From: Cyanobacteriota bacterium
GTDB lineage: Bacteria > Cyanobacteriota > Cyanobacteriia > Cyanobacteriales > Nostocaceae
Length of the DNA: 64,000 nt
NCBI GenBank assembly: GCA_046045965.1
Contig: JBJOKS010000016.1
Coordinates: forward strand, 60,003 to 124,002
Reading direction: 5' to 3'
The notes under the pieces: model-generated
The model's input: only the letters and a program-made list of their open reading frames with translations
What the model was told of the DNA's origin: nothing
Database searches by the model: none
Translations under genes and position numbers: made by a program
Shown here: one piece after another, positions 1-64,000 of the stretch
How positions within the stretch are numbered: the stretch's first letter is position 1
Layout: every line of letters begins with the position of its first letter

Positions 1-2
1 AG

Positions 3-260
3 TCTCCTAAACAAACAGAAGAATTTAATAAAATCTGTCAAGATTATCAAATCATTTTTTTAGATGATTTAGCAATTGTAGAAAAAGCAGCAGAAATTCA
101 CGCAAATCTCAGGTTACGAGGTTTACCTATTCAAACGGAAGATATTTTAATTGCTGCAACTGCTATTGTTAAGGGTTTTACTGTGGTTTCTAATGATAGT
201 GATTTGTTGCGGGTTGAAGGTTTAAAGGTTGAGAATTGGTTAGATGATGAAAGTTGTTAA
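3..260 (+). CDS. PIN-domain (VapC-like) toxin, 3' part; 5' end outside window
   Basis: Manual translation ...AAEIHANLRLRGLPIQTEDILIAATAIVKGFTVVSNDSDLLRVEGLKVENW..., a typical VapC C-terminal half; stop TAA at 258-260. Confidence 0.8.
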   Translation, partial: SPKQTEEFNKICQDYQIIFLDDLAIVEKAAEIHANLRLRGLPIQTEDILIAATAIVKGFTVVSNDSDLLRVEGLKVENWLDDESC

Positions 261-720
261 AAACTATCAATTGATATAATTGCATTGTAATCTTCTAATA
301 ACAAGTTACATAAAAGCAGACAGGCTCACGTCTCCAAAATAAATAAAGGATTTAATTTCATATTCACACTAACAAAATCCAAGTGAACCCAATCTATCAA
401 GCTAGACAAATACGCGGAAAAATTTGATACTCTGATTAGGTTTATCGCTGCAAACATCGGATGAGAATACTTGACCGCCTATTGCAAAAACCTATGTATA
501 GCTGTACACAAGGCGGTATAGAACTTTTTTGACTATTTTTATGTAGATTTATTGTTACTTTAGAGTAAATTTACAGGAAATTTACAGGGAATTTACATAG
601 CTAATTTCTGGCAACTCTCCGTATAAACCTAGATTCATGAAAAAGATGCGCGATCACGCTCATATCTTGCACCTACCTAATAAACTCAGAAATAGCAGAC
701 ATAAATCACAAAATAATCAC

Positions 721-879
721 GGGAGCATCCCAAATGTGTAAATTTATTTTTATCTAGGTAAAAATACTTCAAGGCTTGATATGATTTAACCGCAAAGGTG
801 GCAAAGGACACAAAGATAAGAGATTTTGAGAGGTTTTTTAGTGTTGCTGCGTTCATTTTTTCAAAAATGGGATGCTCCC
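721..879. mobile_element. MITE-like element with 12-bp terminal inverted repeats
   Basis: GGGAGCATCCCA (721-732) and TGGGATGCTCCC (868-879); non-coding interior. Confidence 0.65.
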
Positions 880-925
880 CTAAATTAAGCTAAAATCAAA
901 TAAATAGTAAAATTCTCACAAGTAT

Positions 926-1387
926 ATGGTTACATCAACACAACCCAAAACTCAAACCCTATACGATCAAGATTATTACCTGTGGATAAAAACAACCATT
1001 AACCAACTTCGCACAGGACAATTTTCTGATGTTGATTTAGAGAACTTATTAGAAGAATTAGAAACTATGGGTAGAAGTCAGAAGCGAACAATTAAAAGTT
1101 TATTAATTAAGCTTCTTGTACATCTACTAAAACTCAAATATTGGGATAATGAAAGAGAAAGAAATCAAGGACATTGGAAAGGTGAAATTAGAACATTTAG
1201 AATCGAAATAAAAGATGAACTCAAAGATAGTCCTAGTTTAAAACCTTACATTTTAGAAATATTTGATGAATGTTATCAAGATGCTAGAAAAGAAGCATCA
1301 GATCGTTCTCAACTTCCCCTTGATACATTCCCTATTATCCCCATCGGTTCTTTAGAACAAATCCTAGATGAAAACTGGTTTCAGTGA
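926..1387 (+). CDS. DUF29 family protein
   Basis: LYDQDYYLW...DLENLLEELETMGRS...HLLKLKYW signature. Confidence 0.9.
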   Translation: MVTSTQPKTQTLYDQDYYLWIKTTINQLRTGQFSDVDLENLLEELETMGRSQKRTIKSLLIKLLVHLLKLKYWDNERERNQGHWKGEIRTFRIEIKDELKDSPSLKPYILEIFDECYQDARKEASDRSQLPLDTFPIIPIGSLEQILDENWFQ

Positions 1388-1585
1388 AGATGGTTAAAAT
1401 GAATGAGTTTTCAAAGATTCTCGAATTTTCTCCCCTGGTAATTACAAATTACTGGGGATTATTTTAAATTTATCCTTAATTATATCACTACAAATTAAAT
1501 TTTTTAATACTCGATAATGACAATATTCAAATTAATGAGTAATAATAAGCAATAGTCAAAAATCAAACCAGAAATTACAGCATCT

Positions 1586-2026
1586 ATGAAACGTCGTGAA
1601 TTTTTGAATTGGGTGGGTTTAGGTTTATTAGCAAGTTCTTTACCTATAGCGATCGCAGCTTGTACCACAGACACAACCACAACAGCATCTTCACCTTCTC
1701 AGGGTGCTGCTAAAGACTGGCAAAAAATCGGTACTGTAGCAGAATTAGACAAAACAGGGCAATTATTAGTACAAGATTCTCCAGTGGGTGCAGTATTGGT
1801 AGTTGGTACATCTCGATCTGCAAACAATTTAATTGCTGTTAACCCTACGTGTACTCACAAAGGTTGTACCGTTGCATGGAAAACAGATAAAAATCAATTT
1901 GTCTGTCCTTGTCATGATGCCAAATTTGCCCGTGATGGTAAAGTCCAGAAAAGTCCAGCCGAAAAACCGCTAAAAACCTACCTGACGAAGATTGAAAGTG
2001 GTTCTGTTTTTGTTAAAACTGCTTAA
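1586..2026 (+). CDS. petC: Small Rieske [2Fe-2S] protein (PetC paralogue), Tat-exported probable lipoprotein
   Basis: MKRREFL twin-Arg, IAAC lipobox, CTHKGC and CPCH Rieske boxes. Confidence 0.85.
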   Translation: MKRREFLNWVGLGLLASSLPIAIAACTTDTTTTASSPSQGAAKDWQKIGTVAELDKTGQLLVQDSPVGAVLVVGTSRSANNLIAVNPTCTHKGCTVAWKTDKNQFVCPCHDAKFARDGKVQKSPAEKPLKTYLTKIESGSVFVKTA

Positions 2027-2131
2027 TACATTCGATGCTTGGTAAAGAAAGTATCAAGATGGCTTTGCTCCTGACTCCTGACTCCTGACTCTTAAATTCT
2101 GCGCTTCTACTGCCAATAAATTCAAAGATTC

Positions 2132-2145
2132 GTATCCAAATGTAC
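2132..2145 (+). promoter_or_regulatory. NtcA-binding site upstream of ntcB
   Basis: GTA-TCCAAATG-TAC (GTA-N8-TAC) about 65 bp before the start; ntcB is a known NtcA target. Confidence 0.7.
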
Positions 2146-2208
2146 TAAACTGAGGAGATAAATTCATTTAGGGAATGAAAGCCTTAAATTTAATTCAGGC
2201 TACTTAAA

Positions 2209-3150
2209 ATGCGTCTAGAGCAGTTGCAAGCTTTTTTAGCGATCGCCCAAACTGGCAGTTTTCAACAAGCAGCAAAAAAATGTGGTGTCACCCAATCTAC
2301 AATTAGTAGGCAAATTCAAGCAATAGAAGCAGATTTAGGTATAGAACTGTTTCACAGAACCACCCACGCTAAACTCACATTGGGGGGTGAACGTTTGCTT
2401 CCCCGTGTGCGGAAAATTTGCCAAGAATGGGAATTTGCTACACAAGAATTAGCAGATTTAGTAGCAGGAAAACAACCAGAATTATGTATTGCGGCAATTC
2501 ATTCTATTTGTGCTTCTTACCTACCACAAATTTTACAAAAGTTTTGTCATGATTATCCAGAAGTACAATTAAGAGTAACATCATTAGGAAGCGATCGCTC
2601 TCTCAAAGTCCTAAAAGATGGACTTGTAGATTTAGCAATAGTCATGCACAATCGCTTTTTGATCACTGGTAAAGAAATGGTCGTACAAACATTATATGAT
2701 GAACCTATAGAAGTATTAACAGCAGTAAATCATCCCCTAGCCAAATTTGAATCTATACCCTGGAACGAATTAATCAAATATCCCCAAGTAGTATTTAAAG
2801 ATGGCTATGGAATGCAGCGTTTAATTCAAGATAGATTTGATAAACTAGGAGCAAAACTGCAAGCAGCTTTAGAAGTAAACACCTTAGATGCTTTTCGCGG
2901 AGTAGTCAGACAAGGAGAACTAATTGCTTTATTACCTCATTCAGCATTAATAGAAGCCAAATTTGATCCTAGTCTTGCAATTCGTCCTCTAGACAGTAAT
3001 AGTAATTTACCTGATAATTCGAGTTTAACTCGTCGCGTAGTCATGGTAACAACTCAAGACCGTCTCCAAATTCCTCCTATTCAACACTTTTGGCAGCTAG
3101 TAAGTGACAATATTCCTCCACAACTAGACCAAAAACTTTCAGCATCTTAA
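2209..3150 (+). CDS. ntcB: LysR-family nitrate-assimilation regulator NtcB
   Basis: LysR HTH (MRLEQLQAFLAIA...VTQSTISRQI); recognised as NtcB-like; NtcA box upstream and cnaT-like gene downstream. Confidence 0.8.
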   Translation: MRLEQLQAFLAIAQTGSFQQAAKKCGVTQSTISRQIQAIEADLGIELFHRTTHAKLTLGGERLLPRVRKICQEWEFATQELADLVAGKQPELCIAAIHSICASYLPQILQKFCHDYPEVQLRVTSLGSDRSLKVLKDGLVDLAIVMHNRFLITGKEMVVQTLYDEPIEVLTAVNHPLAKFESIPWNELIKYPQVVFKDGYGMQRLIQDRFDKLGAKLQAALEVNTLDAFRGVVRQGELIALLPHSALIEAKFDPSLAIRPLDSNSNLPDNSSLTRRVVMVTTQDRLQIPPIQHFWQLVSDNIPPQLDQKLSAS

Positions 3151-3153
3151 ATA

Positions 3154-3251
3154 GGGGACTGGGGACTGGGGACTGGTTAATAGTTAGTTTTTCCCAATGA
3201 CTAATGACTAATGACTAATAACTAATAACTAATAACTAATAACTAATGACT
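3154..3251. repeat. STRR heptamer arrays (GGGGACT)3 and (AATGACT/AATAACT)n
   Basis: Tandem 7-mers visible between ntcB and cnaT. Confidence 0.9.
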
Positions 3252-4298
3252 AATATATTTAGAGAATTTATCCAAAAAGTCGGTAGTGGTAGCCATACTT
3301 CCGAAAATTTAACCCGTGCGGAAGCTGCTACTGCTATGAAAATGATGTTATTAGCAGAAGCTACACCTGCACAAATAGGCGCTTTTTTAATTTCCCATCG
3401 GATCAAACGTCCCACAGGTGAAGAATTAGCAGGAATGTTAGATGCTTATTATGAAATTGGACCAAAATTACAACCAATTAATAATAATAACAACAATAAT
3501 AAAATTCCTATTGTTCTAGGAATACCCTATGATGGTAGAACTCGCACCGCACCAATTAATATTATTACAGCTTTATTATTAGCAACTGCGGGACAACCTG
3601 TAATTATGCACGGAGGAATTCGCTATCCCACTAAATATGGTTTACCGCTAATAGAAATTTGGCAAAATTTAGGAGTAAATTGGACTAATTTACCTCTAGA
3701 AAAAACCCAGGAAATATTTAATAAAACTCATCTCGGTTTTATTTACACACCGCATCATTTTCCCCTCACTAACATTCTTTGGGAATATCGAGAACAATTA
3801 GGAAAACGCCCACCATTAGCGACAATGGAATTAATTTGGTGTCCCTACGCTGGTGATGCTCATATTATCGCTGGTTTTGTCCATCCACCAACTGAAGCCA
3901 TGTTTCAAACAGCTTTAGAAATGCAAGGAGTGAAAAAATACACCTTTATTAAAGGTTTAGAAGGTAGTTGTGATTTACCACGCGATCGCACAGCGATTAT
4001 TGGCTTATCTTCATTAAATACACCAGAATTAGAACGGTTACACCTCGCACCCCGTGAATATGGCTTTACCCCCAAAAACGTCCCCCTTGCTACTACAGAA
4101 GAACTCATCAAAGATATGCAGTCTGTTTTAGTTGGAGACAAGAGCGAACTCATGCAAACAGCTTTATGGAATGGCGGTTTTTACCTATGGCATAGTGGTA
4201 TTTGTACAGATATCCCAGCTGGTATAGACCAAGCCAAAGAGTTATTTAGCAGTGGTGTAGTAGCTGCTAAACTACAGGAGGTAATTGGTAATTGCTAA
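3246..4298 (+). CDS. cnaT: Anthranilate phosphoribosyltransferase-like protein (glycosyl transferase family 3), CnaT-like
   Basis: ATPAQIGAFL...EELAGM TrpD-like N-terminus; directly follows ntcB, as in Anabaena. Confidence 0.7.
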   Translation: MTNIFREFIQKVGSGSHTSENLTRAEAATAMKMMLLAEATPAQIGAFLISHRIKRPTGEELAGMLDAYYEIGPKLQPINNNNNNNKIPIVLGIPYDGRTRTAPINIITALLLATAGQPVIMHGGIRYPTKYGLPLIEIWQNLGVNWTNLPLEKTQEIFNKTHLGFIYTPHHFPLTNILWEYREQLGKRPPLATMELIWCPYAGDAHIIAGFVHPPTEAMFQTALEMQGVKKYTFIKGLEGSCDLPRDRTAIIGLSSLNTPELERLHLAPREYGFTPKNVPLATTEELIKDMQSVLVGDKSELMQTALWNGGFYLWHSGICTDIPAGIDQAKELFSSGVVAAKLQEVIGNC

Positions 4299-4318
4299 TT
4301 GATAAAAATTATCAACTA

Positions 4319-5224
4319 TCAACTCTTCCCTACATACAAGACCATACCTTCACGAGCTAATAAAACATTAGGAAAAACAGACTTCACTTCGTCTTGAATT
4401 TTATCCAGAAAATCATCATCATCATCTGGGTGATGGTGAGATATCACCAATTTTTTCACATTAGCAGTTTGAGCTAATTCTACTGGAGTTTTCCAAAGTA
4501 ATTCCGCATATTCATGATTTTTATCAGTTGGTGGAGTATAGGTAGCATTAGTAACCAATAAATCAACATCTTGAATAATGGGTAAAATCTGGTTTTGCTC
4601 TTCTAAATCAAAACTCTTATGTAAATCTGTGGTATAGGCAACGCTATAGTTACCCCAAGTTATTCGGTAGCCTACGGATCTTTGATATTTATTAATTAAG
4701 GCTGTTGTAATTTTTACCTCATCTAATTCCACGACATTGCTAGGAGTCAAGTTATAAAACAGCAACTCTGACTGCATTACCTGTAAAGGGTAAGGAAAGT
4801 GAGGTTGCAGCATCTGATCGCAAAGGCATTGTTTGATTGATGCACCATTTATAGCAGCTGTACCATAAATATGAAAGCAATTGTCTGTAATAAATGCCGG
4901 GGCAAAAAAGGGAAATCCCTGGATACGATTTGATTGGGCGTTAGTAAAAAATAAATGGGCTTCCAGTGGCTCTTTTTGTTGTTGCCATGTTTTCCCCAAG
5001 ATGCGTAAGCCAGTACCTCCATCAAAAATCAAGCGTTGCCCTGCTACATATATTTCTACACAAGCAGTATTACTACCATACCGACAGGTATGACTATTGG
5101 GGGTGGGTATCAAACCACGCACACCCCAAAATTTAATCCAAAACTCCCCAGCAAGGTGATTGAGCGGAGGAGTTAATTCATCATTGACGTAGCTTTGGGA
5201 ATCAGAACGCTCAATATTTGACAT
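4319..5224 (-). CDS. MBL-fold hydrolase homologue with degenerate metal-binding motifs
   Basis: FWGVRG..YGSNTACVE..LIFDGGTG..IQGFPFF family motifs; HxHxDH replaced by NAQSNR. Confidence 0.8.
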   Translation of the reverse strand: MSNIERSDSQSYVNDELTPPLNHLAGEFWIKFWGVRGLIPTPNSHTCRYGSNTACVEIYVAGQRLIFDGGTGLRILGKTWQQQKEPLEAHLFFTNAQSNRIQGFPFFAPAFITDNCFHIYGTAAINGASIKQCLCDQMLQPHFPYPLQVMQSELLFYNLTPSNVVELDEVKITTALINKYQRSVGYRITWGNYSVAYTTDLHKSFDLEEQNQILPIIQDVDLLVTNATYTPPTDKNHEYAELLWKTPVELAQTANVKKLVISHHHPDDDDDFLDKIQDEVKSVFPNVLLAREGMVLYVGKS

Positions 5225-5235
5225 TTTCCTTGAGA

Positions 5236-5619
5236 TTAGAGCTTACTGAGCAGATCATCGTAGTTTCTTACTTCCAGCATCCGGTTTTTTTCGTCCACAA
5301 TGACAACCGTAGGAGAGTAATGTTTTAACTCCTCTAGTGTAAACTGCCCGTAAGTCATTATAATCAAGCGATCGCCTATAATGCCTAATCTTGCAGCCGC
5401 TCCGTTTAATTCAATGATTCCTGAGTTAGCTGGAGCCGGAATTGCATAAGTAATAAAACGCTGACCATTAGCACTATTCACTACTTGTACTTGCTCATAA
5501 GGTAAAATACCAGCTTTATCTAAAAGAAGTTGATCAATGCTAATACTACCCACGTAGTTAATATTTGCCCCCGTGAGGGTACAGTTATGAATTTTAGCCA
5601 AAAGGAGAGTGCGCTGCAT
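5236..5619 (-). CDS. panD: Aspartate 1-decarboxylase
   Basis: [11 protein letters not shown] (Gly-Ser cleavage site), NGAAAR. Confidence 0.95.
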
Positions 5620-5770
5620 TTCGTTTTGGGTTGTTCCGCAACAACCGGGAGTAGTTTGAGTTTATTAAACAGGATGGTAATTGGTAATTGGGGAAGAGGT
5701 GATTGGTTTTTAGTCCCCATTACCCATTACCCATCACCAATTACTGATTTTACCCATTACCCATGATCTA

Positions 5771-6286
5771 TTATGATTGTTCGTAAGCCAAGATAGACTT
5801 TTCTACTAAGTGTTTGACCTTATCTACATCTTGCCAACCGAGAATTTCTGTTACCTTTTTCTCCAAATTTTTATAAGAACGGAAAAATTCGGCAATTTCC
5901 TCTAAACGGTGAGGATGTACGTCTTTCAAGGATTTTACATGGGCATAGCGAGGATCTTTGTCGGGAACACAAAGCATTTTTTCATCGCGATCGCCACCGT
6001 CAATCATTTCCAAAAAACCAATTGGTCTTGCAGCAATGACGCAACCAGGAAAGGTTGGTTCATCTATCATAACCATACCGTCCAGCGGATCGCCATCATC
6101 AGCTAAGGTGTTGGGTATAAAGCCATAATCATAAGGGTATTTTACCGACGAATAAAGCACCCGGTCTAGGGCAAAAGCGTTCAATTCCTTATCGAACTCA
6201 TATTTATTTTTACTCCCGCCTGGAATTTCAATCAGAACGTTAATCACACCCGGTTTAGGTTGGGCAGGAATAAGAGATAAATCCAC
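5771..6286 (-). CDS. ppa: Inorganic pyrophosphatase
   Basis: KYEFDK, YGFIP, DGDPLD family I motifs. Confidence 0.95.
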
Positions 6287-6396
6287 AACAACACTCCTTC
6301 GCTAACAGTTATTCTAGGTAGCACGCAGTTTGGCTCCCCGTGTAAGATTTTAGGACAATTTTGCATCTGTTCCCAAAGTCTTTATCCAGAAAACAC

Positions 6397-6429
6397 AGAT
6401 CCCCGACTTCTTAGAGAAATCAGGGATCT
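6397..6429. repeat. Palindromic dispersed repeat AGATCCCCGACTTCT...AGGGATCT
   Basis: Hairpin with the same arms as the element at 8171-8443. Confidence 0.7.
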
Positions 6430-6487
6430 TCTTATTCATGGTTAATTTAGAATTGCTGTAGCACAATTAAACTTAAGCCAGCAACAG

Positions 6488-6676
6488 TTACTTCTGGCTT
6501 CTGGTTAAGTGGTAAGTTAGGGTTTGCGGATTATTTTGAACATCAGGTGAAGAATAGTGGGAGATGATAAATACTGGTAGGATCAGGGTCACGAGTGCGA
6601 TCGCCGTTCCCACAATGTCTGCCAAACGTTGGGAATATGTATCGGGAGGGTTGGCAGACTGGCTATTTGAATTCAT
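6488..6676 (-). CDS. Small single-TM hypothetical protein
   Basis: ATG ORF with one hydrophobic helix (IVGTAIALVTLILPVFII) and a HIP1 site in frame. Confidence 0.6.
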   Translation of the reverse strand: MNSNSQSANPPDTYSQRLADIVGTAIALVTLILPVFIISHYSSPDVQNNPQTLTYHLTRSQK

Positions 6677-7119
6677 AAAAAATTCTGGTTTTTCCTATCA
6701 CTTGTAGTTCAACTCTCGTTGAGAGCTTCATTTCTATTTTAGCTATTTTTCTCAGATAAAGCCTGTAGCTTTCAAGAATCTTATCCTGTTTCAAAAAAAA
6801 CATAGCTGGTTTTGATACTTGGTATTTTTGTTACAGATGAAATATTAAACATTTGCATTTGCTTTTTCATGAAGTAATTAATTAATTTCTTGCCAAAAAT
6901 GCCTGGAAGTACATCAATGTCATGTGATTTTGTGATCATCGTCACAGAATGATTAATTAATTTGTGCATTTACAGCAATTTGGGATTTTGGATTTATTAA
7001 AATTTAGATAAAACTTAGATACAGTTCCAATTACAGACATTCCAGAAAATTAGAGTCAGGAGTCAGTGAACAGTCAACAATGAAGAATAGTAACTGACAA
7101 CTGACAACTGACAAATGAA

Positions 7120-8088
7120 TTACCTACTGTAAGCACTCATAGGTTCTTTGATGAAGCGGATGTAAAGATGCCTAAAAGTAGACTTGATCACACGTGGCAT
7201 CGCAAAATCAATTGGCATTAAATTATCAGGTAAACGCCAATCTTCTATTTGTAACAAATCAGGAGTTAAATTAGGAAATTCAATTTCATGTAATTCTGGA
7301 CAAATACCCAATTTTTGAGAAGTTGCTACAGTGGGAACTTGTAGAGGATCAACCTTGAGAATTTCTAAAACTGCCCGATCTAAAGCAAATACATTATTTG
7401 ATGCTGCTAAAACTCCCAAATCACGAGGTTCACCACCACTAGGACCATTACCTTCATGACCAATAATACCATCTAAAATGGTTAAAGTTGGATTAATTGC
7501 CCTGGCAGTTTCTACTAACATTTCCCCAAATCTGTTAGCATCTTTTCCTGCTTCCATGTGCCACCAGGCTTTCATTTTTCCAGGTACACAACCAAAGAGA
7601 TTTTTCACACCCAAAGTTACAGTTAATTGCATATGAGATTTAACTTTAGGTAAGTTAATAATCACATCTGCTTCCATTGCTTCTTTTGATAATAACAGAT
7701 GATTAAAATTGTCGTTCACGGTTTGGTAACGTTTACCGTGAAATTCCACAATAGGAATATTCAACTCTTCTAAAATTGGTAATAAACCATTTGCTATTGC
7801 TACACCTTTAGCACTACCAAAAGCGGGACTATCTCCCAAAAATGGTTTACCTCCCACTTCCATCACCATTTCGGCAACAGCGCGGACTAATTCGGGGCGT
7901 GTGGTACATTCTTTAGTAGGACGAGAACCTGTGAGTAAATTAGGTTTGAGAAGGACGCGGTTTCCTGGTTTAACAAAAGCTGCTATTCCCCCCAAAGGTT
8001 CTAATAGCGTGGTTAAGGATTCTCTTAAAGCCTCTTGTTCGTAAGATTTAGCCCGAATTAAACTAACGGCTGGTTTTGGTGTCTGCAT
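7120..8088 (-). CDS. DUF362 domain protein
   Basis: VLLKPN, NLPKVKSH, GVKNLFG, DGIIGHEGNGP motifs. Confidence 0.85.
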   Translation of the reverse strand: MQTPKPAVSLIRAKSYEQEALRESLTTLLEPLGGIAAFVKPGNRVLLKPNLLTGSRPTKECTTRPELVRAVAEMVMEVGGKPFLGDSPAFGSAKGVAIANGLLPILEELNIPIVEFHGKRYQTVNDNFNHLLLSKEAMEADVIINLPKVKSHMQLTVTLGVKNLFGCVPGKMKAWWHMEAGKDANRFGEMLVETARAINPTLTILDGIIGHEGNGPSGGEPRDLGVLAASNNVFALDRAVLEILKVDPLQVPTVATSQKLGICPELHEIEFPNLTPDLLQIEDWRLPDNLMPIDFAMPRVIKSTFRHLYIRFIKEPMSAYSR

Positions 8089-8170
8089 AGTTCATTAATA
8101 ATTGCGTTATTATATCACAATATAGACTATTTTTAGCTAAAATGTCAGCATTAGGAGATTTAGAGATTTT

Positions 8171-8443
8171 AGATCCCCGACTTCTGACAACAAGTGATAA
8201 TTTCTCGACACAATAAATAGGGTTTGCTGATAAAGTCTTTTCGTTGAGGTCTAGGAGTCAGGAGTCAGGAGGAGATTTGAAAACTTCTTTTCCATCTCTC
8301 GAACTCTACAAAAGTGCAAGGTTTTTGAGTCATAAGACGCTATATCGAAAGCACCTACTTTCCTGTTTATCAGCCTCGAACCTTTGATTTATCTGGGTTT
8401 TGCATTTTTTCAGCAAGCCCTAAATAAAAGAAGTCGGGGATCT
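8171..8443. mobile_element. Nested MITEs: inner element 8220-8420 inside an outer palindromic repeat
   Basis: Outer IR AGATCCCCGACTTCT (8171-8185 / 8429-8443); inner IR GGGTTTGCTGA / TCAGCAAGCCC flanked by direct TAAATA. Confidence 0.7.
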
Positions 8444-8485
8444 ATCTGAGTGTCAAGACTACTATTTTTTTTGAGGTGACGAGAT

Positions 8486-8944
8486 TTATATAGGATACCA
8501 TTTAATATCAAGTAATTGGGAAAGAGTGTAAGGACATTCTGAAGGAAAATTCACAGAATTTTGAGTTTTTATTTTCACAAAACCTAAAGCATCCTGATAA
8601 ATAGAATCCAATTCTGATTCTAAATAATTACGCAAATTTGTATTCAGTCTGCGGTTTAATTGAGTTCTAAAAGTATAAATTTCACCTTGCCAGTGAATCG
8701 CATTATTTTCTTGTTCACTTGTCCAATATTGAAGTAGTAATAAATGACGAATAATTTGCTCTAACAGACTAGCTACAGCACTTTTATCTCTTCTTCCTAA
8801 CTCCTCTAACTCCTCAATTAAATTCTCCAAATCTAAATCTTGAAATTGCTGATTTTTTAATAACTTTATAGTTTCTTCCAACCATTGAGAATCGTCAACT
8901 TCATAGAGTTGTTTTAAATCATGAATAGTTTTCATAACTTCCAC
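8486..8944 (-). CDS. DUF29 family protein
   Basis: LYEVDDSQW...DLENLIEELEELGR...HLLLLQYW. Confidence 0.9.
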   Translation of the reverse strand: MEVMKTIHDLKQLYEVDDSQWLEETIKLLKNQQFQDLDLENLIEELEELGRRDKSAVASLLEQIIRHLLLLQYWTSEQENNAIHWQGEIYTFRTQLNRRLNTNLRNYLESELDSIYQDALGFVKIKTQNSVNFPSECPYTLSQLLDIKWYPI

Positions 8945-9044
8945 CTCAAACGAGCATTATCATTATATCATGCTTCTTTATTTCTCTGCGTTCTCTGCGC
9001 CTGGAGCGGTTCGTTTCTTATTAAAGAAATACAGTTAACTTTCC

Positions 9045-9070
9045 AGGGGTTAGCAATGCTAAACCCCTAC
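9045..9070. repeat. REP-like hairpin (GTAG-GGGTTTAGCA...TGCTAAACCC family)
   Basis: Palindrome just after the aspA stop; second copy at 19806-19831. Confidence 0.65.
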
Positions 9071-9074
9071 AAAA

Positions 9075-10478
9075 TTAGAGAGGAACAATAGAACTCATTT
9101 GTTCCAAATCTAAAACATTAGCTAATTCTTCCTCAGTCATTAAACCCTTGTCTAAAACAATTTGACGGAGAGACTTTCCAGTTTCCAAAGACTCCTTAGC
9201 GACAGCAGCAGCATTAAGATAACCGATGTGAGTATTTAAAGCAGTAACTAAAGCCAAACTACCCTCAGCATAACCCAAACATCTTTCTTTGTTAGCAGTA
9301 ATTCCTTGAATACAATTGTTAGTTAAAGCCGCAATTGTATTACCTAAAATTTCGATGCTGTGAATTAAATTATAGGCAATTAAAGGCATCATCACATTTA
9401 ATTCTAACTGTCCGGCTTGTGCTGCTAGGGCGATTGCCTGATCATAACCCATCACCTGAAAACATACCATTGATGTCATCTCTGCCATTACGGGATTATA
9501 CTTACCTGGCATAATAGAAGAACCAGGTTGTACTGGGGGTAGTTGAATTTCCTTAAACCCGGTTTTGGGTCCAGAGTCCATCAAACGCAGGTCATGGGAG
9601 ATTTTAACTAGATCCTGTGCTAAATTTCGCACCGCCCCGGAAACATTCACAAACGCACCCATACTTTGCATCGCGGCCATTAAATGGGGTGCTGGTTCTA
9701 AAGGCATTTCTAACAACTGAGAAAGCACCTCTAGCACTCGTTTCCGATATTCAGGATGGGTATTCATTCCTGTACCGGCTGCACTTCCCCCCAAACCCAG
9801 AACCATCAAATCACCGGAAGCGGTGTATAATCGGTTTTGATGTTCGCTGAGAATTTGCGCCCAAGCGCGGAAGTTTTCACCCAACCGCACGGGTACTGCA
9901 TCCTGTAAATGAGTTCTTCCAGATTTAACGATATCTTGAAATTCTACCGCTTTGGCTTCTAGAGCAGAAATGGCATTGTCTAAAGCTGGGTGTAGAGTTT
10001 GGGAAAGTGCTAATAAACCACCGATGCGGATAGCGGTAGGAATAATATCGTTGGTAGACTGTCCATAATTTACATGATCGTTAGGACTAACCCGCTTATA
10101 ATTTCCTTTTTCATCTCCCAAAATTTCTAAAGCCCGGTTTGCGAGAACTTCATTAATGTTCATGTGGTGAGATGTTCCCGCACCAGCTTGGTAAACATCA
10201 ACAACGAACTGATCACGGAGTTTACCTGCTAAAATTTCATCAACTGCTTGAATGATAGCTTTGCTGATATCTGCGGGAATACAATTTAGTTCACCGTTAA
10301 CGATAGCGGTAGCTTTTTTGATATATAAACCAGCGTTAATGTAAGTGGGTAGAGGTTTTAACCCACTGATGGGGAAATTTTCCACAGCGCGTTGAGTTTG
10401 AATACCATAATAGACGTTATTGGGGATTTGGCGATCGCCCATTGAGTCCCGTTCAATGCGAAAATCTGTATTAGTCAT
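9075..10478 (-). CDS. aspA: Aspartate ammonia-lyase (class II fumarase/aspartase family)
   Basis: RIERDSMG, GRTHLQDA, GSSIMPGKYNP; start moved to ATG 10478 (MTNTDFR). Confidence 0.85.
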   Translation of the reverse strand: MTNTDFRIERDSMGDRQIPNNVYYGIQTQRAVENFPISGLKPLPTYINAGLYIKKATAIVNGELNCIPADISKAIIQAVDEILAGKLRDQFVVDVYQAGAGTSHHMNINEVLANRALEILGDEKGNYKRVSPNDHVNYGQSTNDIIPTAIRIGGLLALSQTLHPALDNAISALEAKAVEFQDIVKSGRTHLQDAVPVRLGENFRAWAQILSEHQNRLYTASGDLMVLGLGGSAAGTGMNTHPEYRKRVLEVLSQLLEMPLEPAPHLMAAMQSMGAFVNVSGAVRNLAQDLVKISHDLRLMDSGPKTGFKEIQLPPVQPGSSIMPGKYNPVMAEMTSMVCFQVMGYDQAIALAAQAGQLELNVMMPLIAYNLIHSIEILGNTIAALTNNCIQGITANKERCLGYAEGSLALVTALNTHIGYLNAAAVAKESLETGKSLRQIVLDKGLMTEEELANVLDLEQMSSIVPL

Positions 10479-10732
10479 AAGTTTGGATGAGATGATCTGA
10501 GAATACAAATCATCCCATGCTAGGATGCTAAACGTCTAATATGTAAGAATTCAGGAGTCAGGAGTCAGGAGTCAGAATGTTGGATAGCTGAATGCTTACT
10601 GTTTTATTTTGGATTTGTGAGAATTAGGTAGTAATTTTTTTTAGTTGAACGCAGATAGACGCAGATAAACGCGGATGTTGCATTACTTTTTTTATTATTT
10701 CCAGATTCAGGATTTTTTGGATTTTCATTTAA

Positions 10733-11074
10733 CTACAATTTATTATTAATTTCTACAATCATTTCTCCTTGACGCAATTTTTTCAAAGCATCAAGTAAAG
10801 TGAAATTCAGAAGTTCACGCAAATTACGATTAGTAACATTACCACAAGTTAACCAAATAATTTGAGGAGGTATACCCAACCGACAAACTAAGTCAATAAA
10901 ATCACTGTCTTTTGTCATAATTATTACGTTAGCTATTTTTGCAGCTTCAAAAATTTCAATATCTTTAGCATCATGCAAACCCATTTCTTTTAATGAAAAT
11001 GCTTCAATAGCAAAAGTATTTGTTATCCAATTTGCTAATGTTGGAGGTAACTGTGCATCAAGCCAAATTTTCAT
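10733..11074 (-). CDS. DUF5615 PIN-like toxin
   Basis: WLDAQLP...D.EIF...TKDSDF...PPQIIW; overlaps the DUF433 gene. Confidence 0.85.
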   Translation of the reverse strand: MKIWLDAQLPPTLANWITNTFAIEAFSLKEMGLHDAKDIEIFEAAKIANVIIMTKDSDFIDLVCRLGIPPQIIWLTCGNVTNRNLRELLNFTLLDALKKLRQGEMIVEINNKL

Positions 11075-11295
11075 GCGGTTAATCTAACAAAATCAGTGCG
11101 TCTTGCAGCAAATATCAGACAAGCCTGAATATCTTCTAGTTCTAAATCGGGAAAATCTGCTAAAATTTCATTCACACTGACATTTTCTGCTAACATTTCC
11201 AAAATATCGCTAACTCTAATTCTCATTCCCCTGATGCAAGGACGACCTCCACATTGACCAGGTACTTGTGTAATACGAGTTAATAATTCATTCAT
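11071..11295 (-). CDS. DUF433 antitoxin
   Basis: PGQCGGRPCIRGMRIRV...ILADFPDL. Confidence 0.9.
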   Translation of the reverse strand: MNELLTRITQVPGQCGGRPCIRGMRIRVSDILEMLAENVSVNEILADFPDLELEDIQACLIFAARRTDFVRLTA

Positions 11296-11470
11296 GATTT
11301 TAGTTAGTAATTTAAATATAAATATTATACTATATTATTGATACAATTGTAAGTTTATGTAAATTATTTTTCAATAACATTCTGAAATCTATAATTTTCA
11401 ACCTAGATAAATAAAAGTCAACGTAGTTTTAGAGTATACTAGAAAATAAATCCTGGGAGGTAGAAATATT

Positions 11471-12037
11471 ATGGTAGCAACACCCACCCGTCAATTAAAT
11501 TTAGAAGAATTTTTACAACTACCAGAAACCAAACCTACAAGCGAATATATCAACGGAGAAATAATTCAAAAACCAATGCCCCAAGGTAAACATAGCATTA
11601 TTCAAGGTGAGTTAGTGACTACTGTTAATAGTGTAGTTAAACCTCAAAAAATCGCTTTAGCATTTCCCGAATTAAGATGTAACTTTGGGGGAAGTTCCAT
11701 AGTTTCCGATATAGCTGTATTTGCATGGAATAGAATTATTGTAGATGAAAAAGGTAACATTGAAAATGCTTTTAATACCTATCCAGACTGGATAATTGAA
11801 ATTCTTTCTCCTGAACAAAGTATAGCCAAACCCACCAAAAATATTTTACATTGTTTAAATCATGGTACTAGCTTAGGTTGGTTAATTATTCCCGAAGAAT
11901 ATAATATCATCATTTATCCCCAAAACCAACAACCGATTTATTTAGAAAACGAAACAGATATATTACCAGTTCCCGAAATAATGAAAGATATACATTTAAC
12001 ATTAAGAAAATTATTTGAATGCTTAAAATTAAACTAG
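11471..12037 (+). CDS. Uma2 family PD-(D/E)XK endonuclease
   Basis: LEEFLQLPETKP.SEYING..KPMP..H, PDWIIEILSP. Confidence 0.9.
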   Translation: MVATPTRQLNLEEFLQLPETKPTSEYINGEIIQKPMPQGKHSIIQGELVTTVNSVVKPQKIALAFPELRCNFGGSSIVSDIAVFAWNRIIVDEKGNIENAFNTYPDWIIEILSPEQSIAKPTKNILHCLNHGTSLGWLIIPEEYNIIIYPQNQQPIYLENETDILPVPEIMKDIHLTLRKLFECLKLN

Positions 12038-12182
12038 AGAGAAAATAAAATATTACCGACTTCTTTTTTATCCTCACCAAAAAACAGTTCTCCCTATTCT
12101 CTGCGTCCTCTGCGTCTCTGCGGTTCGTTAATAAAAACCTGTAAGAAAACGAAAAACCCGAAAAATAACAAACTTAAAAATC

Positions 12183-12704
12183 ATGAACTTACCAAACACA
12201 ATCACCTTTTCTCGACTAATAGGAATACCCTTTTTATTATACGGATTATATATACCCACACCCCAAGCCAAATGGATATGTGTAACCATATTTTTAATAG
12301 CAGCATTAACAGACTGGTTAGATGGATATTTAGCGAGGAAACTTAACCAAATTACAGATTTAGGGAAATTTCTTGATCCACTGGTTGATAAATTATTGGT
12401 ACTAGCACCATTATTAGTATTAGTTGAATTGGGTAAAATCCCAGCATGGGGAGTATTTATAATATTAGCACGAGAATTAGCGATCGCAGGTTGGCGAGTC
12501 AATCAAACCACCATCAGCGGTGCGAATATTTGGGGAAAGCTGAAAACAGTCAGTCAGATAATTGCGATCGCCCTACTCATAGCACCTTTATCACCAGGTT
12601 GGCAACTTCCTGCTTTAATAGCCTTTTGGATTTCCGTAATTTTAACTATAGCTTCTGGAATTATCTATATACTACCCCCAAAAAGCAAAATTGTTAATGA
12701 ATAA
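12183..12704 (+). CDS. pgsA: CDP-diacylglycerol--glycerol-3-phosphate 3-phosphatidyltransferase
   Basis: MNLPN.IT..R; DWLDGYLAR...GKFLDPLVDK CDP-alcohol motif. Confidence 0.95.
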   Translation: MNLPNTITFSRLIGIPFLLYGLYIPTPQAKWICVTIFLIAALTDWLDGYLARKLNQITDLGKFLDPLVDKLLVLAPLLVLVELGKIPAWGVFIILARELAIAGWRVNQTTISGANIWGKLKTVSQIIAIALLIAPLSPGWQLPALIAFWISVILTIASGIIYILPPKSKIVNE

Positions 12705-13003
12705 AAAATTAAACCTGTCAAATTTACACAAAACTCTTCCAGGAGTGCCTTTTTACTGATTATCTGTATGATTTTTAGTAAAATTGTTACGGTATTTACT
12801 TAAAAATGTGATATCCACTTACCCTCAATTTACATAACTTCACACTAAATTTAATTATTTTTTTCAAATTTCTCTATCTCATCCCGTTGTCATGCAGTAT
12901 AATTACTGAATAAGCCCATTGAAAAAATTTAACTCTTCTCATAATTAATTAAAAATACTGTTTCTTTTTGATCAGAAACTACAACCTAGCCAAAAGATTA
13001 ATC

Positions 13004-13786
13004 ATGGTAACTATTGATACAATGAATCCATTAAAAATCCTAGTAGTTAGATTATTAACTGCTATTTTCATCATCTCCAGCGTACCAACCCAGAGCAAAG
13101 CACAATTAACACACGGATACAAAGTGAGTATTAATTTTCCCGATACACCTAACCGGGGAGCGCCAGCACGCAGCGAAGGTGGAGGAAGAAGAGGGGTTTG
13201 TGATGCACATATAGTCAAAACAGAATCCCCAGGGAAGAAAAAAAATGATTTAATTGCCGTGACACCGAAAAATAATGTCATCACCACAATAGCATCCAAT
13301 CCCACAGTTTACGTTTATATTGATCCGAATCCTGGTAAAAAAGCTGAATTTATTCTAGTTGATGGAGAAACAGACATTTATACAACTCACTTTTCTCTTC
13401 CCGATCAAGCTGGAATAATCAAAATTGGTTTACCAAAATCTGTAAAATTGCAAGCAAATAAAACTTATACTTGGCAACTTCGAGTTATTTGTGAAGATAA
13501 AGCCGGAAATAAAGATAAATTTGTAGAAGGATTAATTGAACCCACATCTCTTACTTCAAAACAACTAACAAAAATACAACAGCTAAAACAACCTGTAGAA
13601 CAGGCAAAATTGTATGCTGAGTATGGTATTTGGGCAGAACTTGTGGATGTTTTAACATCAAATAATAACCCAGAATTGAAGAAGATATGGGTGAAAATTT
13701 TAGAATCTGTCGAATTAAAAGAAGTTGCCAATGTCCCAATCATTGATGTTAAGAAACTAGTGTCTTCTGTCAATAAACCTGGTTAA
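13004..13786 (+). CDS. DUF928 domain exported protein (start uncertain: 13004 or 13022)
   Basis: Signal peptide; RGAP..SEGGGRRG.C, P..YVY, YTW..RVIC, YAEYGIW. Confidence 0.8.
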   Translation: MVTIDTMNPLKILVVRLLTAIFIISSVPTQSKAQLTHGYKVSINFPDTPNRGAPARSEGGGRRGVCDAHIVKTESPGKKKNDLIAVTPKNNVITTIASNPTVYVYIDPNPGKKAEFILVDGETDIYTTHFSLPDQAGIIKIGLPKSVKLQANKTYTWQLRVICEDKAGNKDKFVEGLIEPTSLTSKQLTKIQQLKQPVEQAKLYAEYGIWAELVDVLTSNNNPELKKIWVKILESVELKEVANVPIIDVKKLVSSVNKPG

Positions 13787-13942
13787 ATTTTCCTCAAATA
13801 AATATCCATTAAGAATGGGTAATTTGAGGAGATAAATTACCTCATTAGTAAAGCTGTCGAATGTATATAGCCTATAAATTTAGTATTTTTCAAGTATTGA
13901 ATCAATAAATCAATCTGTTCATTAAAACCAAGGATTGAACAA

Positions 13943-16900
13943 ATGAAATTTCAAAAAAAGGAATTTTATTATCATTTATTCTTAACAATAATATTATTTA
14001 TTGGTGGATTAATCAATAACAAAAGCGCATCTGCTCAACTCACACCAGATAATACATTAGGTGCAAAAAACTCAATTGTGAAACCAGTTGATAGTTTAAA
14101 AGACAGAATAGAAGGTGGTGTAACTAGAGGAGTAAATTTATTTCATAGTTTTCAAGAATTTAATGTTGATGCAGGTAAAAGCGTCTATTTTGCCAACCCT
14201 TTAAGAATTGAGAATATATTAACTCGTGTTACTGGTAGTAACGTTTCTAATATTTTTGGAACATTAGGAGTAGAAGGAGCAGCGAATTTATTTTTAATCA
14301 ATCCTAATGGGATATTTTTTGGGAATGGTGCAAGTTTAAATATTAGTGGTTCATTCACTGCTACTACTGCTGATGGCATTAGATTAGGTGAAACTGGGTT
14401 ATTTAGTGCAACTCATCCTCAAACTAGCAATTTACTGACTGTACAACCAGGGGCATTATTTAGAAATGCTTTGAGAAATCAAACTTCAGAAATTAGAAAT
14501 GAAAGTAATTTAACAGTTGGACAAAATCTGACATTTGATGCTGACAATATCAACTTATCCGGTAGGTTACAAGCGGGAGGAGATTTAAACCTAAAAGCTA
14601 ATCAGACAATTTCCATTAATAGAGGTAATATCAACACTGATAATAATGGAACAGGTCAGGGAAGAGATATCAACATAACTACTGGATCTTTGTATCTCAC
14701 CAATAGTTCTGTTTTATCTGCTAATACCTTAGATCAAGGTGATGGAGGAACTGTCAAGATTACTGCTACTGATACTGTCAGGTTTGATGGTGGAAGTAAT
14801 GCTACTAGTCAAGTAGGATTCGTATCATCCGGGAAAGGAGGAAGTGTAGATATTTCCTCTGGATCATTAGAACTGCTGGGTGGTTCTTTTCTCTCTGTGA
14901 GTACCTTTGGTCAAGGGGATGCAGGTAGCGTGAATATTACCACTCAATCCCTAAAACTGGATGGTTCTTCGCTGACTGCTAGTACCACTGGTCAAGGGGA
15001 TGGAGGAATTGTCAAGATTACCGCTACTGATACCATTAAGTTCAATGCTGGAAGCAGTATTCAAGTAGAAACAGGAGCAGCAGGACAAGCAGGGAGTGTA
15101 GAGATTTCCACTGGGTCTTTAGAATTGCTGGGTGGTTCTAGACTGACTGCTAATACCTTAGCTCAAGGAGATGCAGGAATTGTCAAAATTACTGCCACTG
15201 ATAATATTAAGTTGGATGGTAGCAGTAGTGTTGAAAGTGCAGTAGCATCAGGAGCAAGAGTGACAGCAGGAGATGTGGATATTTCTACCAGGTCATTAGT
15301 GGAGATTTCCACTAAGTCCTTGGAATTGCTAGGTGGTTCTAGACTGGAAGCTAGTACCTTTGCAAGAGGAAATGCAGGAACTATTAGAATTACTGCTACT
15401 GATACTGTCAAATTTGATGCTGGAAGTTTTGCTCAAAGCGCCGTGGGAGAAGGAGGAGTAGGAAATGCAGGGGGTGTGGAGATTTCCGCCAGGTCCTTGG
15501 AAGTGCTAGGTGGTTCTTTTCTTGAAGCTAGTACCCTTGCTCAAGGGAATGCAGGAACTGTCAGAATTACTGATGCTGATACTGTGAAGTTTGATAGTGG
15601 AAGTTTTGCTCAAAGTGCAGTAAGAGCAGGAGCAGTGGGAAATGCAGGGGGTGTGGAGATTTCCACTAAGTCCTTGGAAGTGCTAGGTGGTTCTAGACTG
15701 GAAGCTAGTACCTTTGCAAGAGGAAATGCAGGAACTATTAGAATTACTGATGCTGATACTGTGAAGTTTGATAGTGGAAGTTTTGCTCAAAGCGCCGTAG
15801 GAGAAGGAGCAGTAGGAAATGCAGGGGGTGTGGAGATTTCCACTAAGTCCTTGGAAGTGCTAGGTGGTTCTAGACTGGAAGCTAGTACCTTTGCAAGAGG
15901 AAATGCAGGAACTATTAGAATTACCGATGCTGATACTGTCAAATTTGATGATGGAAGTTTTGCTCAAAGCGCCGTGGGATCAGGAGCAGTAGGAAATGCA
16001 GGGGGTGTGGAGATTTCCACTAAGTCCTTGGAAGTGCTGGGTGGTTCTACACTTGAAGTCAGTACCCTTGCTCAAGGAAATGCAGGAACTGTCAGAATTA
16101 CTGCTGCTGATAGTGTCAAATTTGATGGTCGAAGCTCTGCTCAAAGTGCAGTCCTATCAGGAGGAGTAGGAAATGCAGGGGGTGTGGAGGTTTCCACTAG
16201 GTCATTGGAAGTGCTGGGTGGTTCTTCTCTTTCTGCTATTACCTCTGGCCAAGAGGATGCAGGTACTATCAATATCACCGCTAATACATTTACTGCTACC
16301 ACAGGGGGAGAAGTTGTCAGTACCACATTTAGTAGCGCCCAAGCAGGAAATATTAACCTGAATATCCGCGATCGCATCAATCTAGACGGTGCAAGGATAG
16401 CAGTAAATAGTCAAGGAGGTGGTCAAGGTGGAGATATTTCCATAACAGCAGGTTTACTCAGTTTAGATAATCAAGCCTTGATCACTGCTGCAACAGATAA
16501 TAGTCAAGGTGGAAATATTAACCTACTAGCAATTTCCGATTTATTATTGTTGCGAAATAACAGCGAAATTACTGCCACCGCAGGAACAGCCCAAGCTGCT
16601 GGAGATGGCGGAAACATCACTATTAATACTCCTTTTATTGTTGCCTTTCCTCAAGAAAATAGTGATATTACTGCTAATGCTTTTGAAGGAAATGGTGGGA
16701 GAATTTCAATCAATACTAATTCCATATTTGGGCTAGAATTTCGGAATCAACTAACTCCATTAAGTGATATTACCGTATCTTCTGAATTTGGTTTAGCAGG
16801 AGATGTGGAAATCAATACTCCAGAAGTAGATCCTACCTCTGGTTTAATTAATTTACCTACATCCTTAGTAGATATAGAAAGTTTAAATAAAGATGTTTGT

Positions 16901-17209
16901 GCTGTCAAAGATGATAAAATTGCTGGAGGTAGTTCTTTCATCATTACTGGTAAAGGTGGTTTACCTGCGGATACAAATGAATTAATTAGTAATTCTCCCG
17001 CTTATGTGGAATGGGAAAATAATTCAGAAGTCGTTACAGAATCGCAACCATCACCAGTCAAAGTTACTCAAAGAAATAAAAATGATGTTCCAGAAATACA
17101 AGAAGCACAAGGTTGGATTATTACCCCAGATGGTAAAGTAATTCTCATTGCTGATGCTGCAAAAGTCACTCTACAAAGTCATCAAGATAATTTACCACGT
17201 TGTAAATAA
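13943..17209 (+). CDS. Filamentous-haemagglutinin-like (TpsA) secreted beta-helical protein
   Basis: Signal peptide; NLFHSFQEFN, NLFLINPNGIFFG TPS domain; Gly-rich repeats; C-terminal SFIITGKGGLP...EAQGW. Confidence 0.9.
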   Translation: MKFQKKEFYYHLFLTIILFIGGLINNKSASAQLTPDNTLGAKNSIVKPVDSLKDRIEGGVTRGVNLFHSFQEFNVDAGKSVYFANPLRIENILTRVTGSNVSNIFGTLGVEGAANLFLINPNGIFFGNGASLNISGSFTATTADGIRLGETGLFSATHPQTSNLLTVQPGALFRNALRNQTSEIRNESNLTVGQNLTFDADNINLSGRLQAGGDLNLKANQTISINRGNINTDNNGTGQGRDINITTGSLYLTNSSVLSANTLDQGDGGTVKITATDTVRFDGGSNATSQVGFVSSGKGGSVDISSGSLELLGGSFLSVSTFGQGDAGSVNITTQSLKLDGSSLTASTTGQGDGGIVKITATDTIKFNAGSSIQVETGAAGQAGSVEISTGSLELLGGSRLTANTLAQGDAGIVKITATDNIKLDGSSSVESAVASGARVTAGDVDISTRSLVEISTKSLELLGGSRLEASTFARGNAGTIRITATDTVKFDAGSFAQSAVGEGGVGNAGGVEISARSLEVLGGSFLEASTLAQGNAGTVRITDADTVKFDSGSFAQSAVRAGAVGNAGGVEISTKSLEVLGGSRLEASTFARGNAGTIRITDADTVKFDSGSFAQSAVGEGAVGNAGGVEISTKSLEVLGGSRLEASTFARGNAGTIRITDADTVKFDDGSFAQSAVGSGAVGNAGGVEISTKSLEVLGGSTLEVSTLAQGNAGTVRITAADSVKFDGRSSAQSAVLSGGVGNAGGVEVSTRSLEVLGGSSLSAITSGQEDAGTINITANTFTATTGGEVVSTTFSSAQAGNINLNIRDRINLDGARIAVNSQGGGQGGDISITAGLLSLDNQALITAATDNSQGGNINLLAISDLLLLRNNSEITATAGTAQAAGDGGNITINTPFIVAFPQENSDITANAFEGNGGRISINTNSIFGLEFRNQLTPLSDITVSSEFGLAGDVEINTPEVDPTSGLINLPTSLVDIESLNKDVCAVKDDKIAGGSSFIITGKGGLPADTNELISNSPAYVEWENNSEVVTESQPSPVKVTQRNKNDVPEIQEAQGWIITPDGKVILIADAAKVTLQSHQDNLPRCK
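15461..16260 (+). repeat. Intragenic 177-bp (59-aa) tandem repeats
   Basis: GGAAATGCAGGGGGTGTGGAG recurs at 15461, 15638, 15815, 15992, 16169. Confidence 0.9.
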
Positions 17210-17248
17210 TTACGTTTTTATAATCTCCCGCAAAGGAAGAAAGATATT

Positions 17249-19795
17249 ATGAAGTTAAATCGGAAGGTTTTGATTTTAAGTTTATTATCATTCATCTGTG
17301 TTTTTATTTCCTCTCCAGTTCTGGCTAATATTAATCATATTCAGATAGGTGTTGAAAATACTATATCTCTAGAAAATCAAGCTCAAAAATTATATCAAAA
17401 TGGAGAATTTCAACCAGCTATTGCTAAATTAAAAGAAGCTATTAATAATTATCAGAAAAAAGATAATTTTGTAGGACAAGTAATAGCTTGGAGAAATTTA
17501 GGTTTAGTATATCAAAAAATGGGAGATGCTAAAGAAGCTCAACAAGCTGTAGAAGAAAGTAAAAAATATTTGACAAAAATATCAGATAGTAGAAAACGTC
17601 AAGAATTATTTGCCAAAACCCGCGAAGTGCAAGGACAAATTCAATTATCTCTTGGTGATGCTCAAGCTTCTTTAAAAACATGGAAAGAGGTAATTGATAT
17701 CTATACCCAATTAGGAGACACTACAGGATTAATTAGAACTAAAATTAATGAAGCGCAATCACTCCAAGGTTTAGGTTTATATAATCAAGCTGTTAAAAAT
17801 CTCACGGCAACTAAAGAAATTTTAGATCAACAACCAGAGACTTTACTCAAAGTTAAAGCACTCCTCAATTTAGGTGATGTTTTACGAGGAATAATGAAAT
17901 TAGAAGAATCAGAAAAAGCATTAAATCAAAGTTTAACTATTGCCAAAAATCTATCATCTGATTCTGCGATTACTGAAGCTTTAATTAGTTTAGGTAAAAC
18001 CTCTAGATTACAATCAAATTCTCAGCAGAATATAGATTATTTTCAACAAGCAATTGAAAAATCCCCATCACCAGATTTATTAATTCAAGCTTATTTGAAT
18101 AAACTTGATGTGTTATTATCTAAACAACCAGTACAAACAGCAGAAGCTCAAGTATTAATTCCCAAAATTCAAGCTACTTTAACTAAATTACCTGCTAGTC
18201 GTAGCGCGGTTTATGCTCGTATTACTTTAGCCAGAACTCTTCTTAAAGATGAAAAAATATCTAGCATTAATCAAAGTCTAATTGTGAATGAATTAGCAAC
18301 CGCATTAAATTTGTCTCAAAAACTAGGAGATAGTCGTGCAGAAAGCTATGCTTTAGGAGTTTTAGGAGGTGTCTATGAGAAAAATCACCGCTATGCAGAA
18401 GCGCAAAAATTAACAGAAAAAGCTGTTTTAATTGCTCAAAGAATTAAATCACCAGATATTAGTTATCAATGGCAATGGCAATTAGGTAGAATATTAGCAG
18501 CACAAGGAAACAAAAAGGATGCTATATCTGTCTATCAACAAACGGTTGAAACTTTAAAAAATATTAGAACTGATTTAGTTGCTATTAGTTCAGATTTACA
18601 ATTTTCTTTTCGAGAAGATGTTGAACCAGTTTATCGAGAATTAGCAGGATTATTATTAAAGGAAAAACCAAGTCAACAACAATTAAAAGATGCTAGAACA
18701 GTTATTGAAGATTTACAACTAGCAGAGTTAGATAATTTCTTTAGAAATGCTTGTTTAAATGCTAAACCTGTACAAATAGATCAACTCAATGATCCGACTA
18801 CGGCTATTTTCTATAGTCTGATTTTAAAGGATAGCTTAGAAGTAATTGTAGCTTTACCTAACCAACCTCTACAACATTATTCACAACCTATATCTGAAGG
18901 AGAAATAAATAAAAAAATTAAAGATTTACAAGAACTATTATATCTTCCTACAACTGCTCGTACACAAACAAGATTGAGGTTATCTCAAGAATTTTACAAC
19001 CTGTTCATTCAGCCGATCGAAAAAGAACTACCAACTCAGAGTATCAAAAATCTAGTTTTTATTTCGGATGGAGCTTTAAAAAATATTCCCTTAGCTACTA
19101 TTTATGATGGTAAAGAATATTTAATTGAAAAATATAGTGTTGCTATTGCTCCTAGTTTACAACTTGTAGATATTAAACCTTTAGCAAGAGAGCAGGTACA
19201 ATTATTAGCAGGAGGATTAAGTGAAGCTCGTCAAAATTTTGACCCATTACCTAATGTAGTATCAGAATTAGAACAAATTAAAGCTCGATTTCCTAATGGA
19301 ATTTTTCTGAAAAACGAATCATTTGCTACTAAAAATGTAGAAAATAATATTCAACAATATCCTGCTCAAATTGTTCATTTAGCTACTCATGGTAAATTTA
19401 GTTCTAAGGCTGAAGATACATTTATTTTAACTTGGGATAATCAATTAAATATTGACCAATTAAATAATCTTCTGCGTTCTGATAAAAAACAAATTCGTCC
19501 CATTGAATTATTAGTTTTGAGTGCTTGTCAAACTGCTAGTGGAGATGATAGAGCAACTTTAGGTTTAGCAGGAATAGCAGTAAAAGCAGGAGCGCGGAGT
19601 ACCATTGCTAGTCTTTGGTTGGTTGATGATGAAGCAACTTCTGTACTCATGACGAAATTATATCAGGAATTAGCTAATAGTAAAATTACCAAAGCAGAAG
19701 CATTGCGTCGCGCTCAATTAGAAGTTTTAAAACAGAAAAACTTTGAGCATCCTTATTTTTGGTCGGCTTTTGTATTAATAGGTAATTGGTTGTAA
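17249..19795 (+). CDS. TPR + CHAT (caspase-like) domain protein with signal peptide
   Basis: TPR-like helices; VHLATHG (His), LVLSACQTA (Cys), HPYFWSAFVLIGNW. Confidence 0.9.
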   Translation: MKLNRKVLILSLLSFICVFISSPVLANINHIQIGVENTISLENQAQKLYQNGEFQPAIAKLKEAINNYQKKDNFVGQVIAWRNLGLVYQKMGDAKEAQQAVEESKKYLTKISDSRKRQELFAKTREVQGQIQLSLGDAQASLKTWKEVIDIYTQLGDTTGLIRTKINEAQSLQGLGLYNQAVKNLTATKEILDQQPETLLKVKALLNLGDVLRGIMKLEESEKALNQSLTIAKNLSSDSAITEALISLGKTSRLQSNSQQNIDYFQQAIEKSPSPDLLIQAYLNKLDVLLSKQPVQTAEAQVLIPKIQATLTKLPASRSAVYARITLARTLLKDEKISSINQSLIVNELATALNLSQKLGDSRAESYALGVLGGVYEKNHRYAEAQKLTEKAVLIAQRIKSPDISYQWQWQLGRILAAQGNKKDAISVYQQTVETLKNIRTDLVAISSDLQFSFREDVEPVYRELAGLLLKEKPSQQQLKDARTVIEDLQLAELDNFFRNACLNAKPVQIDQLNDPTTAIFYSLILKDSLEVIVALPNQPLQHYSQPISEGEINKKIKDLQELLYLPTTARTQTRLRLSQEFYNLFIQPIEKELPTQSIKNLVFISDGALKNIPLATIYDGKEYLIEKYSVAIAPSLQLVDIKPLAREQVQLLAGGLSEARQNFDPLPNVVSELEQIKARFPNGIFLKNESFATKNVENNIQQYPAQIVHLATHGKFSSKAEDTFILTWDNQLNIDQLNNLLRSDKKQIRPIELLVLSACQTASGDDRATLGLAGIAVKAGARSTIASLWLVDDEATSVLMTKLYQELANSKITKAEALRRAQLEVLKQKNFEHPYFWSAFVLIGNWL

Positions 19796-19805
19796 AATAG
19801 AAGAT

Positions 19806-19831
19806 GTAGGGGTTTAGCAATGCTAAACCCT
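19806..19831. repeat. REP-like hairpin between convergent genes (possible terminator)
   Basis: GTAGGGGTTTAGCAATGCTAAACCCT. Confidence 0.65.
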
Positions 19832-19850
19832 GAATAATGAATACTAGAAA

Positions 19851-20783
19851 TTACACTGCTTTCAAAATTTCATCATCTACAGAAAAATCAATTTCTGCTT
19901 TATCTGCACCACTGGCTAAATAATCATTTTGCCAAGAATCTTTCAACCCAGAGATTAAATCATATTTAGGTTGCCAATTTAATTCTGTCATCGCTTTATT
20001 TACCGATGCAAAAAAGTGTTGTACTCGCATTGGGAAAGCTTTACGTTTGCCAAAATCAAACTTTTTCGGATCGTAATGTACTATTTTCAGATCATCGACA
20101 GATTTACCAGCAGCAACAGCACAAGCACGGGCTAAACCATCAAAAGTGACAAAGCGATCGCCTGATATATTATAAATCTGTCCAATCGCCTTTTCATTAT
20201 CAATTACTTGTGTCATCGCCTGTGCTAAATCTTTCACATGGCCTAATTGAGTAAAGTGCATTCCATTACCAGGAATGGGAATTGGGCGATCGCGGACAAT
20301 TCTATCAAAAAACCAGCTCTCCAAAGGATTATAATTCTGTGGTCCGTAAATATAAGTTGGACGAATCGAAGTAAAAGCAATTCCCAACTGTTGTAAGTAA
20401 GCTTCCGTTTCATGCTTACCCTTGTGACGACTCTTCGGATCAACAGTATCACCTTCAATATGAGGCATTTGATCCGATTTCAGATACACCCCCGCAGAAC
20501 TCATGTAAACAAAGTGTTTAACCCGTCCTTGGAAAATTTCCGCCAACGGTTGAGTATCAGCCAGTTCCCGCCCGTTATTGTCAAAAATCACATCAAAGGT
20601 TTCTGGTGATAACTTGGCTTTTAACTGGCTAGAGTCAGTGCGATCGCCTATAATCTGTCCTACACCATCAGGCGCTAGATGATTACCACGATTAAACAAC
20701 ACCACCTCATGTCCAGCTTCCACCAATAGCTGAGTCAAGTAGACACCAATGAACCGAGTCCCACCAATAACCAGAATACGCAT
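19851..20783 (-). CDS. NAD-dependent epimerase/dehydratase family protein (CSP41-like)
   Basis: True start MRILVIGGTRFIG at 20783; the longer ORF-track N-terminus is translated STRR. Confidence 0.85.
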   Translation of the reverse strand: MRILVIGGTRFIGVYLTQLLVEAGHEVVLFNRGNHLAPDGVGQIIGDRTDSSQLKAKLSPETFDVIFDNNGRELADTQPLAEIFQGRVKHFVYMSSAGVYLKSDQMPHIEGDTVDPKSRHKGKHETEAYLQQLGIAFTSIRPTYIYGPQNYNPLESWFFDRIVRDRPIPIPGNGMHFTQLGHVKDLAQAMTQVIDNEKAIGQIYNISGDRFVTFDGLARACAVAAGKSVDDLKIVHYDPKKFDFGKRKAFPMRVQHFFASVNKAMTELNWQPKYDLISGLKDSWQNDYLASGADKAEIDFSVDDEILKAV

Positions 20784-20842
20784 AAAATCCCAATTCCTCA
20801 TGAACACAGGTGAAAAAACACCCCTATTGTTGAGGTTATCAG

Positions 20843-21023
20843 AGGTAATAGGTAATTGGTAATGGGTGATTCGTGATTGGGGAATCAGGAAACAGGGAAC
20901 AGGGAAGAAGTAAACTATTTTCTCCCCATCTCCCCATCTCCCCATCTCCCCATCTCCCCAGTCCCCAGTAAAGAGTCCCCAGTAAAGAGTCCCCAGTCCC
21001 CAGTAAAGAGTCCCCAGTCCCCA
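20843..21023. repeat. Compound STRR array (GGTAATT, GGGAACA, CCCCATCT, CCCCAGT units)
   Basis: Tandem 7-8-mers in a divergent intergenic region. Confidence 0.85.
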
Positions 21024-21034
21024 ATTTTTAAACA

Positions 21035-22171
21035 ATGTCTTCAAAGTATGCTTTAGTTCATGAGTGGCTGACACCTAAAGCCACAGGAGGTTCAGAACTC
21101 GTAGTCAAGGAAATATTAAATCACGTTAATGCTGATTTATATGCCCTGATAGATTTTGAATCCAGCAATCCTGAAAGTTATCTCTATCAACGTCAGATTG
21201 GTAAAACCTTTCTCCAGTACCTGCCATTAGCCCGCAAAGGTGTACAAAAATATCTGCCTTTGTTACCATTGGCCATCGAACAACTAGATTTACGGGAATA
21301 TGACATAATTTTATCTTCATCCCACGCTGTAGCCAAAGGAATCCTGACAACCCCTGATCAGCTACATATCTGTTATTGCCATAGTCCAATGCGTTATGCT
21401 TGGGACTTGACCTTTGATTATCTCAACCAAAGCAAACTAGGAAAGGGTGGAATTGGATGGATAACTAGATATTTGTTGCATAGTTTACGTCAATGGGATG
21501 TCTTAAGTTCCAACCGCGTTGATTACTTCATTGCCAACTCTCAGCATACAGCCCGACGGATTTGGCGTTGCTATCGACGAGAAGCAAAAGTCATTTACCC
21601 ACCAGTAAACATTGAAAACTGTCCATTTTCCGCTGACAAAGAAGATTTTTATTTGATCGTTTCCCGATTAGTCAGCTACAAACAAGTATCCTTGATTGTT
21701 CAGGCTTTTAATCAGCTAAAACGACCATTGGTGGTGATTGGTACAGGACCCCAAATGAAACATCTGCAAGAGATAGCAAATCCCCATATCCAAATCCTGG
21801 GATGGCAACCAGAGGAAGTAGTAAAAACCTATATGGCTCGTGCTAAAGCCTTTGTCTATGCTGCTTGTGAGGATTTTGGAATCGCCTTAGTAGAAGCACA
21901 AGCTTCTGGTACTCCAGTCATTGCTTATGGTGCTGGGGGTGCGATAGAAACAGTCCGAGATATTCGCACTTGTATGGACACCGGAACAGGTATATTCTTT
22001 AAAGAACAAACTGTAGCAGCTTTGGTGGAAGCCGTAGAAAAATTTGAAGCCTATCAGGATTTTTTCAAATATGAGTATATAAGATTACACTCGAATCAGT
22101 TTTCTAGACAGGTTTTTGCAGATCGTTATCTAGATTTTTTGAATCAGTGTCAAGAAAAAAACCTTCCCTGA
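21035..22171 (+). CDS. Glycosyltransferase family 4
   Basis: ALVHEW...GGSE, YCHSPMRY, EDFGIALVEAQASGTPV. Confidence 0.9.
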   Translation: MSSKYALVHEWLTPKATGGSELVVKEILNHVNADLYALIDFESSNPESYLYQRQIGKTFLQYLPLARKGVQKYLPLLPLAIEQLDLREYDIILSSSHAVAKGILTTPDQLHICYCHSPMRYAWDLTFDYLNQSKLGKGGIGWITRYLLHSLRQWDVLSSNRVDYFIANSQHTARRIWRCYRREAKVIYPPVNIENCPFSADKEDFYLIVSRLVSYKQVSLIVQAFNQLKRPLVVIGTGPQMKHLQEIANPHIQILGWQPEEVVKTYMARAKAFVYAACEDFGIALVEAQASGTPVIAYGAGGAIETVRDIRTCMDTGTGIFFKEQTVAALVEAVEKFEAYQDFFKYEYIRLHSNQFSRQVFADRYLDFLNQCQEKNLP

Positions 22172-22284
22172 ACTCATAATCAGGATTTTTGCATTTATTT
22201 TCTAAGCTTTTGGGATTTTCCCCCAGAATTACTGCCTTTTAGCTTTAAGATCGGGACTATGTGTGGTGTGGATTATTAAGGAGT

Positions 22285-23046
22285 ATGATGACTGCCCAGA
22301 GTTCACTCCTCTCCGGCAAACGGTACCCACGTAAAGATGCTAGTGCCTCGACGCATACTTTAGCAAAACGTGGTCAAAAAGCTCAACCCCCCAAGGTACA
22401 ACCTAGAGGTTTTGCTTTTCAGGGTTTAAACGGAGAGTTTGCCAAAAGACTGTTTGATATTGTATTTTCGCTGTCTGTTTTGATCTTGTTTTTTCCGATA
22501 TACATCATCTTGGCCTTACTGATTGCTGTAAGCTCAGAAGGTCCAATTTTTTATATCCAAGAGCGAGTTGGTAAAAACTATCGCCGCTTTAAATGTATTA
22601 AATTCCGCACTATGGTTACAAATGCGGATGAAATACTCGCGCAAATAATGGAAACATCCCCAGAGTTGCGCCAGGAATTTACCAGCACTTTTAAACTCAA
22701 ACAAGACCCCCGGATTACCAAAATTGGTCACTTTTTACGAATTACCAGCTTAGACGAATTTCCCCAGTTTTGGAACGTTTTAAAAGGGGATATGAGTGTT
22801 GTCGGACCACGCCCCTTAGTAGCGGAAGAATTACCAAAATATGGCCGTCACATCAATGAAATTTTAACCATCCGTCCGGGAATTACTGGATTATGGCAAG
22901 TGTCTGGACGTAATGATATTCCTTACCCCCGACGAGTCCAAATAGACCTACACTATGTCAAATTCAGAAATTTGTGGCTAGATTTATGCATCATCTTGAA
23001 AACTATTAATGTGGTCATTATGCCCAACAATAATGGCGCATATTAA
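22285..23046 (+). CDS. Priming undecaprenyl-phosphate sugar transferase (WcaJ/RfbP family)
   Basis: KRLFD, KFRTM, DPRIT, SLDEFPQ, GDMSVVGPRP, RPGITGLWQV; AAGGAG RBS before ATG 22285. Confidence 0.9.
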   Translation: MMTAQSSLLSGKRYPRKDASASTHTLAKRGQKAQPPKVQPRGFAFQGLNGEFAKRLFDIVFSLSVLILFFPIYIILALLIAVSSEGPIFYIQERVGKNYRRFKCIKFRTMVTNADEILAQIMETSPELRQEFTSTFKLKQDPRITKIGHFLRITSLDEFPQFWNVLKGDMSVVGPRPLVAEELPKYGRHINEILTIRPGITGLWQVSGRNDIPYPRRVQIDLHYVKFRNLWLDLCIILKTINVVIMPNNNGAY

Positions 23047-23510
23047 CCCAAGTTGCTAGTTATAACCGTGATGGGGAGATGGGGAGCAAATCAAGTCAAA
23101 AGTCAAAAGTCAAAAGCCATGTCCCCGTGAAAGCGGGGATTGCCTTCGTGAAACTTGTCCTCCTGAAAACGGATAACGGGGGTCAAAATCACAGAACTTC
23201 TGCCTTCTGCCTCCTGCCTCCTGCCTCCTGCCTCCTGCTATCAATTTTATTGAATCTTTATAAAGATTAATAATCTATTAAATTATCCTAAATATTGCCA
23301 AATGTCTAAAATTATACCTAAATTTTAGGATCGTAACACAATAAACTGACTTGTTAAAGTGCTTGTTATTAAGTATAGTAGTTGACATTTAAGCTTTGAT
23401 AGCAACTAAGACTTGTATGTTTAACATCAGGCAATGTTTAGCAATGAGTTGCTAATTTATCTGGCATTACCTGTACTTTTTACAACTTCAACAACAAGGG
23501 ATAATTAAGT

Positions 23511-24590
23511 ATGACTGAACAAAAACGAGCGTTGATTACTGGTATCACTGGTCAAGATGGTTCCTATCTGAGTGAATTTTTACTAGAACAAGGTTATGAA
23601 GTTCACGGGATTATTCGCCGTACTTCTACTTTTAACACCGACCGCATTGATCACATTTATGAAGATCCCCATAAAGATGGGGTTAAGTTATTACTTCACT
23701 ATGGCGATTTGACAGACGGTACTACACTGCGCCGGATTTTAGAAGAAGTTAAGCCTACAGAAATTTATAACTTAGGCGCTCAATCTCATGTTAGAGTCAG
23801 CTTCGATTCCCCAGAATATACAGTAGATGCGGTTGGTATGGGAACTCTACGCTTGTTAGAAGCTATCCGCGACTATCAACAACGTACAGGAATTCAAGTC
23901 CGGTTTTACCAAGCTGGTTCTTCGGAAATGTATGGCTTAGTGCAAGCAGTTCCCCAAAGTGAGACAACACCCTTTTATCCTCGTAGTCCCTATGCTTGTG
24001 CTAAAGTTTACGCTCACTGGCAAACGGTAAATTATCGAGAATCTTACAATCTGTTTGCTTGTAATGGTATCCTGTTTAACCACGAATCACCCCGACGTGG
24101 TGAAACTTTTGTTACTCGCAAAATTACTAGAGCAGTTGCTCGCATAGTGGCTGGTAAACAGAAAAGTATCTATATGGGCAATTTGGATGCCAAGCGGGAC
24201 TGGGGTTATGCCAAAGATTACGTAAGAGCCATGTGGCTAATGTTGCAACAAGACCAACCAGATGATTACGTTATTGCTACCGGTGAAACTCACTCAGTGC
24301 GGGAGTTCTTGGAATTAGCATTTGGTTATGTAAATCTCAACTGGGAAGATTATGTGGAGTTTGATCAACGCTATTTAAGACCTGCGGAAGTAGATTTGTT
24401 AATTGGTGATCCTACCAAAGCACAGCAAAAGTTAGGCTGGAAACCTTCAGTAACCTTTAAAGAACTGGTAGCATTGATGGTAGAAGCTGACTTACAGGCA
24501 TTGGGTCACACTTCCCCTAATGGCAATGGTTCACTACAACCCCAAGATATTGCTACTATCCGTCAGGAATTAGGCGCTCTCCACTTTTGA
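23511..24590 (+). CDS. gmd: GDP-mannose 4,6-dehydratase
   Basis: [40 protein letters not shown]. Confidence 0.97.
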
Positions 24591-24613
24591 TTTACACCAG
24601 CAAGGATAAAAAT

Positions 24614-25558
24614 ATGACTGGCTTAGAGCTTAAAAACAAACGCATTCTTGTCACTGGTGGTTCAGGTTTTCTAGGCCGTCAAGTGATAGATCAACTATCC
24701 AAAGCTGGGGCTGACCGTGATAAAATTACAGTCACGAGATCGCATGATTGTGATTTGCGAGTTTGGGAAAATTGCCAACGTGCAGTTGATCAACAAGATA
24801 TTGTCATTCACTTAGCTGCTCATGTCGGTGGAATTGGTCTAAACCGCGAAAAACCCGCAGAGTTGTTTTACGATAACTTGATGATGGGAACTCAGCTCAT
24901 TCATGCTGCCTATCAAGCAGGTTTAGAAAAATTCGTCTGTGTTGGTACTATCTGCGCTTATCCTAAATTTACCCCAGTCCCTTTTAAAGAAGAAGACCTG
25001 TGGAATGGCTATCCAGAAGAAACTAATGCTCCCTATGGAGTAGCTAAGAAGGCTCTTTTAGTACAACTGCAATCTTACCGTCAGCAGTACGGTTTTAATG
25101 GTATTTATCTACTACCTGTGAACCTATACGGTCCTGAAGATAACTTTAACCCCAGTAGTTCTCATGTTATTCCAGCTTTGATCCGCAAGGTTCACGAAGC
25201 GCAAGTTAAGGGAGATAAGCAACTTCCTGTTTGGGGTGATGGTTCTCCTACCCGCGAGTTTCTCTATTCTACAGATGCTGCACGGGGTATTGTTATGGGT
25301 ACAACTTCCTATAACGACTCTGAACCAATTAATTTGGGGACAGGTTATGAAATCTCGATCAAGGATTTGATTAATCTGATTTGTGATTTGATGGAGTATA
25401 AAGGGGAAATTGTTTGGGAAACCGACAAACCTAACGGACAACCACGACGTTGTTTAGATACGGAAAAAGCCAAGGCAGCTTTTGGTTTCACTGCTCAGGT
25501 AAGCTTTGAAGAAGGGCTAAAAAATACCATTGAGTGGTATCGTCAAAACGCTGCATAG
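24614..25558 (+). CDS. fcl: GDP-L-fucose synthase
   Basis: HLAAHVGGI, YGVAK, SSHVIPALIRK, WGDGSPTREF; follows gmd. Confidence 0.92.
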   Translation: MTGLELKNKRILVTGGSGFLGRQVIDQLSKAGADRDKITVTRSHDCDLRVWENCQRAVDQQDIVIHLAAHVGGIGLNREKPAELFYDNLMMGTQLIHAAYQAGLEKFVCVGTICAYPKFTPVPFKEEDLWNGYPEETNAPYGVAKKALLVQLQSYRQQYGFNGIYLLPVNLYGPEDNFNPSSSHVIPALIRKVHEAQVKGDKQLPVWGDGSPTREFLYSTDAARGIVMGTTSYNDSEPINLGTGYEISIKDLINLICDLMEYKGEIVWETDKPNGQPRRCLDTEKAKAAFGFTAQVSFEEGLKNTIEWYRQNAA

Positions 25559-25562
25559 TTTA

Positions 25563-25680
25563 ATATATCTCGTTCCCAGTCTCCGACTGGGAATGCCATT
25601 ACAGAGGCTCTGACTCTGGTATTGTAAAAGGCAGAGCCTTGAGAATTCATTTCCATAAAGAGTATGGGAACGAGATATAT
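25563..25680. mobile_element. MITE-like repeat with 16-bp terminal inverted repeat
   Basis: ATATATCTCGTTCCCA / TGGGAACGAGATATAT; internal hairpin TTCCCAGTC...GACTGGGAA. Confidence 0.65.
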
Positions 25681-25711
25681 AGCAGATATTAAAAACATTA
25701 AAGATAGCACA

Positions 25712-26287
25712 TTGCTAAAAATTGATTCACAGCTAAACAAAACAGAACTCCGTCGCTCCTTGCTGAAAACACGTCAATCTATGACTGTTCAAGAATGGAA
25801 ACAAAAGAGCGATCGCATTTCTGACCAAATTCAAAACTCGCCTTTATTTACTCAAGCAACCACCATCCTGGCCTATTTCAGCTTTCGCCAAGAACCTGAT
25901 CTGAGTCCCATTTTTACCGACTCTCAGCGTCGTTGGGGTTTTCCTCGTTGTGTTGGTAAGTCTCTATCCTGGCACTTATGGCAACCTGATGATATACTTC
26001 ACATTGGTGATTATGGTATTACTGAACCACACCCAGAAGCACCAACTATAGACCCTACAGAAGTCGATTTAATTCTTGTTCCCTGTGTGGCTTGCGATCG
26101 CCAAGGATTCCGTTTAGGTTATGGTGGTGGATATTATGACCGTTTGTTGAGTGATCCAGCTTGGGCTAAAATACCAACGATGGGAGTAGTTTTTGATTTT
26201 GCCTATTTCTCTCAATTACCCTCTGATAATTGGGATAAAGCATTACAAGCTATAGTTAGTGAAACAAATCTGTTTTCTTCTCACTGA
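25712..26287 (+). CDS. 5-formyltetrahydrofolate cyclo-ligase (start uncertain)
   Basis: K.ELR, DLILVP..A.DRQGFRLGYGGGYYDR. Confidence 0.9.
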   Translation: MLKIDSQLNKTELRRSLLKTRQSMTVQEWKQKSDRISDQIQNSPLFTQATTILAYFSFRQEPDLSPIFTDSQRRWGFPRCVGKSLSWHLWQPDDILHIGDYGITEPHPEAPTIDPTEVDLILVPCVACDRQGFRLGYGGGYYDRLLSDPAWAKIPTMGVVFDFAYFSQLPSDNWDKALQAIVSETNLFSSH

Positions 26288-26410
26288 ATTAATCGGAGCG
26301 GTGGGAGAACGAATACTACCCACTCACGTAGTTGTAGCTTTAGTCATTGCTATGAGTTTTTGGTCAACTGACTGTCACTTAGTTCTCGAACATATTTCGA
26401 GAACATACGA

Positions 26411-26803
26411 ATGTTATTGATCATGTCCACAAAAGAAGATGATCTCATTGCCAGAGCGGAACTGTTGCAACAAGCGATTGCGACTTTGCAATTGATGATT
26501 CAACAAATTAAAGCGGCGGGGAAAATCGCGCCTCCTGGTTGTTCTGTTTCCCGTTATCAAGCACGGGGTAAACAAGGGGTTTATTGGTACTATAAGTTAC
26601 ACGCTTCTCAAGCCATTTTCCCTACTTCTCAACCAGGCAAGTTAACTAAATACAAGCATTTAGGTAAAGCTGGAAGTCCTGCTCACATTGATGCGGTTCT
26701 CTCGGTTGCTCGAAGAACTCAGGTTGATTACTTACAATCATGTATTGATTCTCTGCGGCAAAACTGGGCTGACTTATACAATAGCCTCAAAGAGAAAAAG
26801 TAA
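26411..26803 (+). CDS. Hypothetical basic protein in tRNA-Cys-adjacent islet
   Basis: 130-aa ORF; coiled-coil ends and YWYYKL...YKHLGKAG core suggest nucleic-acid binding. Confidence 0.65.
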   Translation: MLLIMSTKEDDLIARAELLQQAIATLQLMIQQIKAAGKIAPPGCSVSRYQARGKQGVYWYYKLHASQAIFPTSQPGKLTKYKHLGKAGSPAHIDAVLSVARRTQVDYLQSCIDSLRQNWADLYNSLKEKK

Positions 26804-26889
26804 GTCTCTCTATTTTTATAGTTCTCGTAATGAACACGCGAACTCTTTTCTCTTGATCCTACCCCCTCTTTTTCCTTAACCGAACAGTA

Positions 26890-27171
26890 TTGAATGGTAA
26901 AGGGTATAACCTAGAGGTCAAAACCAAGGCAGGTATCTTTGATGACCATAATATCCTAGTAGGGGCTGTACATCGCTGGGATGCTTATAAGTTCCCGGTG
27001 CATTATGTAGTTGCCATTGACCGGAACACAGGAGAGGCTAGGGTGGCTGATGCCGATCCAATGATCAGGGATGCTGAATGGCTTAGAGTCAAATCCCAAG
27101 AGTTATCATGTGGCATCCCCCGGTACTTATTCACCCCCTTAGATGCCTGGGTAGATTTCATCAAGAGTTAG
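26890..27171 (+). CDS. Hypothetical protein or fragment in islet
   Basis: 93-aa ORF with TTG start; no recognised motif. Confidence 0.35.
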   Translation: MNGKGYNLEVKTKAGIFDDHNILVGAVHRWDAYKFPVHYVVAIDRNTGEARVADADPMIRDAEWLRVKSQELSCGIPRYLFTPLDAWVDFIKS

Positions 27172-27244
27172 TTTGGCTATGAGTTTGGCTATCAGATTCT
27201 GGCTACCGAGCTATTTTGGTTATCTTTAGAGGCTGGAAGCCTCA

Positions 27245-27316
<72 letters not shown>

Positions 27317-27427
27317 GCACTCACAATTACTAATATTATCACCTTTTGCCATCAATTGCATCCCCTTGGGAAAAAATTTTTTGTCAGTTGTGATTTTCCC
27401 CCTGTTCCCCAGTCCCCAGTCCCCAAA

Positions 27428-28021
27428 TCAGGATAACTTCACCTCATCAGCAAAGTTACCCCAGCGGACAAAGTAAAATGGACCTGCGACAGAACCCCAA
27501 ATATGCTCATCTGTGTCAGGATTTCGTCCTCTGTCGCGGCTGATGAACTTTTCACCATCAATTTCAAAATCACTATCTAAATAGGTTTTTTGCCCGTCGC
27601 GGATGACAATACAGCCCTTTCCAGGTTCGACACTGCCTTTGAAGTGGCTACCAGCCCATTCTACAATCATGTTACAACCGGAGAGTTTTTCTAGGCGATC
27701 GCTCGTTAAAGCTTGTAACCGTGGTAAATCACGAGATGCACCGAAAAAGTCTTTTTCGTCTTTGACAGTATAGTTTTCAATATGGATTTTATCCCCTACA
27801 GTCAGCAAGTTTAACACTCGTACTCGATAGGGCTTATTCAGCATATAGTCATAAGCTTGTTCTACAAACAAACTCACCCCAGATAGAAGTGAGTAAGGCA
27901 GAGGACGCATACATACACGAATATGGGCGTAAAAAGCCGGATTCTCAAACACTTGAGCTTGGTTGCTAAAATCAGCCGCCATCCAACGGGCTAAGGTGGC
28001 AATATCAGTAGAATGAGTCAT
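27428..28021 (-). CDS. cpcT: Phycobiliprotein bilin lyase CpcT/CpeT
   Basis: MTHSTDIATLARWMAADFSNQAQ...HIRVCMRP...EQAY...PYR...DRG. Confidence 0.9.
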   Translation of the reverse strand: MTHSTDIATLARWMAADFSNQAQVFENPAFYAHIRVCMRPLPYSLLSGVSLFVEQAYDYMLNKPYRVRVLNLLTVGDKIHIENYTVKDEKDFFGASRDLPRLQALTSDRLEKLSGCNMIVEWAGSHFKGSVEPGKGCIVIRDGQKTYLDSDFEIDGEKFISRDRGRNPDTDEHIWGSVAGPFYFVRWGNFADEVKLS

Positions 28022-28123
28022 AGCAATTTTCGATTTTGGATTTTGGATTTTGTACACAGGCTCACAACTGCCTGATATTGGCTAATTTTAAACCTTGCTG
28101 TGTCACTAGTTGTCTAGAGAAAA

Positions 28124-28207
28124 AGATTAAAAGAATGAAGAAGTTAGAATTTAGAATTTAGAATTACGTTTTGCAACGGGGACTTTCACCCCCAAAGGTA
28201 AGTTAAA
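28124..28207. repeat. Dispersed repeat, short copy (long copy at 57965-58089)
   Basis: AGATTAAAAGAATGAAG...TTACGTTTTGCAACGGGGA...CCCCAAAGGTAAGTTAAA shared between copies. Confidence 0.85.
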
Positions 28208-28209
28208 AA

Positions 28210-28238
28210 TTAACCTTTATCTAACCATTAGTTAATTC
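28210..28238 (+). promoter_or_regulatory. Pho box (SphR/PhoB site)
   Basis: TTAACCT, CTAACCA, TTAATTC at 11-bp spacing upstream of pstS, matching the cyanobacterial PyTTAAPyPy(T/A) repeat. Confidence 0.7.
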
Positions 28239-28365
28239 CCATATTACCTGTTCGTGCAATTTTATACTCAGACGTTTAATTTTCACTGTTTTTTAACTTA
28301 ATAGAACCATTGTCCCTTAGCGATTGAGCGGAAATTGTACGTCAAATAAACTGGGAGTCTTAATT

Positions 28366-29379
28366 GTGAAAAGAGTTAATCTTAAGCTTAACAGCTTGAA
28401 AGCATTAGGTGCAATTTCATTGATAGCCGCTACCTTGGGCGTTTCAATGTCTGCGGTTCAGTCTCAAAGTGTCAGCACTATTCAGATCGATGGTTCCAGC
28501 ACCGTTTTCCCCGTCACCGAAGCAGTAGCAGAAGAATTCCAAAAATCTCAAAGAGGTAAAGTTAGAGTTACTGTTGGTGTTTCTGGTACTGGTGGTGGCT
28601 TCAAAAAATTCTGTCGTGGTGAAACAGATATCTCTAATGCTTCCCGCCCCATTCTTCAAAAAGAAATTGATGAATGTAAAAAAGCTGGTATTCGCTACAT
28701 TGAAATACCAGTAGCTTATGATGCTTTAACTGTTGTGGTTAACCCTGCTAACACTTGGGCTAAAAACCTCACTGTTGCTGAACTCAAGAAAATGTGGGAA
28801 CCAGCAGCGCAGGGTAAAGTTAATAACTGGAATCAAATCCGTGCAGGTTTTCCCAATGCACCTTTAAAATTGTTTGGTGCTGGTACTAACTCTGGAACTT
28901 TTGACTATTTTACTGAAGCTGTTGTTGGTAAATCTAAATCTAGCCGTGGTGATTTTACCGCCAGTGAAGATGATAACGTACTGGTACAAGGTGTTTCCCG
29001 TGATAAAAACGCCATTGGTTACTTTGGTTTTGCTTATTACGCAGAAAACAAAAATAAACTCAATTCAGTAGCTGTTAACGGTGTAGCACCCTCGGAAGCA
29101 ACCGTAAAAAATGGTACTTATAATCCCTTGTCCCGCCCTATATTTATCTATGTCAGTGATAAGGCTGTTAACAAACCAGAGGTGAAACAGTTTGTACAAT
29201 TTTACTTACAAAATGCACCTAAATTGGTGAAAGAAGTAAGATATGTACCCTTACCAAACTCCGCTTACACCACTGCTCAAAGCCACTTCAACAAAAAGAG
29301 ATTTGGTAGCATTTTTGGTGGTAAAGAAGCAGTTGGACTAAAGATTGAAGAATTAATGCGTCGTGAAGCTAAAGAATAA
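28366..29379 (+). CDS. pstS: Phosphate ABC transporter substrate-binding protein
   Basis: [29 protein letters not shown] start after GGGAG. Confidence 0.93.
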
Positions 29380-29416
29380 GCCTATTTCAGAAATTTGAAC
29401 TTCCTCACAATTCACC

Positions 29417-29441
29417 AAAGGGAGGTGTTATACCTCTCTTT
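29417..29441 (+). terminator. Intercistronic stem-loop after pstS
   Basis: AAAGGGAGGTG-TTA-TACCTCTCTTT followed by a T-rich tract. Confidence 0.55.
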
Positions 29442-29480
29442 ATTTATCTTCAAGTCATCATACAATATCGAATTTACAGC

Positions 29481-30395
29481 ATGATTAGTGTTAATAAAAA
29501 TCAGTTTTCACCAAAACTAACTAGGGATTTAAGAGAAAAAGCAATTGAGTCTATCTTGTTTTTAGCTGCTCTTTCTTCGGTCGCAACTACAGTAGCAATT
29601 ATCGGTATTTTACTTTACGAATCTATATTATTTTTCCAGAAAGTACCTATCTGGGAATTTCTCACAGATACCCAATGGACACCGTTATTTGATGATAAAC
29701 ACTATGGTATTTGGCCATTGGTTTCCGGTACTTTTGTCACCACAGTTGTTGCCTTATTTGTAGCTATACCACTGGGTACAATTATTGCTATTTACCTCAG
29801 CGAATTTGCACCACCCGTAGTCAGGGAAATAGTGAAACCAGCTTTAGAATTATTAGCAGGTATTCCTACAGTAGTTTATGGTTATTTTGCCTTGTTATTT
29901 GTCACACCATTATTACAAGCAATTTTACCAAATTTACCTGGTTTTAGTATGTTGAGTGCGGGGCTAGTCATCGGCGTGATGATTATTCCTTATGTTAGTT
30001 CTCTGAGCGAAGATGCTATGCGTGCAGTACCTACCCATCTGCGTGAAGGTTCCTATGCGACTGGGGCGACTCGGTTACAAACAGCTTTGCGAGTGGTGTT
30101 ACCTGCGGCTATTTCGGGAATAGTAGCAGCTTATATTTTGGGTATTTCCCGTGCAGCTGGGGAAACAATGGTAGTAGCGATCGCAGCAGGTGGACAACCT
30201 AATTTAACACTCAACCCAATGGAACCAGCCGCAACAATGACAGCTTATATTGTATCCGTTAGTCTTGGTGATTTACCTCATGGCAGTTTGGAATATGAAA
30301 CTATTTTTGCCGTGGGATTAACTCTAGTTTTAATGACTTTGATATTTAACATCATTGGTTATTTCCTGGCTAAACGTTATCGAGAAATTTATTAA
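29481..30395 (+). CDS. pstC: Phosphate ABC transporter permease
   Basis: ELLAGIPTVVYG, RAAGETM. Confidence 0.95.
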   Translation: MISVNKNQFSPKLTRDLREKAIESILFLAALSSVATTVAIIGILLYESILFFQKVPIWEFLTDTQWTPLFDDKHYGIWPLVSGTFVTTVVALFVAIPLGTIIAIYLSEFAPPVVREIVKPALELLAGIPTVVYGYFALLFVTPLLQAILPNLPGFSMLSAGLVIGVMIIPYVSSLSEDAMRAVPTHLREGSYATGATRLQTALRVVLPAAISGIVAAYILGISRAAGETMVVAIAAGGQPNLTLNPMEPAATMTAYIVSVSLGDLPHGSLEYETIFAVGLTLVLMTLIFNIIGYFLAKRYREIY

Positions 30396-30488
30396 ATAGG
30401 GAACAGGGAACAGGGAACAGGGAACATGAATAACCTAATTACCAATTACCAATTACCCATTATCAATTACCAATTACCAATTATTAAG

Positions 30489-31412
30489 ATGACAACTTGG
30501 AATATTCAGCAAGTCCGCAAAATAATTACCCGCAATAAGCGGTCAGAATATATTTTCAATATCATTGGCTTGTTGTCAATGCTGATTGGTATTGTCACAT
30601 TACTAGCATTAGTATTTGACTTGGCTAGTGATGGTGTACCTCGCCTTTCTTGGCAATTTTTGACTTCCTTTCCTAGTCGCAAACCTGAAGAAGCTGGAAT
30701 TCTTTCTGCTTGGGTAGGAACGTTATTAGTAATGTTAGTAACGGCAGCAGTCGCTATTCCTGTGGGTATCGCATCAGGCATTTATTTAGAAGAGTATGCC
30801 CGTAAACATTGGATTTCTGATTTAATTGAAATTAACGTTACTAACTTAGCCGGAGTTCCTTCAATTATTTATGGACTTTTGGCTTTGGGAGTATTTGTTT
30901 ATGGGTTAAAACTTGGTCAAAGTATTGCGACTGCTGGGTTAACTTTAGCATTATTGGTTTTACCAGTTGTCATTGTTTCTACTCGTGAAGCTTTAAGGGC
31001 TATTCCTAATAGTATTCGTGAAGCTGCTTATGCTTCTGGTGCTTCCAAATGGCAAATGATTTGGGATCATGTTTTGCCTTATTCAACAGGGACAATTATC
31101 ACGGGAATTATTGTAGCTATGGCGCGGGCTATTGGTGAAACTGCACCTCTAATTACCATTGGGGCGCTTACCTTCATTGCTTTTTTACCAGAACCGCCAT
31201 TTACAGAGCAGTTTCCTTATATTTCATTTTCTTGGTTAACTGCTCCGTTCACAGTCATGCCTATTCAAATGTTTGACTGGATATCTCGCCCCCAGGCTGA
31301 CTTTCAAATTAATGCCGCCTCAGCAGGTATTGTCCTCATTGTTATTACTTTGGCTATGAACTCTGTAGCCATGTATATTCGTTATAATTTACGCAAGAAA
31401 ATCAAATGGTAA
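30489..31412 (+). CDS. pstA: Phosphate ABC transporter permease
   Basis: [20 protein letters not shown]; upstream in-frame extension is STRR-derived. Confidence 0.93.
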
Positions 31413-32200
31413 AAACAAAATCTTCAACTCAGGAAAAAGCTATCAAAGCTTCCGTAAATTATCTCAATTTCTATTACGGTGGTAATGTTCATTCGCTGAA
31501 AGATATTAATATGTCTATCGGTGAAAAACAGGTAACAGCATTAATTGGTCCTTCTGGATGTGGGAAAACAACTTTGTTACGTTGTTTCAATCGAATGCAC
31601 GATTTGTATCCAGGAAATCGTTATCAAGGAGAAATTGCTTTAGAACCAGATGGAATTAATCTACTGGGGAAAAAAGTTGATCCCATTGAAGTACGGATGC
31701 GGATTAGTATGGTATTTCAAAGACCTAATCCTTTTCCAAAATCAATTTATGAAAATGTGGCTTATGGTTTGCGGGTCAGGGGTGAATCTCGACGAGGTGT
31801 AATTGATGCAAAAGTAGAAAAAGCTTTGCAAGGTGCAGCGTTGTGGAATGAAGTAAAAGACCGCTTGCATGATTTAGCTTTTAATCTTTCTGGTGGTCAA
31901 CAGCAGCGTTTGTGTATTGCTCGTGCTTTAGCTACTGACCCAGAAATTATTCTATTTGATGAGCCAACATCTGCTTTAGATCCCATAGCTACTGCTAATA
32001 TTGAAGAATTAATTGCTGAACTCAAGCAAACAGTGACAATTTTGATTGTTACTCACAATATGCAACAGGCAACCCGTGTCTCTGACTATACGGCATTTAT
32101 GTATTTAGGGGAATTGATAGAGTTTAACAAAACTGAGGTGATTTTTAATAACCCAGCGCAGCAAAAAACCGCAGACTATGTAAGTGGACGTTTTGGTTAA
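31406..32200 (+). CDS. pstB: Phosphate ABC transporter ATPase
   Basis: [37 protein letters not shown]. Confidence 0.96.
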
Positions 32201-32448
32201 GGTTTGCTAATTCACAAACTACGGCATTTCCTAGTCTAAAGAGATACAAACATATCTGCGTCCATCTGCGTCCATCTGCGTTTAACACCAAAATACTTTC
32301 ATCACAAAATCTCAATTTTCTGGTTTGAGCGTTCACTGTTTCTGTTAATTTAATCTTAATATATGGTCATGTTTCCAAACCTCCCGACGGAAGTATTGTT
32401 AACAACCATGATAATTGATTGAATATTCAAACATCTACAGTTACAGTT

Positions 32449-34248
32449 ATGGCGCTCATTGTTCAGAAATACGGTGGTACATCTGTTGGTTCAGTTGAAC
32501 GTATCCAAGCGGTTGCACAGCGGGTTGATAAAACTGTCAAAGCAGGAAATTCCGTTGTCGTCGTTGTTTCCGCAATGGGAAAAACCACCGATGGATTAGT
32601 TAAACTAGCTAATGAAATCTCTAAAACCCCTAACCGTCGGGAAATGGATATGTTGCTTTCCACTGGGGAGCAAGTTACCATTGCTTTACTGAGTATGGCT
32701 TTGCAGGAAATTGGACAACCTGCTATTTCCATGACTGGCGCTCAAGTGGGAATTGTTACCGAAGCTGAACACACCCGCGCTCGGATTTTGCATATTGAAA
32801 CAGAACGCGTGATGGGGCAGATTAATTTAGGTAAAGTGGTTGTTGTGGCTGGGTTTCAGGGAATTTCTAGCACTAGAGAAATGGAAATTACCACTTTGGG
32901 TCGCGGCGGTTCTGACACTTCAGCGGTGGCTTTAGCAGCAGCTTTGGGGGCAAATTTTTGTGAAATTTATACAGATGTGCCAGGGATTCTAACTACAGAT
33001 CCGCGCCTTGTACCGGAAGCACAGCTAATGACAGAAATTACCTGTGATGAAATGCTGGAATTAGCCAGTTTGGGTGCGAAGGTGTTACATCCCCGTGCGG
33101 TGGAAATTGCCAGAAATTATGGTGTGCCTTTGGTGGTAAGATCCAGTTGGACAGATCAACCGGGAACTTGGGTAACATCGCCAAAGGTTCAAGAACGGGC
33201 GTTAGTCAATTTAGAATTAGCTCGTTCTGTGGATGCGGTAGAATTTGATATAGACCAAGCTAAATTGTCTTTGCTGCGCGTACCAGATAAGCCTGGTGTA
33301 GCTGCTAGGTTATTTGGGGAGATTTCCCATCAAAATGTCGATGTGGATTTGATTATTCAGTCAATTCATGAAGGTAATACTAATGATATTGCTTTTACCG
33401 TAAATACACCAATATTAAAACGGGCGGAAGCTGTAGCATCGGCTATTGCACCAGCTTTGAGAAATCAACCCAACTCAGATGAAGCGGAAGTTTTTGTAGA
33501 AAATGATACAGCTAAGGTGAGTATTTCCGGGGCGGGAATGATTGGCCGTCCTGGGGTGGCTGCTAAAATGTTTGCAACCTTAGCAGAAGCGGGTGTAAAT
33601 ATTCAAATGATTTCTACCAGTGAAGTTAAGGTGAGTTGTTTGGTAGATGCGGGAGATTGCGATCGCGCTATTGCTGCACTTTGCAACGCTTTTGAAATCA
33701 ATGCTTCTCCTGCTGTTCTTTCTTCCCCAACTCCCGAATCTCCCGCAGTGCGGGGTGTTGCTTTAGACATGAATCAAGCGCGGTTAGCTATTCGTCAAGT
33801 TCCCGATCAACCAGGAATGGCGGCGAAATTGTTTGGTTTATTGGCAGAATATAACATCAGTGTGGATATGATTATTCAATCACAACGCTGTCGGGTGGTT
33901 GATGGGGTTGCGCGTCGGGATATTGCTTTTACCGTTGCGCGGATGGATGCAGAAAACGCCCAAAAGAAATTAACCCAAGTTGCGGATCAGTTAGGATGGG
34001 GTGAGGTAGTTTTGGATAATGCGATCGCTAAAGTAAGTATAGTTGGTTCGGGAATGGTTGGACAACCAGGAATAGCAGCGAAAATGTTTACAGCTTTAGC
34101 GGAAAATAAAATCAATATTCAAATGATTGCAACTTCAGAAATTAAAATTAGTTGTGTCGTGGGACAAGATGAAGGTGTGAAAGCTTTGCAAGTTATTCAT
34201 GCAGCTTTTGGTTTAGCTGGAAGTGAAAAATTTGTAGTACCAGCATGA
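32449..34248 (+). CDS. lysC: Aspartate kinase (cyanobacterial four-ACT type)
   Basis: [23 protein letters not shown], repeated ACT domains. Confidence 0.95.
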
Positions 34249-34574
34249 AAATAGCAAACCTTGTCTTTATCTTAATAGCTGCACTGGGAGAAATTGCAGG
34301 TTGTTTTAGTTTTTGGGCATGGTTAAGATTAGGAAAAAGCATTTTTTGGATTATTCCCGGAATTTGTGCTTTAATAATCTTTGCCATTGCCTTAACTAAA
34401 GTTGATCTGCCTAACGCTGCTAGGGTGTATGCTGCTTATGGGGGAATTTATTTACTTTCATCTTTGTTGTGGTTATGGTTAGTTGAAGGTGTACAACCAA
34501 ATAAATGGGATTTTTTGGGGGTGGGAATTTCTCTTTTGGGAACAGTTGTGATTTTGTTGGGTTCACATCGGTGA
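34245..34574 (+). CDS. YnfA/UPF0060 small membrane protein
   Basis: [21 protein letters not shown]. Confidence 0.9.
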
Positions 34575-34608
34575 AATTCTAGTAATATTAATTATACTCA
34601 CAGCAATT

Positions 34609-35916
34609 ATGAATAAACAGTTAGAATTGCCGTTTATAGAGATGGTATCTCCTCAAAAACCAGCGTTGATGTCTCAATCTTTTGATCATTCATCTACCTT
34701 TATAGATAATATGAAATTGCCAGTTCATCGCTGGTTCAGATTTAGTGCAGGTTTTTCTGCTCAATGGGTAGAAAATATCATAACTCAAGCAAAAGAACAA
34801 GGAGAAGTCACAGTTTTAGATCCATTTGCGGGTTCTGGTACAACCTTAATTGCATCTGAAAAATTGGGAGTTGAATGTTTAGGAATCGAAGCTCATCCTT
34901 TTGTTGTGCGTATAGCCAGAGCTAAACTTTTATATAAAACTGATGCTGATACTTATATTGAAAATATAAAAAAGGTGATGGAATATGCAGCTAACTTACA
35001 GCCTAATATAGATGAATACCCAAAATTGATTCATGATTGTTTTAGTATATCTTCACTAGAATCTCTTGATAAATTACGACAAGCCTGTGAAAATACCTCG
35101 GATAACTCACATCAATCTCAATTAGTTTGGTTAACGCTTGTAGCTATTTTGCGTCATGTTTCTCATGCTGGGACCGCACCTTGGCAATACATTTTACCAA
35201 ACAGAAAGAAACAATCACCTCTAGAACCAATATCAGCTTTTCAGTTAATGGCGGAAAATATAGCTACAGATATGAGAATTGCTAAAGAAACAGTAACTTC
35301 ATCTGCTAAACTGATTCAGTCAGATGCTAGAACTTGCCAAGGTATTCCTGATAATTTTGCCAATTTAGTAATCACATCACCACCTTATGCTAATAACTAT
35401 GACTATGCAGATGCTACACGACTAGAAATGTCTTTTATGAAAGAAATTCAAGGGTGGGGTGATTTACAAAATACAGTCAGAAAATATTTAATTCGTTCAT
35501 GTTCACAGCAAGTCACAAGTAAGAATGTAAATCTCAATGAAATTCTATCATCTCCAGAACTAGAACCAATTAGAAATAATATTATTGCAATCTTTCAGGA
35601 GCTATCCCAAGAGAGACATCTACATGGAGGAAAGAAAAATTATCATCTGATGATTGCTTGTTACTTTTTCGATATGGCTAAAGTTTGGATAGCACTGCGT
35701 CGAGTCTGCAAAAGTCCGTCAAAAGTTTGCTTTGTAATTGGTGATTCTGCACCCTATGGTATTTATGTTCCAGTAATTGAATGGATGGGTTTATTAGCAA
35801 AAGCAGCAGGTTTTGAATCCTACGAGTTTGATAAAATTCGTGATCGGAATGTGAAGTGGAAAAACCGCAAACACAGAGTTCCTCTGTGTGAAGGATTTTT
35901 ATGGGTTAATGGATAA
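34609..35916 (+). CDS. Amino (probably N4-cytosine) DNA methyltransferase, alpha motif order
   Basis: HRWFRFSAGFS, DPFAGSGTT (motif I) precedes TSPPY (motif IV). Confidence 0.88.
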   Translation: MNKQLELPFIEMVSPQKPALMSQSFDHSSTFIDNMKLPVHRWFRFSAGFSAQWVENIITQAKEQGEVTVLDPFAGSGTTLIASEKLGVECLGIEAHPFVVRIARAKLLYKTDADTYIENIKKVMEYAANLQPNIDEYPKLIHDCFSISSLESLDKLRQACENTSDNSHQSQLVWLTLVAILRHVSHAGTAPWQYILPNRKKQSPLEPISAFQLMAENIATDMRIAKETVTSSAKLIQSDARTCQGIPDNFANLVITSPPYANNYDYADATRLEMSFMKEIQGWGDLQNTVRKYLIRSCSQQVTSKNVNLNEILSSPELEPIRNNIIAIFQELSQERHLHGGKKNYHLMIACYFFDMAKVWIALRRVCKSPSKVCFVIGDSAPYGIYVPVIEWMGLLAKAAGFESYEFDKIRDRNVKWKNRKHRVPLCEGFLWVNG

Positions 35917-35936
35917 AATAATAACATTTAAATGTA

Positions 35937-36800
35937 ATGGCAGAATCATTTTCACATAAATGGGGTCAGATTATTGGGAATTTAATTCAAGAGTTTATTC
36001 GTGAAAGACTTCAGGAAGTAGCAGATAAACATGATTTTTATTTGGACTATCAGAAGAAACGTAAAGCACGAATTAGTAAAAAAGTATCATGGCAGGATCG
36101 CTATGGTAACTATCATGATCTTGATTATGTAATGGAAAGAGGAGGGACAGAAGAGACTCTTGGTCTTCCAGTAGCATTTCTGGAAACTGCATGGCGACGT
36201 TATACCAAACATTCTAGAAATAAGGTGCAAGAAATTGAAGGTGCGCTGATTCCTTTGACAGATACATATAGTCAACTTAATCCCTTTTTAGGTGCTATTT
36301 TAGCAGGTGTATTTACTCAAGGCTCGCTTAAACAATTAGAATCTAAAGGCTTTAAAATTCTTTATCTTGAGTATGACAATATAGTCAAATCGTTTGCATC
36401 TGTTGGTATAAATGCAGCTTTTAATGAAAGTACGCCAGAAGTAGAGTTTCAAAATAAAATTGTTGAGTGGAATAATTTATCAGCAGAAAATATTGCTCAA
36501 ATTAAAAATCAATTACTCAGCTTAGAAAAATCCCACATAGATCAATTTATTAATTCCTTAGAACAGTCATTTACTAGACAAGTTCAAAAAATAAATATTA
36601 TTGTCCTTCATGGATTATCTCAACAAGCTGCTAATATAGAGAATGCTATTGAATATATCCAGAATTATCCAGATAACCAACCTACACTTGCACCACCATT
36701 AAAGTATGAAATTGACATTGGTTATAATAACGGTGATTTAATTCACGCTATCTTTCAAAATAAAACTGAAGCAATTAAATTTCTGCGAACCTTTGTTTAA
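35937..36800 (+). CDS. Putative type II restriction endonuclease
   Basis: Starts 20 bp after the MTase; E...DLD...FLETAW resembles a PD-(D/E)XK variant. Confidence 0.55.
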   Translation: MAESFSHKWGQIIGNLIQEFIRERLQEVADKHDFYLDYQKKRKARISKKVSWQDRYGNYHDLDYVMERGGTEETLGLPVAFLETAWRRYTKHSRNKVQEIEGALIPLTDTYSQLNPFLGAILAGVFTQGSLKQLESKGFKILYLEYDNIVKSFASVGINAAFNESTPEVEFQNKIVEWNNLSAENIAQIKNQLLSLEKSHIDQFINSLEQSFTRQVQKINIIVLHGLSQQAANIENAIEYIQNYPDNQPTLAPPLKYEIDIGYNNGDLIHAIFQNKTEAIKFLRTFV

Positions 36801-36840
36801 TAGGTTGAAGAAGTAGGTTGTGCAACAGTTGAAAGAATTA

Positions 36841-37440
36841 CTAACTATGAATTCGCGGTTCTGGGTGTAAAGTTGCTAAGATTTCACTTTCTACAATTGC
36901 TAATTCATCAAGTCTTTGCATCACCATTTCCCTATCAAAATAGGTATCTGCTAAAACCCAATAAGTACCAAAATGTCGCGCTTCTGATGACATTAAACCA
37001 CGATAAAATTTAGCTAATTCGGGTTCTGGACAGTTCGCTGCTAAAAGTCCTAAACGTTCGTGACTGCGTGCTTCAATTAAACCAGTAACTAATAAATTAT
37101 CTAAAAATTGCTCTGGTTCTTTTTTTCTGACTTGTGCTTTTAAACTTGAACCATAGGGAGGTGCTGAGAGGGGTGCAAGGGGAATATTTCGACGTTCTAA
37201 CCATTGGTTGACGAGTTCAAAATGTTCTAATTCTTCACGAGCGATCGCTGTTAACTCTCGTACCATTTTAGTATTAGAAGGGTAACGAAACATAAAATTT
37301 AAGGCTACACCTGCGGCTTTACGTTCACAGTGGGAATGGTCAAGTAAAATAATATCTAAATTTGCGATCGCTTGTTCTACCCAAGCATCACTGGTAGGTT
37401 GTTTGAGAGCGTTGATAGTTGGTAATGGTGAACTTAGCAC
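36841..37440 (-). CDS. miaE: tRNA-(ms2io6A) hydroxylase
   Basis: DHSHCERKAA, EELEHF, IEARSHERL, SEARHF di-iron motifs. Confidence 0.92.
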   Translation of the reverse strand: MLSSPLPTINALKQPTSDAWVEQAIANLDIILLDHSHCERKAAGVALNFMFRYPSNTKMVRELTAIAREELEHFELVNQWLERRNIPLAPLSAPPYGSSLKAQVRKKEPEQFLDNLLVTGLIEARSHERLGLLAANCPEPELAKFYRGLMSSEARHFGTYWVLADTYFDREMVMQRLDELAIVESEILATLHPEPRIHS

Positions 37441-37502
37441 AATTGGTAATGGGTAATTGGTAATGGGTAATTGGTAAGAAAATTCTACCTATTCTATTGT
37501 AC

Positions 37503-38273
37503 CTAAATCCGATTTACTAAAGTTGCACTAGCTTGATCAACTGGCATTAATATCACTTCATTAATATTAACGTGAGCCGGTCTAGTAGCACAGAAAAATA
37601 CTACATCAGCGACATCATCAGCAGTGAGGGGTTGCATTCCTTGATAAACTTTTTTCGCTCGTTCTGTATCTCCGTGAAACCGCACTTCACTAAATTCTGT
37701 TTCTACCATTCCCGGATCAACAGATGTTACCCGCACAGGAGTACCCAGCAAATCTAATTTTAATCCTTCGGAAATAGCTTTAACTGCGGCTTTTGTGCCA
37801 CAATAAACGTTACCACCGGGATAAGTTTGATGTCCCGCAATAGAACCAATGTTAATTACATGACCTCTATTCCGTTGCACCATACCAGGAACTACGTAGC
37901 GGGTGAGGTAGAGTAAACCTTTGATATTAGTATCTATCATTTCTTCCCAGTCTTGAAAGTCGCCTTCATATAATTTATCCAAACCGCGACTTAAACCAGC
38001 GTTGTTAATGAGAATATCAATTTCTGACCATTCGGGGGGTAAATTATTTATAGCAGATTCGACGGATGAGCGATCGCACACATCCAATTGGAGTAAATGA
38101 GTTTCTACACCATATAATTTATTCAGTTCCCGTGCTTTTTCTTCCAACTTTTCTAAGCGTCGCGCTGCTAAAATCAATTTTGCATTCTGACTAGCGAAGA
38201 CTTTAGCGCAAGCAGCACCAATTCCGCTACTTGCACCGGTGATTAATATAGTTTGGGTGTTGAGAGCAATCAT
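37503..38273 (-). CDS. SDR oxidoreductase (YdfG-like)
   Basis: ITGASSGIG, NNAG, YCGTK, PGMVETEFS. Confidence 0.9.
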   Translation of the reverse strand: MIALNTQTILITGASSGIGAACAKVFASQNAKLILAARRLEKLEEKARELNKLYGVETHLLQLDVCDRSSVESAINNLPPEWSEIDILINNAGLSRGLDKLYEGDFQDWEEMIDTNIKGLLYLTRYVVPGMVQRNRGHVINIGSIAGHQTYPGGNVYCGTKAAVKAISEGLKLDLLGTPVRVTSVDPGMVETEFSEVRFHGDTERAKKVYQGMQPLTADDVADVVFFCATRPAHVNINEVILMPVDQASATLVNRI

Positions 38274-38276
38274 TTT

Positions 38277-38759
38277 TCACTCCTCAAAAATACTATCAAA
38301 AATTTCTCGCTTTACCCTAAAATTCACATCCCTGATTTGTTGGTACAATATATCTAAATCAACAATATTAATTTTACCATCTAGCTGTAATTTACGAATC
38401 ACTGCTAAAGTTCCTTTAACATTTAATCCTAATCTGATTGCTTCTTTTCTAGCCGCAAAGTCATCTAAAATAATATAATCTGGTTGTAATTCTACACCTA
38501 ACGTAATCGCTTGAGATTCTCCTATTCCTAAACGCTCATTTAACCGATTAGCTAAAGAAACTAATTGTACTTTTTGAACTACTAACTTAGTATCAGCGAT
38601 TAGTTTATTAATATGTAAAGATGATTGATCTTGTTTATCACTAATTTCTTCTTGTACACTTTCTGGTAATAAGAATTAAGATTCGGTTGTTAGGAATAAA
38701 TCTAGGAAATTTAACCGAGAGAGGAAAATTAAAGGGGAAGAGTTAAATACTATTTTCAT
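38277..38759 (-). pseudogene. DUF3368-type PIN toxin with in-frame stop
   Basis: MKIVFNSSPLIFL...TTES*FLLPESVQEE...GESQAITL...LDDFAARKEA...GTL; TAA at 38676-38678 (codon 28), otherwise an open 161-codon frame. Confidence 0.85.
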
Positions 38760-38764
38760 GATAC

Positions 38765-39004
38765 TTACCAGTTTTTTTCTCTAGCGATATCTTCAACGGT
38801 AAGATATGAAAAATCTATTCCCATTAATTCCAAAACTTTCAGAAATATTTCTGTATCCATTTCCATAATTTCGGCTGCTTTATGTAAACTAATTAACCGC
38901 GATGTTAAAGCACCGAGTACAAATATAAATGTTTCTTTTTGTTCTATACTCTGGAATAATTGCACTTGAGAAGCAATTTCTTTAAAGGTAGTTTGGTGAT
39001 TCAT
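38765..39004 (-). CDS. UPF0175-like antitoxin
   Basis: ISLHKAAEIMEM...FL..L...GI motif; 5 bp upstream of the DUF3368 gene. Confidence 0.75.
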   Translation of the reverse strand: MNHQTTFKEIASQVQLFQSIEQKETFIFVLGALTSRLISLHKAAEIMEMDTEIFLKVLELMGIDFSYLTVEDIAREKNW

Positions 39005-39086
39005 TTATTTGATACTGGTTAATGGATTAAGTCTATTTTTACAATTATATCAAACGGTAAGGCGATATCTACAAATTGTGTATACA

Positions 39087-39818
39087 CTAACTATTGTCAC
39101 TATTTTGTACATTGCTCTGTAAATATTCTTTATTTGATATATAAGTTTCTATATTTTTTAATATTTCTATTAAATAACAAATAACTCTTTTTTGAATTTT
39201 CAATAATTCATCAGCGGTAGCATCTTTACCAACTTCTTCAAATGTCTTAAAACCATGTGCTAAATCATTTCTATTAGTTTTAATTGTTAGTAAATCGTTT
39301 CCACGTCTAGTTTTATCTTTATTTGTGGTGGAGGAAAAACCATATATGTTTGCTATTTCTTCTATTTTTTTTGAATCTACATTACCTGAAAACAATCTAT
39401 TTTTATTCTCTTTTTTAACAAGAGCATCAAAAGTAACTGATACAATATCAACTGAAATATTTCTGAGACCTAATAAAAGATCATTTTCGGTTTGGATATT
39501 TTCATTTCTTAAATTATTAATAACAATCTTTTTAATTTCTTCCCTCACATCATCAAAAGAAACTCTTTGAGTTTTTAATTCATCAAAAATTGCTTCAATT
39601 GCATTACGCATCGTAGCTTCAACCAGGTTATATAGCAATAAAAATCCTGTTGCTTTAAGAGTTTTTTCTAAATCGTTATTGATGGGCTTGATTTTTGTAT
39701 TGCTTCCATTTCCTATACTTAATTGAATTGAACCTTGCTCTAAATTTTTCAAGAATATAAAATATCGTCTTACTTCTTGAGCGCGTTTATCAAAATCTTC
39801 AAATAATGTACTTCTCAT
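39087..39818 (-). CDS. MAE_28990/MAE_18760-like HEPN nuclease
   Basis: LKATGFLLLYNLVE, FSGNVD, RNDLAHG (R-x4-H HEPN motif). Confidence 0.85.
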   Translation of the reverse strand: MRSTLFEDFDKRAQEVRRYFIFLKNLEQGSIQLSIGNGSNTKIKPINNDLEKTLKATGFLLLYNLVEATMRNAIEAIFDELKTQRVSFDDVREEIKKIVINNLRNENIQTENDLLLGLRNISVDIVSVTFDALVKKENKNRLFSGNVDSKKIEEIANIYGFSSTTNKDKTRRGNDLLTIKTNRNDLAHGFKTFEEVGKDATADELLKIQKRVICYLIEILKNIETYISNKEYLQSNVQNSDNS

Positions 39819-40921
39819 GAATTACCTAAAAGCTGATCACGAACATATTCAATACGACGAATGACTTTATTTTGAGAACTACTAGCATCAGATTTAGTTA
39901 ATTTTTTAAAATCATCAGAATCTAAAAAAGCAGTAGATTTTGGCACTAAACTGGGATTTTCTCTTAACGCCAAAGCAATACCTACTGTAATAGATTCAAA
40001 CTTAATTCTAGTTGTAGGTTCATGGCAATTCTTAGTTTTTCGATAAATATGTAAAGAATTGGGAATATACTTTTCTATAAATGCTAACATTGAATAAAAT
40101 TCATTTCTCATAGTATTGATTTTCACCAAGTCTGATTTATTCTCTTCTTTTAAATATTCATCCAAGAACTCATGAACTTTGTTTTCAAAATCGCCGTAAT
40201 TTTGATAATTATTTAGAAATGCAAAAAACCTGAGTACAAATTCTTCGTGATCTTTCCGACTAATCTGAGTTGGAGTAAAATCACATAAATTTATAAATTT
40301 TTGCTCATTTGATAAATTTTGAATTAAATCAAGACATTTTCCTGGATAACTTCCCCTGCGTTTCTCCATTTCGTTTAATTCAACAACACCAGTATTAATT
40401 CTTTCAAAAAGATCCCTTCTAATTTCTTCATCTGCATCTTCTGTTAATTGAATCATTCTAATAGTAGTTCTATTAAAACGCCTTTGACGCGGTAGTGGTA
40501 AATCTTGAAAAGTAAACCCATTAAGATTTTCTAATTTTTTAAGATTTTGTAATTTAAGTTTATTTTGAATAAAGTTAGCTAACGTGCGAATACGTTGTGT
40601 ACCATCTATAATTTCTAAGCGAGCTAAATCTTCCGAACCTGATATATCCGCTACAAAAATATAAGGTATTGGTAAACCTAACATTACAGATTCTATAAAT
40701 TTTGATTGTTTATCTTCATCCCAAGCCATTTCTCTTTGATAGTCTGGAATAAACAGTTCATTCTCACCTTCATTTTCTCCATCTAAATATTTTTGAACAA
40801 TTATTTCAATAGGATATTCTAAGGTGTTGTAGTCAACACGCTTTGTTTTTTCACGTATTTCTTGTTCCGCATTTTCTTTGCGTTGATTTGTAATTTCTAG
40901 TTGAGTGACCATATTTGACAA
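39815..40921 (-). CDS. DUF262 (ParB-like/GmrS) domain protein
   Basis: IPDYQRE..W, FIES...GLPIP, IIDGTQR, LFERINTG. Confidence 0.9.
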   Translation of the reverse strand: MSNMVTQLEITNQRKENAEQEIREKTKRVDYNTLEYPIEIIVQKYLDGENEGENELFIPDYQREMAWDEDKQSKFIESVMLGLPIPYIFVADISGSEDLARLEIIDGTQRIRTLANFIQNKLKLQNLKKLENLNGFTFQDLPLPRQRRFNRTTIRMIQLTEDADEEIRRDLFERINTGVVELNEMEKRRGSYPGKCLDLIQNLSNEQKFINLCDFTPTQISRKDHEEFVLRFFAFLNNYQNYGDFENKVHEFLDEYLKEENKSDLVKINTMRNEFYSMLAFIEKYIPNSLHIYRKTKNCHEPTTRIKFESITVGIALALRENPSLVPKSTAFLDSDDFKKLTKSDASSSQNKVIRRIEYVRDQLLGNS

Positions 40922-41083
40922 TTTAATTTTGTTAATGTTTACAATTAGGTTTTTTTGATTGAGTGAATTATTTATATTTTACCACTGAAATAGGTGAATT
41001 TAGCTAGAGTAAGAAATCTTAATAATTGAATATGAACGTCTTAAAATCAAGGTGAGTCCTATCCAGACCCACCCTAACCTACA

Positions 41084-43714
41084 TTATACCAAAGCCGCCT
41101 GTTCCTCCTTACTAATCACCCTACCCTCATCCTCAAAACCAACAATTTGATCAAAATTCAAATACCGATACAAATTATCAGCAAAAGGATGGATTTTCTC
41201 ACCCACAATATCCAAATATTCCTGCACATTAGGAAGTCTTCCCAACAACGCACAAACCGCCGCTAATTCTGCCGATCCTAAATACACTTGTGCGCCATTT
41301 CCCATGCGATTATTAAAGTTACGAGTAGAGGTAGAAAACACAGTTGTATTATCTTCCACTCGCGCCTGATTTCCCATACACAAACTGCATCCAGGAATCT
41401 CAGTTCTCGCTTTTGCACCTACGAAAACATCATACACACCTTCTACTTTTAATTGGTGTTCATCCATTCTTGTAGGTGGTGCGATCCATAACCGCGCTTT
41501 TACCTCACCTGCACCTTCTAAAACCTTCGCAGTTGCCCGATAATGTCCGATATTTGTCATACAAGAACCAACAAAAACTTCTTGTACTGGATCATTAGCA
41601 ACTTCCGATAATAACTTAACATTATCTGGGTCATTGGGAGCAGCTACAATTGGTTCTTTGATCTCATTCAAATCAATTTCAATTATTTCTGCATATTCCG
41701 CATCTGCATCACCAGATAATAACACTGGGTTGGCTAACCATTCTTCCATTTTTGCCACCCTTCTCATGATGGTTCGCGCATCAGCATATCCCCGTGCTAC
41801 CATATTTTTTAACAGGGCAATATTTGACCGCAAATATTCGGCAATGGTTTCTTCACTCAATTTAATTGTACATCCAGCACAAGAACGTTCTGCGGAAGCA
41901 TCTGTTAATTCAAAAGCTTGTTCTACTTTTAAATTAGGTAATCCTTCAATTTCCATAATTCGTCCAGAAAAGACATTTTTCTTGTTCTTTTTCTCGACGG
42001 TTAACAAACCTTTTTGGATAGCAACATAAGGAATAGCGTTAACAATATCTCTCAAAGTTATTCCTGGTTGCAATTCTCCTTTAAATCTTACCAAAACTGA
42101 TTCTGGCATATCTAAAGGCATCACACCCAATGCACCCGCAAACGCAACTAACCCAGAACCCGCAGGAAAGGATATTCCCAAGGGGAAGCGGGTGTGAGAG
42201 TCTCCACCTGTTCCCACGGTGTCGGGTAACAACATCCGGTTTAACCAGGAGTGAATGATACCATCACCAGGACGCAACGCTACACCACCACGAGAGGAAA
42301 TGAAGTCGGGAAGTTCTTGATGGGTTTTAATATCCACTGGTTTGGGATATGCTGCGGTATGGCAGAAACTCTGCATTACTAAGTCTGCACTGAAACCTAA
42401 ACAAGCGAGTTCTTTTAACTCGTCTCTAGTCATGGGTCCTGTGGTGTCCTGAGAACCCACTGTAGTCATGATTGGGTCGCAAGATGTTCCCGGACGTACA
42501 CCGGGCAATCCGCAAGCCTTCCCGACCATTTTTTGCGCCAATGAGAAGCCTTTTCCGGTGTCTGCTGGTTGTTGAGGACGGATAAATAAATTACTGGGTG
42601 CTAAACCTAACGCTTGACGGGTTTTGTCGGTGAGGGTACGTCCAATTAATAAGGGTATGCGTCCACCGGCGCGAACTTCGTCTAAAATGGTGTCAGGTTT
42701 AAGGCTGAAGGTGGAAATAACTTCTCCCGCTTCGTTGGTAATTTCACCTTTGTAGGGATAAATGGTGATCACGTCACCGGTTTCCATTTTGGTGACATCG
42801 CATTGTATGGGTAATGCACCTGCATCTTCAGCAGTGTTAAAAAAGATAGGTGCGATCGCCCCACCTAAAACATAACCCCCTGAACGTTTGTTGGGAACAA
42901 AGGGAATATCATTACCTAAATGCCATAATACAGAATTGATTGCAGACTTACGAGATGAACCTGTACCCACAACATCACCGACGTAAGCAACAGGATGTCC
43001 TTTTTTCTTCAAGTCTGCAATGGTTTCTAAACTTCCCGGTTGACGGGTTTCTAACATTGCTAAAGCGTGAAGGGGAATATCAGGACGGGTGGTAGCGTGG
43101 GTTGCGGGTGATAAGTCGTCTGTGTTGGTTTCTCCGGGAACTTTGAAAACTGTAACGGTGATAGCTTCAGGTAAAGTGGGACGAGAGGTAAACCATTCTG
43201 CTTCTGCCCAAGAGTCTACCACTTTTTTAGCGTAGGGGTTGGTTTTTGATAGTTCTAAAACATCATGAAACGCATCATAAACTAACAGAATTTTGCTGAG
43301 TGCAGTTGCAGCATAAGCAGCGATGGGTTCTTTACCTTGGCCACCCATGACTAAGGGTGCTTCTGAATTTTCTGAATTAGCATTAACAGAAACTTGTAGT
43401 AAATCAATCAATGATTGTACATTGTAACCGCCTACCATTGTTCCTAGTAATTCTACTGCATCTATGGGAGAAACTAGGGGACTGGTTATTTCTCCTTTGG
43501 CAATAGCTGTGAGAAAACCAGCTTTTACATAAGCTGCTTGATCAACTCCAGGGGGTATGCGATCGCGTAATAAATTTAATAATACCTCTTCTTCGCCTTT
43601 AGGTGGATTTTTCAGTAATTCACATAATGCTGATGTTTGTTGTGCATCTAAAGGTAGGGGGGGAATACCTAATTGGGCGCGTTCTTGGGTATGTTGTTGA
43701 TATTCTGCTAACAT
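41084..43714 (-). CDS. acnB: Aconitate hydratase B
   Basis: [41 protein letters not shown]. Confidence 0.97.
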
Positions 43715-43756
43715 GATTTAGCTTTTCTCCTGCTTTGTCTTGTTTTCTTTATTTTA

Positions 43757-43851
43757 TTGTAAAGGAATTGTTACAGGAGTTACGAATGGACGGAATTGAT
43801 TATCAAGAACAGTTTATAGTTTATAATCTGAACAGTAAAGTTTACATTAGG
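43757..43851 (+). repeat. 95-bp imperfect direct repeat, copy 1 (leader of TA pair)
   Basis: TTGTAAAGGAATT...AGTTTATAGTTTAT...AAAGTTTACATTAGG. Confidence 0.8.
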
Positions 43852-43880
43852 TAAGTAATAATGTTTATCAGGAGTTAATT

Positions 43881-44105
43881 ATGTCATACAAAAATATTAT
43901 TACCATAGAACCTGGAAAGAGAAGCGGAAAACCTTGTATTAGGGGTATGAGAATTACTGTTTATGATGTTCTTTCCTATTTAGCATCAGGAATGACTTTT
44001 GAAGAAATATTAGCTGATTTTCCTTATTTAACTAAAGAAGATATTTTAGCCTGTTTAAGTTATGCAGCAGATCGTGAACGTCAAACCATTTTAGTTAATT
44101 CATGA
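43881..44105 (+). CDS. DUF433 antitoxin
   Basis: PGKRSGKPCIRGMRITVYDVL. Confidence 0.92.
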   Translation: MSYKNIITIEPGKRSGKPCIRGMRITVYDVLSYLASGMTFEEILADFPYLTKEDILACLSYAADRERQTILVNS

Positions 44106-44437
44106 AACTACTTTTTGATCATAATTTATCACCAAATTTAGTTAATTCTTTGGCTGATATTTATCCTAATTCTAATCATCTTTATTTGATGCAATTAGAT
44201 CAAGAATCAGATTATACAGTTTGGGAGATTGCCAAAAACCAAGACTATATTATTGTGACTAAAGATGCGGATTTTAATGAATTATCAATTTTGAGAGGTT
44301 TTCCGCCTAAAGTAATTTGGATTCGCTCAGGAAATTGTGCAACTAAAACTATAGAATTAATGCTGAGAAATAACCACGAAATTATTTTATCTTTTGCGGA
44401 AGATCAAAATACTGGTATTCTGGCTTTGTATAGGTAA
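44102..44437 (+). CDS. DUF5615 PIN-like toxin
   Basis: MKLLFDHNLSP...VTKDADF...FPPKVIWIR. Confidence 0.9.
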   Translation: MKLLFDHNLSPNLVNSLADIYPNSNHLYLMQLDQESDYTVWEIAKNQDYIIVTKDADFNELSILRGFPPKVIWIRSGNCATKTIELMLRNNHEIILSFAEDQNTGILALYR

Positions 44438-44482
44438 AACATAAGTTAAATTTTGCAGCCTTGAGCAAGTTTTAGCATTTAG

Positions 44483-44577
44483 TTGTAAAGGAATTTTTAC
44501 AAGAGTTACTGGTAAACGAATTTGTCAGAAATAGAGAGTTTATAGTTTATGATCCTGAATAGAAAGTTTACATTAGG
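44483..44577 (+). repeat. 95-bp imperfect direct repeat, copy 2
   Basis: Same blocks and same length as 43757-43851. Confidence 0.8.
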
Positions 44578-45075
44578 GAGGTTAATATTGCATGGCTGTT
44601 AAATTTGATAATGGTACTATTATTTTTCTGACAAGATATAAGGGGTATCTTCAAAGAGGTTTTACAGAACTTACGCACGGTGTATAAATACCCCGCTTTC
44701 GTCACTTTCCGGGAGGCAATCTCTGGAAACCTCATCACATAATCAATACAAGTTATCCTATTAGAAAAAAATCGGTGTTGGATTTGTGATTAGCAAAAAA
44801 TCGTGCGATGGCGAAACGTCTGCCGAAGGCATCGCTTAGTAGATAAAAGCTTTAGGATTCAGAAAGCGTCACCAGTTACTTGCTGTACTTAGTCGCGTCT
44901 CGTCAAAAAGGTATCCTTCAATATCTCATACCATAAATAACAAATAATCTAAATCCTCACCTTGACCATTGCACACACTGATTTTTAATCCAGATCAATT
45001 GTTGTAACGGTAACAATTTTCCTGATTTTAGCCGAGTGACGCTGAAACAGCAAATAAATAACTCAAGAGTTTTTT

Positions 45076-45939
45076 ATGAAAAAAAATACTATCTCTCGGT
45101 TATGTACTTATACCTTGATTGGGTTAATATCTTTAACATTGGTTTTATCGACAAATACTTCTGCGTTACTTCAGACAGTCAAAGCTTCCCTGGATAAGCC
45201 AACTTCCTTACCTAGTAGTAGCTTAATATGGCCGACTCACGGCATTATTTCTCAAGGTTTCCGTAAACATCAACACGAAGGTATTGATATTGCCAGTGCT
45301 ATTGGTACTCCTATTTTTGCAGCTGCATCTGGTACAGTGGTTAAAGCTGGTTGGGATAATTGGGGTTTAGGTAATTTTATAGAAATTCAACATTCCGATG
45401 GTACTGTGACCGTTTATGGACACAATAATCGTTTGTTGATCAGCAAAGGTCAACCGGTTACTCAAGGCCAAATTATTGCAGAAATGGGATCTACAGGTAA
45501 TAGTACAGCCCCGCATTTACATTTTGAATTTTATCAAAATAGTCAGTTAGCTGTTGATCCTCTAAAACTCCTATCCTCCTCAACCACTGCTAAATTACCA
45601 TTAGATAAACCAGTTTCACCTTCACAACCAATTCCCGTCAATATTAGACCGATAAAAAACGATACTGAATGTGGTGGAGTGACAGTTATCACAGGTGAAA
45701 CGGCAAAAGCTCGTGTTCAAGTCTGTGAAGAAAACGGTCAACTATTTTACATTGGTCAACCAAAGCAAGATCCCAGTCAACCTTTCAAGATACTTGCTTG
45801 GAATGTTGGTGAAAACAAATATCGAGCAGATCATGGTTCTTTTTCATACCTAGTTAGTCCAGACAAAGTGGAAGTGTGGCGGAATGGTAGTCAAATTCGT
45901 TCTGATAGTTTTGATACTTACCATCCCGCTGGCAATTAA
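45076..45939 (+). CDS. M23 family metallopeptidase, exported
   Basis: HEGID, YGHN, GSTGNSTAPHLHFE. Confidence 0.9.
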   Translation: MKKNTISRLCTYTLIGLISLTLVLSTNTSALLQTVKASLDKPTSLPSSSLIWPTHGIISQGFRKHQHEGIDIASAIGTPIFAAASGTVVKAGWDNWGLGNFIEIQHSDGTVTVYGHNNRLLISKGQPVTQGQIIAEMGSTGNSTAPHLHFEFYQNSQLAVDPLKLLSSSTTAKLPLDKPVSPSQPIPVNIRPIKNDTECGGVTVITGETAKARVQVCEENGQLFYIGQPKQDPSQPFKILAWNVGENKYRADHGSFSYLVSPDKVEVWRNGSQIRSDSFDTYHPAGN

Positions 45940-46149
45940 CTGGCACTTAAAAATACTGTTTAGTTCAGTAGGTCATGATTTCCTTAAAAATACGGTATTG
46001 TGACAGTTTAAAGGGCGGTATATGGTGTCAACAATTCCGCTAATTAAAGAGTATAAAATACATCTGGATTAAATCTAGAAAAAAGCAAAGTCACTGTCAA
46101 AGTTACTGTTGGCAATATCCCAATTATTTACATAAAGGAGCAGAAATTC

Positions 46150-46752
46150 ATGGAATATATGGCTTATTCCTATATGTACATGGCCAATGAAGAGACTCCC
46201 GTTAATGTGGAATTGAATCTACCTAAGTTGCAATTTAATTGGCAAAAATTACTCAGGTCTTCCGCTTGGTTAACTTTAGCTGGTGTAACCGTCTTACTTG
46301 CTTCTGTTTCCCAAATGCAGCAAGCTTCAGCAGATTATGTCAGAACCAATGGTAGTTGTCTATATATCCGTAAGGGTCCTAGTAGTAGTAACTCATCTGT
46401 AGCTTGTGTACCCAATGGTACAAAGATTGGGAATACAGGAAATGTCAGAAATGGTTTTGCTCAAATTACTTCGGGACGTTACCAAGGATATTATGTGGCA
46501 GAAAGATGGCTAAGTATGAATCCTGGGACTTCTCATGGTCGTCCTGGTCCTGGTGTTGGTGGTCGAGTCTTATTAAGACAGGGTGCTAGAGGTGAGCGCG
46601 TCCGAGTTGTCCAAAGAGCTTTAGGTATAAGAGCTGATGGTGTTTATGGACGAAATACTGCTCACCAAGTCCGCATTTTTCAAAGAAGAAAAGGTTTGCT
46701 TGTCGATGGTGTAGTTGGTCCTTCCACTCGCAGAGCTTTGGGTATAAGTTAG
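46150..46752 (+). CDS. Peptidoglycan-binding protein with SH3b-like domain
   Basis: LYIRKGPS SH3b-like segment; LRQGARG..V..VQRAL...DGVYG...FQ...DGVVGP PG-binding domain. Confidence 0.8.
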   Translation: MEYMAYSYMYMANEETPVNVELNLPKLQFNWQKLLRSSAWLTLAGVTVLLASVSQMQQASADYVRTNGSCLYIRKGPSSSNSSVACVPNGTKIGNTGNVRNGFAQITSGRYQGYYVAERWLSMNPGTSHGRPGPGVGGRVLLRQGARGERVRVVQRALGIRADGVYGRNTAHQVRIFQRRKGLLVDGVVGPSTRRALGIS

Positions 46753-46781
46753 TGGGAATAGGGAACAGGGAACAGTTATAG

Positions 46782-46816
<35 letters not shown>

Positions 46817-46928
46817 AAAACCCTATTATAGTGGGAGTTTCATTATCAATTGATGTCCTAACTACCCTGTCCACAGCTATAACAATAAACCGCGATCGCT
46901 GATAACTGATCCATCTCCCTAGTCCCTA

Positions 46929-48032
46929 TTAACCTAAGTAATTTTTCACAATTTCCAAGATCCGTTCTGCTGCATGACCATCACCAAAAGGGTTAATAGC
47001 ATTGGCCATTGCTGTGTATGCTTCGGGGTTACTGAGTAACTCACTTGCAGCAGTAACAATACTTTCGGTTTCGGTTCCCACTAATTTAGCTGTACCTGCG
47101 GTGACTGCTTCCGGTCTTTCTGTGGTGTCTCTGAGAACCAGCACGGGTTTACCAAGACTGGGAGCTTCTTCTTGTAACCCACCAGAGTCTGTTAATAATA
47201 GGTGCGATCGCCCTATTGCCCCTACTAATTCACCATAATCTAATGGTTCTGTCAAGAAAATTCGGGGATGACTACCCAATAACTGCTGTAATGGTTCTCT
47301 AACTGTTGGGTTCCTGTGTAATGGTAGTAATAACGCTGTATCAGGAAATTTATCTAAAATCTGTAAAAATGATTGAGCGATCGCTTGCAGTGGTTCTCCC
47401 CAATTCTCCCGACGATGAACCGTGGCCAAAATAGTCCTATATTCACCCCAGTTTAAACCTGGTATATCACAAACTGGGTTAGTTGCAGCCACATTCAACA
47501 ACGCATCAATTACCGTATTACCCGTCAGGTGAATTTCTCCCAACACACCAGAAGCTTGCAAGTTTTCCACCGCGAGGGAAGTAGGAGCAAAATGTAATTG
47601 AGTAATTTGGGAAATTAACCTTCTATTAGCTTCTTCTGGATAAGGGTTAAATAAATCATCAGTTCTTAACCCCGCTTCCACATGACCTACAGGAATTTTT
47701 TGATAAAAAGCCGCCAAAGCTGCTGCAAAAGCAGTTGTAGTGTCTCCCTGAACTATGACTAAATCTAGGTTTTGTTCCCTAAATAAAGCTTCTAAGCCTT
47801 GCAAACTCCGACAGGTAATATCATTGAGAGATTGTTTTGGCTGCATAATCTCTAAATTATGATCTGCTTTGAGTTTAAACAACTGCATTACCTGTGCAAC
47901 CATTTCCCGATGTTGTCCAGTCAGAATTACCTGTACTTCCACATCTGGAGAACTTTGGAAAACCTGAATTACTGGTGCTAGTTTAATGGCCTCTGGACGA
48001 GTACCTAAAATAATGCCAATTTTTTTAGTCAT
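46929..48032 (-). CDS. wecB: UDP-N-acetylglucosamine 2-epimerase
   Basis: GTRPEAIK, QGDTTT, HVEAGLR, DSGGLQEEA. Confidence 0.95.
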   Translation of the reverse strand: MTKKIGIILGTRPEAIKLAPVIQVFQSSPDVEVQVILTGQHREMVAQVMQLFKLKADHNLEIMQPKQSLNDITCRSLQGLEALFREQNLDLVIVQGDTTTAFAAALAAFYQKIPVGHVEAGLRTDDLFNPYPEEANRRLISQITQLHFAPTSLAVENLQASGVLGEIHLTGNTVIDALLNVAATNPVCDIPGLNWGEYRTILATVHRRENWGEPLQAIAQSFLQILDKFPDTALLLPLHRNPTVREPLQQLLGSHPRIFLTEPLDYGELVGAIGRSHLLLTDSGGLQEEAPSLGKPVLVLRDTTERPEAVTAGTAKLVGTETESIVTAASELLSNPEAYTAMANAINPFGDGHAAERILEIVKNYLG

Positions 48033-48214
48033 TAGTTATTTAGTCATTAGTCATTAGTCATTAGTCATTAGACATTAGACATTAGACAACTGACAACAAT
48101 TAAAAAACGTCTTTCTGTTCCCTGTTCCCTGTTCCCTGTTCCCTGTTCCCTTAAAAATGAAAAAACCCGGCTTAACCGGGCAGATGCACTGTTTGTCGAA
48201 TTCAGGAATGTTAA

Positions 48215-48601
48215 TTATTTGAGTTCGCAAGTTAAAGGACAAGCAGCATAAACAGTGGACTGCACTTTGTCTGCTTCACCATGTAGCCAGCTTAACCACT
48301 TAACTTCTTGAGGATGAACACCTTTAGTAGTGAGTACACCAGCCACGATCAATACTGTTAGAACGTTGAACATGATCAAACCACCTGCTACCAGCAGAAC
48401 TGCACTCACAGGCATTACAGATTGCAGGACTATCGACAACAGGCATCCGACCGTAGCCATAACCACAACTAATGGAAAACCGACAACCAACAGACATACT
48501 GCCAATGTGAAAGTCCAGATTAAAAAGCTTTTAATCATCAACAAGGAGTAGGTCTTCCCTTGATTAGAGCTTTGAGCCAAAACCATGACTTTTCCTCCCA
48601 A
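48215..48601 (-). CDS. Hypothetical membrane protein
   Basis: Long hydrophobic segments; C-terminal YAACPLTC. Confidence 0.7.
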   Translation of the reverse strand: MGGKVMVLAQSSNQGKTYSLLMIKSFLIWTFTLAVCLLVVGFPLVVVMATVGCLLSIVLQSVMPVSAVLLVAGGLIMFNVLTVLIVAGVLTTKGVHPQEVKWLSWLHGEADKVQSTVYAACPLTCELK

Positions 48602-49202
48602 TTACACAGCAAAGTTTAAAGTTGAATTTCAGTTGTAGCTCGTTGTTTACGAGTTAACTGTTTTGATTCAGTGAAATCCAGTATATAGAAACCTCTGGGA
48701 AAGATGAGCATTTCTTTACTAAACGTTACAATTAATTTTTTGTAATTATGAATGTGAAGTCCAATTCCCGTTTCTGTAGTCAATCTTGGATGAGCATATA
48801 TCTTGAGGAATATACCTTTCTGGATAGATTAACCAAAAGCTGATCCCCAAAATCTATGTCTCACTTTGCTTAACATTTCTTATAGAAAGTAGGGTCACTT
48901 CTCATAATTCTCTGACAAGGCTGGAAAAATTATCTGCTGCTGATTTTGTTGGTACTTTGAGTTGATATAGGGAGAAAGTTTCTCATTTAAGTCTGAAAAT
49001 TCCCGTATCTCAAATATAAAGTCTTCTTAAGAACAGTGCTTTTGGGAAATATTTGCGTAACGCTACTGAAGATTAACCTGTGTAAAACAAGGTTATATTG
49101 ATTAAAGAATTTGTATATAACTGATCAATCCTGGAATTAGCAGCAATTCCACAGGAAATTAATTGTCGATCTAATTTTTTGCCTACCCAAGTTGAAAATA
49201 AT

Positions 49203-50486
49203 ATGACAGAATCCCAATCTCGCAATCTACCACCAGCGCCACCGGCACCACCAGCACCACCGATGGCAACATCTGTTACACAACGCAACAGTACACAAAT
49301 GTTGCAGATCCCAGCAGAGAGGAGAGCTAATTCCCCTGTAAACGCACCACCACCCCCAGGAGCGGCGCAACGTCCAGTGGCACCACCACCAATGTCAAAT
49401 ACTCCAGCCACTCCTAAACAGCCTCCAGGACTAACCTTAGCGCAGTTGATTCAAGAAGCTTTTGAGCAGGGATTTTCTGACGTTCACGTGGGTATAGGTG
49501 AAATACCCCGCTTCCGTAACAAAGGAGAAATTCAAACAACGAATTATCCAGAAGTTGATAAAGCTACTTTTATCTCTTGGTTGCGGGAGATCATGACTGA
49601 TGCAGAAATCCAACGCTTTCAAGACAACCTAGAATTTGACGGTGCGACTCAGTACGAATTTGCCCGGATACGGATTAATGTTTTTGACTCCCTTCGGGGC
49701 TATGCAATGGTGCTGCGGTTAATTCCGCTAAAAATATTATCGATGGATCAATTGAGATTACCGCCAATTTTTCGGGATATTTGCCATTATCACAAAGGTT
49801 TGATTTTGGTGACTGGTCCGACTGGTTCTGGTAAATCTACGACAATGGCGGCAATGGTTGACTACATCAATAGAGAGATGCCCAAGCACATTATCACCAT
49901 TGAAGATCCTATTGAATTTGTCCACCAAAGTCGCAAGTCTTTGGTTAAGCAGCGGGAAGTAGGAATGCACACCCGCAAGTTTGACAACGCTTTGAAAGCA
50001 GCTTTGCGGGAAGACCCGGATTTAATTCTGGTGGGGGAAATGCGGGATAAGGAAACTGTGAATACTGCCTTGAAAGCTGCTCAAACTGGTCACTTGGTAA
50101 TGGGAACCCTGCACACTAATAGTGCGGTGAAAACTATCGAACGGATTCTCAATTTATACTCAGGTGAGGAACAGGATGCAATGCGGGTGGCGGTTTCTGA
50201 ATCTTTAGTGGCGATCATTGCTCAAGGTTTGTGTCGCACTACTGATGGCAAAAGAGCAGCTTTCCACGATATTCTGATTAACACTGAGGCTGTTAAAGAA
50301 TGGATTAAAGATGGTAAGTATGATGAAATTTCTGAATTGATGAAACAAGCCGGCTTTGACGGTATGATTACCATGAATCAGTCTCTATTCAATCTTTACC
50401 AAGAAGGTCGCATTACTGAAGAAACAGCCATAGAAATGTCACCAACTCCCAATGAAATGATGCAATTCCTCCGAGGTCGTGTTTAA
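49203..50486 (+). CDS. pilT: Type IV pilus retraction ATPase with Pro-rich N-terminus (PilT2-like)
   Basis: GPTGSGKSTT, TIEDPIE, ALREDPD, GEMRD, HTNSA. Confidence 0.92.
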   Translation: MTESQSRNLPPAPPAPPAPPMATSVTQRNSTQMLQIPAERRANSPVNAPPPPGAAQRPVAPPPMSNTPATPKQPPGLTLAQLIQEAFEQGFSDVHVGIGEIPRFRNKGEIQTTNYPEVDKATFISWLREIMTDAEIQRFQDNLEFDGATQYEFARIRINVFDSLRGYAMVLRLIPLKILSMDQLRLPPIFRDICHYHKGLILVTGPTGSGKSTTMAAMVDYINREMPKHIITIEDPIEFVHQSRKSLVKQREVGMHTRKFDNALKAALREDPDLILVGEMRDKETVNTALKAAQTGHLVMGTLHTNSAVKTIERILNLYSGEEQDAMRVAVSESLVAIIAQGLCRTTDGKRAAFHDILINTEAVKEWIKDGKYDEISELMKQAGFDGMITMNQSLFNLYQEGRITEETAIEMSPTPNEMMQFLRGRV

Positions 50487-50570
50487 TGAGTAATTGGTAA
50501 TGGGTAATTGGTAATGGGTAATTGTTATTACCAGTTTCCAGTTACCATGCCTTCCAGTCCTAAAAATTCT

Positions 50571-51341
50571 ATGACCAAGTTCACTACAGAAAAACCTTCT
50601 ACTCCCCAGTTATTTAAGGGAATTGCTCTTTTTACACCTGGAGGAGATTTAATTTACTGTATTGACCCTACTAAGCAGGGTCGATGGCATTTGCATTTGT
50701 GTGGGGCTTTACAGGAAATCTTAGATTTACCAGAATCCCCACATTTTTTAGTGCCTTGTTATACCGCAACCATTGATCATTGGTTGAATCCACGCACACA
50801 GCAAGTACAAACCTTTGCGGAAGCTTATCCGGCAGTTATCCGTCATCAGTCTGTACTCAAAGCAATTTTTGGCACGGGGGAGCTAGTCTGGCAAACAGCA
50901 CCTTGGCAGGAAGGATTATGCGATCGCATGGTGTTGGCTACTTATCGTTCTTCCTTTCCCCAACTCTGGGAAGATCATGATTTAATTGTGCGCTTGGACC
51001 GAGCAGATATGACATCACGATACCAGCAAAATCAACTGCATCTGCAACAGGAAAAAATTAATGCTCAAGGGTATGTCTTGCGTCTGTTTGTTGCTGGTCA
51101 TAGCATAAATACAGAACGCATTTTAGGAAATTTACACCAATTATTAGAGCGATCGCTCGGTTATCCTTACACCCTCAAGGTAATTGATGTTTTAACTCAT
51201 CCAGAACAAGCAGAAATTGATCAGGTTTCGGCAACTCCCACTTTAGTTAAGGTTTGGCCTCACCCAATTCGCCGCATAGTGGGGGATTTTGATAATGTTG
51301 ATAAACTATTACAAATGTTAGGAGCAAAAGATAATTCATAA
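50571..51341 (+). CDS. Protein with C-terminal KaiB-like domain
   Basis: YVLRLFVAG...LKVIDVL..PEQAE...ATPTLVK..P.P.RRIVGD. Confidence 0.8.
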   Translation: MTKFTTEKPSTPQLFKGIALFTPGGDLIYCIDPTKQGRWHLHLCGALQEILDLPESPHFLVPCYTATIDHWLNPRTQQVQTFAEAYPAVIRHQSVLKAIFGTGELVWQTAPWQEGLCDRMVLATYRSSFPQLWEDHDLIVRLDRADMTSRYQQNQLHLQQEKINAQGYVLRLFVAGHSINTERILGNLHQLLERSLGYPYTLKVIDVLTHPEQAEIDQVSATPTLVKVWPHPIRRIVGDFDNVDKLLQMLGAKDNS

Positions 51342-51461
51342 TTTATAATTCATAATTCATCATTCATAATTCATCATTCATATCAAGTCCGCATAATCTT
51401 GAAGGTTATAGCTATATAATAAATAATAAAAATCAGCGTTACTCTTACTACATTTATAGGT

Positions 51462-52214
51462 ATGTATTTTACTTGGTTAGACAGCAATAGTTGGTTGATG
51501 GAAATTGGTGGACAACGGATACTCTTAGATCCTTGGTTAGTTGATTCCTTAACCTTCAATAATTTGGATTGGTTATTTAAAGGTTCTCGAACTCAGGATC
51601 GGCCAATACCAGCAAACATAGATTTGATTTTATTATCCCAGGGTTTGGAAGATCATGCTCACCCACCAACGCTTAAACAGCTTGATAAGAATATTCAGGT
51701 TGTTGCTTCTCCTCATGCAGCTAAAGTAGTAACAGAATTAGGTTATCTCAATATAACCACTCTCAATCATAGTGAAACTTTCAGCTTGAATAATCAAGTA
51801 GAAATTAAAGCTCTCCCTGGTTCTCAGTTAGGACCTACTTTGTTAGAAAATGCTTATCTTCTCAAAGAATTAACCAGTGGTTTCACCCTTTATTACGAAC
51901 CGCATGGAAATCATTCTCCCCAACTCCAGCACTTTGCACCAGTAGATGTGGTAATTACACCAATTATTGATTTGAATTTACCTTTGGGACTACCAATAAT
52001 TAAAGGTATGAATAGTGCTTTAGAAGTTGCTAAATGGTTAAAACCGCAAATTATACTCCCTACAGCAGCTGGGGGAGATGTTAAATTTGAGGGTGTATTA
52101 AACAACTTCTTGCAAACTAAGGGAAGTGTTGAAGAATTTCAAGCTTTATTAAAGAAAAATAATTTAGCTACACAAGTAGTTGCACCTAAACCTGGTGAAC
52201 AGGTCGCTTTTTAG
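51462..52214 (+). CDS. MBL-fold (UlaG-like) hydrolase
   Basis: LDSNSWL, ILLDPWL, SQGLEDHAH, YYEPHG. Confidence 0.8.
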   Translation: MYFTWLDSNSWLMEIGGQRILLDPWLVDSLTFNNLDWLFKGSRTQDRPIPANIDLILLSQGLEDHAHPPTLKQLDKNIQVVASPHAAKVVTELGYLNITTLNHSETFSLNNQVEIKALPGSQLGPTLLENAYLLKELTSGFTLYYEPHGNHSPQLQHFAPVDVVITPIIDLNLPLGLPIIKGMNSALEVAKWLKPQIILPTAAGGDVKFEGVLNNFLQTKGSVEEFQALLKKNNLATQVVAPKPGEQVAF

Positions 52215-52235
52215 GACGTATACCTGAAAACGTGA

Positions 52236-52841
52236 TCAAAAATTTGTCGCAGTACCGGTAACTGGATCGAATTCAAATCGCTGTTCGTAGTTTGTTTCGC
52301 CATACAAATTGAAGCTAATAGTTGGTTCATTCCCGCGTGCTTCAACATGATGAATGGCATCTGGCATCAAGCTAATAATTTCTCCGGGAGTTAAAATAAT
52401 CTCCCCGACTTTTTCAATCCCACCATTATTATCAGTCCGTCTCCACAGTGTATTTTTTTCTTCTCCACTAATCAGTGCTACAACTCCCCATGTAGCATGA
52501 TTATGAATTGGTGATACTCTTCCTGGCAACCACGCCACTGTCTGCACTGTCAAGGGGAAATCTGGCTCATCATATAAGGTGAGTACAGACCAACCTGTTT
52601 CTGGATCTGGTTCGATATATTCACCTTGTAACCACGCAGAACTGGTCAATAATTGACGCACAAGCGGACAAATAGCTTGCAGTCGGAGGCGATCGCTCTG
52701 AAATTTATGGAGAATATCTTCAAGATCCGTTAAAAATCTATATAGTCGATATTGATTTGTCCGTAATTCTAGATTATTTGCTGATTCTTCCCAGGCTTCA
52801 CATTTACCGTCGTCTGTCACTAACCAATCTTGGTTGATCAT
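52236..52841 (-). CDS. Cupin, cysteine-dioxygenase-like
   Basis: SPIHNHATWG...G.E...IHHV...SFNLYG. Confidence 0.8.
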   Translation of the reverse strand: MINQDWLVTDDGKCEAWEESANNLELRTNQYRLYRFLTDLEDILHKFQSDRLRLQAICPLVRQLLTSSAWLQGEYIEPDPETGWSVLTLYDEPDFPLTVQTVAWLPGRVSPIHNHATWGVVALISGEEKNTLWRRTDNNGGIEKVGEIILTPGEIISLMPDAIHHVEARGNEPTISFNLYGETNYEQRFEFDPVTGTATNF

Positions 52842-53065
52842 AATCTTTGCAGAACTCAATCACTTTATAAAAAAATCGAGCGAGCTAAAACCATCGAGAT
52901 AAAGTATCGGAGCTTGGCGGAGATATTTTATCGTGCTTTAGAGGATGGATGTAAGCGAGCGGCTTGTCCCTTTAGGGGCAGTCATAATCCTGACTGATCT
53001 GTTTAGGGGCTGCCAGTTTCCCTAAATAGTGCTATTTTTGTAGCACGTCGAAATGGTAATTAACA

Positions 53066-53632
53066 ATGATTGTTTTCGAGTTTAAAGCCAAAGGCACGAA
53101 ACAGCAATATCAAAGAATTGATGAGGCTATACGGATAACTAGGTTCATTCGTAACAAGTGCCTACGGTTTTGGATGGACAATCAAAATGTTAAACCCTAC
53201 GACCTTAATAAGTATACTGCTGTATTAGCGTCGGAATTTGATTTTGCTGATAAATTAAATTCAATGGCTAGACAAGCAGCAGCAGAAAGAACAGCTTTTG
53301 CAATTAAAAGATTCTTTGATAATTGTGAGCCAGTCCGGTCTTGTTGTGACAACAAAGAGGAACTGGCGAACCCGAAGGGTAAGGCTAAAGTTCCGGGTAA
53401 AAAGGGATATCCTAAATTTCAGAAAAATAACCGTTCGGTTGAATATAAGTCAACTGGATGGAAACTTTCAGATGACCGTAAACACATTAAATTTATAGAT
53501 AAATGTGGTATAGGTCAACTAAAGTTAATTGGAACTTGGGATTTACACTTTTACCAAATCAAGCAAATAAAAAGAATCAGAATAGTTAAACGTTCTGAAT
53601 TTAAGTACCGTCGGGCGGACGGAAACTTTTAA
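53066..53632 (+). pseudogene. tnpB: Internally deleted TnpB (RuvC and zinc finger lost)
   Basis: N-terminal FIRNKCLRFW...KKGYPKF...SVEYKSTGWKL; at about 53600 it joins the extreme C-terminal tail, read in another frame (LSTVGRTETFNACGE...SLKQESP). Confidence 0.85.
53327..53380. repeat. 54-bp small dispersed repeat inserted in frame in tnpB
   Basis: GAGCCAGT...CTGGCGAACCCGAAGGGT adds EPVRSCCDNKEELANPKG between DNC and KAK. Confidence 0.75.
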
Positions 53633-53668
53633 CGCTTGTGGAGAGATGACCCTCTACCCAGATTTGGT

Positions 53669-53723
53669 GAACCAGCACTGAAGAAGGGTTTCCCTCCGTA
53701 GGTGACTGGTGAACCCGAAGGGT
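53669..53723. repeat. 55-bp small dispersed repeat of the same family, in the right-end region
   Basis: GAACCAGC...CTGGTGAACCCGAAGGGT. Confidence 0.75.
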
Positions 53724-53791
53724 AACAAGTTTGGGCAAGGTTGCTCACTGAAACAAGAATCCCCGTCCTTTTAAGGCGGGGACCGTCAATA

Positions 53792-53817
53792 AATCCAATT
53801 TTAATAGTTGAGTCGTC
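53792..53817 (+). promoter_or_regulatory. Candidate ECF promoter P1
   Basis: AATCC-N14-AGTCGTC; identical spacing at three sites. Confidence 0.7.
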
Positions 53818-53928
53818 TTATAAACAGATGCGCCACAATTGACCACTTTAGTTTGTCTATCAGGTCACTATTGTGTTAGCATACTGCAATTAAACAATTT
53901 CAGTTTAAAAACAAACAGGAAAAACTTT

Positions 53929-54573
53929 ATGCACAAACACGCCAACTTCTTGCTCAAAATTTGTTTGAGCAGCCTGGTTTTGACAGTATCCATGGTAGCA
54001 ACAACCTCAGCTAGTATTTCTGCAACTGAAGCTCAATCATCAATTACGAAGATTGCTCAGTCAAATCCCTGTGCTGGTAAAAATCCCTGTGCTGGTAAAA
54101 ATCCCTGTGCTGGTAAAAATCCCTGTGCTGGTAAAAATCCCTGTGCTGGTAAAAATCCCTGTGCTGGCAAAAATCCCTGTGCTGGTAAAAAAAATCCCTG
54201 TGCTTCCAAGGTTAAATCTGTTGGCGGTCCTCTAGCTAAAGAACTTCAAGGTAAACCAGTTCTGGTGGATGTGTTTGCTAGCTGGTGTCCTGGCTGTAAG
54301 AATAATGCTCCTACTCTGTCACAATTGAAAAAAGAATACTCTGGCAAAGTCAACTTTGTCGTCCTGGATGTAACTGATAAAGCCAAACTGAAAAAGACAG
54401 AAGAGATGGCAAAAAAATTGGGTTTGGGGAAATTCCTCGAAGCTAATAAGAGTAAAACAAGCACTGTAGCCATCATTGACCCAGCTACTGGTAATATTTT
54501 AGGCATTTACCAAAACAATGCCAATAAGGCTGACTACACCAAAATACTCGAAGCCGCTTTGAAGAAAAAGTAG
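53929..54573 (+). CDS. Exported thioredoxin-fold protein with (NPCAGK)7-K-NPCASK cysteine array
   Basis: Sec-type signal from MHKH; 18-bp repeats at 54064-54210; WCPGC active site. Confidence 0.88.
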   Translation: MHKHANFLLKICLSSLVLTVSMVATTSASISATEAQSSITKIAQSNPCAGKNPCAGKNPCAGKNPCAGKNPCAGKNPCAGKNPCAGKKNPCASKVKSVGGPLAKELQGKPVLVDVFASWCPGCKNNAPTLSQLKKEYSGKVNFVVLDVTDKAKLKKTEEMAKKLGLGKFLEANKSKTSTVAIIDPATGNILGIYQNNANKADYTKILEAALKKK

Positions 54574-54581
54574 TTGATTTA

Positions 54582-54613
54582 TAGCTTTGCTCTGATTTTG
54601 AGGAGCAAAGCTA
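54582..54613 (+). terminator. Stem-loop after the first paralogue
   Basis: TAGCTTTGCTC-N10-GAGCAAAGCTA followed by GTTTCTT. Confidence 0.6.
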
Positions 54614-54670
54614 GTTTCTTATGTTTGAAAACGCTGGCTCAGTGCTGAGGAGTCATTTTGAATTTCAGTA

Positions 54671-54696
54671 AATCCAATTTTGATAGCTCAGTCGTC
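54671..54696 (+). promoter_or_regulatory. Candidate ECF promoter P2
   Basis: AATCC-N14-AGTCGTC. Confidence 0.7.
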
Positions 54697-54723
54697 TGAA
54701 TCAACAGATGCACCACAATTTAC

Positions 54724-54813
54724 CTGTTGGGCGAGATAGTGTAAGACAAGCTATGTCTGCAACTATTATTTAAACCCAGAATCTCTACCCTTCCAAGGCG
54801 GGGAGTATGTCAA
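54724..54813 (+). mobile_element. About 90-bp IS200/IS605-derived remnant (PATE-like)
   Basis: Ends AGAATCTCTACCCTTCCAAGGCGGGGAGTATGTCAA, resembling the right end at 53755-53789; begins after TTTAC, where similarity to the paralogous leader stops. Confidence 0.5.
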
Positions 54814-54909
54814 AGTTCTAATTTCGCATCTCTAAAAAACCAGCGAAAAATGCCCGCCAAGAAGCATTGTGGCAGCAATAAATCATTAAAGTGTGAGGAG
54901 AAGAACCAA

Positions 54910-55530
54910 ATGTACAAACATAACAAATTTTTGCTCAGTCTACTATGTTTGAGCAGCCTTGTTTTGACAGTATCATGCAGCAGCCCAACCAAATCAGATA
55001 ATATTTCTCAAAATCAAGCTCCATCAACTACGGATGTTGCTCAGACCAACCCCTGTGCTGCTAAAAATCCCTGTGCTGCTAAAAATCCCTGTGCTGCTAA
55101 AAATCCCTGTGCTGCTAAAAATCCCTGTGCTGCTAAAAATCCCTGTGCTGCTAAAAATGCTCCTAAATTAACTTCTGTTGGAGGTTCTCTAGCCCAAGAA
55201 CTTCAAGGTAAACCGGTCGTAGTGGATGTTTATGCTACCTGGTGTCCTGGCTGCAAGAATATAGATCCTACCCTATCGCAATTGAAACAGGAATATTCTG
55301 GCAAAGTCAACTTTGTGGTCTTGGATGTAACAGACCAAGCCAAACTGCAAGAGACACAAGCGCAAGCAGAAAAATTAGGTCTAGGGAAATTTCTGGAAGC
55401 TAACAAAAGTCAAACAAGCACTGTAGCGATCATTGACCCTGCTACTGGCGAAATTTTAACAATCTTCAAAAATAATCCTAATAAGGCTGACTACACTAAA
55501 ATACTCGATACTGCTCTAGCGAAAAGTTAG
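54910..55530 (+). CDS. Thioredoxin-fold lipoprotein with (NPCAAK)6 cysteine array
   Basis: LTVSC lipobox-like site; 18-bp repeats at 55048-55155; WCPGC; GAGGAG RBS. Confidence 0.88.
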   Translation: MYKHNKFLLSLLCLSSLVLTVSCSSPTKSDNISQNQAPSTTDVAQTNPCAAKNPCAAKNPCAAKNPCAAKNPCAAKNPCAAKNAPKLTSVGGSLAQELQGKPVVVDVYATWCPGCKNIDPTLSQLKQEYSGKVNFVVLDVTDQAKLQETQAQAEKLGLGKFLEANKSQTSTVAIIDPATGEILTIFKNNPNKADYTKILDTALAKS

Positions 55531-55758
55531 TGATAGATAGCTCTACACCAATTCGTCATTCGTGATTCAGATAGGTCAAAATCGAGCTACGTTTCTGAGT
55601 TTGAATATGTTGCTTGATTTTGGCCAATTGGTGTTACCTATACCTATCCTATACCTATATTTATTTCTTCTGCTTTGTCATTGCAAAGTGAAATGGAACA
55701 GCTAGTTTGTGTTGGCAATTATATGACTCCATCTTTATTATAGCTTGAGGATACCTCC

Positions 55759-56610
55759 TTGAAACAAATACCTCAGTCATCAACCGAGCAAACTCCTTCC
55801 CCACGTTCTAAAATATCGAAAAAATGGCTAGTTTACGGGGGATTGGGATTGCTTTCCCTGATTCTAGTTCTCACCCTCGGACCTGTAATCAGTCACCCTA
55901 TTGAACGGGTTATTTCGATTGTCGAAAATCGTTATCAGCAGTGGTTTAGCCAGCAAGACACAGCAAATCCCTTAGTGTTGTTGCCTTTGGCGTTTATTGG
56001 GGGTGTACTTGCTAGTGTATCACCCTGTATCTTGGCACTTTTACCAGTCAACCTCAGTTACATCGGCACACTCAAAATTAAATCCCGTTGGGATGCTTTT
56101 AGCAAGGCTGGCTTGTTTGTCCTGGGAGCAGTGACAATTTTAAGCCTGTTCGGTTTAGCCTCATCCTTCGCCGGCGCTGTAATGGTGGAGTACCGAGGCT
56201 ATATCAATATTATCGTGGGATTAATTATGGCTGTGATGGGTCTGTGGTTGATGGGGGTGGTAAATATTCCCCTACCGCAGATGAATGTGAATCTCCCCCA
56301 AGCTGGTCCTTATGGGGTGGGTTTGACTTTTGCCCTGGTCAGTTCCCCTTGTGCTAGTCCGGTGCTATTTGCGGTTTTGGCTGCGGCCGCAGCATCAGGT
56401 TCTCAGTTGTTGGGGACGCTGACAATGGTTAGCTATGCACTTGGTTACACCCTCCTAATTTTCCTGGCCAGTTTATTTACGGGACTGGCGAAACAAAGTA
56501 ACCAGTTATTAAAACATTCCGAGGGAATTATCCGCTTTGGTAGTCTGGCACTAATTCTGACTGGGACATACTACCTGTTTACTGGCACTCAATGGTTTTT
56601 GGGAGGTTAG
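55759..56610 (+). CDS. ccdA: CcdA/DsbD-type transmembrane electron transporter
   Basis: Multi-TM; both redox Pro-Cys motifs present ([18 protein letters not shown]). Confidence 0.88.
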
Positions 56611-56612
56611 GC

Positions 56613-57575
56613 ATGGTCGAGAATCTGGTAATTATTGGTTCTGGTCCGGCTGGTTATACTGCCGCCATCTATGCGGGACGCGCTCAACTGAAGCCTGTGG
56701 TATTTGAAGGTTTTAGTGCTGGGGGAATACCTGGAGGTCAATTAATGACTACTACGGAGGTAGAAAACTTTCCTGGTTTTTCCGAAGGTGTTCAGGGACC
56801 CAAGTTAATGCAGGAAATGCGCCAACAAGCATTACGTTGGGGTGCTAGTTTGATTACTGATGATGTAATTGCTGTAGATTTTACTCAATACCCATTTGTG
56901 ATGACATCTGCTGATGAGGTAGAAGTTAAGGCTCGTGCTGTGATCATTTGTACGGGGGCAATTGCCAAAAGATTGCATTTGCCGGGTGAGGAGAAGTTCT
57001 GGAATAACGGTATCTCTGCCTGTGCGATCTGTGATGGGGCAAATCCTTTGTTTGCAAATGCAGATATTGCTGTGGTTGGTGGCGGGGATTCGGCTGTGGA
57101 AGAAGCTCTGTATCTGACTAAGTATGCCCATAAAGTTCATTTATTGGTGCGGAGCGATCGCCTGCGGGCTTCCAAGACGATGCAGGAACGTGCATTGAAT
57201 CACAGCCAAATTCATATCCACTGGCATTGCTCACCCATCAGCGCACATGGTGATGAGGTACTACGTTGCGTCCAAGTTCAGGATAATCTCACTGGTGCAG
57301 TTTCTGACCTAGCTGTGAGTGGTTTGTTCTATGCCATTGGACACACCCCCAACACCCAACTGTTTCAGGGTCAACTGGAATTGGATGAGGTTGGCTATAT
57401 CAAGACTCAGGGTAAGAGTACAACTACGAATATTCCTGGCATTTGGGCGGCTGGAGACGTTCAGGATCACGTTTATCGTCAGGCAATTACCGCAGCTGGT
57501 ACCGGTTGTATGGCAGCATTGGAAGCTGAAAGGTGGTTATCAGAACAACAATCACTTGTTACTGTCGCTGCTTAA
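56613..57575 (+). CDS. trxB: NADPH-thioredoxin reductase
   Basis: [35 protein letters not shown]. Confidence 0.95.
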
Positions 57576-57610
57576 ATAGGGTTTTTGATCACAATCATTA
57601 GGAGATAAAT

Positions 57611-57952
57611 ATGCCAGAAACTTTTTCTATGGATCAAACTTTTTTTACAGGACGAGAAGCTTTTGAATGGTTGATGCAGGAATCTGATCAGCTAATCATT
57701 GTTAAGTTTGTAGGTCCTTACTGTCCTTCCTGCGAAACTCTTAAACCTGTACTGCATCAAATCGCTGTTGAAAACACAGGTAAATTGCATTTAGTTGAAC
57801 TCGATATGAGCGAAGATCCGGAATTAGCTATTAAGTTTGGTGTGAGAAGCGTACCGACGGTAGTATTACTTAAAAATAAGCAAACATTAGCACAAGTCTC
57901 AGGGTTGAAACCTAAAAAACAGTACGCAGAAATGATTCAATCTGCGATCTAG
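57611..57952 (+). CDS. Cytoplasmic thioredoxin (CPSC), NTRC-Trx-domain-like
   Basis: YCPSCETLKP, SVPT cis-Pro loop; AGGAG RBS. Confidence 0.85.
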   Translation: MPETFSMDQTFFTGREAFEWLMQESDQLIIVKFVGPYCPSCETLKPVLHQIAVENTGKLHLVELDMSEDPELAIKFGVRSVPTVVLLKNKQTLAQVSGLKPKKQYAEMIQSAI

Positions 57953-57964
57953 ATACAGGGAAGT

Positions 57965-58089
57965 AGATTAAAAGAATGAAGAATTTAGAATTTAGAATGT
58001 AGAATTACGTTTTGCAACGGGGATTTTACCCCGACGCAAAACCCGCTGCTTGTAGAAGCAGGGGACTTTCCCCCCAAAGGTAAGTTAAA
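57965..58089. repeat. Dispersed repeat, long copy
   Basis: Matches 28124-28207 plus about 40 bp of extra internal sequence. Confidence 0.85.
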
Positions 58090-58226
58090 TCCTGTTATCA
58101 GTTGAAAAAGTCACAACATTACGAATATTCATCAGCAACAGTCTATTACTTTGTAGAACCCATGCTAAAAATCCCGCTGCTCCCCTACCCTAAAAGCGAT
58201 GGGATATTTTTTTTATTTGCAGTCTT

Positions 58227-59027
58227 TTAAATGTCCGAGCTTTGCATCACGACAGTTCCGCTGGGACTAGAGACGTTTCCATCTAACTCCAGTGTCACAA
58301 CTAACCCGGAAAATTCTGGGTGATAAAATTCCCTGTACATTTGATCAGTGAACGGTAACTCATAGGCCGCATTTCCCCAAGTATAGGGCTTGACTTCACC
58401 GCAGGGTAACTTCTCTCTAGCAACAACTGTCCATAGGAAGTAAATATATCCAGGAGGTGGAGCAGGAAGATTTTGGAAAACCATTACTGCTTTTTGTTGT
58501 TCAGGATTTATGACTATACTTCCTGAACTTTTTTCTTTGGAGTTTACGCCTTTAAAAGTAATCAGTCGCGTTTCGTTATTTTGGAGCATGGTTTTAACTA
58601 GTTTAGCTTGGGCAAAATCTTGGCGTAAACGCTGGTTATCAGCTATGGAATTACCCAGATTTTGTCGCAGCCGATAGTTATCGACTCCTAGAACTATTAC
58701 AATTAATGCAGCAATACCACCAGCAATTCTTCTCCACTGAAGTAGCGGTGTAGCCACTTTGGAGTATCCCTTGATGACAGTAGTTGGTTTGGACAAATCT
58801 TCAACTTGTTCTAGAATTTTTGGTAGCAAATAGGCTGGTGCTTTTACTTCTGTGAAGCCATCTATCACTTGTCTGAGAACTTCTTGTAAATCCTCAACTT
58901 CGGTAATTAGTTCTGGATGTCCATCAAGTAACAGCCGAAACTCTTCTTCTTCTTTGGGGGTAAGATCATCAACTACAAACCCCGCAGCTAGGTTTTGGAT
59001 ATGTTCGGGATCGCAATATTTATTCAT
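58227..59027 (-). CDS. RskA-type transmembrane anti-sigma factor
   Basis: N-terminal LAAGFVVDDL...E.EEF anti-sigma helices, one TM, C-terminal NLPAPPPG..Y.LW...VTLE..G..SP.G; overlaps the sigma gene. Confidence 0.85.
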   Translation of the reverse strand: MNKYCDPEHIQNLAAGFVVDDLTPKEEEEFRLLLDGHPELITEVEDLQEVLRQVIDGFTEVKAPAYLLPKILEQVEDLSKPTTVIKGYSKVATPLLQWRRIAGGIAALIVIVLGVDNYRLRQNLGNSIADNQRLRQDFAQAKLVKTMLQNNETRLITFKGVNSKEKSSGSIVINPEQQKAVMVFQNLPAPPPGYIYFLWTVVAREKLPCGEVKPYTWGNAAYELPFTDQMYREFYHPEFSGLVVTLELDGNVSSPSGTVVMQSSDI

Positions 59028-59622
59028 ATATTGATAAATCAGAATCTAGTAAGATGCGTTTTAGTTTTATTAATGCTTGTCTGGTGCAAGTTTTCACTGT
59101 ACCGAGAGGTATATTGATTTGTTTTGCAATTTCTGACTGACTTAGTCCTTGGTTATAAGCCAGTTCAATGACCAGGCGTTGCTTTTCTGGAAGTTGTAAA
59201 AGAGCGTTGTAAATGCGCCCTGATCGCTCTGCAAAACTCGCTTGTTCAAAGGGTGTTGGTTCTGGTGTTTCATCTGTCATTGTTTGTCCCCATTTTTCTA
59301 CAAGTTTGATTTGTCTATTGCGAGAGCGTAGTTTATCTATTGCCCGCGATCGCGTTATAGTTACCAGATAGCGCACGAAAAAGCGACAATCTGGATTACT
59401 AGATGCTTTTCGCCACAGTGTCAAAAAAATTTCTTGAGTCAAATCTTCAGCTTCTTGGGAGTTAGCCAATATTTTGAATGCTAATCCATAAACCAGACGA
59501 CCATGACGATTGAATAAAACGCTTAATGCTGAAGAATCACCATTTTTAAGCGCCATAAATAAAGCTTCATCTGTAGCAGATGAAAGTTCTCTGGAATTTG
59601 AAGGGGGAAGTTTAGGTTCCAT
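59020..59622 (-). CDS. ECF sigma-70 factor (SigK-like)
   Basis: AEDLTQEIF, RSRAIDKLR, LPEKQR..IELAY..GLSQSEIA...PLGTVK. Confidence 0.92.
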   Translation of the reverse strand: MEPKLPPSNSRELSSATDEALFMALKNGDSSALSVLFNRHGRLVYGLAFKILANSQEAEDLTQEIFLTLWRKASSNPDCRFFVRYLVTITRSRAIDKLRSRNRQIKLVEKWGQTMTDETPEPTPFEQASFAERSGRIYNALLQLPEKQRLVIELAYNQGLSQSEIAKQINIPLGTVKTCTRQALIKLKRILLDSDLSIYE

Positions 59623-59744
59623 GTTGTCTCAAAACCAGGTCTGAGCAGATATTAGAGCAAGTTAGTGATAAGCTTTGTTTCATCACTTCTCTCCATGACT
59701 ACAACTCATAAATCTTTATTTAGGAAAATGTCATTTATTCTTAT

Positions 59745-59770
59745 GACGACTGGTGTGGTGTGATCGGATT
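59745..59770 (-). promoter_or_regulatory. Candidate autoregulatory ECF promoter P3
   Basis: Minus strand AATCC-GATCACACCACACC-AGTCGTC, about 120 bp upstream of the sigma start. Confidence 0.7.
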
Positions 59771-59892
59771 GGATTTTTGATGCGGATATTTGATTAAATT
59801 AAAAAATTTAGGATTAGTTATTTACTCACACCAGATTTTTTAATAAAATAGGTCAATCTCAAGAGCGCAGAAATATCATAAAAAGATTATAA

Positions 59893-61449
59893 ATGGATTG
59901 GATTACCTTACTGCGATCGCTACAGTCCGATTTTATTAAAAGGTTAACATCTGGTTGTCTACTTCACTGTGAAACACCAGGACATCATAGTGAATTAACT
60001 ATCATATCTGGACAAAGATTAAAATCCTTACGGGAATTTTGTTGGTTAATGGCAGAAAAATATAAGCGTACTTCTCCAGTTCGTGATGTGTTTATCAATA
60101 ACCTAAAAGGTAAATTAGGTGAAGAAGTTGTCAAAGAACGTTTAGCAGATTTTATTACAGAAGTTGATTATGAAAAACGCTTTGGTGGTGATGGTAAAAG
60201 TGATTTTACTCTTACCTCAAACCCTGCTATTGGTGTGGAAATTAAATCTCGTCACGGTAATATTGATACAGTGCGATGGTCAGTTAGTGCAGAAGAAGTA
60301 GAAAAAAATGCGGTTATTGTTTGTGTTTTAATTCAAGAAGAAGTCAATGAAGCTCAAACTGCATATCATCTTTTTTTAGCTGGATTTCTCCCTACAAAGA
60401 TGATTAAATTGAAAAGAGGAAGAATTGCTTTTGGTATTCATCAATTATTATATGCTGGTGGTTTGTTATCCTATCTGGAAAATTTTCAAGATTCTCCTGA
60501 GCAACATTCGGTTAATACATCCGTTAATACAAATATAGATAAACATCACCCATTATATTTAAATCTAGATCCTGAAAAATCCGGTGATCAATATTTCGGT
60601 AATGGTGATTATGTAGCAGCAATTAATAATTACAATCAAGCCTTACAAAAACATACCAATGATGCAGAAATTCATTATAAACTTGGCTTAGTTTATTATC
60701 AGTTAGGGGATTATCAAACAGCAATTATCAATTATAATCAAGCAATTAATATGAGTCCTAATTATAGCAAGGCTTACCAGCAAAGAGGTTTAGCACATTA
60801 TCAATTAGGTAATTATCAAATAGCCATTGAAGATTATACTCAAGCAATGAGAATTAATCCTGATGTTGCTGTTATTTATAAAAATCGTGCTGATGCTCGT
60901 TATCGAATAGGAGATAATCAAGGAGCAATTGAAGATTATCATCAGGCTATTAAAATTAATCCTCATTATGCTATTAATCATAGAAATAGAGAAAATTTAC
61001 CTTATCTTCTCGATAAAAAACAGGAATTAATCAAAGAAATTGCGATTAAACCTGATGATGCTATAGGTTTTAAAAACCGGGGTAATACTCTTTGTGAATT
61101 GGGAGAATATGAAAGAGCAATTATAGATTATAATCAGGCAATTCAGATAAATACTAATTTTGTAGATGCCTATTTTCATCGTGGAAATGCTCATTTTGAT
61201 TTAGGAAACTATGAAGCAGCAATAGATGATTTTAGAAAAGTAATTAAAATTAAATCTAATTACACAGATGCTTATTATAATCGAGGAAATGCGCTGTTAA
61301 TTATAGGAGATAAACAAGGAGCAATTGAGGATTTTAAGAAAGCAGCAGATTTATATTGGCAAGATGGAAAATTAGAAGAGCATAAAGATACACAAGCTAT
61401 TATTTTAGATTTAGAAATTGAGGAATCGTTGGACATTTTAAATTTTTGA
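59893..61449 (+). CDS. TPR-repeat protein with N-terminal PD-(D/E)XK-like domain
   Basis: GKLGEE...DGKSDF...VEIKSR followed by multiple canonical TPRs. Confidence 0.8.
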   Translation: MDWITLLRSLQSDFIKRLTSGCLLHCETPGHHSELTIISGQRLKSLREFCWLMAEKYKRTSPVRDVFINNLKGKLGEEVVKERLADFITEVDYEKRFGGDGKSDFTLTSNPAIGVEIKSRHGNIDTVRWSVSAEEVEKNAVIVCVLIQEEVNEAQTAYHLFLAGFLPTKMIKLKRGRIAFGIHQLLYAGGLLSYLENFQDSPEQHSVNTSVNTNIDKHHPLYLNLDPEKSGDQYFGNGDYVAAINNYNQALQKHTNDAEIHYKLGLVYYQLGDYQTAIINYNQAINMSPNYSKAYQQRGLAHYQLGNYQIAIEDYTQAMRINPDVAVIYKNRADARYRIGDNQGAIEDYHQAIKINPHYAINHRNRENLPYLLDKKQELIKEIAIKPDDAIGFKNRGNTLCELGEYERAIIDYNQAIQINTNFVDAYFHRGNAHFDLGNYEAAIDDFRKVIKIKSNYTDAYYNRGNALLIIGDKQGAIEDFKKAADLYWQDGKLEEHKDTQAIILDLEIEESLDILNF

Positions 61450-61566
61450 TTTTCAGAATTTAAGGATTTACAGGATTATTTGAAGCATTCAGTAATTTTC
61501 TTATTGACGAATGATTGAGGATTGTTATATTGATGATATTATTTTTAATCACTCAGGTGTGGGAAT

Positions 61567-62136
61567 ATGATTTTCAACTTTAAAAAAAGTAGTGCTTTGT
61601 TAGCTTTATTTTTCCTAGTTAGTAGCAGCTATTTCCATAATGTTGCTCAAGCATCGGTAAAAAATCAGCCTCAGTTAATAGCAAAAGAGCAGGTTAATAG
61701 TAAAACTGCTCAACCACATCCTGTTTTTAAGTCAATTCTGCCTAAATTAAAGAAAAATACTAAAATTAGGATTTTATTACCTAGCTATATTCCTGGGTTG
61801 GAAGGGGAAAACCCACTTTACGCAATTATCGAAACTGCTACAGCAAATAAATACGATATTATACTTGGTTTTAGTCCAGATTGTAATGGGGGTTCAGCTT
61901 GCCGTTTTGGTATGATTAGTGCGGAAGCTATCAATAGTAAAACCCCTAAACTGACTGGTAAAGCAGTATCTTTAGCTAAGGGTACAACAGCTTATTTTGT
62001 AGATGCTAAATGTGGTGCAAATTGTTCTGATGCTACCTTAACCTGGCGACAAAAGGGTGTACAGTACACTATTGGGTTAAAAGCAGGTAAGCAGAAAGAT
62101 TTGGTAGAAATGGCTAAGTCTGTGATTACACCATAG
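61567..62136 (+). CDS. Exported hypothetical protein with two Cys pairs
   Basis: Signal peptide; CNGGSAC and CGANC. Confidence 0.75.
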   Translation: MIFNFKKSSALLALFFLVSSSYFHNVAQASVKNQPQLIAKEQVNSKTAQPHPVFKSILPKLKKNTKIRILLPSYIPGLEGENPLYAIIETATANKYDIILGFSPDCNGGSACRFGMISAEAINSKTPKLTGKAVSLAKGTTAYFVDAKCGANCSDATLTWRQKGVQYTIGLKAGKQKDLVEMAKSVITP

Positions 62137-62205
62137 TTGATTTTAAATTTTCCAAGTATGGGAAAACCTCTCCCTCCTTGCTTGCGGGGGTGAGGTTTAC
62201 AAAAC

Positions 62206-63198
62206 TTAATATCCGCCTTCTTCTTCGTATTCCACCTGTCTTTCCTTGACCTTTTTGGGAATATTCACAGGTTTTGGGACATCTTCCCAAGCATCACCTT
62301 CTACATCATCATAATCGTCGTAATCATCAGCGTAGGCTTTGCTAATGGGCTGAGATTCGTATTTTTTGGGTGGTGCTTGATATCTATCTTGACTTGTGGC
62401 CTCACTCCAGTTATCTTCTTCTTCCTCTTCGTATTGTATAGATTCGTAGGAACGGGCTTGAATCACCCGACGTTGTGGACGTTCTTCTTCTATATAGTCT
62501 TCAGTCCATTCTTCCTCTTCCCGTGCTACGGGTTCAGGAGTGCGAACTTTTGGTCTAGGTGGTTCTAATGGTACTCCGCTAGGTAGTTGGTTAGCTGGGG
62601 AAACTGTGCGGGGTGCAGAATAGCCATATTCTTCTTCTGCGTCTCTTTCCCAAGGTGCTTTACCAATACCCAAACGTTCTAAAACGCCGACTGTTAACTG
62701 GTTGACTCTTTCTTCTGCACCTTCAAAGACAATTAAGCGACTAGGACCTGTGCTGACGACTTCATCTATGGATATTTCGTAGGTACTCAAAAATTGGTCG
62801 GGTATTTGGGGTACTCCCAAGGAGGCGATGACTATAGAGTAAATTTTACCAGTTTCGCCATTGAATTTAAAGCCCCTGACCCTGCCTAATATTTCCCCAG
62901 TTTCGGTGATGACTTCCCAGTTCATCAAGTTGCTGAGGGCTTCAACTTCAATATCTTCGATGACATCTTCATTATCAACCAGGATCACATCACCGATTTG
63001 GTTGATACTGTTAAGATACATTTGGCGAGGCAGACCAGAGATAGAGATCAGGCTGTCTCGCAAACCAAGCGCCACAACCTCTCTTTGATCAATGTCAATC
63101 CAAACTTGACTCACGATACCTAGCCTTTTGCCATTATCGCGGGTTATTACCTGGGTGTTTAATATATCGGAACGTCTAATTACTTGTTCGGAGGTCAT
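62206..63198 (-). CDS. PRC-barrel domain protein with acidic tail
   Basis: RRSDILNTQVITRDNGKRLG.V and EVITETGEILGRV tandem PRC barrels. Confidence 0.88.
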   Translation of the reverse strand: MTSEQVIRRSDILNTQVITRDNGKRLGIVSQVWIDIDQREVVALGLRDSLISISGLPRQMYLNSINQIGDVILVDNEDVIEDIEVEALSNLMNWEVITETGEILGRVRGFKFNGETGKIYSIVIASLGVPQIPDQFLSTYEISIDEVVSTGPSRLIVFEGAEERVNQLTVGVLERLGIGKAPWERDAEEEYGYSAPRTVSPANQLPSGVPLEPPRPKVRTPEPVAREEEEWTEDYIEEERPQRRVIQARSYESIQYEEEEEDNWSEATSQDRYQAPPKKYESQPISKAYADDYDDYDDVEGDAWEDVPKPVNIPKKVKERQVEYEEEGGY

Positions 63199-63359
63199 TA
63201 TATAGGTCGTCCTGTTCGCTTAACGTGCCGTAGGCAATCTCGAATCCGGTTTATCTATACAATATTTTTAACAGAAAATCAAGGCGATTGGTAATTGGTG
63301 ATTGGTAATTGGTAATGGCTAATTGGTCAGAATATTATTCTACTCTTGCCTTTTGCTGA

Positions 63360-63560
63360 TCACCTGTCACTTAACTTAATCCCCAAAACCTGAGTAGAAG
63401 CACCTCTAGCTTGAGTTACGCCAATTGTGCGTTCGGCTGATTCTATTATCGGACGGCGCAAACTGACAACAATCAACTGTGCTTGTTGTGCTTGTTGTTT
63501 TATCATTCTAGCTAATCGTTCCACATTTGACCGATCTAAAAATATATCTACTTCATCAAT
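63360..63560 (-). pseudogene. smc: Orphan 3'-terminal fragment of smc
   Basis: Manual translation [62 protein letters not shown] matches the SMC Walker B/D-loop to C-terminus; in-frame stop just upstream. Confidence 0.8.
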
Positions 63561-63707
63561 TGAGATTTTTTCAGACTGTCATAGTTAGAGCAATAGTATC
63601 CTCCTGTGGTCGCATCTATGTTAAGCTAGGTGGTTATAATAAGTTTAAATGCTCAAATTGCGAACATTATCCTCAATCAGCGACGCTAAGGCAGGGAGCT
63701 AATTATC

Positions 63708-63893
63708 ATGTATCAAATAGATCCACCATTATCTCCTCAAGAAGCATTGCCAACCATGTATGATTTACCCAGTGAAAATCAGGAGGAACCAGGATTGCCG
63801 GATGAATTTCACCTATTACAACCTGAATTATTACGCATTACGTTTCGTCCACCTACATATACTGAAGATAATATATTAGGACTTACGCATTGA
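63708..63893 (+). pseudogene. Uma2-family endonuclease truncated by an insertion
   Basis: LPTMYDLPSE..EEPGLPDEFHLLQPELL..TFRPP N-terminus, which ends abruptly at AGGACTTACGCA. Confidence 0.75.
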
Positions 63894-64000
63894 CAAAGTA
63901 GGAAAATAGTGTATTGATAAAAAGTGTCATCTACTCAACAGGTATCGGACAATCAGAAAAATCAGTAAACCCTCGACAGCGCAATGCAATCTGGAACATT
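63878..64000. mobile_element. Probable IS/MITE terminus (AGGACTTACGCA), element continues beyond window
   Basis: Coincides with the Uma2 breakpoint; a near-identical AGAACTTACGCA occurs at 44666-44677; recalled as a common cyanobacterial IS terminal repeat. Confidence 0.55.

Follow-up and report, generated by a model that had tools for sequence, protein, structure and literature searches.

One of the closest described systems to the locus analysed here is the NTR1/TrxE gene cluster of Anabaena sp. PCC 7120. According to the accessible parts of the published papers, its NADPH-thioredoxin reductase (NTR, alr2204) reduces Alr2205 in vitro, which the FTR does not (PMC7242069), and two WCXXC genes are mentioned upstream of NTR1/TrxE (PMC7242069, PMC9025218). 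The same accessible texts describe the cluster as patchy among close relatives, and one of them proposes pseudogenes. In the available portion of another study, cadmium raises both the alr2205 transcript and its protein (10.1101/2022.09.23.509143). The accessible parts of the two NTR1/TrxE papers make no mention of CcdA or export, nor do they name an ECF pair, promoter, cysteine array or dioxygenase.

Two further systems are related in layout. The mycobacterial SigK-RskA system (mpb83-dipZ-mpb70), as far as the accessible text of PMC10540498 goes, pairs an ECF sigma factor with an RskA-type anti-sigma and has a regulon of very small size; it also has a membrane protein of the CcdA type, and a lipoprotein encoded next to a secreted paralogue. 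Bufferins and oxazolins (Buf_EGKCG) are MNIO-modified RiPP metallophores in which cysteine repeats come after a Sec signal and in some cases are joined to other domains, and the accessible descriptions report ECF control and DoxX neighbours (PMC11626156, PMC12452194).

The window, i.e. the whole stretch of 64,000 nucleotides of a Nostocaceae genome that was analysed, contains a cluster that shares features with all of these (Table 1). As in Anabaena, judged against the accessible published descriptions, an NTR gene is followed by one for a YCPSC thioredoxin, with two WCXXC genes upstream. The preliminary description knew of no account of this architecture in cyanobacteria; this stands for the array, which the accessible texts do not mention, but not for the NTR-TrxE step or the clustering of the genes, both published for Anabaena 7120 (PMC7242069, PMC9025218).

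Table 1. Features of the cluster and its borders, numbered from the first nucleotide of the window.
Feature	Position	Strand	Basis or remark
TDO cupin (thiol-dioxygenase-like), cassette clade	52236..52841	-	phmmer to PDB; likely start ATG 52841 (ORF called from TTG at 52859)
IS200/IS605 remnant with truncated tnpB (53066-53632)	52865..53789	+	NF040570 TnpB below cut-off
P1, ECF promoter-like motif AATCC(A/G)AT-N9/10-CAGTCGTC(A/T)TA	53790..53820	+	score 29.3
eTrx1, 214 aa: WCPGC Trx domain preceded by an 8-unit array and a signal-like N-terminus that lacks a lipobox	53929..54573	+	ATG start
Array 1, (NPCAGK)7-K-NPCASK, near-identical 18-bp units	54064..54210	+	in eTrx1
Terminator-like hairpin 3' of eTrx1, 12 pairs	54582..54613	+	consensus match only
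P2, promoter-like motif copy 2, heads eTrx2-ccdA-NTR1-trxE; repeat D4	54669..54699	+	score 31.8
eTrx2, 206 aa: predicted lipoprotein, 6-unit array tether, WCPGC Trx domain without cis-Pro	54910..55530	+	ATG start
Array 2, (NPCAAK)6	55048..55155	+	in eTrx2
CcdA (DsbD transmembrane domain), two Pro-Cys motifs	55759..56610	+	PF02683 above cut-off; 5VKV E 8e-13
NADPH-thioredoxin reductase, NTR1 type	56613..57575	+	TIGR01292 384 vs 343 bits; likely start 56613 (ORF called from 56592)
TrxE-type cytoplasmic thioredoxin, YCPSC	57611..57952	+	name and motif per PMC9025218, PMC7242069
RskA-type anti-sigma, one transmembrane helix (95-113)	58227..59027	-	PF10099 62 vs 29 bits
ECF sigma factor, PRK12519 family, SigK-like	59020..59622	-	275 vs cut-off 222 bits
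P3, promoter-like motif copy 3, 150 nt before the sigma gene	59742..59772	-	score 33.0

The gene content, order and strands given in the preliminary description were all confirmed: two WCPGC thioredoxin paralogues with 8 and 6 repeat units, a ccdA with both Pro-Cys motifs intact (Cys90 and Cys198, each invariant in 35/35 aligned copies), a trxB that passes its family cut-off, a CPSC (here YCPSC) thioredoxin after it, and an ECF sigma/RskA-like pair above the PRK12519 and RskA_C cut-offs. The arrays had been called tails, which is wrong, as both are N-terminal, following the signal peptide and preceding the Trx domain, and form an arm in eTrx1 and the tether of the lipid anchor in eTrx2. The leftward limit of the cluster is the conserved thiol-dioxygenase-like gene, beyond the start of the segment first flagged. 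That gene was absent from the preliminary description, as was the promoter-like motif, on which both ends of the flagged segment (53792 and 59770) fall. Between the cupin gene and P1, 24 nt upstream of the cupin start and abutting P1, lies the IS200/IS605 remnant, with 91-100% identical pieces on contig C4 and shorter copies elsewhere in the genome; it is no part of the system.

The eTrx1 array consists of seven NPCAGK units and one NPCASK, with an additional Lys ahead of the last unit; copy numbers of both arrays are those of the assembled contigs, and the genome of 5.3 Mb has no NPC repeats besides these two. The signal-like N-termini, with a lipobox (LTVS-C) read from the sequence of eTrx2, suggest export of both proteins, and the periplasm or the thylakoid lumen would fit equally. 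In the AlphaFold model of eTrx2, residues 23-71 have pLDDT <50 and the Trx domain >90; the latter matches the Trx fold (Z 11.5, rmsd 3.0, 98 aligned). Both Cys of WCxxC are present in 202/202 members of this Trx family. The cis-proline position before the fourth strand, following an invariant Thr, is occupied by Ser, Gly or Ala in all 202, with the register taken from the strand order in the AlphaFold model because the hhalign alignment stops short of this region; the Pro is present in five canonical Trx domains encoded elsewhere in this genome. Since cis-proline is reported to exclude metals from the Trx active site, its absence is a second oddity of this exported family.

All genes of an NADPH-NTR-Trx-CcdA-exported Trx chain were identified at the locus, which bears out the claim that the chain is complete. 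A separate NTRC is encoded on contig C20, and the NTR1 sequence carries the CAIC and GGGDSA motifs. The label 'self-contained' does not hold for the relatives: only 4/39 related loci, some of them interrupted by contig ends, hold all five links in a span of 8 kb. TrxE was found in 14/18 array loci versus 1/21 array-less loci. The array is found in 15/26 of the genomes with this Trx; the relay can do without it, as the other 11/26 have none. On the Trx itself the array is optional: 27/116 complete homologues carry zero units, and BAB73901.1, which we take to be a protein of Anabaena sp. PCC 7120, has lost the array, with a Trx domain 92% identical to that of eTrx2.

The regulatory genes resemble the mycobacterial pair, and the proposed SigK-RskA-DipZ analogy holds, with differences. 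The exported pair here are Trx-fold proteins with Cys arrays, with no MPB70/MPB83 genes in the cluster; CcdA and Trx are separate genes rather than a fused DipZ, and a cytoplasmic reductase arm is added. The SigK family model NF007228 gave 110 versus 226 bits on the sigma factor, i.e. below cut-off. The region 4 pair of SigK, Cys133/Cys183 (accessible part of PMC7509140), is not conserved: Cys179 occurs in 8/27 sequences and Cys79, in region 2, in 13/27, with no other conserved Cys, whereas RskA here has an invariant C-terminal-domain cysteine (Cys209, 27/27). Scored with a matrix derived from other genomes, for which controls reach at most 22.6, P1, P2 and P3 are the three highest-scoring motif sites genome-wide, P3 being the best of all, and a P3-type motif precedes 13/13 close sigma orthologues. 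This motif, which precedes eTrx1, eTrx2 and the sigma gene alike, backs the suggested ECF control of the cassette; the sigma factor may read all three sites and so regulate itself via P3. Terminator-like sites in the region number 9, versus 5.8 expected.

The new observation is that the cupin just upstream of the cassette tracks the array. The cassette-clade cupin is present in 15/15 array-bearing genomes versus 1/11 array-less ones (26 Trx genomes among 301; Fisher p 2e-6, which is overstated because kin genomes are not independent). The pattern recurs inside families (5/5 versus 1/4 in f1, 2/2 versus 0/7 in f8). From the cupin side, an array gene lies within 1.5 kb in 16/25 non-nif loci and within 8 kb in 20/25, on three types of carrier, i.e. 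Trx, YHS and stand-alone, and no array was found in the fetched flanks of 24 housekeeping-clade cupin loci. The two cupin clades are separated at SH-aLRT 99. The exceptions are G066, where a cupin occurs without an array; G219, which the tree puts in the cassette clade, and G199, which is not placed on it, both showing no array by one DNA pattern; and G093, whose cupin copy is split. Across cyanobacteria, the most constant gene partner of the array is the dioxygenase-like cupin rather than the redox relay.

The cupin matches 3-mercaptopropionate and mercaptosuccinate dioxygenases over its full length (phmmer: 6XB9, E 1e-14; mercaptosuccinate dioxygenase 8VNI, E 2e-14; 3-MDO 3USS, E 6e-13), shares their three-His iron site (H119, H121 and H170, invariant in 14/14), and has CDO_I-type clusters as its Atlas neighbours. 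The Ser-His-Tyr outer-sphere motif, as defined in the accessible text of PMC10966181, is altered, with Asn for His in 43/43 aligned rows (S-N-Y for S-H-Y), and W-S-V stands where MDO has Y-Q-Q. In MDO, according to the same text, H157N lowers kcat about 20-fold. The nif-linked paralogue has the S-N-Y change too, which is therefore not array-specific. Unlike that of small-thiol dioxygenases, the gene context of the cupin is a cysteine array, not thiol catabolism. The cupin gene typically shares a strand with regulators, upstream of a sensor kinase (13/25 loci) or after sigK-rskA, which would also fit a signalling role; the linked kinase scored 238 and 218 versus 293 bits, under the heavy-metal-sensor cut-off. 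In the present genome the gene has been separated from rskA, behind which it normally sits, and its expression may be poor.

The (N/D)PCAxK array is a portable module, found stand-alone or on Trx, YHS, cytochrome c and P460 domains. Its neighbours include MerR/MerF/MerC, CusF, CopZ-type chaperone, ArsS/ArsM, AhpD and DoxX-like genes, and the link to metals rests on this neighbourhood. Outside cyanobacteria, DUF6969, whose fold is unmatched, accompanies the array in 21/31 loci and the cupin in 0/31; DUF6969 was found in none of 301 cyanobacterial genomes (positive control 2/4). The cyanobacterial version shares with these NPCAAK-DUF6969 operons the repeat, the exported carriers and the stress/metal neighbours, but pairs with the cupin instead, on Trx, YHS or stand-alone carriers.

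The likeness to bufferins and oxazolins, i.e. a signal and a Cys-rich core, here read from sequence, and the shared context (see above) does not extend to the repeat or the enzyme. No MNIO gene (PF05114) was found in the source genome (92% complete; control positive in Caulobacter) or among 70 array-neighbour genes scanned, and the linked enzyme is the cupin or, in other phyla, DUF6969. The BufA2 precursor model gave 17.4 versus 60 bits on eTrx1, eight stand-alone array peptides had no NCBIfam match, and 'NPC' is absent from the accessible part of the MNIO survey; one protein, P0204, joins a BufA1 domain to NPCAAK units. A literature search found no published description of this widespread cysteine repeat.

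The best explanation of these observations is an accessory envelope-stress cassette built of two separable modules. Stress outside the cytoplasm would be sensed, possibly at the invariant Cys of RskA, freeing the ECF sigma factor to read three promoters whose matching motif was observed. In the first module, electrons from NADPH would pass via NTR1, TrxE and CcdA to the soluble and the lipid-anchored Trx-fold protein; the NTR1-TrxE step has an in vitro precedent in the Anabaena pair, and the later steps would follow known CcdA chemistry. The second module would pair the array with the cupin. The array would be a polycysteine tag that is exported and either binds soft metals or soaks up thiol-reactive stress; the cupin would be a cytoplasmic enzyme processing array Cys before Sec export, as MNIO does for bufferins. 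We propose this role for the cupin from its co-inheritance with the array, which suggests an undescribed way to make or service a metal- or oxidant-binding cysteine tag. DUF6969 might fill the role outside cyanobacteria, and the Trx domain would be one among several carriers. An exported tag for soft-metal/thiol stress, processed by the candidate enzyme cupin, is a tentative reading, a little short of an even chance.

Known thiol dioxygenases, in the accessible literature, act on small thiols or an N-terminal Cys, not on internal Cys. A bolder version, which we consider possible but doubtful, is that (N/D)PCAxK represents a new RiPP-like class, i.e. a transplantable tag whose internal Cys are converted in the cytoplasm by one of two unrelated metalloenzymes, the cupin in cyanobacteria or DUF6969 elsewhere. 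The tag would then be exported by itself or as a metal-binding arm attached to a thioredoxin, YHS protein or cytochrome. An irreversible Cys change would leave a fused thioredoxin no use for its array, a point against the cupin-tag reading.

It is also conceivable, if unlikely, that the array stays as plain thiols, which bind Cu/Ag/Hg/As or are oxidised by HOCl/H2O2 and are re-reduced by their own Trx via the relay, the cupin only clearing free cysteine or a small thiol, or tuning a regulator signal. The flexible array adjoins the CxxC domain in the AlphaFold model, TrxE is biased towards array loci, a CcdA-Trx pair lies upstream of array cytochromes too (loci L056 and L071), and the cupin retains the three His of small-thiol dioxygenases while its wider relatives are fused to rhodanese or PLP enzymes. 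Against it, YHS and stand-alone arrays occur in cyanobacterial genomes without this Trx (0/15, 0/4 and 0/3 in families f18, f2 and f22), and re-reduction in cis, as first proposed, therefore cannot be the general logic of the array; moreover, if the cupin were merely a catabolic enzyme under shared control, there would be no reason to expect its loss whenever the array Cys are lost.

That the arrays are swinging arms for sulfane sulfur (persulfides) from sulfide or thiosulfate, stripped by the Trx relay, with the cupin oxidising the released thiol or persulfide, seems improbable. The cupin belongs to a sulfur-oxidising family, and outside cyanobacteria the array is most often carried by a SoxA/TsdA-type cytochrome c (22/31 loci), with YeeE/YedE sulfur transporters in 8/31 and rhodanese in one; yet the cyanobacterial loci yielded no recognisable sulfur transporter or rhodanese (YeeE 0/40), and mercury, copper and arsenic genes are equally frequent neighbours.

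We assign a similarly low probability to the array being a slippage repeat that is near-neutral or has a structural use, as tether or disulfide cross-linker, in an ordinary SigK/DipZ-like reducing system with an envelope client. Copy number ranges from 0 to 11 and changes many times on the tree, the closest relatives of both eTrx1 and eTrx2 lack units, and the DNA units in the window are almost identical. However, the hexapeptide is kept at the protein level across distant phyla with mixed codons, the array is the entire mature product of many small exported proteins (113/117 matches have at least 3 units), and a neutral array would leave the linked cupin or DUF6969 unexplained.

That the cassette is another branch of cytochrome c maturation (System II) deserves almost no credence. 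A CcdA with an exported Trx does recall the CcdA-ResA layout, and array-bearing cytochromes c exist in other phyla. But another ccdA (33% identical) on contig C11 is followed by a 458-codon membrane-protein gene, presumably Ccs1/ResB, scores with the ResA and DsbE models fall far short of their cut-offs, this Trx was found in only 26/301 genomes of the cyanobacterial phylum sample, and neither the cluster nor the related loci contained a recognisable ccs1/resB, ccsA or other haem-handling gene.

We know of no bacterial thiol-dioxygenase-type enzyme that acts on a protein substrate; if the proposal of an enzyme-modified tag is true, the cupin would be the first. For Anabaena, the results offer a testable role for the NTR1/TrxE and WCXXC cluster, listed in the literature without a function, together with a candidate promoter and regulator. 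They also single out the cupin as a candidate enzyme acting on the widespread cysteine repeat. Because the cupin has solved relatives, it is far easier to assay than DUF6969, and co-expression with mass spectrometry could soon tell whether the arrays form a new class of modified metal-binding peptides.

The plus strand of the cluster carries, in this order, the genes of two predicted exported WCPGC thioredoxins (eTrx1 and eTrx2), ccdA, the thioredoxin reductase gene NTR and trxE, and a sigma-rskA pair opposes them on the minus strand. The arrays of eTrx1 and eTrx2, i.e. 8 and 6 tandem (N/D)PCAxK units of 18 bp, are the sole such repeats in the source genome (5.29 Mb, 92% complete), the proteins of which find their matches among Nostocales cyanobacteria. 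They had been taken for polycysteine tails; in fact they lie N-terminal of the Trx domain, directly after a signal-like N-terminus. In the AlphaFold models the arrays are of low confidence and the Trx fold is confident past residue 85. As read from the sequence, eTrx2 has a lipobox and eTrx1 has none. The proline found before the fourth strand of ordinary thioredoxins is absent, being replaced by Ser, Gly or Ala in 202/202 rows of this Trx family (register inferred from the strand order of the model). A change private to eTrx1, located beside the active site (see the table), may impair this paralogue.

Coordinates of individual features in the window, the source genome (G000) and the fetched loci (L)
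Position	Strand	Feature
Window 50508-51341	+	277-aa protein; C-terminal KaiB domain, N-terminal part without assignment
Window 52236-52841	-	Cupin, a thiol-dioxygenase-like gene
Window 54301-54306		KNNAP directly after WCPGC in eTrx1; Ile in the Trx family (201/202, one Val)
Window 54723-54823		Another small repeat, one end of which is IS605-like, between P2 (promoter-like motif copy before eTrx2) and eTrx2; four other copies, ~82%
Window 57968-58090		~120-bp element between trxE and rskA; many near-identical copies in G000 (16 BLAST rows)
G000:C1:201003-202991		Housekeeping cupin paralogue between a small TPR-like gene and a nitrogenase-associated ArsC-family gene (TIGR01616); also L141, L144, L146, L147
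C35:3549 (G000)	antisense	Fourth promoter-like site, within a coding region
L009:9633-10336		MerF + CopZ-N-terminal-type gene pair inside a cyanobacterial cassette
L061:4074-4777		Same gene pair in a gammaproteobacterium, shortly before a stand-alone array peptide
L168:1036-1677	-	COP23-family domain as an additional array carrier (fusion)

The element between trxE and rskA is probably a small mobile repeat. A contig joint linking the two arrays in run X1 was rejected as a probable repeat collapse, and the metallo-hydrolase, TPR and tnpB neighbours were discarded as cassette parts, being conserved in 0/40 loci. A single plasmid record holds this Trx, and an Rfam search gave no matches.

The preliminary description overlooked one neighbour of the cluster, the cupin gene, whose product gives full-length matches to 3-mercaptopropionate and mercaptosuccinate dioxygenases (E 1e-14 to 1e-10) and has three invariant His, with S-N-Y instead of S-H-Y. 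Cyanobacterial cupins of this kind form two clades (SH-aLRT 99), one often found between nitrogenase-associated genes and the other in this cassette. The cupin follows rskA in loci L008, L011 and L013 and no longer does so in the source genome, where an IS605 remnant starts 24 nt above its start. The housekeeping paralogue is present in nearly all genomes of the source family.

The cassette-type cupin is inherited together with the array. Among 25 non-nif cupin loci, which span more than ten families and include five congeners in one genus and two in another, 16 have an array gene, usually divergent, within 1.5 kb (5 Trx, 7 YHS, 4 stand-alone), and 20 have one within 8 kb, nine loci having been widened. 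None of the 24 housekeeping-clade loci (three classed by BLAST only) has an array within the fetched flanks. The cassette cupin occurs in 15/15 Trx genomes with an array (in 14 the Trx itself carries at least two units, in the other the array stands alone; one cupin copy is split) versus 1/11 without. Each of five further array genomes gave a cupin match nearer to the cassette copy; among five additional array-less genomes, four gave no match and one the nif copy alone. Three genomes (G066, G219, G199) are exceptions to a strict tie, having such a cupin and no detected array. The cupin is mostly co-stranded with regulator genes, either a sensor kinase (13/25 loci) or sigK-rskA.

The array itself is a module separate from the Trx relay. 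Among 116 complete homologues, ranked on the Trx domain alone, 27 have no unit, 5 have one, 36 have two and 48 have 3-10. In a quick tree of 149 rows every array carrier falls in one clade (SH-aLRT 96), within which the array label switches often; the 21 rows outside it have no array. Asn-Pro-Cys-Ala-x-Lys is conserved while the codons vary. Other cyanobacterial carriers are YHS-domain proteins and small lipoproteins, some in genomes without a match to this Trx. Array matches in genomes G124 and G156 were false and that in G207 lacked confirmation. A stand-alone array peptide matched only unnamed clusters in the Atlas. In a single array protein record, P0204 (117 aa, N-terminus possibly incomplete), NPCAAK units are fused to a DUF2282 domain (bufferin BufA1). 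Cassettes L006, L007, L009, L023, L054 and L057 share a small membrane protein of the NrtS family (NF038050).

In 31 array loci beyond cyanobacteria, the array is borne by SoxA/TsdA-type cytochromes c in 22 loci and by P460 domains in 4, and it also occurs as an exported peptide standing alone. The cupin is found in none of these loci, and DUF6969 occurs in 21 of them and in 0/301 cyanobacterial genomes. The DUF6969 model (pLDDT 89) had no Foldseek match at E 0.001, its best VIA match (Z 7.3) being on helical hairpins; since by secondary structure it is not a cupin, the two array partners look unrelated. MNIO, DUF2063 and DUF2282 families were absent from 70 of 108 candidate ORFs near these arrays, the others having been dropped by eye (shadow frames, housekeeping genes, frames running off the locus).

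The relay is real, partly known already and not constant. Every link is encoded in the window, as the preliminary description held in calling it self-contained, yet all five occur together in only 4/39 related cyanobacterial loci (at most 8 kb on each side, several cut short). Of these 39 loci, 35 carry ccdA, 27 a related sigma gene, 15 trxE and 10 the reductase gene. This Trx itself is present in 26/301 genomes of the phylum. In its array-less branch (L020-L028, L094), the Trx is paired with genes for cytochrome b561 and an RTX-repeat protein on its upstream side; a sigma-rskA pair comes after ccdA. The sole MsrA of the source genome has no signal-like N-terminus, and a search found no YHS selenoprotein-family gene.

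The statement that no description of such an architecture in cyanobacteria was known needs narrowing, as the NTR1/TrxE pair has been published. In Anabaena 7120, Alr2205 is reduced in vitro by NTR (alr2204), neither is detected in standard growth, and two WCXXC genes are recorded upstream (PMC7242069). In a review, where the pair goes by the name NTR1/TrxE, redox neighbours are listed; the words "CcdA", "periplasm" and "sigma" are absent from its text, and Figure 4 or the supplements may show more (PMC9025218). A preprint reports that Cd raises alr2205 (bioRxiv 2022.09.23.509143). A full-text literature search, with subscription journals mostly outside it, turned up no account of the cassette, the array repeat or the cupin-array link and no paper on DUF6969; nor did full-text searching find a relevant paper on alr2201-2203/all2198-2199.

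A common promoter-like motif, AATCC(A/G)AT-N9/10-CAGTCGTC(A/T)TA, precedes eTrx1 by 139 nt, eTrx2 by 241 nt and the sigma gene by 150 nt, and it is also present upstream of the sigma gene in 13/13 close orthologues. With a matrix trained on 25 sites from other genomes, these three copies gave the top scores in the whole source genome (33.0, 31.8, 29.3), controls peaking at 22.6 (reversed) and 19.6 (shuffled). A fourth site (25.0 versus the control peak of 22.6) was set aside as antisense within a coding region, as read from the sequence; thus, no client gene outside the cassette was found. Sigma-70 sites did not exceed chance level. In the family of the source genome (25 genomes, the source included), a sigma factor of at least 81% identity occurs in 6/6 genomes with this Trx and 0/19 without; this holds also when the two genes are not linked. 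A single Cys of RskA, located outside its membrane helix, is invariant (27/27), and the ECF sigma factor has no invariant Cys. DUF3179 genes occur together with arrays in cyanobacteria and other phyla (L005, L009, L151; L054, L056, L057, L064, L072, L078), preceded in L005 and L009 by a weaker motif copy. Two metatranscriptomes from separate studies yielded contigs that cover the cluster (depth 337 and 225 at eTrx1); to the right of the sigma gene the depth per bin is at most 1.6, and DNA runs extend through these bins. Since contig depth cannot rank genes, this coverage simply fits transcription in nature.

Our observations concern gene content, conserved catalytic residues, the common motif and array-cupin co-inheritance. 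From known chemistry, electrons would pass from NADPH through NTR1, TrxE and CcdA to the exported CxxC. The array may be exported to take up soft metals or absorb thiol-reactive stress, as mercury, copper, arsenic and peroxidase genes adjoin arrays elsewhere and the loci resemble those of bufferins, the MNIO-modified metallophores (PMC11626156, PMC12452194). Most simply, the cupin acts on the array itself, a tentative reading that we prefer because the cupin is lost with the array cysteines and stays with them from one carrier to the next. The model first proposed, in which the array is a plain thiol sponge recharged in cis, seems rather unlikely. Less probable still, and equally so, are carriage of sulfane sulfur by the array and a structural or neutral repeat. 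Haem maturation is most improbable, as the source genome has a second ccdA adjoining a gene that we take to be ccs1, so that the case of an already known cytochrome c maturation system, foreseen in the preliminary description, did not apply.

The suggested analogy with the mycobacterial SigK-RskA-DipZ regulon is apt for the mode of working, yet the cassette lacks defining features of that regulon (PMC10540498, PMC7509140). It includes the published NTR1/TrxE pair and resembles bufferin systems (PMC11626156, PMC12452194), although MNIO is absent from the source genome. The array might possibly, if somewhat doubtfully, be an enzyme-modified cysteine tag of a new kind. What is new is the enzyme link between cupin and array, which is directly testable.
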